Below the pieces are notes generated by a model that was not told the origin of the DNA, made no database searches, and was given only the letters and a program-made list of their open reading frames with translations. Positions 1 to 20,000 of a stretch of 20,000 nt of DNA are shown piece after piece. Each line of letters starts with the position of its first letter. Positions within the stretch are counted from its first letter, which is position 1. The position numbers were made by a program, and so were the translations under genes. The DNA comes from an uncultured virus (IMG/VR IMGVR_UViG_3300037424_001060) (Duplodnaviria > Heunggongvirae > Uroviricota > Caudoviricetes): the IMG/VR virus record IMGVR_UViG_3300037424_001060; one strand, written 5' to 3'.

Positions 1-513
1 CCCCAGCCCAGATGTCCTCCCCTTGCATCACCCAGTCTACCCCTGCTGGCCATGTCACCATTCCAGCTTACAAGTCGGAGTCAACCGCGCCTTTTGCTTA
101 CCAAAGTCTCAGCAGGAATCGAACCTGCGTCCGTCGTACCAACCCTCTGCGAACGAGCCGGAATCGAACCGGCGATGCTTTGAACCCCTCTCGCGGTCCC
201 CTTTTCAGCGGTTACAGCCGCTACTAAGGCCACGGCACACCTGCCGCGAGTTCCCGTGGTCAGGGCAGGGCAGCTACTCCTGCCCAGGGGCCAGTTGGAC
301 GAGTGGGACTCGAACCCACAACTCCCGCTTGAGTGTGCCTCAGTCATGACTTGGGTCGTTCACCCACGGGTTGTGATTGCCGTTATCACTATCGTCCACA
401 AGGGTGTATACTCCCCTTGCTTACCATCTGTTATCGAGAGTCCATTCGGTAGCTGCAACTACAAACTTCGCCACTTTGCAGGTTACCAGGATGATGTCCC
501 GCTCTCAATTTCC
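1..513 (-). ncRNA. Candidate large structured ncRNA (GOLLD/ROOL-like), running off the left window edge and containing a tRNA-like domain
   Basis: No credible ORF in over 500 nt. Dense hairpins: CTCGCGG/CCGCGAG (250-244 with 196-190), AGCGG/CCGCT (207-222), GGGCAGG/CCTGCCC (~263-285), CAAGGG/CCCTTG (~399-419). Two free T-arm hairpins with TTCGATT loops (157-173, 112-128). Lies downstream of a tRNA in a phage. The family assignment is inference only. Confidence 0.5.
295..398 (-). ncRNA. tRNA-like RNA with the anticodon loop replaced by a 37-nt structured insert
   Basis: On the minus strand: acceptor TGGACGA/TCGTCCA, U8-A9, D-arm GTGA-TAACGGCAA-TCAC, stem CCCGT/GCGGG, short variable AGTT, T-arm GTGGG-TTCGAGT-CCCAC. 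There is no 7-nt anticodon loop. Confidence 0.75.
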
Positions 514-864
514 TTACAATTCTCTGTCTGGGTCAAAGTGAATCTCTGCGTGACAATTCTTGCACACTAGTTCACATTTGTCAAGTTCTAACTTTACTTT
601 ATCCCAGGCCCGTGTTCGCCCGTTCTGACCGATTCCATACTCTTTGTCATCGTGTGGATGATGGAACTCCAACGCTGACGGACACTTATCGTACCCACAG
701 TGAAAGCATGCTCCACCCTTGTACTCAATGGCTTTCAGCTTGAGCCTACGACGCCAACGGGTTACCTTACCGGGATCTTTACGGTTACACTCTATAGAGC
801 AGTAAAGAGTGTGACCCTTTCTTCTAGGCTCAAACTCATTGCCGCAATATACACACGTCAACAT
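514..864 (-). CDS. Small free-standing HNH endonuclease with an N-terminal Zn ribbon
   Basis: N-terminal CVYCGNEF...YCSIEC; KAIEYKGGACFHCG...ALEFHH...KCELVCKNCHAEIH HNH signature. SD AGGAG immediately after the tRNA-Asn 3' end. More AT-rich than neighbouring genes. Confidence 0.9.
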   Translation of the reverse strand: MLTCVYCGNEFEPRRKGHTLYCSIECNRKDPGKVTRWRRRLKLKAIEYKGGACFHCGYDKCPSALEFHHPHDDKEYGIGQNGRTRAWDKVKLELDKCELVCKNCHAEIHFDPDREL

Positions 865-879
865 ACTTTGTTCTCCTAG

Positions 880-952
880 CTGCCAGAACTGGAGTCGAAC
901 CAGTAACCACCGCTTTAACAGAGCGGCGCACTACCTGTTGTGCTATCTGGCA
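880..952 (-). tRNA. trnN: tRNA-Asn (GTT), CCA not encoded
   Basis: Acceptor TGCCAGA/TCTGGCA plus discriminator G, D-arm GCAC/GTGC, anticodon arm CCGCT-CT-GTT-AA-AGCGG, T-arm ACTGG-TTCGACT-CCAGT. Confidence 0.95.
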
Positions 953-1091
953 GTGTGGCGAGCGTTACTCGCCGCGTTTCATTGTCCTAACCTCACATTT
1001 GCAGGGTTACAGGCTTTCGGCCCGTTGAACAACAGTTATCTTCGGCCGGCGTTTCTTATCTCTTTGCCAGCCACGTCTCTTGTGTATCTAA

Positions 1092-1120
1092 ATGTTACAG
1101 CACAGAACCGGGGTTGTCAA
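1092..1120 (-). promoter_or_regulatory. sigma70-type promoter for the tRNA/HNH/ncRNA locus
   Basis: TTGACA (1120-1115), 17-bp spacer, TAACAT (1097-1092), directly after the stop codon of the upstream gene. Confidence 0.8.
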
Positions 1121-1125
1121 CTCGA

Positions 1126-1404
1126 TTATCCCAGAAACTTTATGTCACGCGGCAACTCAGTGAAGTATGCCGGCGGTATCTTACCGTCTTCGGTTACTTC
1201 CTTTGACAACGGGTGGTCGTCTCCCAGCGAATATCTACAAACAATGGCACCAGCATCGACCAGAGCCAAGCCATTAAGAAACCCGGCCACGAACACGGAG
1301 ATCTTTTCATGATATTCGCCTCCGAAGAAATTCAACTGGTTATTGACATAGATGGCGGTGACTCCGTCCCCATCCGGGTCGAAGTAAACAATATCAATCA
1401 GCAT
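1126..1404 (-). CDS. Hypothetical phage protein (92 aa)
   Basis: ORF in the co-directional gene string, overlapping the upstream stop, with a plausible acidic composition. Confidence 0.75.
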   Translation of the reverse strand: MLIDIVYFDPDGDGVTAIYVNNQLNFFGGEYHEKISVFVAGFLNGLALVDAGAIVCRYSLGDDHPLSKEVTEDGKIPPAYFTELPRDIKFLG

Positions 1405-1765
1405 ATGGGTATACCTTCAGGTGATAGGAAAGGTCGGAATCTTCCAGGTGCCGGGGTAACTTGCGAAATACCCCACTAATGGGGTCATAATACTTTCCCC
1501 GATGCCAGACCACCCAGTGGGCGGCTTCCCGGTCTTTTGATTGGAAATACAGCAGGGCAGTGTCATCCCGCTCTGGAGGCCCTGGTGTCCACCGTGGCGC
1601 GTGCGGAACCCTAAAGGCACTCAGAGCCACCGTTAGATCCTTTGTGCGTGTCTGACCCTCCACGCGGGCCAGCATAACGGCTTCGTCCAGGGAGATGCCC
1701 AGCAGGGTCGCGATGCACGCCTGCCCGCAAAGGTTACTGCCCGGCGGCTGTCTCACAAGTTTCAT
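1394..1765 (-). CDS. Peptidase C39-like (papain-fold) small protein
   Basis: Q-x6-C motif (RQPPGSNLCGQACIATLLG), His in AHWVVW, Asp in YYDP. Start overlaps the upstream stop. Confidence 0.75.
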   Translation of the reverse strand: MKLVRQPPGSNLCGQACIATLLGISLDEAVMLARVEGQTRTKDLTVALSAFRVPHAPRWTPGPPERDDTALLYFQSKDREAAHWVVWHRGKYYDPISGVFRKLPRHLEDSDLSYHLKVYPYAD

Positions 1766-2007
1766 CTTTCAGTGCTCCGTGCTTCCCGAACAATTTCCAA
1801 CGCCTTGTTCATCTCCATAACGAACCTCTCGGTTTCCCAGTGCATCGTGCCCGGTATCCTGTCACCATAGTGAACTTCATCGGGCTCGGCTATCAGCGTC
1901 ACCATCCCATCATCAGTATACTTGATAATGGTGAACGCGCTGTCTTCCATCTCCAGCTTATGGAGAAGGGACAGCAGATTTCGCCTACTCAATTTTACTT
2001 CGATCAT
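1762..2007 (-). CDS. Hypothetical phage protein (81 aa)
   Basis: ATG start, tight packing, ATGA overlap with the next gene. Confidence 0.75.
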   Translation of the reverse strand: MIEVKLSRRNLLSLLHKLEMEDSAFTIIKYTDDGMVTLIAEPDEVHYGDRIPGTMHWETERFVMEMNKALEIVREARSTER

Positions 2008-2021
2008 ATCTGCCTTTCTGA

Positions 2022-2231
2022 TTAGTGTTCCTCCCCGGAAATGTTTCCGGGGCGATGACCCCTTAATGTTTTTCCTTTTCCCTTGTGATCCTTTCGGGGT
2101 GCCATAGACGAGTTTCCCACATATTTCTTCTCGGCTCGATCGGATCTACCGGCCCGCAACACGGTGTCCGGTTTGTAGTGCTTAGAGTAATTACATACCG
2201 GCTTAGGGGTGAAGTCATCTTCGCTTATCAT
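2022..2231 (-). CDS. Small basic hypothetical protein (69 aa)
   Basis: ATGA overlap with the polymerase stop; K/R-rich. Confidence 0.6.
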   Translation of the reverse strand: MISEDDFTPKPVCNYSKHYKPDTVLRAGRSDRAEKKYVGNSSMAPRKDHKGKGKTLRGHRPGNISGEEH

Positions 2232-4945
2232 ATGTATTCTACCAGCCCCTCGTTTTCTTCATATGCTGGTTCTTCGTCCAGCTCTTCCAACTCTTCGATG
2301 TCCATGGGCGCTACATACACGCCATCATCGTACACTTCCTTGATACCGTGTGGGCCTACATGCAGGGTGGCTTCCCCTCCGCCCTTTTTCCCGGCCCAGT
2401 TGTTCATTCGCTTCACCCACTTAATACCAATGAGTGGCACCCGATCGCGATACGATTCTACCACCTCAACAACTATGTCGGCCACCTCATCGGCGTGGTC
2501 TGGATGCGTCACTGTTAACACTTCGTCGTGGATGTTGATAGGGGCCACTATCCATTCGCCGATCCCCGCCGGCTGCAAGTCCCAGATTCGCCGCTGCAAG
2601 TCTTTCGTAATGATGGCACCGGGCGACTGAATCAAGTGGTTATTACCAGCTCGAATGTTAGCGGCCTGTATCTGGAACGCCGCGCCATACAGGGCGGAGG
2701 CCACTGCCCCGGCCGGGGTCTGGTCCTTTTCGCGTCGATTGACCTTGAAGTCCAGGTTGCACCAGTTGCGAGGCACATTGTGTGCCAAGTCAAATAGAGC
2801 CTTCGCTATTTTGTTCTCGATGGTGAAGTATCGGCGGAAGCCTAAGAACGTCTCAATATACTCAGCGGGTTCCTTGTAGGTGATCTTGCCGCCGTCCTCG
2901 TCCTGTGCCAGGGCCCCGAACATTTCCTCTACCCGCTTGCGTGCTTCACGCATGCCAGGATATTTGTTCTGGAAATTCTCGCACGCCATCTCCGCGATCT
3001 TCATCTCGATGTTCAACTTCTTGTTGATCGTAGTATGGTCACCACCATACAGCAGGGCGAACACCGACTGCTTAGCACGCGTGTACATATCGACATCGCC
3101 GCCGTCCTTGAAGCCTTTACTGGCTTTGATCTGTGCTTCGTTCTTATCTGGGTACAGCTCCAATGCCATCAGGGTATGGATGGACTTTCCCGCCAGAAGA
3201 TCCTCACGAAGCCGGGCATCTTGAAACACCGCGTCCGCGAGCGTCACTTCAAATCCGTCGAAGTCACCACCGCACAGGATCATGTCACCCCACATGAGCG
3301 GGAAGCTACTTCGTACTTCCTCGGAGCCCTTGATCCCTTGGGCATTCAGACCGTCGCCGCCCGCCATTCTCGAAGAGAGGGTACCAATCACTTTGAAGCT
3401 GGCGTGGAATCTTCCGGCCTGCAACAACTTACGGTACAGCTCTACTTCCTTCGCGGCTGCTTTGATCTTGAGAATTTCATCCGCCCGCTTCGCCGCGTTG
3501 GTGGGACCCAAGTAGAGAAAGCCTCTGCCGTCACAGCGTGGGCATTCTCCGCCCTCTCCAAGGCAGCGAACACAGAACTCACCCCCCGGCTCACGTCCTG
3601 TGGCGAGACACCGAGGGCACTTGCCGTTGCCTTTACATCCGAGACAAAGCGGGTCCTCTGGTGGCTTTCCATTTTTATCAAGAGGTTCCAGACCGGTCCC
3701 CCCGCAGCGCACACACTTGCAACTTCCTTTGCAATCATGGCACGGCTCGTCGCACAGTGTTGGGTCCAGGGCATCTCTCGGAACGACATACTTGCTCCGT
3801 ATCTTCTCTAAGTTTGCTTTTTTGGTACTCTTGTCAATCAGAGTAGCTTCACTCTCATCCATGACGTGCCGGATGTACGCCTTCACCTGCGCCGGCTTGT
3901 TGATGTTTACTGGAGATGCTTCGAGTACCGATAGGGACTTACGCAACAGCAAATTGATTTGGTCAATGTCGATCGTGAAGCCATGCCACCGAACAGCCGA
4001 CACCATGCAGGCGAGGACAGAGTCATCGTCACCCGCTTCAGGGAATTCGAAGTATTCGTCCAACAGTCTGGTGTAGGTGACGTCGTCGCCGCCGTACTCT
4101 CTTGCTTCAAGATTGTTTCTCCAATGTTCGATGTCACCTTTCAGCAAGGCGGGCCACGCGTAACCTTTCAGCTTCCCTTGCTTGTCAAATACTTTCCACT
4201 CTTTCTCCGCGTTGGACAGACCGAGAGCGAAGGGCACGTGTCCCAGCTCGGTCAGCTTGTGTTGCCGGACAGGATACACTTCCTTGAACGAGTGATAGGT
4301 GGGGTCCAGACCGAGGCAGTGCTGAGCAAGATACTTGAGCCCACGATTTGGCTTGAACTTGAGCGTGACATCCTTGAAGTTGGGATCTACTTGATCTTCC
4401 TTTCCTCGCTTGATTCGATCGTAGATACCCCACTTGGGCGCGTTCTGATTGGCCCTCCCGGCGAACAGAATGCCGTCCAGCTCGATGCGCTTCTCCAGCT
4501 CATCGGCCAGCGGCTTGCACAAAATGGTGGGCACCTTCGTTACACGGATGTCGTGCCGCGACATAAGGGACTGGAACTTACCCTTCCGTGAATGTAACAT
4601 CAGGCAGATGACGTTCTTTGGCTTCAAGCAAGGGCCGTCGCGACCATCCATCTCAGCCTGCGCCAGAACCTCCACCGGCAACTCGCCCGGTATAGCGTCG
4701 GGCGGCAACAGGCGGAACATGGTGTAGATCTTGCAGATGTGAAACATGTCATAGGTGGCGTTGAAAAAGCAAAGAGTGTGCCTCATGAACTCTTCGATCA
4801 ACGCGAGCGTGTCCTTCGCCGGCACGTCCCACAAGTTGTGCAGCACCACAGGACCGTCTTCAAACGCGTATTGTAGCAGCGTGGCGAGTCCGTGGAATCC
4901 GATCGTCTCGCTGTCGATGTAGTAGCAGTCTTTTCTGAATCTCAT
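2228..4945 (-). CDS. polA: Phage family A DNA polymerase with 3'-5' exonuclease and a Cys-rich thumb insertion
   Basis: ExoI IDSET, ExoII FNATYDM, ExoIII YGGDDV; motif A GGDFDGFEV, motif B RAKQSVFALLYGG, motif C IHDEV; acidic C-terminal tail. Confidence 0.93.
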   Translation of the reverse strand: MRFRKDCYYIDSETIGFHGLATLLQYAFEDGPVVLHNLWDVPAKDTLALIEEFMRHTLCFFNATYDMFHICKIYTMFRLLPPDAIPGELPVEVLAQAEMDGRDGPCLKPKNVICLMLHSRKGKFQSLMSRHDIRVTKVPTILCKPLADELEKRIELDGILFAGRANQNAPKWGIYDRIKRGKEDQVDPNFKDVTLKFKPNRGLKYLAQHCLGLDPTYHSFKEVYPVRQHKLTELGHVPFALGLSNAEKEWKVFDKQGKLKGYAWPALLKGDIEHWRNNLEAREYGGDDVTYTRLLDEYFEFPEAGDDDSVLACMVSAVRWHGFTIDIDQINLLLRKSLSVLEASPVNINKPAQVKAYIRHVMDESEATLIDKSTKKANLEKIRSKYVVPRDALDPTLCDEPCHDCKGSCKCVRCGGTGLEPLDKNGKPPEDPLCLGCKGNGKCPRCLATGREPGGEFCVRCLGEGGECPRCDGRGFLYLGPTNAAKRADEILKIKAAAKEVELYRKLLQAGRFHASFKVIGTLSSRMAGGDGLNAQGIKGSEEVRSSFPLMWGDMILCGGDFDGFEVTLADAVFQDARLREDLLAGKSIHTLMALELYPDKNEAQIKASKGFKDGGDVDMYTRAKQSVFALLYGGDHTTINKKLNIEMKIAEMACENFQNKYPGMREARKRVEEMFGALAQDEDGGKITYKEPAEYIETFLGFRRYFTIENKIAKALFDLAHNVPRNWCNLDFKVNRREKDQTPAGAVASALYGAAFQIQAANIRAGNNHLIQSPGAIITKDLQRRIWDLQPAGIGEWIVAPINIHDEVLTVTHPDHADEVADIVVEVVESYRDRVPLIGIKWVKRMNNWAGKKGGGEATLHVGPHGIKEVYDDGVYVAPMDIEELEELDEEPAYEENEGLVEYI

Positions 4946-5286
4946 AAGGCTACACCGTGCTCCAATACTTCAATATCATCGGGGTGAACCAGGAACGACT
5001 TTCCTTCCAGGCGGGTCTTGCACTTGTACAATCGGATGTAGCGCGCCACTTCCAAGCGGGCAGGAACATCAGTATCAGGGCCGTAGAATGAGAAGCGGTC
5101 CCTGCCGGGCATGTACTTGCCAATGGCTCTCTTCACCGACCCCACAACCGTGCAACGAAACGGTGTCACGGCGTCGGTGCGGGTCAACCGCTTGTGGTCA
5201 TCAGAATCATACTCTACACAGGACACCCGGCTGACGATCACTTCATCTCCCAACCGCAGTCCTAGCGGATTCGTCGGGGTCCTCAT
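4942..5286 (-). CDS. Hypothetical protein (probable start MRTP at 5286)
   Basis: ATGA overlaps at both ends. Confidence 0.7.
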   Translation of the reverse strand: MRTPTNPLGLRLGDEVIVSRVSCVEYDSDDHKRLTRTDAVTPFRCTVVGSVKRAIGKYMPGRDRFSFYGPDTDVPARLEVARYIRLYKCKTRLEGKSFLVHPDDIEVLEHGVAL

Positions 5287-5666
5287 CGCAACACCAACTT
5301 GTGAACTTCGACGCGCCATCTTTCTTCTCCATAGCGGCCCCAGACCAGGGTCGGTGAATACTGCGTGGAAGATGTGTAAACCGGCATGTCTCCATAATGT
5401 TTTTCAATTACCGCGACCTGTTCGCGGGCATAGTGCATCGCTGACATTACATCCTTGTAGACGTAGAACTCCGGGTCGCCGTGATCGTCGTACACGTACA
5501 CCAGGAAAATCATGCCGAGGTTCAGCGCCGCCGCGATCTGGTGGGCCACGGAGGTTTCCCAGCATCTGCAAAATGGATTATCGGGGGCATCGGGGTCTTT
5601 TTCCCACACGTCGGATTCGTACGGCTCTTCGTCATATGGCTCGACGCTATACGTCTTTGTCATCAA
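5283..5666 (-). CDS. Hypothetical acidic protein (127 aa)
   Basis: SD GGAG upstream; coupled to its neighbours. Confidence 0.7.
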   Translation of the reverse strand: MMTKTYSVEPYDEEPYESDVWEKDPDAPDNPFCRCWETSVAHQIAAALNLGMIFLVYVYDDHGDPEFYVYKDVMSAMHYAREQVAVIEKHYGDMPVYTSSTQYSPTLVWGRYGEERWRVEVHKLVLR

Positions 5667-5854
5667 ACAGCTCCGGGTGAGGTATGTCGAATGTTCGTTG
5701 TCAGATCATAACCCTTAAAGATTTGCCGGCCGGTGAAATCGACTTGAGTAAGCATGCCATTCGCCGGGTTGCGGTAGATAGGCCAACAACATTTCTGGTA
5801 CAGAATGTACCCGATGGACAACATGAAGTTAATCGTTTTCTGTTGCTCGTTCAT
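5663..5854 (-). CDS. Hypothetical protein (63 aa)
   Basis: ATGA overlaps in the gene string. Confidence 0.6.
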   Translation of the reverse strand: MNEQQKTINFMLSIGYILYQKCCWPIYRNPANGMLTQVDFTGRQIFKGYDLTTNIRHTSPGAV

Positions 5855-6171
5855 ACATACTTCCCCACGTAGTTAGCAGGAAAAGGGTGATGGAAGTAGA
5901 AGATATTATTGTAGTCGAACAACAATTCCTTCACTTCCGTGTATGACTGCCAGCACGGGGCCCAGTCTATCAGGTTCGGAATGTTGGGGTCGGTGTAAAC
6001 TTGCATACACCTTTCACCGGGGACTACTCGAACGGCCTTGATGTTGGGGAACCAGCAAGCCAACAGGGCGTCAAGCTGCGCGTCAAACGAGGCAGACACG
6101 CGACCAGAATACAGGTCGATGAATTCTTTCTCCGCGTCCACCCACAAACTGTGAAATGCCTTTACGCTCAT
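5851..6171 (-). CDS. Hypothetical protein (probable start MSVKAF at 6171)
   Basis: ATGA overlap with the upstream stop at 6168. Confidence 0.65.
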   Translation of the reverse strand: MSVKAFHSLWVDAEKEFIDLYSGRVSASFDAQLDALLACWFPNIKAVRVVPGERCMQVYTDPNIPNLIDWAPCWQSYTEVKELLFDYNNIFYFHHPFPANYVGKYV

Positions 6172-6518
6172 CGGCCGAGGCCCCACTTCAACATCCTAAT
6201 GACTTCCAGAGATGTGTAATATTCTGGGTAACACCGCATCTTGATGCACGACGTGAGGAAAAAAATAGCTACCAGTGACAAGATGGCGGTGAGTACCGAA
6301 AACGCGATGATTACAGGTGGCCGCAAATCATTGGCAATGATACCGCCGACAGACTTGCACGCCCACACCAGCCCGTTCACTGATGCGATCAACATAATTA
6401 CGCTGACCACGAACAGGGTGAACTCGTTGATTAACGCCACCTTGTAGGCTTGCTCGGCGACGGTCGGCAGATCGTTTGTCACAATGCTGCTAAGATATTC
6501 CAGTAAACTTTCCATCAT
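6168..6518 (-). CDS. Membrane protein with two predicted TM helices
   Basis: Hydrophobic stretches FTLFVVSVIMLIASVNGLVWAC and VIIAFSVLTAILSLVAIFFLTSC; SD GGGAG. Confidence 0.75.
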   Translation of the reverse strand: MMESLLEYLSSIVTNDLPTVAEQAYKVALINEFTLFVVSVIMLIASVNGLVWACKSVGGIIANDLRPPVIIAFSVLTAILSLVAIFFLTSCIKMRCYPEYYTSLEVIRMLKWGLGR

Positions 6519-6886
6519 GCAACTCCCAGGGTGGAAAAGAGAACCTTTCGAAGATCGGCCAGATGCGAATCCTTCGCTTCAATGATGGCGTCCTGACGAA
6601 GCGGCTGGGCGGGGCGGTACCCGGCAAACCACAGGGCGTCGAACAGGGATTGAAAACCTCTACCACTCTCGCGGTCGTCCATTCGAATCGCCGGTGGGTT
6701 GTGTTCTCCGGGCGTGTGATCCCGAAACGTAAGCGGGTCGGCCATCTTGACACTTCCGTCGCGCTCGCGCATCATGATGCGGAGTTCTTCGGCCTGCCAC
6801 TCGATACAGTACATCAAATGAAACGCCATCCCCGGCTGATGGGTTTGTGGATACCACAGCATTACATTTTCTCCGTGACGGTACAC
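6515..6886 (-). CDS. Hypothetical phage protein
   Basis: ORF in the gene string. C-terminal FQSLFDALWFAGYRP...HLADLRKVLF resembles a common small phage protein pattern. Start uncertain. Confidence 0.7.
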   Translation of the reverse strand: MYRHGENVMLWYPQTHQPGMAFHLMYCIEWQAEELRIMMRERDGSVKMADPLTFRDHTPGEHNPPAIRMDDRESGRGFQSLFDALWFAGYRPAQPLRQDAIIEAKDSHLADLRKVLFSTLGVA

Positions 6887-7194
6887 TTCATGTGGTCGGG
6901 CGGGACGGGGGCGGCAATGAGTGGTATGGCAACAACATTGTTGTTCTTCAGCCGAACAGCGTTGTGATGCGTTTTGCCGCTGTACATTGGCGGCAGCCGA
7001 TTGGCGAGCAGTTTCTTGTTCTCTCTCGCTTGTGAGGGAGTCAAGTAAGCGTCCCGAAACGTGAACGTCTGAATGTCGTCGCTGTCATAGCCGGCTTCCA
7101 GTGCGTGGGCCCACAGCCCCATCACCTGTGTGAGATACTGCTGTTCGGCGTGCAGCTTGGTGAGACTGTCGAGCACTATTTGAACTTCGCCCAC
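6862..7194 (-). CDS. Hypothetical protein (110 aa)
   Basis: GTG start 2 nt after the upstream stop; co-directional. Confidence 0.65.
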   Translation of the reverse strand: MGEVQIVLDSLTKLHAEQQYLTQVMGLWAHALEAGYDSDDIQTFTFRDAYLTPSQARENKKLLANRLPPMYSGKTHHNAVRLKNNNVVAIPLIAAPVPPDHMKCTVTEKM

Positions 7195-7196
7195 TG

Positions 7197-7502
7197 CTAT
7201 CCCTTTCTGAAGATTGGCTTTTTGTGTACCTTAACTCTATCACACTTTAGGGGATTGTCAAATTCTTTTCCGAAATCCCGGTGAACCAAGTTAGCGACCA
7301 CCATGTTCTCTTCGAGAATCCGTAAAGACTCTTTGGCCCATAATTCAGGCACAAGACAGTCATAGGGATGCGCAAGCGGTGCCACCAATGGGGCAGACGC
7401 TAATACCTCTTTGGTGGGGGTGCTTCCACCAAACACAGGGAGCGGCAGTGCCATTGCTGACACTGCCGCTCCAATCACCCTAAGAAACGATCGTCGCTGC
7501 AT
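7197..7502 (-). CDS. Twin-arginine-signal protein fused to a major-capsid-protein-like N-terminal fragment
   Basis: MQRRSFLRVIGAAVSAMALPLPVFGG (RRxFL plus h-region), then VPELWAKESLRILEENMVVANLVHRDF...DRVKVHKKPIF, resembling the N-terminus of P22-coat-like capsid proteins. Confidence 0.7.
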   Translation of the reverse strand: MQRRSFLRVIGAAVSAMALPLPVFGGSTPTKEVLASAPLVAPLAHPYDCLVPELWAKESLRILEENMVVANLVHRDFGKEFDNPLKCDRVKVHKKPIFRKG

Positions 7503-7506
7503 GTTG

Positions 7507-8262
7507 TTAGATACAGCCAATCATACTGCGAAACAGATTCGACAACCCACTCTCGGTTCCACCGTTAACCGGCTGTTCCTCGGCCGCTACATCCCGAACA
7601 ACAGCGTCCAGCAGAGCAGGGCTGAGCGAGTGAGGGCTAATGTCCCCCTCATTCAACAGCACATAGTTCGAGGCTGCCACAACTGCACCGTGCGGAATGG
7701 GCGCGGACGCCGGGGCGATTACCCCGAAGTGCTTCAGGAACGCCTCTGCCGGGCTGTCCAGAGTGCCGAGAGTGGTGTTGGACGGGATGCCCAGATTGTC
7801 AGCGTCCAGGTCCACGTTCGCCGTGGTCACGGTCATGTAGGCACCGTTAACCGTGGCACCGTTGGCCGTGATTGTGGCGTCGTTCGCCGTCAGGTTGCCG
7901 GTCAGAGCCACATCCACATCACCCGCATTGTAAGTCGCGATGACTGACGAGCCGTCCAGGGCCGTATCAACTGCGGTCTGAATAGCGGCTTCCGCAGCGT
8001 CGTACGCAATGTTGCCGGTCGTGACCGACACGCCATACATCGGGAAACCAATCGTGATCGTGAAATTCCCAGAACTGATCGTATCAGTATGGTTGGGAAT
8101 AACAGCGACGTGTGAAGCCGCCGCGTATGGAGCCGCGAGGGTGGGGTCAGCGATAGTCTGCAAAGCAACTAACTCGTTGTAGACGTGCCGTCCCGGACCC
8201 TTGTCAATCGTGCTACTGATGTTCTTCGAGTTCGCCAGTAGCGTTGCAATAACACCTGCCAT
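7507..8262 (-). CDS. Ala/Thr/Asp-rich probable structural or surface protein
   Basis: Strong SD GGAGGT. Contains GNFTITI...TTGNIAYDAAEAAIQTAVDTAL, resembling a beta-rich repeat of phage tail and surface proteins. Almost no Lys/Arg in the core. Confidence 0.75.
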   Translation of the reverse strand: MAGVIATLLANSKNISSTIDKGPGRHVYNELVALQTIADPTLAAPYAAASHVAVIPNHTDTISSGNFTITIGFPMYGVSVTTGNIAYDAAEAAIQTAVDTALDGSSVIATYNAGDVDVALTGNLTANDATITANGATVNGAYMTVTTANVDLDADNLGIPSNTTLGTLDSPAEAFLKHFGVIAPASAPIPHGAVVAASNYVLLNEGDISPHSLSPALLDAVVRDVAAEEQPVNGGTESGLSNLFRSMIGCI

Positions 8263-8326
8263 GAACAAATACCTCCAGAAAAATGTAACTTCCTTGTCGA
8301 GTTTAAGCGCCCGCCAAGGACGTTAT

Positions 8327-8563
8327 TTACCTAAAGAAACCCAACACAAACCGAATCGCAAAGATGCCGATAGCACCTTGGTACCACGTCAGCGCCGGCA
8401 TTTCCGTGCTTGGCACCAGGAAAATATTCCAGCACCACGCTAACACAATGCCGCCGATACACATAGCAATAATGTTCAGCATCATGATGAGTAGCACGCC
8501 CAAACATCCGGCTAGAACTACCTCAGCTTCATTTGGTTTTGACACATTTGTCCCCTTATGCAA
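8327..8563 (-). CDS. Small membrane protein (start may be GTG at 8545)
   Basis: Two hydrophobic segments, with WNIFLVP...LTWYQGAIGIFAI. Confidence 0.7.
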   Translation of the reverse strand: MHKGTNVSKPNEAEVVLAGCLGVLLIMMLNIIAMCIGGIVLAWCWNIFLVPSTEMPALTWYQGAIGIFAIRFVLGFFR

Positions 8564-9821
8564 TGTCGTTCATCATGTCAATCCGATACCGACGCGGCCC
8601 GGACCATTCGTACTCGCACCGAAGTTTCACGGGCAGTCTCCAAGTGATGCCATACTTCCTGTTGACCCCGTGAATCAACTGGGAAGGTTCTGTGAACCCG
8701 CCCAGCGAATTGTACGAGTACGCATCACTTGCCGGCCACGCGCCATTGATGACCATTTCTCCATTGACTTCCGTTGTGTTTCCGGGCCGGTGGAAGTGAC
8801 CGCAGCAGAAATATCGCGGTTGTACGCCATGCTGTACTGTGTTCAGGGCCAGCATGCGATGCCGACGTTTTTCCAGGCCGTACCACGGAATTCCCAAGCT
8901 GCTCTTAATGTCGTCGCCGTGGAAGATATGGAACCCGACGCCGTCGATATCGACGTTCGCAGAGAATGAGTTTGGGATGTGGAAGCTGACGTTATCACAG
9001 TCGCGGAGATTCATCTCGGCGACCTTGGCAATCATGTAGTCCCAGTTATCGTGCGCCCCCAGATAGTCCTTCTTAGTCGAACGCCTACCATGGTTTCCGG
9101 GGACGTAGATGATGTTCACCTGCCCAAAGTAAGGGGCCAAGTCCCGGAACATCAGGCTGTGCAGTTGACCAATTGCGAAGGAATTCTTGAACGCGTTCCT
9201 GAAATAACTGCGGCTGGTATGGCCGTGAATCTCCCCGCTTGTATGGTCGCCGTAGGCGAGCACCGTGAGGCTGGGGAAATGGTACTGCGGGGCGAGAGTC
9301 TGCTGGGTCCACTTGATAATCGTATCGACGTACTTCTCGGCCCGGCAAATCGAAACCGGAAAGTTGTATGTCTCCAGCCCGCCGGTATCGGCCGGGGTGA
9401 CTATCTGGTCGTGGTGGCCATCACTGAGGTGCATCACAAGATGCTCTGTAATAGCTCCCTTTGTCTTGCCCGCCGTGGATCGAGCAGATGGCAGTGGTCG
9501 AAGCGGTTTGATACGGTCTTCCATCTCTTCCACAATCGCTGCGAACAGGCCTTGTGTCTTGGCCGCGTTCTTCAACTGTCTCTTTGAATCATCACGTTCC
9601 TGACGAAGGTGCTCAATCTCTGCCTTCAGGCGAAAGATTTCCGCCGATTCGTTGTCATCGCCGAGTGCTTCGCGCACTTCCTTGTGGACACGCCCGCACG
9701 TAATGTCGCTGATTACAGACCGGCTGCAACCATACTTTTCGCCTATCTCTTTCTGCGTGAGTTTGCCCTCACTCAGATCGGCAGTGATTCCTTTCAAGTC
9801 AGCCTCGCTAAGCTTTTTCAT
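8556..9821 (-). CDS. Calcineurin-like metallophosphoesterase with N-terminal HTH and coiled coil
   Basis: Motifs SDGH, YGDH, GNHGR, FHGD, GHFH. N-terminal HTH TQKEIGEKYGCSRSVISDI. SD GGAG before the ATG at 9821. Confidence 0.88.
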   Translation of the reverse strand: MKKLSEADLKGITADLSEGKLTQKEIGEKYGCSRSVISDITCGRVHKEVREALGDDNESAEIFRLKAEIEHLRQERDDSKRQLKNAAKTQGLFAAIVEEMEDRIKPLRPLPSARSTAGKTKGAITEHLVMHLSDGHHDQIVTPADTGGLETYNFPVSICRAEKYVDTIIKWTQQTLAPQYHFPSLTVLAYGDHTSGEIHGHTSRSYFRNAFKNSFAIGQLHSLMFRDLAPYFGQVNIIYVPGNHGRRSTKKDYLGAHDNWDYMIAKVAEMNLRDCDNVSFHIPNSFSANVDIDGVGFHIFHGDDIKSSLGIPWYGLEKRRHRMLALNTVQHGVQPRYFCCGHFHRPGNTTEVNGEMVINGAWPASDAYSYNSLGGFTEPSQLIHGVNRKYGITWRLPVKLRCEYEWSGPRRYRIDMMNDIA

Positions 9822-9822
9822 G

Positions 9823-11664
9823 CTATGCTCCAATGATCTTCGTTTCAGAAAAGGGGTGATTCGTCAAAATGTGTTCGACCGCTTGCTTGAAGTAGTCGTT
9901 CGTGTCGAACAGCGATTCCTTCAGGTTGACTCTGGCCAGATGGTCGCGCTGGCACGTCAACAAAACTGGCTTTTGGATGAGATCGGCAGCGTGGTTAATC
10001 AGCTCGCGTGGTGACTGGAAGTTGTTACTGTGCATTCCTATCCGCTCGTTCAACCACATACCCGCCTTGTTGTAGAACCGGTCGCCCACCAATGTGATGA
10101 ATGGTAGGCCCAGGTACAACGATTCTACCAACACGTTGTAGCAGCCGAAGGGGAACGAGTTGATGCTGAAGTCGTGCATCTCGGCGTTCTCCATGTAGTC
10201 GTAGTATTCCTGCTCAGTGTGCAGAGTGGCGTTCGGAAGCATCCGCAGAACTTCCTGCCGGAACGATGGAAGGGCCGCGTAGCGGTTCATGCCGGGCGAA
10301 CCGAACAGATGAAACTCGTGCTTTGGCGGAAGTTCAAAGCCGTTGCACACAGCGTTTTGCCTTCGCCTCTCCACCTCGTTGTTGATTTCGGCCAACAGTG
10401 TTAGCAGCGTGTAGTTGTATTTGTCCGGCCCCCACACGCAATTTACACGCACGATGCTGTCATCTTTGTAGTTGTGCTTGCGCTCGTAGGTTGGCCACGC
10501 CGGGTGCTGCCCCAGTCCCGGAATCAGGACCATTGTCTCAGCGTACTTGTCGGTGGATTCTTTCTCGACGTCGCCACCGATGAAGTAGTCAATCTCGCTG
10601 TTGTCACCTGAAGTATCGGGATGACCGTATCCCATGGCCTGGATGGGCGCGATGCGGCAGTTGCTCAGCCAGATGGATTCGTTCGACATACCGATGTCCG
10701 GGAAGTACACCATGTTGAATGAGTTGTCCTGCAAGCCGGGCGGGATGACCAGCTCACCATCCGGGCGGAAGTAGCAATTCATCACACTGGTGAAGTAGTC
10801 GGTGACGGCTGTGTCGGGCATCTTGTCATCGGTCCATACCAGATGCAAGTCGGCGTAGCCCAACAGTTGTTCGACCAGCGCGCCGGCCGACTTGTACACC
10901 GCGTGGTTGCGATGCCACTTGTTTGTGACGATGGCGATTTGAGGCTTCCCGTCTTGCGGTGTGTTGTTGAACGTCCATGTCTTCGCCTTCTTAAGGGCGC
11001 GGTTGATGATGCCTTTGCATCGGCGGGCGGCGTCGGGATTGATGTACGTGCAGGTGAAGTAGGTGCTGGTAACTTGGTGTGTGTATGGAGTCCACCTTTC
11101 ATCCATCTCTTGAATATGCCTGAACAAATTCTTCTGAATCCTGGATGTCGGCGAACTGAGCCCCAGTATGTAGGTGTTGTACCACATCGAAGAAATGATG
11201 GGGTCCAAGTCGAACAACTTCGACTGCGGAAGCTGTGCTTCGCAACGCGGGTTTTCCAGGAACAGTGCTTTAGGAAGATTCCCTTGTTGCAGCAGGGTTG
11301 CGGCCAACGCGGCGTCATTAGTTTGGAAGCCGGTCAATGCCACAAGATGCTGGAACACGTGTCCATACTGCACCATCGCGATGGCTTCCTTCAAGCCGGG
11401 CCGGAACTCTTCGTCCAGCAAAGCGGTGTATACCAGTTGAATGAATTGATTCAGATTCTTGATCGCCCCGATGCCCAGTTGCAGATAGTGGTGCCCCTCA
11501 AAGAACATCAGAAACTCAATGATGCTGGCCCACACCGCCGGGTCACGTTCCGCAATCGCCTTGGCGAAACGCGAGTAATTAACGGCCGGGATGTCTACGC
11601 GGGGGTCGGATGGCATCACAATCAATGCCGCATTCTTACCTTTCAAGTTCTGCCGTTTCTTCAT
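9823..11664 (-). CDS. HMW1C/NGT-like GT41 protein glycosyltransferase
   Basis: HAVYKS, VYFPDIGM, RIAPIQAMGYGHPDTS, IDYFI, YAETMVLIP and NSFPFGCYNVLVESLYLGLP mirror HMW1C/ApNGT and SPINDLY/OGT catalytic motifs. No evident TPR array. Confidence 0.85.
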   Translation of the reverse strand: MKKRQNLKGKNAALIVMPSDPRVDIPAVNYSRFAKAIAERDPAVWASIIEFLMFFEGHHYLQLGIGAIKNLNQFIQLVYTALLDEEFRPGLKEAIAMVQYGHVFQHLVALTGFQTNDAALAATLLQQGNLPKALFLENPRCEAQLPQSKLFDLDPIISSMWYNTYILGLSSPTSRIQKNLFRHIQEMDERWTPYTHQVTSTYFTCTYINPDAARRCKGIINRALKKAKTWTFNNTPQDGKPQIAIVTNKWHRNHAVYKSAGALVEQLLGYADLHLVWTDDKMPDTAVTDYFTSVMNCYFRPDGELVIPPGLQDNSFNMVYFPDIGMSNESIWLSNCRIAPIQAMGYGHPDTSGDNSEIDYFIGGDVEKESTDKYAETMVLIPGLGQHPAWPTYERKHNYKDDSIVRVNCVWGPDKYNYTLLTLLAEINNEVERRRQNAVCNGFELPPKHEFHLFGSPGMNRYAALPSFRQEVLRMLPNATLHTEQEYYDYMENAEMHDFSINSFPFGCYNVLVESLYLGLPFITLVGDRFYNKAGMWLNERIGMHSNNFQSPRELINHAADLIQKPVLLTCQRDHLARVNLKESLFDTNDYFKQAVEHILTNHPFSETKIIGA

Positions 11665-11680
11665 GCCGGCCAGTTGCTTC

Positions 11681-12859
11681 TTACGATTCTTGGATGCCAA
11701 GAGGTACCTCCACAAGTTCGCCGCCCTCGAACTTCAAAAGCTGAGAGCAGGGTGTGTTTTTCAGCAGAATTTCATCACGAATGTCGTTTGCTCGCCACGA
11801 GGTTGTGGCGATAATTATTGGCCTGCCAGCCGTATTCAATTGGACAGTGGGCCTTATCTGGATTTGCGTGCCGGGCACACAGTAGCCCCACTTCGCCTCG
11901 TGGCTGTCGACCACAAAAGCGTCGTCTGGTACTCCGAACAGTCGCAAGAACATTGCCGACTTACCGGCCCCGCCCCAAAACGCGATCTTGTCCAGATTCT
12001 CTTTCATCCAAGCACCCGCCCGGCCCAGTCCGAGGTAAACCTTCTGGTAGTTATCAACAACGGCCTCAACGTCCAAGTCGTGCTTGTCCTGCGCGCCGGT
12101 CACCGTGCAGAGAGCAACAATTACCTCATCGCCGTAGGTGGTCCAGATATTACAGACATCTACTCCGCTGTTGTGCAGAAGCTGGTTCAGGCTGTTGACA
12201 GTGAAGTGCTGTGGATGCTCGTACGTCCAGTCCTCGATCCTACAATGGTACAAGGCTTCTGTGCAACACGGCACTTCGATCAGAAGATGGGTGTTGCACT
12301 TTGGGCGGCTGCTCTTCGCATCCAGCACGATTGAGTCGATCAAGTCACGCGGGTGTTCCATGTGTTCCAGAAGATGCCTCATGACAATGACAATGTCGCC
12401 GGCACCCAACGGTATGTGGTTGTCGGCGACAAAGTATTCACGCACCCACTCGATGCCCTCCGGGGCCCTCGTGACAGCCTCGCACGGATCGACCGCCATC
12501 TTGACGGCGTCGGTGTCGATGCTCGCGAGAAATTCACAATCCCCGGCCCCGACTTCCAATATCAGGTCAACATCCAAGGCTTCAATGATGCAGCGGATGT
12601 CCTTCACATGATCTTGCCAGAGCAGGCCACTGTTGTACATGCGGCATCCGGCACCGCTGTACTGCTCGATGTTTGGGTCGAAGTCTATGTTGTGGACGTG
12701 CCCACACTGATGACAAATGACCAACTGTATTTGATGCCTTTCCAAGGCTCCTGACTGCACCGGGTCTGTCTGCATGGCCACCAGCGACAAAGGCTGCCAC
12801 CCCATATTGAACAAATATTCCAAGTGCTGCGAATGGCAGGCGGGGCAGAAAGCTGTCAT
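11681..12859 (-). CDS. SAM-dependent NDP-sugar C-methyltransferase (TylCIII/TcaB9-like, Zn-binding)
   Basis: N-terminal CPAC...CHQC Zn site, LEVGAGD SAM motif, RHLLEH, IEVP, YEHPQHFT, and C-terminal WGGAGK...VVDS...KWGYCVPGT. Confidence 0.88.
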   Translation of the reverse strand: MTAFCPACHSQHLEYLFNMGWQPLSLVAMQTDPVQSGALERHQIQLVICHQCGHVHNIDFDPNIEQYSGAGCRMYNSGLLWQDHVKDIRCIIEALDVDLILEVGAGDCEFLASIDTDAVKMAVDPCEAVTRAPEGIEWVREYFVADNHIPLGAGDIVIVMRHLLEHMEHPRDLIDSIVLDAKSSRPKCNTHLLIEVPCCTEALYHCRIEDWTYEHPQHFTVNSLNQLLHNSGVDVCNIWTTYGDEVIVALCTVTGAQDKHDLDVEAVVDNYQKVYLGLGRAGAWMKENLDKIAFWGGAGKSAMFLRLFGVPDDAFVVDSHEAKWGYCVPGTQIQIRPTVQLNTAGRPIIIATTSWRANDIRDEILLKNTPCSQLLKFEGGELVEVPLGIQES

Positions 12860-13014
12860 CTCATATTCCTGTCGCTGGTGTCGACTTCAATGTAGACTCC
12901 CTGTGAGTCGTCGCTAAAGCCGCTGATCGGATATGCCGTTCCGTTGACGAGTATGAACACTTCTGAGTCGGGACCACAGTTGTCCAACTCTTCCATCAGT
13001 TCTTGTACTTCCAT
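12856..13014 (-). CDS. Small acidic hypothetical protein (start MEVQEL)
   Basis: SD GGAGAG before the ATG at 13014; ATGA overlap with the methyltransferase start. Confidence 0.7.
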   Translation of the reverse strand: MEVQELMEELDNCGPDSEVFILVNGTAYPISGFSDDSQGVYIEVDTSDRNMR

Positions 13015-13015
13015 G

Positions 13016-13396
13016 TTAGACTCTCCAAAGAGAGCCGAACAAGTCCTGGATGGACACCGGTCGATGGTCCGCGATTTCTCGCAGCGTCTCGAAACAATAC
13101 TCGCCCTGGTATAGCAGCTTGGCCTGCTCAAGTCCGTATTCCATACAGAAGGACTTTGTCGCAAAGTAGCCGATAGACTCGTCGTCTATACGAATGTCAT
13201 GCACCTTCCATGCCTCGTCGCAGAGCACCGACACAACATGATAGTCGTCCTCGCTATCGTGATGCCAGCTAAGATCGTTCAGCATCCTAATGATAGTGTC
13301 GGGAACGCCCTCGTTGGTTTCGTCGCTGGCGTAATAATGCACAGCACCTTCCACAGAAAGAACAGCGCATACGAAGTTGTTGTCTTCATTCATCAA
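13016..13396 (-). CDS. Hypothetical acidic protein
   Basis: SD AGGA; overlaps the helicase stop. Confidence 0.7.
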   Translation of the reverse strand: MMNEDNNFVCAVLSVEGAVHYYASDETNEGVPDTIIRMLNDLSWHHDSEDDYHVVSVLCDEAWKVHDIRIDDESIGYFATKSFCMEYGLEQAKLLYQGEYCFETLREIADHRPVSIQDLFGSLWRV

Positions 13397-15278
13397 AGAT
13401 TTCCTGTAGCTCGCCCAGAGTCATGGATTCTAACCGTCGGTTGTCTCGCAAAACAGCAAGGACTTTACGATCCGAGGACAGGTGAAACAAGTCCACGATC
13501 GTTGCCCCTTTATTCTCGTCAATGCCAGGGCGATGTATGCGGTCTTCGGCCTGCATGCGCGATTCTGGTGTGTAGTCGTTCGAATAAAATACGGCCATTC
13601 TCGATTCGGTGAGAGTGAGGCCCATACCGCCGGACGCGGGGTGGGCGACGAACGCCACACGCTCATTGTGCAGGTTGGCCCAGTAGTCCAGGGGCTTGAT
13701 ATCTCTATCAACTGGCTCCCCATCGTGCCGTAGAATTTTCCATCCGCGACCGTCAACTTTCACAACGTCCCAGCACTCGTTGTGGCACATCTTAACAATC
13801 TTGTCCACGGAGCCTTGGAAGCCGGCGAAGATAACAATTCGACCTTGATCTTCATTCTCTTCCAGTAGGTCACGAATCGCTTCATCCTTGGGGCACTTCA
13901 GTTCCTTCGTCTCGCGCACCATGTGGGGTACCTTGCCCGTGCCCTCGCACTTCTCGCAGGTAGCCATTTCCTTAATGGGGTCGCAGGTTAGGTCCGTGTA
14001 GTCCCACTGTTCGCAAACTCCAGAGCCCTTGCACACCGGGCACTCTTCCTCGCCTTCCTGTTTCTCTCGATACTGGAATCCGTCCGACAATTCACGAAGC
14101 CAAGTGATTCCCTGGATGGCTGATTCAGCGGCGGATACAAGAGCCTTGGCAACACGCTTTAGAGTCGGGGTTGGCTCAAGAGTAACCTCCCGATAGATCT
14201 TATCGGGAATATCCAGGCAGTCCTTTTTCTTCAGGACCAGAACCAGACCAGCCAACCGTTCGTGCAGATAGGCCACTTCGTTGATTGACTCGACCCACTC
14301 GTGTGAATTTTCGCCAACGCCAAAGATGTCATCCATCTCGTGCTTCGGGTGCTCGGCCAACTCTCCGCACACATTGCACTTACGCGAGTCGTCGCGCCAC
14401 GTGACACGCTTCCAGAAGTCGCCTTGATCGGCGGTTTTCTTCTGTTCAAAGATGGCCAGTCTCCATTCAAAGGCTTTCGCCGAGCCTTCCTTCAAGAAGC
14501 CGGGAGCTACCACTTCACACTGCGACCACCAGTCCACCGGGGATTTTGGCGCAGGCGTGCCAGACATGCAAATGACATAGCCGTCCCAGCCATATTCGTT
14601 GCGGATGGCGTCGGCTACCCACATGCCGGCCTTTGTTCGCTTGGCACTGGAAGATTTTAACCGAGATGACTCGTCAAAGATGATGCCCTTCGGAGCGGGC
14701 ATACCGGCTTCCCACTGCTCTACTTCGATGCGGAGCCGTTCATAGGTCATGACGCGGGGTTGTACTCGGAGCCCCCACTTGTCCCACTCGCGCTCGACAG
14801 CAGCGATACCGGACTTGGGAGCAACATACCACCAGTCCAGGACACCCGATTGTTCCATTAACTCGATGGCTGACAGTGATTTACCAACACCCATTTCAGC
14901 CGCCAGGAGCTGATAGTGGTAGGTCAACATGCAGTCTGTCATCCGCTTCTGGTGGTCAAACAGCGGGCGACTGTACCCCCAATTTCGCAGGGGTTGTTCC
15001 CAGTTGGCGTACGGGTTGCCACCGGTCATGAAGTCGATCTGGAAGTTGTTTCGACAACAATCTTCCACCGACCACAGCTTACGTCCATCCCCGTCAATGC
15101 GCTGGTGGAACCGGCTCCCACGCATGGCCTTAATCTCGTCCTTCAGCTCGAAGGGTGTCGTGTTATGCCTACCGTGTGTATGCCACAAGATGCGGCCGTC
15201 CACACGCTCAAGATCAACAGGGTAGTAGTATTGAGTACCCTTCTTTGTCTCTTTGATTATGCGGATGGATTCAATCAT
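13386..15278 (-). CDS. SNF2-like superfamily 2 DNA helicase
   Basis: Walker A EMGVGKS, Walker B IIFDESS, motif III SGTP, motif V SGGMGLTL, motif VI QAEDRIHRPG; Cys-rich inserts. Confidence 0.93.
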   Translation of the reverse strand: MIESIRIIKETKKGTQYYYPVDLERVDGRILWHTHGRHNTTPFELKDEIKAMRGSRFHQRIDGDGRKLWSVEDCCRNNFQIDFMTGGNPYANWEQPLRNWGYSRPLFDHQKRMTDCMLTYHYQLLAAEMGVGKSLSAIELMEQSGVLDWWYVAPKSGIAAVEREWDKWGLRVQPRVMTYERLRIEVEQWEAGMPAPKGIIFDESSRLKSSSAKRTKAGMWVADAIRNEYGWDGYVICMSGTPAPKSPVDWWSQCEVVAPGFLKEGSAKAFEWRLAIFEQKKTADQGDFWKRVTWRDDSRKCNVCGELAEHPKHEMDDIFGVGENSHEWVESINEVAYLHERLAGLVLVLKKKDCLDIPDKIYREVTLEPTPTLKRVAKALVSAAESAIQGITWLRELSDGFQYREKQEGEEECPVCKGSGVCEQWDYTDLTCDPIKEMATCEKCEGTGKVPHMVRETKELKCPKDEAIRDLLEENEDQGRIVIFAGFQGSVDKIVKMCHNECWDVVKVDGRGWKILRHDGEPVDRDIKPLDYWANLHNERVAFVAHPASGGMGLTLTESRMAVFYSNDYTPESRMQAEDRIHRPGIDENKGATIVDLFHLSSDRKVLAVLRDNRRLESMTLGELQEIFDE

Positions 15279-15529
15279 GGGGTGATGATTTTCTTCTCGA
15301 TAGTGCGAATTTCGGCAACAGCACGATGAAGGCGGTTGGCGTGTTCCGTCAAAGCGTCACACAAACCTTTGATGCTACGCTGTCCCCACACCACGCGTAT
15401 GTTTCGGGGGCTGACGATATCATCGGCCAAATTAGCCAATTTGGTTTCGACAAGTTGCGAATTGTAATTGAGAAGCGAAATGATATCGTTCAACTGCTTA
15501 CTGAGTAATTGGTTCGTATTGGATTCCAT
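15275..15529 (-). CDS. Hypothetical helical protein (probable start MESNT)
   Basis: SD GAGGT before the ATG at 15529; ATGA overlap with the helicase start. Confidence 0.55.
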   Translation of the reverse strand: MESNTNQLLSKQLNDIISLLNYNSQLVETKLANLADDIVSPRNIRVVWGQRSIKGLCDALTEHANRLHRAVAEIRTIEKKIITP

Positions 15530-15698
15530 TGTCACCTCGGAATGGTGTTGTGTGATCGTCGTCGCCGTCAAGTATTTCCGATGGGATACCGCCGGGGAAC
15601 GCTTTGCACCGGGGCGGGTTCGAGAAATCAATGAAGTGCTTGCAAGTGCTGCAAGCGGGGCTTACCGGGTGACTGAAATTGTTTGGATCGAACGGCAT
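15498..15698 (-). CDS. Small Cys/His protein, candidate ART immunity or partner protein
   Basis: CSTCKH...CKAFPGGIPSEILDGDDDHTTPFRGDNGIQYEP: CxxCxH / CxAFPxGIP / H / GDNGI pattern. SD GAGGA and its own promoter. Confidence 0.8.
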   Translation of the reverse strand: MPFDPNNFSHPVSPACSTCKHFIDFSNPPRCKAFPGGIPSEILDGDDDHTTPFRGDNGIQYEPITQ

Positions 15699-15716
15699 CG
15701 CTTTTTCCTCTATTCA

Positions 15717-15744
15717 AGTATAGCACTTGAACGCAACTTGTCAA
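15717..15744 (-). promoter_or_regulatory. Strong sigma70 promoter overlapped by two palindromes
   Basis: TTGACA (15744-15739), 16-bp spacer, extended -10 TGC-TATACT (TATACT at 15722-15717). Palindromes AACTTG-T-CAAGTT over the -35 and TTCAAGT-N5-ACTTGAA over the -10. Confidence 0.8.
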
Positions 15745-15752
15745 GTTAATTC

Positions 15753-16499
15753 CTACATTTCGTCCATGAAAATATCCCAGGTTCCTCTGGTACGATTATA
15801 TTTCTTCGATTTTACCATGAACCGTGTGCCCGACCTAAACAAGACTTCATTCTCTTCCGAGAAGTTTGAAACCTTCTCAATCCATTTCCCCGTCTTAGAT
15901 TTGATTACAAAGCGGGTTTGTCCCTCGTCTGCCCCCTCGAACGGTCGATACGACGGTGTGGAACTTCGACTGGTGCTAACAAACTCTTTCAGAACAACGG
16001 GTTTACCAGGGACGTAGGCGTCCGCAAGTGTGGCGCTACGATCATTTATTGTTCGGTATACCTGCCCTTCGTAGTTTCTTACTTTGTCCAGCGATGCGTT
16101 CAATTCATTCTTGAATGCCCCGGCCCGCTTCACATAGTCCGCGATTACGGCATCACTTTCTCCTGACAGTTCTAATGTCTGCTTGAATCCTTTCGGGTCG
16201 TATATCGAACGATTCAGTTTCTCGGCGTTCAATCCTTTGAATCTCTCACCGCCCATTATGTGCCCACCAGAGTAGGCTGTTATCGGCTGTATATCGGCAC
16301 CTGGAAGATGCTCGACATTTTTTCCGGGGCCGGTCAACACTCCACCTGGATTAAGAACAGGGTCTTCGGAATCACTGTGATAGCCGGGATTTCTAACAGC
16401 CGGCGGAACCTTCTCCACGGCACCGCCACCGGCACCGCCACCACCGCCACCAGATCTACCTCCGCCGCCGCCTCCGCCAGTTCCGCTACCCTTGGGCAT
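15753..16499 (-). CDS. R-S-E class mono-ADP-ribosyltransferase (VIP2/Alt/Mod-like) with a poly-Gly N-terminal leader
   Basis: YEGQVYR (catalytic R), EFVSTSRS (STS), SNFSEENEVLFRSGTRF (ExE). Start MPKGSGTGGGGGGG at 16499 with SD GAGGT. Confidence 0.88.
   Translation of the reverse strand: MPKGSGTGGGGGGGRSGGGGGGAGGGAVEKVPPAVRNPGYHSDSEDPVLNPGGVLTGPGKNVEHLPGADIQPITAYSGGHIMGGERFKGLNAEKLNRSIYDPKGFKQTLELSGESDAVIADYVKRAGAFKNELNASLDKVRNYEGQVYRTINDRSATLADAYVPGKPVVLKEFVSTSRSSTPSYRPFEGADEGQTRFVIKSKTGKWIEKVSNFSEENEVLFRSGTRFMVKSKKYNRTRGTWDIFMDEM
16420..16490. repeat. Low-complexity (CCG/CCA)n tract encoding the poly-Gly leader
   Basis: caccgccaccggcaccgccaccaccgccacc...ccgccgccgcctccgcc encodes GSGTGGGGGGGRSGGGGGGAGGG. 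Confidence 0.8.
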
Positions 16500-17097
16500 C
16501 AGACACCTCGCGTGACGCGTTTCGAGCGTCGGGGACATTTACAAGGTCACACAGGCTGCAAAAGTCTCTGACCAATGGCCCGCCACCATACACCAGGAAG
16601 TTGAGCTGGTTGCCACAGGCTCGCTCGGTGGCTTGATCTAATTGTTCTCTCAGCATGTCGATCTGATCGTCGCATGCGGAGGTTGAATAGGATGGCCAAC
16701 CGTCCGGGACACCTAGCAAATTGATGCCCGCGAACTTCGGGGCGACATTCATATCGACGAAGATATTCATGCCGGCCGACTGCCAGAACCGAGCCATCCA
16801 TCGCTTCATGTAAATACGCCAGATACCGACCGCCATTGGCATTTGATCGTCAGTGGTGTAGTTGGCCTCACAGCAATTGTAGGCCTTCGTCTTCAGGACA
16901 GCATCTGGGTGCTTCCACAGTGCCGTGAACTTCTCGTCGTCGACATAGAAGTGCCATGTGCCTCGCATGCGGGATTTCCGTGAGACGGAACCCCAGCCGC
17001 GCACCGGCAAATCCACAAACGTGCCATGTCTCTCGAACATGAGCATCGGGATTTCCAGGTGGTTGTCTGTCGGAAACAAGCAATCAGGCACTCTCAT
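16486..17097 (-). CDS. DUF4417-family protein
   Basis: DNHLEIPML, WHFYVDDEKF, ANYT, IYMKRWMARFWQSAG, GVP and LVYGG match the DUF4417 pattern as I recall it. Confidence 0.8.
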   Translation of the reverse strand: MRVPDCLFPTDNHLEIPMLMFERHGTFVDLPVRGWGSVSRKSRMRGTWHFYVDDEKFTALWKHPDAVLKTKAYNCCEANYTTDDQMPMAVGIWRIYMKRWMARFWQSAGMNIFVDMNVAPKFAGINLLGVPDGWPSYSTSACDDQIDMLREQLDQATERACGNQLNFLVYGGGPLVRDFCSLCDLVNVPDARNASREVSDAQG

Positions 17098-17606
17098 TTG
17101 CTGTACTCCAGATAGAACATACCATCCTGTTCGCGTGTCTGCTTGGCCTCAAATATCGCGGTCAGTCCGAGTCGTTTGAATTCCGCGAAAACACCATTGT
17201 ATACATGCCTAACCTCACGGGTAACATCCTTCTGGCAGCCGCGTAATACAGCGGCTTTCCATTGTAGCAGGTTGCCGGCGATGAGAGCCATTTTGATGTT
17301 TCTGGCCTGTGTCCCTACCAGCACGGCGGGCATGCCGGCCAGCTCAAGAATCTCTGCAAAATCCATATCGTCGGCGGCGATAACAAACCCGGCGTGAAAC
17401 ATATTCAGATATGGGATCACGGCTGCGGCTGACGGGCGAAGTCCCGCGTCTTTCATGGCAGCCACGCACAGCATGTGATTCAGGGGAGGCTCGAAGCCTG
17501 CACTGTCCGCAGCTTCAGCCAAGTTGCGCTGAAATGCTTGCCTACCCAGAGTCAGGAACTTTCCTAAGTCCAGGTTCGAGAATTGAACCAGCGCAACTCC
17601 ATTCAT
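17094..17606 (-). CDS. Hypothetical protein, possibly degenerate ThyX-like fold
   Basis: C-terminal IAGNLLQWKAAVLRGC...TREVRHV resembles ThyX TGNxRxW...LR...QxEIR. The RHRx7S motif is absent. Confidence 0.55.
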   Translation of the reverse strand: MNGVALVQFSNLDLGKFLTLGRQAFQRNLAEAADSAGFEPPLNHMLCVAAMKDAGLRPSAAAVIPYLNMFHAGFVIAADDMDFAEILELAGMPAVLVGTQARNIKMALIAGNLLQWKAAVLRGCQKDVTREVRHVYNGVFAEFKRLGLTAIFEAKQTREQDGMFYLEYSK

Positions 17607-18031
17607 TCATTTATCCCCGACCACTTGTTGTCAAAATCCGCCAACGCTTTTCCAGGATTTGGTCCGCGACCTATCAGTGCCCAAGACTCGGTACCATATG
17701 ACGCTACCCACTCCAGTCCATCATGCTTCAGGATAACGGCGTACTGCCGGTGAGGGCACAATTGCTGCTGAGCCTGTAGCGTAATCGCTTGCTCCGTTGC
17801 CAGCTTCTGCATCGCGAGTGCTTTTTGTAACTGGCGGGAAGTGTCCATATCGGAGAAAGATTCCGGTGCCGTGCTCAACAGCGAGGACAGAACTAAGGAC
17901 AGCCGCTCCAACTGAGTCTGGTCCGACAGGCTCTTCAACTGCATATGTTGCAGAGATGTTTCGCAAGCCTGCGGTGACAGCCAGCGTGCCAGCCGTATCA
18001 ACAATACTGAGAGATACCCCATTGTTTGCAC
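17603..18031 (-). CDS. Hypothetical phage protein (true start may be ATG at 17848)
   Basis: C-terminal HDGLEWVASYG...GRGPNPGKALADFDNKW looks protein-like; ATGA overlap with the next gene. Confidence 0.65.
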   Translation of the reverse strand: MQTMGYLSVLLIRLARWLSPQACETSLQHMQLKSLSDQTQLERLSLVLSSLLSTAPESFSDMDTSRQLQKALAMQKLATEQAITLQAQQQLCPHRQYAVILKHDGLEWVASYGTESWALIGRGPNPGKALADFDNKWSGINE

Positions 18032-18071
18032 ACCACTTCAGAGATTCGCGTAGATCCATAATTGTTTCCAT
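17721..18071 (-). CDS. Possible hypothetical protein overlapping the previous ORF in another frame
   Basis: ATG immediately after the terminator; the N-terminus MDLRESLKWCANNGVSLSIV looks globular. Confidence 0.35.
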   Translation of the reverse strand: METIMDLRESLKWCANNGVSLSIVDTAGTLAVTAGLRNISATYAVEEPVGPDSVGAAVLSSVLAVEHGTGIFLRYGHFPPVTKSTRDAEAGNGASDYATGSAAIVPSPAVRRYPEA

Positions 18072-18073
18072 AG

Positions 18074-18108
18074 AGAAAACCCACGGGCGAGTTTCCCCGC
18101 CCGTGGGT
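18074..18108 (-). terminator. Rho-independent terminator after the SSB-like gene
   Basis: 11-bp perfect stem ACCCACGGGCG/CGCCCGTGGGT followed by TTTCT on the minus strand, 13 nt after the stop. Confidence 0.8.
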
Positions 18109-18121
18109 ATGTCGACAGCAG

Positions 18122-18823
18122 TTAGCGCGCCCGCTTCGGCTTAGCCGGCGCTTCGGGGTCTTCCTCAACCTTCTGGATACCAGATTGCGGGTTGCGGAAT
18201 TTTTCCATCTCTTTGGCAATCGCGGCGTCCGATGGCACATCTGCTGAATCAAACGGCTCGGAGCACTTGCTAATCACCGGAACATGCCATCCCCACTCAG
18301 GCATCTTTTTGTAGCGAATACCCAGAGTGGCCGGGGTTGGCACCCCGCCATTTTCCTCGGTCGGCAGGAACGGACGCAGCTTACCGGCCTCGTTACGACC
18401 GGACAAGTTGCCGAAGAACAGCTCATACATCTTCGCGGTGCTCCGCTCGATGACGAGGAAGCTGGGGCCCCACATGCAGCCCGTGTTCTTCGGGGCGTTC
18501 TTGATTCGCTGGAACTCAGGGTCGTTGACCTTGTACACAGCGACAATCGCTTCGCGATCGGATACGTCCAATGCCTTGGCGCGGGCGTCCAACGGAATAA
18601 TGTCGATGGTCACGCCAAGGTCGAGAATCTCTTCTCCACCCGGCTGGGGCACGCCCCAGTGGCCGGCACCAATCTTGCCGGTGTCGACATACTTTCCCTT
18701 GGTGATGAGCTGCAAACGAGGAAGGAAGTCGGAGCCTTGACTGACGTCAGAGACTTCGGTGAGCACATCAGCGCGCACGGCGGGAAGGAAGTTGGATTTG
18801 AACGGTGTGAGTTCATTTGACAT
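18122..18823 (-). CDS. Probable phage single-stranded DNA-binding or recombination protein
   Basis: SD GGAG before MSNEL. FLPRLQLI N-terminal motif, aromatic beta-strands (WGPSFLV, WGWHVPV), charged tail, a dedicated terminator, and a replication-module context. Confidence 0.55.
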   Translation of the reverse strand: MSNELTPFKSNFLPAVRADVLTEVSDVSQGSDFLPRLQLITKGKYVDTGKIGAGHWGVPQPGGEEILDLGVTIDIIPLDARAKALDVSDREAIVAVYKVNDPEFQRIKNAPKNTGCMWGPSFLVIERSTAKMYELFFGNLSGRNEAGKLRPFLPTEENGGVPTPATLGIRYKKMPEWGWHVPVISKCSEPFDSADVPSDAAIAKEMEKFRNPQSGIQKVEEDPEAPAKPKRAR

Positions 18824-19766
18824 GGTGTTCTCCAAGTACAGAGTAATCAGGTTTCAGTTTATCAGATACCAATGTTGTAACAAGACGTGTTCTAAATTCG
18901 CTCTTTTCCATCTCAGTTAAGTATGCGCACGGTGCCTCCGCAATCTTGTTCAAGCGTTTCTCTATAGTTAGCGGGTCTATTTTCAGCATCCATGCCAAGC
19001 AGGCTTTCCATCCATCGAGCGGTGTGAGCGCCCCGGTGGCGTCCATGACGGCCTTCGCTTGTTCAAACCCGTCCAACTCTGTAATCAGTGCGTTAAGCGT
19101 CCTCATCTTCGGAGTTATACCGCACAGACGTTCTTCTTGTTTCCTCTTCAGGAGAAAGGCGTCATAATCTACTCGTGCTTCTCGCACTCGCGTTATGAAC
19201 GCGATAGGTACCATGGACGACGCGTCGTCAATGAACTTCTCCTGCATGTCCATCGGAAGCGAACCCAACGCAATGGCCGACGTCAATGGAATCTCGCCGT
19301 AGTTCACCGGCTTGATTGCTCGGTCACACAGGTTGTTCAACTTCAGTATTGTCTTGATCCACGTCGGAGACTTGTCTACCTTGGCGCTCAGGTCGTAGAG
19401 CGTCATACCATCGTCGATAAATTTCTTCAGTCTCCGGGCGTACTCATATTTGCGTGTGTCCTCTGGCCGGACGGCGTTGGCCTTCAGTTGTATCAATGCG
19501 GCTTCGTCGTCGGTCATGGCGCGAACCAGACACGGCATCGTTTCGAGCGAGGCGACTATTGCTGCTTCACGCCTGTGCTCTCCCTCCACCACCTCGAACA
19601 TGTACGAGTCCATTATAGGCCGAACCAGGATCGGCTGCAATATGCCATCTACCTTGATGGACTCGATCATTTCCTGAAACTGAACGGAGGTCTTTCGCAC
19701 AGGGCGAAGAGCTAACTTCGGCGGCATTAGAAGTCGGATCGGAATGTTTTTTAGTTCGTCGTTCAT
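18813..19766 (-). CDS. parB: ParB/Srx N-terminal domain plus HTH protein
   Basis: SIKVDGILQPILVRP...EVVEGEHRREAA...MPCLV (GxxR) and HTH MTLYDLSAKVDKSPTWIK. Probable start MNDEL at 19766. Confidence 0.88.
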   Translation of the reverse strand: MNDELKNIPIRLLMPPKLALRPVRKTSVQFQEMIESIKVDGILQPILVRPIMDSYMFEVVEGEHRREAAIVASLETMPCLVRAMTDDEAALIQLKANAVRPEDTRKYEYARRLKKFIDDGMTLYDLSAKVDKSPTWIKTILKLNNLCDRAIKPVNYGEIPLTSAIALGSLPMDMQEKFIDDASSMVPIAFITRVREARVDYDAFLLKRKQEERLCGITPKMRTLNALITELDGFEQAKAVMDATGALTPLDGWKACLAWMLKIDPLTIEKRLNKIAEAPCAYLTEMEKSEFRTRLVTTLVSDKLKPDYSVLGEHHVK

Positions 19767-20000
19767 TTGTCTACTACTATATCGCCTCATTCGGCGCGAT
19801 TGTCGCAACAAATGTCGAAATAATCCGAAAAGAATTCGGCGCACGATAATTATGATTATGTCAATTGATACTAACCTGGGGAGCCCCCTCATCCCACTCC
19901 CCAGTGGGGTTTTCTGCTAACCTCTTTCCACATAACGAGTTAACCTCGCCGCTAAAAGAGGGAGGGGAGGGGAGCTGGAAAAAGAGTTAGCCATATTGAA

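Follow-up and report, generated by a model that had tools for sequence, protein, structure and literature searches.

A tRNA-shaped element with a 37-nt insert in its anticodon arm in an uncultured sediment phage, and candidate tRNA/Y-RNA chimeras among the relatives of that phage

The window, by which we mean the whole stretch of DNA analyzed here (20 kb of an ~77-kb contig), belongs to an uncultured sediment phage, and all of its long open reading frames (ORFs) lie on the minus strand. Genes that could be named with PHROG or Pfam encode a family-A DNA polymerase (2228-4945), an SNF2-type helicase, an SbcD-like exonuclease, a ParB-like protein, a DUF4417 nuclease, and an HNH endonuclease. The last of these genes (514..864, minus strand; PHROG phrog_2255, E=5.4e-23) lies between a canonical tRNA-Asn(GTT) gene (879..952, minus strand), called by ARAGORN and scoring 68.6 bits with the Rfam tRNA model, and a tRNA-shaped element of 105 nt (294..398) in the same orientation as the tRNA-Asn gene. 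The element falls within a 500-nt gene-free stretch with a GC content of 0.60 to 0.63, past both tRNA-Asn(GTT) and the HNH gene, and downstream of it lies a conserved noncoding element (40..179, minus strand) with two T-arm-like hairpins (173-157 and 128-112). Four ORFs overlap the tRNA-shaped element, none with a PHROG match, and a protein-coding reading was rejected.

A megablast search of the window against 50,697 GenBank phages returned no near match, a sensitive blastn search against known phages matched only the HNH gene and tRNA-Asn and nothing in the element, and the polymerase shared only 24 to 27% identical segments with GenBank phages. Metagenomes, in contrast, yielded 554 polymerase relatives at E<=1e-10, the best non-self match being 76% identical, on contigs of 50 to 117 kb. 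Given these 554 relatives, with none near in GenBank, the window comes from an uncultured phage of a well-populated, uncharacterized clade. Relative loci were collected around polymerase homologs of 36 to 75% identity, comprising 80 of 369 confirmed metagenome loci and 80 of 97 viral loci; of the first 80, 27 had a tRNA-Asn(GTT) call near the polymerase, and the region that follows this tRNA differs among relatives. Parts of the phage are present in three sediment metagenome runs (DNA). One contig from run X3, a sediment metagenome of a second study, spans window positions 105-373 with 0 differences, which shows only that the phage persists or is present elsewhere and offers no variation, while a minor variant in run X1, which probably represents the source sample, spans only 71-253, so that no variation is readable over the element.

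The tRNA-shaped element forms a four-stem cloverleaf with a T loop and a D-loop GG (acceptor, 7 bp; D, 4 to 5 bp; anticodon, 5 bp; T, 5 bp), all on the minus strand and recovered by inspection of the sequence, by ARAGORN with introns allowed (c[294,398]), and by a custom scan with a shuffle control. The acceptor strands TGGACGA (392..398) and TCGTCCA (296..302) form seven of seven Watson-Crick pairs, and the latter is followed by the discriminator A295 and then by CTGG, the C of which (C294) closes the 105-nt span; no CCA is therefore encoded, as a first-pass annotation of this DNA had stated. After the 5' acceptor strand and the bases TA comes the D arm, GTGA-TAACGGCAA-TCAC (373..389), which can be written as GTGA(T)/(A)TCAC with the loop AACGGCA(A), since the flanking T and A can form a fifth pair; folding draws this 5-bp stem. 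The D loop contains G18 G19. A14 is nearly universal in tRNAs, but the first base of this loop is T, so there is no U8-A14 tertiary pair, and with the 5-bp D stem the first-base T pairs with A21. Two bases (AA), rather than one, separate the D stem from the anticodon stem, in which CCCGT (366..370) and GCGGG (324..328) form five pairs, including one T.G, and enclose 37 nt (365-329) rather than 7. A variable region of 4 nt (AGTT) leads to the T arm (303..319), with stem strands GTGGG and CCCAC, the loop TTCGAGT, and T54-T55-C56. Overall, 21 of 21 pairs of the ARAGORN cloverleaf are formed, one of them T.G. A strict scan for tRNA bodies, requiring a TTCRANN loop in the T arm, 7/7 acceptor pairs, and GG in the D arm, found 3 matches in the window; 100 block shuffles averaged 0.02, with one match in each of 2 shuffles, and a chance origin of the tRNA shape is excluded. 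The first-pass coordinates (295..398) were correct, the sequence quoted with them being the minus strand, and so were the fully paired acceptor, D, and T arms and the anticodon stem enclosing exactly the 37 nt quoted. Its "canonical elbow" holds for G18 G19 and T54-T55-C56 but not for the T at 14, the two-base linker, or the 4-nt variable loop.

Standard tRNA detection passes over the element. Default ARAGORN called only tRNA-Asn(GTT) (952..879), and Rfam RF00005 produced no match at 294-398 at its gathering threshold (29 bits) or at E<=10, compared with 68.6 bits for tRNA-Asn. A run of ARAGORN with the intron options that the first-pass annotation had recommended gave the only call, a 75-nt tRNA-Glu(ctc) with a 30-nt intron at 31/32 ("cccgt-Intron-cactc"). 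The loop so produced, CACTCAA, is the sole 7-nt reading and has A at position 33, so that U33 is absent from every reading; as it stands, the anticodon stem encloses 37 nt and not a 7-nt loop with U33. Other RNA classes fared no better. A tmRNA reading of 398..150, with a short alanine- and valine-rich frame and a stop, was rejected when ARAGORN -m found 0 tmRNAs in window positions 1-1300; the YrlA model RF02553 had no match in positions 1-1200 at E<=10; and a plus-strand match to the Rfam family Plastid-ycf2, at 19.3 bits against a threshold of 65.7, is a mirror image of the T arm and spurious.

The 37 nt within the anticodon stem (329..365, minus strand) divide, according to ARAGORN, into a 30-nt "intron" (336-365) and the loop CACTCAA (329-335). 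They contain two small hairpins and a palindrome between them, each as previously described: hairpin 1, GGGT GAACG ACCC (353..365); hairpin 2, TGAG GCACA CTCA (330..342), with folding-derived pair probabilities of 0.74 to 0.86; and, in the linker, the perfect 10-nt palindrome AGTCATGACT (342..351). The palindrome has one exact match in the window, where 0.53 matches would be expected with up to 1 mismatch, and simple arithmetic puts the chance of a 10-nt palindrome within 37 nt at ~0.03; it is only mildly unusual. Hairpin 1 with its flanks, GTGGGT-GAACGA-CCCA, repeats the stem letters of the T arm, GTGGGT-TCGAGT-CCCA. Alignment of the two 48-nt units gave p=0.0045 versus shuffles and p=0.18 when hairpin 1 was removed; a tandem duplication of the whole 48-nt 3' half was rejected, only the first hairpin being similar. 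A local duplication may thus have given rise to part of the insert, and this would also explain the competition seen in the predicted fold. The cloverleaf (-37.2 kcal/mol) ties with an alternative (-37.3 kcal/mol) that pairs CCCAC of the T stem with GUGGG at the beginning of the insert, and in the computed ensemble this pairing, which breaks the T arm, accounts for 62% versus 25% for the T arm itself. The fold of the element is not more stable than those of shuffled sequences (z = -0.98). We also considered the insert as a mobile module and rejected this, since its exact words never recur in a tRNA context within the viral collection: the 30-mer had no match in 81 loci, an 18-mer had 0 matches in the viral collection, and a 15-mer had 31 there, all in unrelated and mostly coding-looking contexts.

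Searches for relatives of the element as a whole were negative. BLAST against 80 and then 161 related loci returned only T-arm-sized matches. The covariance-model homolog search proposed in the first-pass annotation found no homolog: the model (R1; self-score, 136 bits) was run on 82 sources, with loci L082-L161 left out, where nothing else exceeded 34 bits and all matches were ordinary tRNAs, and on five whole genomes of the closest viral relatives, where it retrieved one 73-nt tRNA at 19.8 bits. An exact 22-mer of the 3' half occurred in 0 viral contigs and 0 of 185,579 host genomes. Within the collections searched, the element is a singleton. With 30 nt removed, its body is 63 to 69% identical to many tRNAs of relatives, among which Glu(TTC) and Asn(GTT) tie; "tRNA-Glu" is thus an ARAGORN label only, and no single tRNA stands out as the parent. 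The D-loop string TAACGGCAAT is common to the element and the tRNA-Glu(TTC) of the closest relative (L001, 75%), and CACTCAA, the last 7 of the 37 nt, resembles the loops CCTTCAA and CTTTCAA of tRNA-Glu(TTC) in L001 and L004. The Glu-like D-loop string and loop remnant suggest a possible origin, as a hint and no more.

The downstream element (40..179) shows the conservation that its neighbor lacks. It is 84.6% identical over 117 nt to its counterpart in L029, a phage whose polymerase is only 52% identical to that of the window, and it is also found in L011 and L081; its second stem covaries. In L029, L011, and L081, it occurs without the tRNA-shaped element. There is no terminator-like site between the two elements in the window. 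We considered whether the downstream T arm might be an attachment site that copies a host tRNA end and rejected this, with 0 exact matches in 185,579 host genomes.

Several relatives carry tRNA-shaped genes that are odd in the anticodon region. In L001, a perfect tRNA body at 14554-14684 encloses 64 nt, of which ARAGORN assigns 57 nt to an insert located, as in the window, at the 5' edge of the loop, leaving a good loop, CTGGTAG. Enlarged D and anticodon loops distinguish L037 8724-8823 from its homolog, the 73-nt gene L038 5668-5740, and tRNA-shaped genes in L011 (5443-5528) and L017 (12801-12882) have loops of 11 nt with TGATCA and 14 nt with TGACGTCA, respectively. As a post hoc observation, three expanded loops carry palindromes built on TGA/TCA.

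A more regular pattern was found in phages whose polymerases are 45 to 49% identical to that of the window. ARAGORN -i called many tRNAs with "introns" of 31 to 84 nt in these phages, and inspection of them revealed one conserved module of ~47 nt inside tRNA genes. The module has an outer helix, CGCTTTC.../...GAAAGCG, an inner part in which CTTGCC and GGGCCGAA flank a loop of 3 to 5 nt, and RTTATC at its 3' end. It lies between the D and anticodon arms of tRNA-Asn(GTT)-like and tRNA-Ile(GAT)-like genes (L133 3134-3258, L138 3010-3134, L119 269-391, and L139 5449-5571) and after the loop of the next gene (L119 399-529, L133 3265-3392, and L138 3142-3272), with looser variants at L133 3395-3491 and in L156 and L113. 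Stand-alone hairpins directly flanking the module genes contain the same half-motifs in the classical order (GGGCCGA...TTATC ... CTTGCCC). The covariance model R2, built for the module, found 7 good copies in 4 of 100 sources, in which 95% of cells pair and double changes affect 3 of 13 pairs, a number reached by 16 of 500 shuffles. A gene encoding a TROVE (Ro60) protein was present in all six viral records with the module that were searched, close downstream of it in five and elsewhere on the record in L139; the L133 gene spans 3618-5423. The Rfam YrlA model scored the module arrays at 37.9 bits against a threshold of 69, and only when spanning two neighboring genes; the lone gene of L139 and the complete classical Y hairpins at both ends of the L133 array argue against permuted YrlA units spanning two genes. 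We read the modules as loop-capped, Ro60-binding-like Y-RNA stems that appear to have been grafted into otherwise complete tRNA genes. Y RNAs have been reported in phages before: YrlA RNAs occur in phages according to Chen et al. 2014 (PMC4201824), and the 2025 account of Thermus phage phiLo in PMC12135203 describes two Y-RNA-like genes upstream of Ro60 with a conserved CGAA motif in the bound stem. A literature search did not find tRNA-Y chimeras beside Ro60, and the supplementary lists of Chen et al. 2014 might include some.

The element in the window does not itself appear to be a Y RNA. Neither the R2 model nor a motif scan detected the module in the window, including the insert, and a Y-RNA reading of the insert was rejected, since the insert contains none of the module motifs and gives no YrlA match. 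TROVE was absent from all five whole genomes of the closest viral relatives (two of them >=90% complete), and in the window (20 kb of the ~77-kb contig) it was found neither among the 25 proteins scanned nor by tblastn, so that the subclade seems to lack Ro60; this and the missing module motifs together argue that the element is not a Y RNA. What the chimeras contribute is precedent. To judge from the relatives, foreign stems near the anticodon arm are tolerated by tRNA bodies in this clade and, in one case, clearly put to use, and this raises the prior for a working tRNA-shaped RNA in the window.

We tentatively favor, at less than even confidence, the view that the element is a non-decoding tRNA mimic or scaffold. 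The element would be cotranscribed with the neighboring tRNA-Asn and RNA genes, RNase P and 3' processing enzymes would excise its RNA as they do a tRNA, and the CCA-adding enzyme of the host would supply the CCA, the RNA folding into the L shape of a tRNA. Its anticodon stem would end in a small junction of two hairpins and a palindromic linker, precluding codon pairing. The tRNA body would provide stability and access to tRNA-handling proteins, and the insert would be the working part, serving either to bind a protein of the phage or host or to bait enzymes that inspect anticodon arms. Several findings point this way. All four stems are intact, beyond chance, at a GC-rich, gene-free site beside a canonical tRNA-Asn and a conserved noncoding element, where the overlapping ORFs have no family match; default ARAGORN and RF00005 miss the element, which is therefore not a standard tRNA; and no known splicing signature fits the insert. 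Clade precedent comes from the tRNA-Y chimeras near Ro60 and the enlarged-loop genes of L001, L011, L017, and L037, and bacterial YrlA RNAs offer a wider one, their tRNA-like domains being modified and cut by tRNA enzymes (PMC4201824). A more specific version, in which the clade habitually loads a foreign RNA module onto the anticodon-loop place of a tRNA body and the window holds a new module of two hairpins and a palindromic linker, we consider doubtful. Under such a habit, the two-hairpin module could bind a dimeric protein or pair two RNAs, and the phage could thereby feed a decoy or tether into the tRNA-handling or RNA-surveillance machinery of its host.

Against a mimic or scaffold stand the singleton status of the element, which leaves neither covariation nor a sign of selection, an ordinary fold with a dominant pairing that breaks the T arm, and an insert that does not recur as a module elsewhere in the viral collection. 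Hairpin 1 repeats T-stem letters and looks like an accidental local duplication rather than a designed module, and the T14, the two-base linker at position 26, and the 4-nt variable loop would also be seen in a decaying gene. A tRNA gene broken only recently would account equally well for the singleton status, the duplication-like insert, the competing fold, and the departures of the body from consensus. The element could quite possibly be just that: an ordinary tRNA gene, its isotype uncertain, that was disabled not long ago when 30 nt (perhaps a slipped local duplication) were inserted on the 5' side of its anticodon loop, and that is now functionless and awaiting deletion. The lack of a conserved homolog, the repeat of T-arm letters at the start of the insert, the off-consensus T14 and A33, and the variability among relatives of the stretch past tRNA-Asn are all consistent with such a loss, as are the D-loop string in common with the L001 tRNA-Glu and the resemblance of CACTCAA to a decayed anticodon loop near the Glu(TTC) loops of L001 and L004. 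However, every stem is still perfect, so the disabling event would have to be very recent, and the element lies among conserved RNA genes in a type of genome that is compact. Furthermore, a body only 63 to 69% similar to the tRNAs of relatives, with Asn and Glu about equal, allows no parent to be named, and no exact copy of the 3' half was found in host genomes.

A working tRNA-Glu(CUC) gene whose 30-nt intron, of an undescribed kind, is removed by a phage or host endonuclease and ligase, a route that has been proposed for the tRNA introns of Lak megaphages, seems improbable to us. ARAGORN in intron mode does propose such a gene, the closest relative has its 57-nt insert at the same place with a good loop left behind, and Devoto et al. 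2019 (PMC6784885) describe phage tRNA genes that carry short, conserved inserts without an explanation. Splicing in the window would, however, leave A33 instead of U33, at the noncanonical site 31/32, and there is no homolog, with or without the intron, from which the excision points could be fixed. An archaeal/eukaryal-type bulge-helix-bulge (BHB) intron was rejected, because a scan for this motif (3-nt bulge, 4-bp helix, 3-nt bulge; both orientations) gave one match, compared with 1.4 in each shuffle, and it spans the T arm and not the insert. A group I or II intron was likewise rejected, the insert being 30 to 37 nt, versus a core of some 200 nt or more, with no Rfam intron match; the first-pass judgment that the insert is too short for either holds. 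Among the 25 to 26 proteins scanned in the window (20 kb of the ~77-kb contig), there is no RNA ligase, RtcB, or splicing endonuclease. We would be similarly surprised if the element proved to be a single domain within a longer structured RNA extending into the conserved downstream element (179..40). The acceptor strand TGGACGA can also pair 7/7 (two G.T) with TCGTTCG behind the T arm at 173-157, a weak hint, and the conservation of the downstream element in a phage as distant as L029 and the missing terminator between the two are compatible with a joint transcript. Conversely, the downstream element stands alone in L029, L011, and L081, the tRNA-shaped element closes perfectly by itself, and similarity between acceptor sequences could by itself give rise to the alternative pairing. 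Altogether, "non-decoding tRNA-like RNA" is the best single description of the element. The "non-decoding tRNA-like domain" of the first-pass annotation agrees with the missing 7-nt loop, the A33 at a noncanonical site, the shortness of the insert, and the negative BHB and Rfam tRNA results.

A non-decoding tRNA body that has kept every stem would point to tRNA mimicry, in which a phage RNA would borrow the tRNA processing and stability of the cell to deliver another RNA element. The stronger lesson may come from the relatives, where a capped, Ro60-binding-like stem appears within tRNA genes beside the phage's own Ro60 gene; these candidate chimeras would link phage tRNAs to the Ro60/Y-RNA system. 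In annotation, genes of this kind either escape default tRNA finders or are labeled, wrongly, as intron-bearing tRNAs.

Among known systems, the tRNA introns of Lak megaphages are similar to the insert in that they are short, lie in the anticodon loop, are called only by an intron-aware finder, and have no explained mechanism of removal. In Devoto et al. 2019 (PMC6784885), they are termed "enigmatic" and are conserved between genomes, and the first entry of Table S6 is a Tyr(GTA) gene whose 93-nt insert, at 37/38, includes a T-arm-like piece; the insert in the window, in contrast, is a singleton of 30 to 37 nt at 31/32, the removal of which would leave A33. YrlA and other Y RNAs (RF02553; PMC4201824; phiLo Yrl1/Yrl2, PMC12135203) differ in having a Ro60-binding stem with, in phiLo, the CGAA motif, and in being circularly permuted, none of which applies to the element, which also has no YrlA match; the likeness is a tRNA-like body with a non-tRNA stem in place of the anticodon arm and without a decoding function. 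Canonical phage tRNAs (RF00005) differ from the element in their 7-nt loop, in place of which it has 37 nt, and in U33 and A14, the latter replaced by T; they are alike in the acceptor, D, anticodon, and T stems, in G18 G19 and the TTCGAGT loop, and in position within a tRNA cluster, and the neighboring tRNA-Asn(GTT), 500 nt upstream, likewise lacks an encoded CCA. The usual explanations for tRNA genes in phages are codon supply and escape from the anticodon nucleases of the host. The element may also be likened to the stable RNAs C and D of phage T4 ("species 1 and 2"), which are of unknown role, lie in the T4 tRNA cluster, and are processed together with its tRNAs.

A canonical tRNA-Asn(GTT) was found near the DNA polymerase gene in 27 of 80 loci from related phages (L001 to L080), which represents much of the clade, and in most clade members it is the sole tRNA kept. 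In the window, an HNH gene (514..864, minus strand) lies between this tRNA and the tRNA-shaped element (398..294, minus strand). A promoter-like site on the minus strand (556-584; TTGACA, a 17-nt spacing and AAGAAT, with TG upstream) falls within the HNH gene near its 3′ end and precedes the element by ~150 nt. This site is a consensus match only, and three promoter-like sites were found in window positions 1-1500 vs 1.1 expected. Elsewhere in the window, a 261-amino-acid protein (15753-16538, minus strand) matches two ADP-ribosyltransferase families in Pfam, ART (E=2.1e-6) and ADPrib_exo_Tox (E=8.6e-6), and in PHROGs its C-terminal part falls into the head maturation and minor head protein groups.

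Directly downstream of the element, on the same strand, lies a conserved noncoding element (window 40-179) with counterparts in L029 (4032-4175), L011 (5650-5790), and L081 (2501-2560). Its conservation exceeds that of proteins, with 84.6% identity over 117 nt compared to 52% for the polymerase. It begins with a T-arm-like hairpin, GCCGG TTCGATT CCGGC, followed by TCGTTCG, and contains a second T-arm-like hairpin whose stem covaries (GCAGG/GTGGG/GAGGG). No Rfam match and no exact copy in host genomes were found for this element, and three sequences gave no clear consensus fold. The TCGTTCG strand behind its T arm (150-156, minus strand) can also pair at 7 of 7 positions with the 5′ acceptor strand of the tRNA-shaped element, TGGACGA (392-398), yielding a G3.T70 pair, so that there are two possible 3′ halves for one 5′ half.

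Other irregular tRNA-shaped genes were found among the relatives. Two homologous genes, L037 8724-8823 and L038 5668-5740, agree in their acceptor, anticodon, and T stems, and both have TGC instead of TTC in the T loop. They differ in the size of the D loop (10 nt against ~30 nt) and of the anticodon loop (7 nt versus 15 nt), with the 7-nt loop reading CCGGTAG and carrying C33. ARAGORN missed further tRNA-shaped genes at L081 2733-2830, L003 5270-5345, and L054 478-557 (the same as L055 2384-2463), in which anticodon regions are over- or undersized or acceptor stems are imperfect. We also observed, post hoc, perfect palindromes based on TGA/TCA in three enlarged anticodon loops of tRNA-shaped genes that follow tRNA-Asn: AGTCATGACT at window 342-351, TGACGTCA in L017 12801-12882, and TGATCA in L011 5443-5528.

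The closest relative, L001 (75% polymerase identity), carries a tRNA-shaped gene (14554-14684) whose perfect tRNA body surrounds 64 nt. By ARAGORN's call, an insert of 57 nt sits at the loop's 5′ edge, the same place as in the window's element, leaving a loop of CTGGTAG. The insert ends in CTTGCCTTATC, and an additional motif, CTTGCC...GGTCGAA...GGGTTATC, follows where the locus is cut off (14702-14732). Judged by eye, the insert end and this motif are variants of a Y-like module found in more distant phages, whose polymerases are 45 to 49% identical.

In those phages, Asn(GTT)-, Ile(GAT)-, and Leu-like tRNA genes bear a grafted, conserved, capped stem of ~47 nt with the pattern CTTGCC-loop-GGGCCGAA ... 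RTTATC (L133 3068-3560, L138 2942-3660, L119 269-700, L139 5449-5571, L113 12221-12560, and L156 581-706 and 3029-3175). Stand-alone Y-RNA-like hairpins occur on their flanks. A Ro60 (TROVE) gene was present in all six searched records with the stem. In five of them it lies close downstream of the stem-bearing tRNA genes, whereas the L139 record has it at another location. Matches to YrlA, the Rfam model for bacterial Y RNA (RF02553), were below threshold only. These stem-bearing tRNA genes look like tRNA/Y-RNA chimeras.

Follow-up and report, generated by a model that had tools for sequence, protein, structure and literature searches.

Several described systems come close to the gene analyzed here, each in a different respect. 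The Gol peptide of T4 gp23, which is sensed by the Lit protease, is a small, conserved segment of a major capsid protein that is active alone. In the P22 procapsid, the N-terminal arm (N-arm) of the coat protein is helical, and the C-terminal helix-loop-helix of the scaffolding protein contacts it through R293 and K296, which are bound by D14, E15 and E18 of the arm (PMC9965877). In regard to export, the Tat pathway is reported to carry leaderless partners bound to a leader-bearing subunit, a passage of folded complexes known as hitchhiking (PMC4273604), and small unstructured passengers and flexible linkers are reported to be tolerated by Tat if no hydrophobic stretch is exposed (PMC13673990). 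Finally, SaPI1 CpmB is reported to be an alternative scaffold that competes with the scaffold of the helper phage (PMC5644958).

The gene presented here lies in a 20-kb stretch of viral DNA (hereafter the window, meaning the whole analyzed stretch), and its product of 101 amino acids joins a twin-arginine leader to a piece of a capsid protein. In comparison with the P22-type coat (PF11651), homology to the N-arm (residues 2-30 of P22 gp5) is found in residues about 46-98, with a predicted helix as in the P22 procapsid. However, the mini-protein consists of the arm only and cannot build a shell because the E-loop hairpin, the P-domain and the A-domain are missing, whereas an export-type leader and Lys/Arg at two positions of the helix are added. 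With Tat signal peptides (TIGR01409, PF10518), the family of this protein shares RRxFLK, a short n-region and an Ala/Gly-rich, moderately hydrophobic h-region ending in Pro. Unlike known Tat substrates, including hitchhiker complexes such as PaoABC, it is encoded by a phage, and its passenger is a fragment of a virion protein of roughly 50 residues and no cofactor enzyme. A 2026 review of the Tat pathway mentions phage four times, always in other contexts. The proposed likeness to CpmB, drawn by analogy, would consist in a small accessory protein reusing an assembly-interaction motif against coat-scaffold contacts; CpmB, however, mimics the scaffold and is cytoplasmic, whereas the mini-protein copies the coat side and carries an export leader, and no size-redirection or piracy context was seen around it. 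Gol, in turn, lies leaderless within a full capsid protein of an unrelated capsid family, whereas the mini-protein is encoded by a separate gene. In the literature on twin-arginine or Tat signals combined with phage capsid proteins, such genes were not found to be described.

Table 1. Location of the 101-codon gene and of its parts within the window.
Feature	Coordinates	Strand	Basis or remark
Whole gene	7197..7502	minus	101 codons + TAG stop
Twin-arginine (Tat-type) leader, residues 1-24 (MQRRSFLRVIGAAVSAMALPLPVF)	7431..7502	minus	motif read from sequence
Pro/Ala/Thr-rich linker, residues 25-45	7368..7430	minus	unstructured in AF2 (pLDDT 55-58)
Capsid-derived part, residues 46-98	7209..7367	minus	PHROG 283, tblastn, BLASTP, AF2
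15-bp stem with 4-nt loop in the mRNA, within the leader-coding region	7439..7472	minus	folding energy compared with shuffles

The reading frame is intact, running from an ATG at 7502-7500 to a TAG stop at 7199-7197 (Table 1). An earlier sequence-only reading of this DNA had quoted the product as MQRRSFLR, an uncharged IGAAVSAMALPLPVFGGSTPT, a Pro/Ala linker and VPELWAKESLRILEENMVVANLVHRDFGKEF...DRVKVHKKPIF, which proved correct, and the strand is added here. The stop codon of an upstream ORF of 253 aa is separated by 4 nt from the ATG, the next ORF begins at 7194, 2 nt past the TAG, and the arrangement is considered an operon-like run because all neighbours share the strand of the gene. Translation could alternatively start at a TTG six codons upstream, but the ATG is favoured because the n-regions of the homologues have a median of 3 residues. 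Public gene calls of the same sequence (P0002, 85 aa, and the Atlas record) begin at codon 17, and they lack the leader because the start was placed at this internal Met. Reading through the TAG leads to further stops of all three kinds, and therefore no recoded or split long gene is present; the candidate of a split or recoded capsid gene is excluded by these stops together with the downstream ORFs, which have no capsid similarity.

The leader reads M-Q-RR-S-F-L-R, followed by an uncharged h-region (VIGAAVSAMALPLPVF), and its residues 2-8 (Q-R-R-S-F-L-R) match the Tat consensus S/T-R-R-x-F-L-K. Targeting to TatBC would be the natural reading of a leader that fits the consensus in this way. 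As expected of an h-region, 21 residues are uncharged, with best Kyte-Doolittle means of 1.92 over 12 residues and 1.81 over 19 residues. On the other hand, the window leader remains below both curated Tat cut-offs (13.3 bits against 16.7 for TIGR01409, E 0.083; 15.1 bits against 22.7 for PF10518, E 0.022), which counts against the Tat-based mechanism discussed below. A candidate signal-peptidase site is present at A16-M17-A18, where cleavage would give a very short leader, and the family alignment shows no conserved AxA site. AF2 places a helix at residues 3-18. The leader is kept at the protein level in homologues, as in P0009, whose alignment starts at residue 1 and shows 61% identity, and alignments show that the length of the linker differs among them.

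The capsid-derived part comprises the N-arm helix, residues 46-77 (PELWAKESLRILEENMVVANLVHRDF), and then a degenerate version of the adjoining capsid segment, in which DRVKVHKKP corresponds to GDVVNTRKP of the capsid protein. The sequence-only reading had proposed an N-arm of P22-coat-like origin and had named the lack of capsid homology in a profile search as grounds for abandoning that view. Homology is present in profile and pairwise searches and supports the proposed origin: the PHROG 283 profile ('major head protein') matches at E 4.5e-4, with residues 51-98 placed on profile positions 8-53 of 385, and in BLASTP against a genuine capsid protein of 470 aa, 53% of residues are identical over a stretch of 55 aa (E 2e-16). 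In tblastn, major capsid proteins annotated in Gordonia and Streptomyces phages are matched by the window protein at their N-termini. The 470-aa protein used in the comparison itself scores 96.5 bits on PF11651 (P22_CoatProtein), the window protein gives nothing at E<=1 against this model, and in the ESM Atlas nothing above noise level was obtained with it. With the family alignment, AF2 predicts the helix at 46-77, with pLDDT of 91-94 at residues 51-70 and a disordered linker between both helices. A complete HK97 fold was not obtained, as helices at 3-18 and 46-77 are the only ones predicted, and the protein stops ~45 residues past the start of the N-arm. The window protein is thus a capsid fragment and no capsid protein. 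The overall anatomy, in which a Tat-type leader is followed by a truncated N-arm plus the beginning of the strand after it, all sited in a replication module, agrees with what had been read from the sequence. Conserved glutamates are found in the helix at E53, E58, E64 and E65, and its hydrophobic face is retained (W55, L60, I62, L63, M67, V68, L72 and V73). A match to the Pfam domain 'GPI' (E 0.0045, in 6 of the 54 family members) was rejected as spurious, since it is below the cut-off and overlaps the N-arm helix.

Among 1.84 billion representatives searched exhaustively with HMMER, 135 proteins were matched at E<=1e-3. Retrieved proteins, 138 in total, were sorted by regular expressions for the RR leader and the N-arm, and partly by eye, and at least 53 of the 138 were found to have an RR leader upstream of the N-arm. 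In 43 of them fewer than 150 residues follow the arm start, in 5 there are 186-286 residues, and a further 5 (P0039, P0049, P0050, P0123 and P0126) were missed by the regular expressions and show the leader + N-arm design by eye. The other retrieved proteins are full-size capsid proteins of at least 400 aa (19/138), proteins shorter than 400 aa with an N-arm and without the RR motif (48/138), mostly capsid fragments although with a few leader-truncated calls such as P0003, P0012 and P0026, and sequences without any match to the regular expressions (18/138), most of which are capsid proteins, whole or fragmentary, in which the motif varies. The mini-protein design consists of an RR leader, a variable linker and the helix PExWAxESLxILEENMV..LVHRDF, in a total of about 63-190 aa. 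The window protein fits this design, and its alignment with P0009-P0018, among others, begins at residue 1 (E 3e-18 to 1e-9).

The 54 members of the alignment termed A2 were chosen for RR, so that the invariance of RR within it is circular. Beyond these two residues the leader consensus is RRxFLK: of the 54 members, 41 have F at +3, 47 have L at +4 and 30 have K at +5, and the medians are 3 aa for the n-region and 15.5 aa for the uncharged stretch. At E<=0.1, TIGR01409 matches 34/54 members (best 4.5e-6) and PF10518 matches 25/54 (best 3.1e-6), and the curated Tat cut-off is passed by some relatives, for example P0077 with 25.1 bits. In P0077, P0082, P0105 and P0139, another type of N-arm is found behind a similar leader. 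About 27 consecutive residues are nearly identical to the capsid consensus in more than 50 clusters. A degenerate DNA pattern (RRxFL, gap, PExWA) retrieved 34 loci, a single one of which is real (on the L004 contig), while the other 33 were dismissed as chance matches; only 3 weak and uninformative matches, in metagenome bins, were obtained when a host was sought in bacterial genomes. Mini-proteins with a leader and an N-arm are a large, diverse and conserved family that was not found in print. Gene callers often miss this family, since an ORF start set at an internal Met loses the leader, as is the case for the window gene.

It had also been held against the sequence-only reading in advance that a fusion which is unique and free of purifying selection would be a decayed duplicate, and other ORFs joining RRxFL to a capsid fragment, as well as dN/dS, were to be examined. 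With at least 53 of 138 relatives carrying it, the fusion is not unique. Between the homologues L084 and L085, 14 synonymous and 2 non-synonymous differences were counted over 127 codons, a dN/dS of 0.038 for this one pair that corresponds to strong purifying selection and not to decay, and their sole indel comprises 15 codons, is in-frame and falls inside the linker. Selection on the window copy itself, whose closest homologue is P0003 with 78% identity, we infer from these family members. An origin as a decayed duplicate, as part of a split capsid gene or as an annotation artefact without function would be in keeping with the public calls that start at codon 17 without the leader, and with the degenerate C-terminal tail of the window copy. 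It is largely refuted and very improbable, given the conservation of the leader as protein in homologues, the 53 further members, the value of 0.038, the stops met on read-through, the downstream ORFs lacking capsid similarity and the intact capsid gene found elsewhere in relatives.

The helix itself separates the mini-proteins from the capsid proteins. When 46 distinct mini-protein segments were compared with 68 distinct capsid segments, nearly every helix position was found to be equally conserved in both, with two exceptions. At positions +2 and +6 from the Trp, Lys/Arg occurs in 63% and 52% of the mini-proteins, compared with 3% and 3% of the capsid proteins, where Gln/Asn and Ala are found instead. 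In the window protein, these family-specific basic residues are K57 and R61. Both positions are one helical turn apart and adjoin conserved glutamates, and the gain of Lys/Arg can be read, at the level of sequence, as an adaptation of the helix to standing alone, soluble on its own. The signature further means that the mini-proteins are no recent duplicates of the capsid gene of each phage. By nearest neighbour on a 33-residue segment, which is not a tree, 22 of 47 mini-proteins were closest to another mini-protein and 17 to a capsid protein, with 8 tied, an outcome uninformative as to where the family came from.

The window is a replication module with genes for a DNA polymerase, an SNF2-type helicase, an exonuclease, a nuclease, a ParB-like protein, an HNH endonuclease and a methyltransferase, and no capsid, portal or terminase genes were found within its 20 kb. 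An ORF at 15753-16538, 8 kb off, has a partial match to a family named head maturation protease. Twelve IMG/VR contigs contain a related exonuclease (51-70% identity), and most of them share a backbone of methyltransferase, a 630-aa protein, exonuclease, a variable region and polymerase, in which exonuclease and polymerase are separated by about 1-3 kb. The mini-protein is absent from this exonuclease-polymerase island in 12/12 related contigs, including L139, which has a homologue of the 253-aa neighbour. When 10 of the 12 records were searched whole with the window protein, 6 yielded a single match per record, namely the capsid gene, as an open reading frame of 447-558 aa; the other 4, which are incomplete (26-79% completeness), gave no match, and there was no second match in any of the 10. 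The complete related genomes (4/4) have the capsid gene only and no mini-protein. The absence from the island of the relatives and from the complete genomes shows that the gene is optional in this phage group. The capsid family that gave rise to the payload is the one used in this group, and we infer the same for the window phage.

In G001 (136.5 kb, with terminal repeats), the mini-protein P0016 coexists with the phage's own PF11651 capsid gene, located 15 kb away with a scaffold gene upstream. P0016 is 67% identical to this capsid protein over 48 aa, and it is encoded between ORFs of 232 aa and 206 aa, just downstream of an ORF of 914 aa. No conserved partner gene was found, the mini-protein being the only feature that the window, L004 and L084 have in common. 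The 253-aa upstream ORF was considered as a second capsid fragment or partner and was rejected, with no similarity to the capsid protein (E 0.19), no lead in the Atlas and a homologue in L139 that occurs without the mini-protein. At 98 loci of this phage group, tblastn located the scaffold gene immediately upstream of the capsid gene, and the C-terminus of the scaffold is conserved and basic.

Presence in a variable island is typical of counter-defence genes, and known defence sensors (CapRel, Avs, Lit/Gol) detect capsid, portal or terminase proteins. The mini-protein could be an immune decoy or antagonist that shows the most conserved capsid stretch to a host sensor and occupies it without activation; through the Tat leader, the bound pair would be drawn to the membrane, or the decoy removed ahead of late gene expression. 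A small accessory gene placed in a variable island among early and replication genes, absent from the 12/12 relatives and the 4/4 complete genomes, would suit such a role, as would the choice of payload, which is the best-conserved segment of the capsid protein (300 capsid loci were retrieved with no more than two peptide patterns from the N-arm). However, export would take the decoy away from cytoplasmic sensors, and the dN/dS of 0.04 in the sole pair measured gives no sign of an arms race. To our knowledge, no defence system senses the P22-type N-arm, and we regard the decoy as possible though rather unlikely.

The reading that we prefer, with a probability of roughly one in three, is that of a Tat-directed mimic of the capsid N-arm, which would bind the natural partner of the arm, by analogy to P22 the scaffolding protein. 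According to this proposal, the host Tat pathway would recognise the leader and bring the protein to the cytoplasmic membrane, where it would be exported or stay anchored via the uncleaved leader. The conserved helix would mimic the N-arm of the capsid protein and bind its usual partner, most likely the scaffolding protein via its basic C-terminal helix-turn-helix, and the bound partner could be titrated, mislocalised or co-exported by Tat hitchhiking. An optional gene expressed early or in the middle of infection might in this way modulate or sabotage capsid assembly of competing related phages; alternatively, the assembly of the phage itself could be the target, before the late genes come on. 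Mimicry towards the scaffold is favoured because the P22 N-arm binds the scaffold and because, in this phage group, the scaffold gene with its basic C-terminus adjoins the capsid gene.

Several results speak against the proposed mimic. An hhalign comparison with P22 gp5 did not align the N-arm, and because it aligned the C-terminus only (E 0.12), the scaffold-contact residues of P22 are not mapped on the helix. The added Lys/Arg could mask the acidic face that the P22 analogy needs. An exported payload ends in the periplasm, apart from scaffold and capsid, unless the partner is bound before export. No neighbour gene is conserved, and over 33 residues the N-arm of P0016 is closer to the capsid protein of another phage (82%) than to that of its own (76%). 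A membrane anchor for procapsids, suggested in the sequence-only reading beside a decoy and a dominant-negative block on competitor assembly, fits poorly with an exported payload on the periplasmic side.

The same topology leads to a further possibility, namely a periplasmic or envelope role unrelated to assembly, such as superinfection exclusion, in which the helix would act on an envelope target. The positive-inside rule would place the payload outside, and in L084 two more ORFs with RR leaders, whose payloads are unrelated, lie next to the mini-protein, as might be expected of a cassette for exported proteins. These neighbouring ORFs, however, match no PHROG family, no envelope-related domain was found, and the conservation of the helix mirrors the constraints on the capsid protein itself, so that an envelope role appears improbable.

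The retained hydrophobic face of the helix could also be read as a feature of a membrane effector. In this scenario TatBC would be engaged by the leader and translocation arrested by the amphipathic helix, resulting in a membrane leak or in a block of host Tat export that would serve host takeover, exclusion or the timing of lysis; the capsid origin would be incidental, or the arrest would depend on whether a partner covers the hydrophobic face. For Tat-leader fusions with exposed hydrophobic regions, late termination of transport and growth defects are described in PMC13673990 (citing Richter and Bruser 2005/2007). Nevertheless, jamming of the translocon leaves unexplained why those approximately 27 residues stay almost unchanged from the capsid across so many clusters, and the gain of Lys/Arg lowers the exposed hydrophobicity. 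We judge it to have a slim chance of being correct.

If the Tat-directed capsid mimic is true, phages use the host export of folded proteins to dispose of proteins or to mislocalise them, a tactic that we did not find in the literature, and the mini-proteins would be minimal ligands of natural origin, suited to coat-scaffold contacts or to defences that sense capsids. In a broader and more speculative form, which we think of as unlikely but worth stating, many phage lineages would possess accessory genes that combine a Tat leader with a short, highly conserved element through which one of the phage's morphogenetic proteins interacts, in the present case the N-arm by which the coat protein would dock on the scaffold, and the product would act as a 'tow-rope' dragging a partner, be it an assembly protein of a rival or an immune sensor of the host that recognises the element, to or through the Tat translocon. 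A tow-rope of this kind would represent a new mode of phage-phage or phage-host warfare through the sole export pathway that carries folded complexes.

Among the relatives, longer forms are also present. Seven proteins of 241-394 aa (P0044, P0047, P0061, P0065, P0097, P0104 and P0126) hold a leader, a linker and most of the capsid protein, and 4/7 pass the PF11651 cut-off, while the roughly 170-column insertion of the capsid family is lacking in the long forms. The P0065 record begins within the leader. The one long form that was modelled, P0061, adopts an HK97 fold (pLDDT 83.3, pTM 0.70), and Foldseek relates the model to the capsid of mycobacteriophage Douge (E 1e-13) and to the P22 procapsid (8i1v, TM 0.54), as well as to encapsulins. 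When the genomic context of the long forms was sought with P0061, 7 loci were obtained, every one of them an ordinary full-size capsid gene. At the other end, P0004, P0005, P0025, P0035 and P0042 have the extreme C-terminal capsid motif LD..L..V.LG directly after the N-arm region. Taken together, these forms resemble a reduction series that always spares the N-arm, and in the window copy the N-arm and the degenerate next segment remain.

Within the leader-coding region, the mRNA of the window gene forms a predicted stem-loop (Table 1) with a folding energy of -31.3 kcal/mol (z -4.46), and 0 of 200 shuffles were equally stable. The stem encloses the internal ATG at codon 17, the start used in the public calls, and may be incidental.

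The public records of the mini-protein gene, both P0002 (85 aa) and the Atlas record, begin only at the internal Met that is the last of codons 1-17 (window 7452-7502), and the record of the closest homologue, P0003 (84 aa), also begins at an internal Met; all are without the RR leader. The mini-protein family is probably under-counted by automatic annotation. Codon 17, the internal ATG that serves as the start in the public gene calls, is enclosed by a hairpin within the leader-coding region (-31.3 kcal/mol, z -4.46), the stability of which was equalled in none of 200 shuffles. In the homologous genes of L004, L084 and L085 the same region folds more weakly, with energies between -24 and -31 kcal/mol per 60 nt, and comparison of these homologues revealed no obvious conserved shape of the fold.

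Table. Coordinates of the features discussed in the window and on contig L084
Feature	Sequence	Coordinates	Strand	Description
DNA polymerase	window	2228-4945	minus	CxxCxGxG-like cysteine motif runs, around residues 400-480
Hypervariable island	window	4945-8556		small ORFs; 3.6 kb between exonuclease and DNA polymerase
Stem-loop	window	7439-7472	minus	inside leader-coding region; near-perfect 15-bp stem, 4-nt loop
Helicase	window	13386-15278	minus	CxxCxGxG-like cysteine motif runs, around residues 423-455
261-aa ORF	window	15753-16538	minus	replication module; PHROG 595 'head maturation protease' match
RRxFL-leader ORF	L084	3455-3907	plus	on metagenome contig encoding P0004
RRxFL-leader ORF	L084	6357-6863	plus	on metagenome contig encoding P0004

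The metagenome contig L084, which encodes the homologue P0004, carries two further ORFs with RRxFL leaders, one of them beginning 3 nt past the mini-protein stop, and the payloads of both had no PHROG match. In seven long relatives outside the window (P0044, P0047, P0061, P0065, P0097, P0104 and P0126) a Tat-type leader is followed by a helical linker, 40-80 residues long, and by the greater part of a capsid protein, with the capsid family's insertion of roughly 170 columns missing from most of these relatives and the C-terminal motif LD..L..V.LG repeated in some. P0061, the only one modelled, is predicted to adopt a complete HK97 fold. The genomic context of the long relatives was not found, the search with P0061 giving seven loci, all with ordinary full-size capsid genes. 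Five short N-arm proteins of 58-79 aa, likewise from outside the window (P0022, P0045, P0079, P0112 and P0124), have no visible RR leader, and may represent leaderless versions or truncated gene calls; at least one of them, P0079, presents the Lys signature of the mini-proteins. The database protein P0055 (362 aa, outside the window) joins scaffolding-protein sequence to the capsid N-arm by reading across the intergenic region, and this record is probably frameshifted or mis-called.

In regard to the island surrounding the gene, the gap between exonuclease and polymerase in 12 related contigs measures about 1-3 kb and differs in content from that of the window. Only four island ORFs, of 253, 110, 123 and 125 aa, have a homologue among these contigs, each in a single relative.

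Elsewhere in the window, cysteine motifs were spotted by eye in the translated polymerase and helicase, and recall DnaJ-type zinc fingers. The sole match with a morphogenesis label in the window belongs to the 261-aa ORF, residues 128-246 of which correspond to positions 392-499 of the 513 in the PHROG 595 profile, i.e., to its C-terminal part (E 8e-13).

Follow-up and report, generated by a model that had tools for sequence, protein, structure and literature searches.

Short N-terminal peptides direct the internal proteins of phage T4, together with Alt, an arginine-specific ADP-ribosyltransferase (ART), into the phage head, from which they are injected with the DNA. This capsid-targeting signal acts via the scaffolding core, and the prohead protease later cuts it off. 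In another described system, ARTs and other effectors are fused to MuF proteins and are thought to be packaged in the head and injected, according to the accessible parts of two papers (PMC9503650, PMC3482391). The MuF polymorphic toxins combine a constant N-terminal module with swappable C-terminal effectors, as far as the accessible texts describe them (PMC5576092, PMC3482391, PMC9503650), an organization that recurs in the cassette reported here.

We analyzed a stretch of 20,000 nucleotides from an uncultured virus of the Caudoviricetes (IMG/VR record IMGVR_UViG_3300037424_001060), hereafter called the window. It contains a DUF4417 gene, an ART gene with a Gly-rich start and a gene for a 66-aa Cys3-His protein. 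In MuF toxins a short open reading frame (ORF) follows the variable toxin domain; the window ART is likewise followed by the 66-aa ORF, and the same small Cys3-His family follows both MuF-type and Gly-tagged genes. However, MuF is a folded portal-binding domain, whereas the constant part of the cassette is a tag of 7-25 residues tied to a separate DUF4417 gene, and the tagged genes differ from MuF toxins in forming tandem arrays. By analogy, we favor the T4 capsid-targeting sequence as a functional model for the Gly tag, with the difference that genetic linkage ties the tag to DUF4417 and ParB. Fusions of ParB to DUF4417 have been listed with function unknown in a preprint whose accessible portion does not mention the tagged downstream genes (bioRxiv 10.1101/2025.10.10.680097). 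These phage fusions share the DUF4417 domain of the window, but there ParB is a separate gene, three genes upstream.

Results

An ADP-ribosyltransferase gene overlaps the DUF4417 gene

The features of the locus are as follows.

18813-19892, minus strand: ParB-like gene, 359 aa, Pfam ParB_N 3.4e-14, three genes upstream of DUF4417
16486-17097, minus strand: DUF4417 gene, 203 aa, stand-alone form without a ParB domain
15753-16499, minus strand: leader-tagged ART gene, 248 aa plus stop, with Pfam matches, identical to public protein P0001
16422-16499, minus strand: Gly-rich N-terminal leader, codons 1-26, MPKGSGTGGGGGGGRSGGGGGGAGGG
15753-16142, minus strand: ART catalytic region, about residues 120-248
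16053-16055, 15969-15977 and 15846-15854, minus strand: ART motifs R149, S175-T176-S177 and E216-N217-E218, respectively
15744-15717, minus strand: promoter-like site TTGACA-16-TATACT, extended -10 TG, 11/12 matches, a consensus match only
15498-15698, minus strand: 66-aa Cys3-His protein with C16, C19, C31 and H49, AFPxGIP and GDNGIQ[FY]
15275-15529, minus strand: next gene, probably 84 aa from the ATG at 15529, preceded by GAGGTG

The longest ORF covering the ART spans 15753-16538 on the minus strand (261 aa). The MPKGSG start at 16499, with GAGG 6 nt upstream, is the start used in P0001 (248 aa) and overlaps the DUF4417 stop (16486-16488) by 14 nt on the same strand. The protein matched the Pfam families ART (PF01129; 2.1e-6, 27.7 bits with a cut-off of 22.3) and ADPrib_exo_Tox (PF03496; 8.6e-6, 25.7 bits with a cut-off of 23.4), the Pfam stretches being residues 141-260 of the 261-aa ORF. 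The catalytic Arg, Ser-Thr-Ser and Glu-x-Glu motifs are present in this order, and R149, S175, S177, E216 and E218 were invariant in an alignment of 17 family members. An earlier note on this DNA had described an ART with intact R-STS-ExE motifs overlapping DUF4417 by 14 nt, and we confirmed both the coordinates and the residues. The two Pfam domains and the R, STS and ExE motifs are common to the window ART and the C3/VIP2/Alt-type R-S-E ARTs. The window payload is predicted to be a mono-ADP-ribosyltransferase of the arginine type (R-S-ExE) that would use NAD+ to modify proteins of the host.

By sequence, the nearest solved relative was 6drh_B (E 0.0046, only 19.8 bits), deposited as 'PAAR repeat-containing protein', which we take to be the type VI effector Tre1 of Serratia. 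Compared to 6drh_B and the R-S-E ARTs, the window ART carries an N-terminal Gly tag in place of PAAR, MuF or a signal peptide. It had no MuF match (Pfam PF04233/PF06152), and within phrog_595 its PHROG match is confined to the ART end. Among 50,697 phage records, we found no match to positions 15200-17700 by DNA similarity and none to the ART by tblastn. Used as a single-protein query, the ART retrieved no relative from viral contigs; an alignment-based scan recovered relatives there. Gly-rich starts were present in 51 of 163 sequences, which are representatives related to the window ART domain.

The payload part of the ART has a GC content of 48.9%, compared to 53.5% for the window, and a GC3 of 0.52, compared to 0.57-0.74 in nine other genes; the catalytic part lies within the lowest 4.6% of 390-nt windows by GC. 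The dip is real but modest. The earlier note had called this DNA AT-rich, and the values it gave are exact (43.3% in the ART domain and 60.0% in polA), but they came from picked 60-nt windows and shrink to this modest dip at the scale of the gene.

The ART leader resembles a conserved N-terminal tag

The ART protein starts with MPKGSGTGGGGGGG, and the leader quoted in the earlier note matches the translation exactly. The leader is kept in the 17 ART family members. From 46 unique tagged genes downstream of DUF4417 we derived the tag consensus M-[G/A]-[R/K]-x-S-G-G. The window tag, MPKGSGTGG plus poly-Gly, fits this consensus at K3, S5 and G6 and deviates at P2 and T7, with a clear Gly-rich stretch; the ART family members mostly read MGSGxS, where the basic residue at position 3 is absent. 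The window leader is probably a variant of the tag. The seven-residue motif occurs at the extreme N-terminus in phages of Actinomycetota, Bacillota and Bacteroidota hosts.

Gly-tagged genes lie next to DUF4417 in many phages

DUF4417 is common in phages, with matches in 449 of the 50,697 phage records. We surveyed 80 DUF4417 loci, 77 of which had a next gene, with 583 ORFs as the control. Gly-rich starts were observed for 54/77 next genes and 89/583 control ORFs (Fisher 8e-23); the other 23/77 lacked such a start. We also scanned blindly for DNA encoding MGRNSGG and counted ORFs of >=60 aa. This returned 41 ORFs, and 40 of them lie directly behind DUF4417. Upstream of eight short MGRNSGG ORFs (14-34 aa) the DUF4417 HMM gave no match, with <1.5 kb of upstream sequence in three of these cases. 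For the ART loci, all five with a true N-terminal tag adjoin DUF4417, and none of 72 untagged ARTs does. A single metagenome (sample code 3300045988) supplied many of the 80 loci and also many of the blind-scan hits; these counts therefore overstate the number of independent events. The rule given in the earlier note, that Gly-rich starts often follow DUF4417, held from both directions, and the control ORFs and the blind scan exclude low complexity or chance as the source of the Gly start.

The linkage extends to cultured phages: five of the six examined (Versailles, Javan23, Finemlucis, KatherineG and D29) have a tagged ORF whose start is at or near the end of the DUF4417 gene, and in the sixth, Microcystis phage Mic1, we found no tagged gene by DUF4417. 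The tagged frame of gene 2 starts upstream of its annotation in D29 (1063, not 1318) and KatherineG (1245, not 1482). Both are well-studied actinophages; starts annotated in this way may leave out the tag in many records. Tagged genes often occur in tandem, with one to three per DUF4417. Among the relatives of the window, DUF4417, the tagged ART and the small gene have the same order in L003 and L191, and the visible parts of L190 and L192 agree. Elsewhere in this lineage (L109, L110, L111 and L113), different tagged proteins, 145-303 aa long, are encoded at the position behind DUF4417. We conclude that the three genes are one instance of a widespread phage cassette composed of DUF4417 and Gly-tagged payload genes.

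The tag precedes diverse, predicted toxin-like payloads

Behind the tag we found ARTs, HExxH peptidase-like domains, CdiA-CT-like domains, DUF3626 and unknowns. Two unrelated ART types are represented by L112 and L149 (6.8e-21). The tagged protein of KatherineG has a VIP2-like ART (1.4e-21), that of L188 a CdiA_C-like domain (2.1e-6), and the payload of D29 gp2 is DUF3626. The HExxH family was detected in 36/151 candidate ORFs, and 38 of the 60 unique first genes behind DUF4417 had no PHROG family. The ART, HExxH and DUF3626 types recur on proteins encoded just upstream of the small Cys3-His family, many of these being MuF head proteins, and an HMM of the C-terminal HExxH domain, built from such proteins, matches tagged proteins with E values down to 3e-20. 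The payloads are predicted to be mostly toxin-like and interchangeable; the variable C-terminal domains that the earlier note had expected behind a Gly leader were found in the DUF4417 neighborhoods, together with the enrichment of Gly-rich next genes.

Since the same tag and DUF4417 carry many toxin-like payloads in unrelated phages, the pairing appears to be a mode of effector handling or delivery that is new, and we found no paper that describes it. We favor tag-dependent loading of effectors for delivery. The Gly tag would serve as a handling signal that is read or processed by DUF4417 and would steer the payload either into the virion or onto phage DNA, after which the payload would be delivered into the next cell. 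This route would parallel the role of the MuF head-protein domain, which serves these payload families in other phages. As the best explanation we propose a widespread cassette with a DUF4417-handled tag, payload delivery to the next cell and the 66-aa protein as a general companion, a proposal with about an even chance of being correct. In a further version, DUF4417 would be the enzyme of a new protein-handling pathway: it would recognize the free N-terminal tag and modify it by chemical coupling or processing, perhaps attaching the payload to the phage genome with aid from ParB. Such a programmable system would ship any tagged protein, be it an ART, a peptidase or a nuclease, to the next host along with the DNA and be distinct from both MuF fusion and the T4 capsid-targeting sequence; we regard it as speculative and unlikely to hold in full.

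Genomic setting of the cassette

Phages Versailles, Javan23 and KatherineG carry the cassette just upstream of their terminase genes, and the accessible part of a published table shows the same arrangement in Streptococcus phage A25 (PMC8066415). In the lineage of the window it is found among replication genes (ParB, SNF2 helicase, exonuclease and DNA polymerase), not beside packaging genes. The order of the ParB-like and DUF4417 genes is the same in L003. Many other phages encode DUF4417 as a fusion with the ParB N-domain; ParB_N was detected in 16/28 long DUF4417 ORFs tested, and phage Versailles also carries ParB_N with DUF4417. Relatives of the helicase, in Pseudomonas and Pelagibacter phages, share only ~24-25% identity with it. 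Downstream of the small gene, the gene at 15275-15529 overlaps its end by 32 nt; the encoded protein has a coiled-coil-like composition and no Pfam family above cut-off, and we treat this gene as context of the cassette.

A replication-gene setting fits an in-cell enzyme as well as a packaged one. The ART could be a host-takeover enzyme that is expressed alongside the replication genes and modifies host proteins in the producing cell, within one infection, like T4 ModA/ModB, with the Gly start as a tether or as a tag for a DUF4417-ParB-DNA assembly and with nothing packaged. ParB and the SNF2 helicase lie on either side of the window cassette in the replication module, a location that would suit such an enzyme, and the linkage data fit any functional coupling, not packaging alone. 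A search for MuF families in four related phage records found none, although these records are only 51-74% complete and the absence of MuF is therefore not demonstrated. Against this, the payload families are those fused to head-packaged MuF proteins, the cassette abuts terminase genes in other phages, and a mere linker would not keep a seven-residue N-terminal motif across phages of three bacterial phyla. We consider in-cell takeover a possible explanation, but on the unlikely side.

DUF4417 is predicted to form a barrel and to be an enzyme

The DUF4417 gene of the window matched Pfam PF14386 with an E value of 7.7e-26 (91.1 bits, compared to a cut-off of 28.9), and this match, above the curated cut-off, spans profile positions 3-173 of 183. 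A confident structure model predicts a beta/alpha barrel. Conserved residues include Y51, D53/D54, E77, N79, R99-W100, R103, D115 and the G171-G173 motif. Since conserved acidic and polar residues track successive strands of the barrel model, we infer that DUF4417 is probably an enzyme.

Alternatively, DUF4417 might, together with ParB, act on nucleic acids as a modifying enzyme of the transglycosylase (TGT/DpdA) type. Tagged proteins would then be its substrates or co-substrates, for example with the free N-terminal Gly/Ala or Ser5 of the tag joined covalently to phage DNA or a nucleotide, and would travel attached to the genome. TGT and DpdA are themselves barrel enzymes, but the fold matches of the DUF4417 model to them are not set apart from those to unrelated TIM barrels, and DUF4417 carries no TGT/DpdA sequence signal: its profile gave a single chance-level match among PDB sequences (E 0.29), to an unrelated enzyme. 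We judge a modifying enzyme of this type to be decidedly improbable, and tag-dependent loading remains the reading that we favor.

The small Cys3-His family is not confined to ART genes

The 66-aa protein that the earlier note had pointed out after the ART belongs to a real, conserved family. It matched phrog_33375 (E 3e-9) and no Pfam family, and has 9 database relatives and 129 relatives in viral contigs; C16, C19, C31 and H49 are invariant in the family alignment, as are the AFPxGIP and GDNGIQ motifs. Its structure model is of moderate quality (pLDDT 74.7, one of five models >57). Foldseek found no PDB match to it at E <= 10, and the atlas gave only unnamed phage clusters. We rejected the idea that the small protein is a reduced MuF domain, as hhalign gave a probability of 0.1% with 16 MuF domains. 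The promoter-like site falls within the 54 nt that separate the ART stop from the small gene. The earlier note had given the small gene its own promoter; the near-consensus site is there, but the region is no richer in such sites than shuffled sequence (2 compared to a shuffle mean of 2.3 in a consensus scan).

We next consider the neighbors of this family. The gene upstream encodes an HExxH domain in 37/78 cases, an ART in 13-15/78 and a third, unknown C-terminal type in 10/78, and a MuF match was present in about half of these genes (39/78). The family usually lies between MuF and scaffold, prohead-protease or capsid genes, and in L105 the small protein is fused to a prohead protease. On the small-protein tree, the payload type of the neighbor changes at least 24 times, and the clade of the window is nearest to proteins that follow HExxH payloads. 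Within the 80 DUF4417 loci, a small gene follows the tagged gene only once, in the window's own relative, and the small protein is no part of the general DUF4417 cassette. Among the ART-seeded loci, only L003 (viral set) and L191, L192, L213 and L227 (metagenome set) have the small gene behind the ART; most retrieved ART genes, and the tagged ARTs L211 and L212, are without it. The data do not support a joint transfer of ART and small gene out of a MuF-ART locus: the ART domains closest to that of the window from outside its family (L015, L021, L004, L006 and L009) occur without the small gene, and the nearest outside relatives of the small protein follow HExxH payloads.

The earlier note had proposed that the small metalloprotein neutralizes the ART; like the immunity proteins of polymorphic toxins, it would bind the ART in the producing cell. 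The small gene does directly follow the ART in the window, L003, L191 and L192, and it has its near-consensus promoter-like site; an ART-type domain in 15/78 upstream neighbors is, in our judgment, probably far above chance for a phage gene. In addition, an immunity function has been proposed for the small ORFs that follow MuF toxins (89.4% versus 25.5%; PMC5576092, accessible part). However, a toxin-immunity pairing is highly improbable, because HExxH neighbors outnumber ART neighbors, the family lies in head-assembly modules, a single small-protein family stands behind three or more unrelated C-terminal domains, at least 10 changes of the ART label are needed on the tree, and tagged ARTs occur without the small gene. 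The 66-aa protein is probably not an ART-specific antidote. Instead, we see it as a general companion of payload genes of this kind, probably one that binds zinc, which may act, as a guess, as a chaperone, packaging aid or general restraint.

Discussion

The data on the small Cys3-His family argue against the usual assumption that the small ORF behind a phage toxin gene encodes the immunity protein cognate to that toxin. If the pairing of tag and DUF4417 is a delivery or processing route, it would give DUF4417 a testable role. The seven-residue signature would then flag candidate phage effectors that lack a known domain in their genomes, and the tag would suggest an easy means of loading proteins of choice into phage particles.

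DUF4417 genes are linked to glycine-rich N-termini

We observed by four routes that DUF4417 genes are linked to Gly-rich protein starts, in keeping with the rule, given in the earlier note, that DUF4417 often precedes such N-termini. An alignment-based scan of viral contigs identified 295 DUF4417 relatives, and 77 of the best 80 loci have a same-strand ORF behind DUF4417. Three or more of residues 2-13 are Gly in 54/77 of these next ORFs versus 89/583 of the remaining ORFs of 100 aa or longer in those loci (alternative starts permitted in both sets; Fisher 8e-23). These and the other DUF4417/tag counts are not independent, because a single metagenome (sample code 3300045988) and groups of related phages supplied many of the loci. 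Forty-six unique proteins selected by a stricter rule define a tag, M-[G/A]-[R/K]-x-S-G-G, with R (29) or K (15) at position 3, S (33) at 5, and G at 6 (40) and 7 (38); G (35) or A (11) at position 2 was demanded by the selection rule.

When the viral contigs were all scanned blind for MGRNSGG as spelled by one codon family, 49 matches emerged. ORFs of 60 aa or more open at 41 of these, and 40/41 have DUF4417 on their own strand no more than 1.5 kb upstream; for the remaining ORF the upstream sequence is just 497 bases long. The exact motif also opens 34-aa ORFs in six retrieved loci (L271, L273, L275, L290, L297 and L312; e.g. MGRNSGGAPGIDIN...) and 14-22-aa ORFs in two (L277 and L313). No DUF4417 HMM match was found upstream of these eight, three of which have less than 1.5 kb of upstream sequence; they could be tag peptides made on their own, or the match may be due to chance.

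Among loci retrieved with a profile of ADP-ribosyltransferases (ARTs), 21 edge-truncated ORFs being excluded, DUF4417 is present for 5/5 ARTs whose tag is truly N-terminal (L003, L190, L191, L211 and L212) and for 0/72 untagged ARTs; a crude Gly count, which takes in internal and unrelated starts, places DUF4417 beside 5/10 Gly-rich ARTs. The order is reversed in L211 (1237-2535) and L212 (148-1494), where a 198-aa tagged ART (MGGRGSYSKVGGG...) lies upstream of DUF4417. Finally, a tagged ORF stands at the DUF4417 end in five of six cultured phages examined (Versailles, Javan23, Finemlucis, KatherineG and D29), and Mic1 is without one. The hosts of phages that carry the cassette, DUF4417 followed by tagged payload genes, belong to Bacteroidota, Bacillota and Actinomycetota alike.

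In the Mycobacterium phage D29 (L189, 1063-2097) and the Gordonia phage KatherineG (L269, 1245-2132), the gene 2 frame runs on without a stop codon well upstream of the start that is annotated. An upstream ATG yields MGGRGS... followed by ~80 Gly-rich residues, in an extension that shares its DNA with the acidic gene 1 tail, read in another frame, and DUF4417 homology in D29 stops exactly at base 1063. The annotated starts, 1318 in D29 and 1482 in KatherineG, probably cut off the tag.

Our full-text literature search found no description of the DUF4417-tag pairing. DUF4417 is merely listed in gene tables of PMC8066415 and PMC5478533. Neither the passages of PMC3482391 on 'glycine-rich', 'phage head' and 'MuF' nor the ParB passages of PMC5512222 mention DUF4417 or a Gly tag, and the words 'glycine' and 'TIM barrel' are both absent from the latter.

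The cassette in the window lies in a replication module

The region with DUF4417, the ART and a small gene lies on the minus strand inside the phage replication module:

18813-19892, minus strand: ParB-like gene, then three unknown genes before DUF4417
16486-17097, minus strand: DUF4417 (PF14386 match, 7.7e-26)
15753-16538, minus strand: ART ORF, longest form; P0001, a public gene call of 248 aa, starts at 16499
Gap of 54 nt between ART and small gene, minus strand: promoter-like site TTGACA-16-TATACT plus TG, 11/12 consensus matches
15498-15698, minus strand: small gene for a 66-aa Cys3-His protein
Between small gene and helicase, minus strand: 84-aa gene
13386-15278, minus strand: SNF2-type helicase, 630 aa, with exonuclease and DNA polymerase genes beyond
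514-864, minus strand: HNH endonuclease (phrog_2255, 5.4e-23), near the DNA polymerase gene

The ART start at 16499 is preceded by GAGG six bases upstream. Reading the gene starts and residues confirmed the 14-nt overlap with the DUF4417 stop and the R-STS-ExE motifs proposed earlier (R149, S175-T-S177 and E216-N-E218). The GC values previously quoted for AT-rich ART-domain DNA are exact but local only; at gene scale the payload dips to ~5 points under the window mean, with the lowest GC3 among ten genes compared.

An AF2 model of DUF4417 (39 aligned sequences; pLDDT 92.3, pTM 0.89) predicts a beta/alpha barrel, because strands and helices alternate and the weak Foldseek rows are TIM-barrel enzymes; no PDB match reached E <= 0.001. 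A TGT/DpdA-type barrel agrees with these rows, but they do not set it apart from other TIM barrels. The conserved residues Y51, D53/D54, E77, N79 and D115 come after successive strands, a placement that suggests a barrel active site. DUF4417 occupies the C-terminal half of 28/28 long ORFs tested, with ParB_N in front in 16/28, and ParB is a separate gene in the window. A preprint describes fusions of ParB to DUF4417 as enriched in phages and without an assigned function (10.1101/2025.10.10.680097).

Tagged payloads vary behind DUF4417

The ART scores above both curated Pfam cut-offs, for ART and for ADPrib_exo_Tox, and the solved chain nearest by sequence is 6drh_B (E 0.0046). Its family comprises 17 full-length members of 235-282 aa, with a Gly-rich start in 17/17 and R149, S175, S177, E216 and E218 invariant. 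Searching 1.84 billion representative proteins with the ART domain (phmmer) gave 796 matches at E <= 0.001; a Gly-rich start was present in 51 of 163 relatives inspected (the best 150 of 796 plus family members), and distant subfamilies among these open with MGRGGGG, MAKGGSGGGG or MGGRG.

L003, a far more AT-rich viral contig, repeats the window's gene order, running from ParB through three genes, DUF4417, the tagged ART, the small gene and one further gene to the helicase. Metagenome loci carry DUF4417, ART and small gene (L191), DUF4417 and ART before the contig end (L190), or ART and small gene (L192). Elsewhere in the window lineage, the slot behind DUF4417 holds other tagged proteins: two of ~292 aa (L109), one of 190 aa (L110) and one of 303 aa (L111). 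In L113, a 145-aa tagged protein is directly followed by the helicase. The L003 helicase (7272-9872) is also SNF2-type, at 866 aa versus 630 aa in the window, and its extra segment, read by eye in translation, is intein-like with an HNH-like insert.

Tagged payloads are diverse, most of them toxin-like. The 60 unique first downstream ORFs comprise ARTs of different kinds (2/60: L112 and L149, the latter ADPrib_exo_Tox, 6.8e-21), matches to phrog_16681 (11/60), phrog_36422 (4/60) and part of phrog_19194 (2/60), an HNH endonuclease, a terminase-small-like protein and a DNA-binding protein (3/60), and 38/60 without a PHROG match. Members of phrog_16681 contain HExxH, e.g. HELAH in phage Versailles; the four phrog_36422 ORFs resemble CdiA_C weakly, with only L188 exceeding the cut-off of that family (28.3 bits). 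Gene 2 of D29 matches DUF3626 (6.7e-8) and that of KatherineG is a VIP2-like ART (1.4e-21), the annotation given to gene 2 of cluster A15 Gordonia phages in PMC10586128. Paired tagged genes are frequent, and at one locus an HNH gene lies between DUF4417 and the tagged gene.

A conserved protein lies behind tagged HExxH genes, acidic, ~73-87 aa long, with an approximate consensus of MKKIELS..E...I..QL.GE... and not related to the Cys3-His protein; we noted it in Versailles (L001, 7203-7466) and as the second downstream ORF of L142, L153, L157, L161, L169, L173, L182 and L185. It may be a payload-specific partner.

The small Cys3-His protein follows diverse payloads

The 66-aa protein is conserved, with C16, C19, C31 and H49 invariant. 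From 129 relatives in viral contigs we retained 80 loci, 78 of which have a same-strand gene ending at the small-gene start. Phage_Mu_F (MuF, PF04233), a head-protein domain, was detected in 39/78 of these upstream genes (Pfam, E <= 0.001; 29 above the curated cut-off) and Phage_min_cap2 in one further gene. The earlier note had cast the small protein as ART-specific immunity; a family search did reveal ART-type domains in 15/78 upstream genes, but HExxH is commoner (37/78) and the ART-specific role was not borne out. Clustering the C-terminal 230 residues placed 29 HExxH proteins in one cluster with 8 others outside it, besides a cluster of 10 of unknown type and two ART clusters totalling 13.

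Scaffold, prohead-protease, major-capsid or neck genes lie downstream of the small gene (62 sequences: 60 neighbour ORFs and two fused forms). The fusions join the Cys3-His domain to the N-terminus of a 644-aa prohead-protease-like protein (L105, 4908-6842) and of a 1395-aa protein (L048, 4992-9179). In L042, L061 and L071, one upstream ORF (947-1083 aa) combines a portal domain with a C-terminal HExxH region, with a MuF match below threshold in L061 and L071; inteins lie inside the MuF genes of L073, L074 and L076.

An HMM of the C-terminal HExxH domain from the upstream, mostly MuF, proteins matched 36/151 candidate ORFs behind DUF4417 (E down to 3e-20), and D29 gene 2 shares DUF3626 with the L047 protein encoded ahead of the small gene. 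Thus, ART, HExxH and DUF3626 payloads are common to the Gly tag and to proteins, mostly MuF head proteins, upstream of the small gene.

On a tree of 86 small proteins, weakly resolved with only 72 alignment columns, neighbour payload type must change at least 24 times, with at least 10 of these changes involving ART. Shuffled labels need a mean of 42.7 changes, so the real ones are more clustered, as kinship alone would yield, and the window's clade is closest to proteins following HExxH payloads. Of the ART-seeded loci, one in the viral set (L003) and four in the metagenome set (L191, L192, L213 and L227) have the small gene behind the ART, and no others do; the small gene follows a tagged gene in 1/80 DUF4417 loci (best 80 of 295), the window's own relative. 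The small-protein model is moderate (pLDDT 74.7) and gave no PDB match; kinship with the MuF domain was ruled out (hhalign probability 0.1%). Cognate immunity fits less well than a role common to the whole family and independent of the payload, with chaperone, packaging aid or general restraint as candidates.

A proposed role for the tag

Beyond the observed gene identities and motifs, tag-DUF4417 linkage, payload diversity and payload families common with MuF, we infer that DUF4417 recognises or processes the tag. More tentatively, the tag might serve for loading into the virion or onto DNA for delivery. We read it as a delivery signal mainly because its payload families are common with MuF, which passages of PMC3482391, PMC9503650 and PMC5576092 view as a vehicle placing effectors in the head for injection. 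That the ART is instead an intracellular takeover enzyme is the strongest rival, at perhaps one chance in four: replication genes surround the cassette in the window lineage, which counts against packaging. We consider it improbable that a transglycosylase-like DUF4417 couples the tag covalently. Least probable is that the small protein is the cognate immunity protein of the ART, given how often its neighbour's payload type changes.

In conclusion, the earlier observation is upheld, and the part of its interpretation that linked DUF4417 and the tag to swappable effectors stands, without the ART-specific immunity. We place the cassette within the established scheme in which a constant carrier bears interchangeable effectors; chemical action of DUF4417 on the tag, should it occur, would make it a new category.
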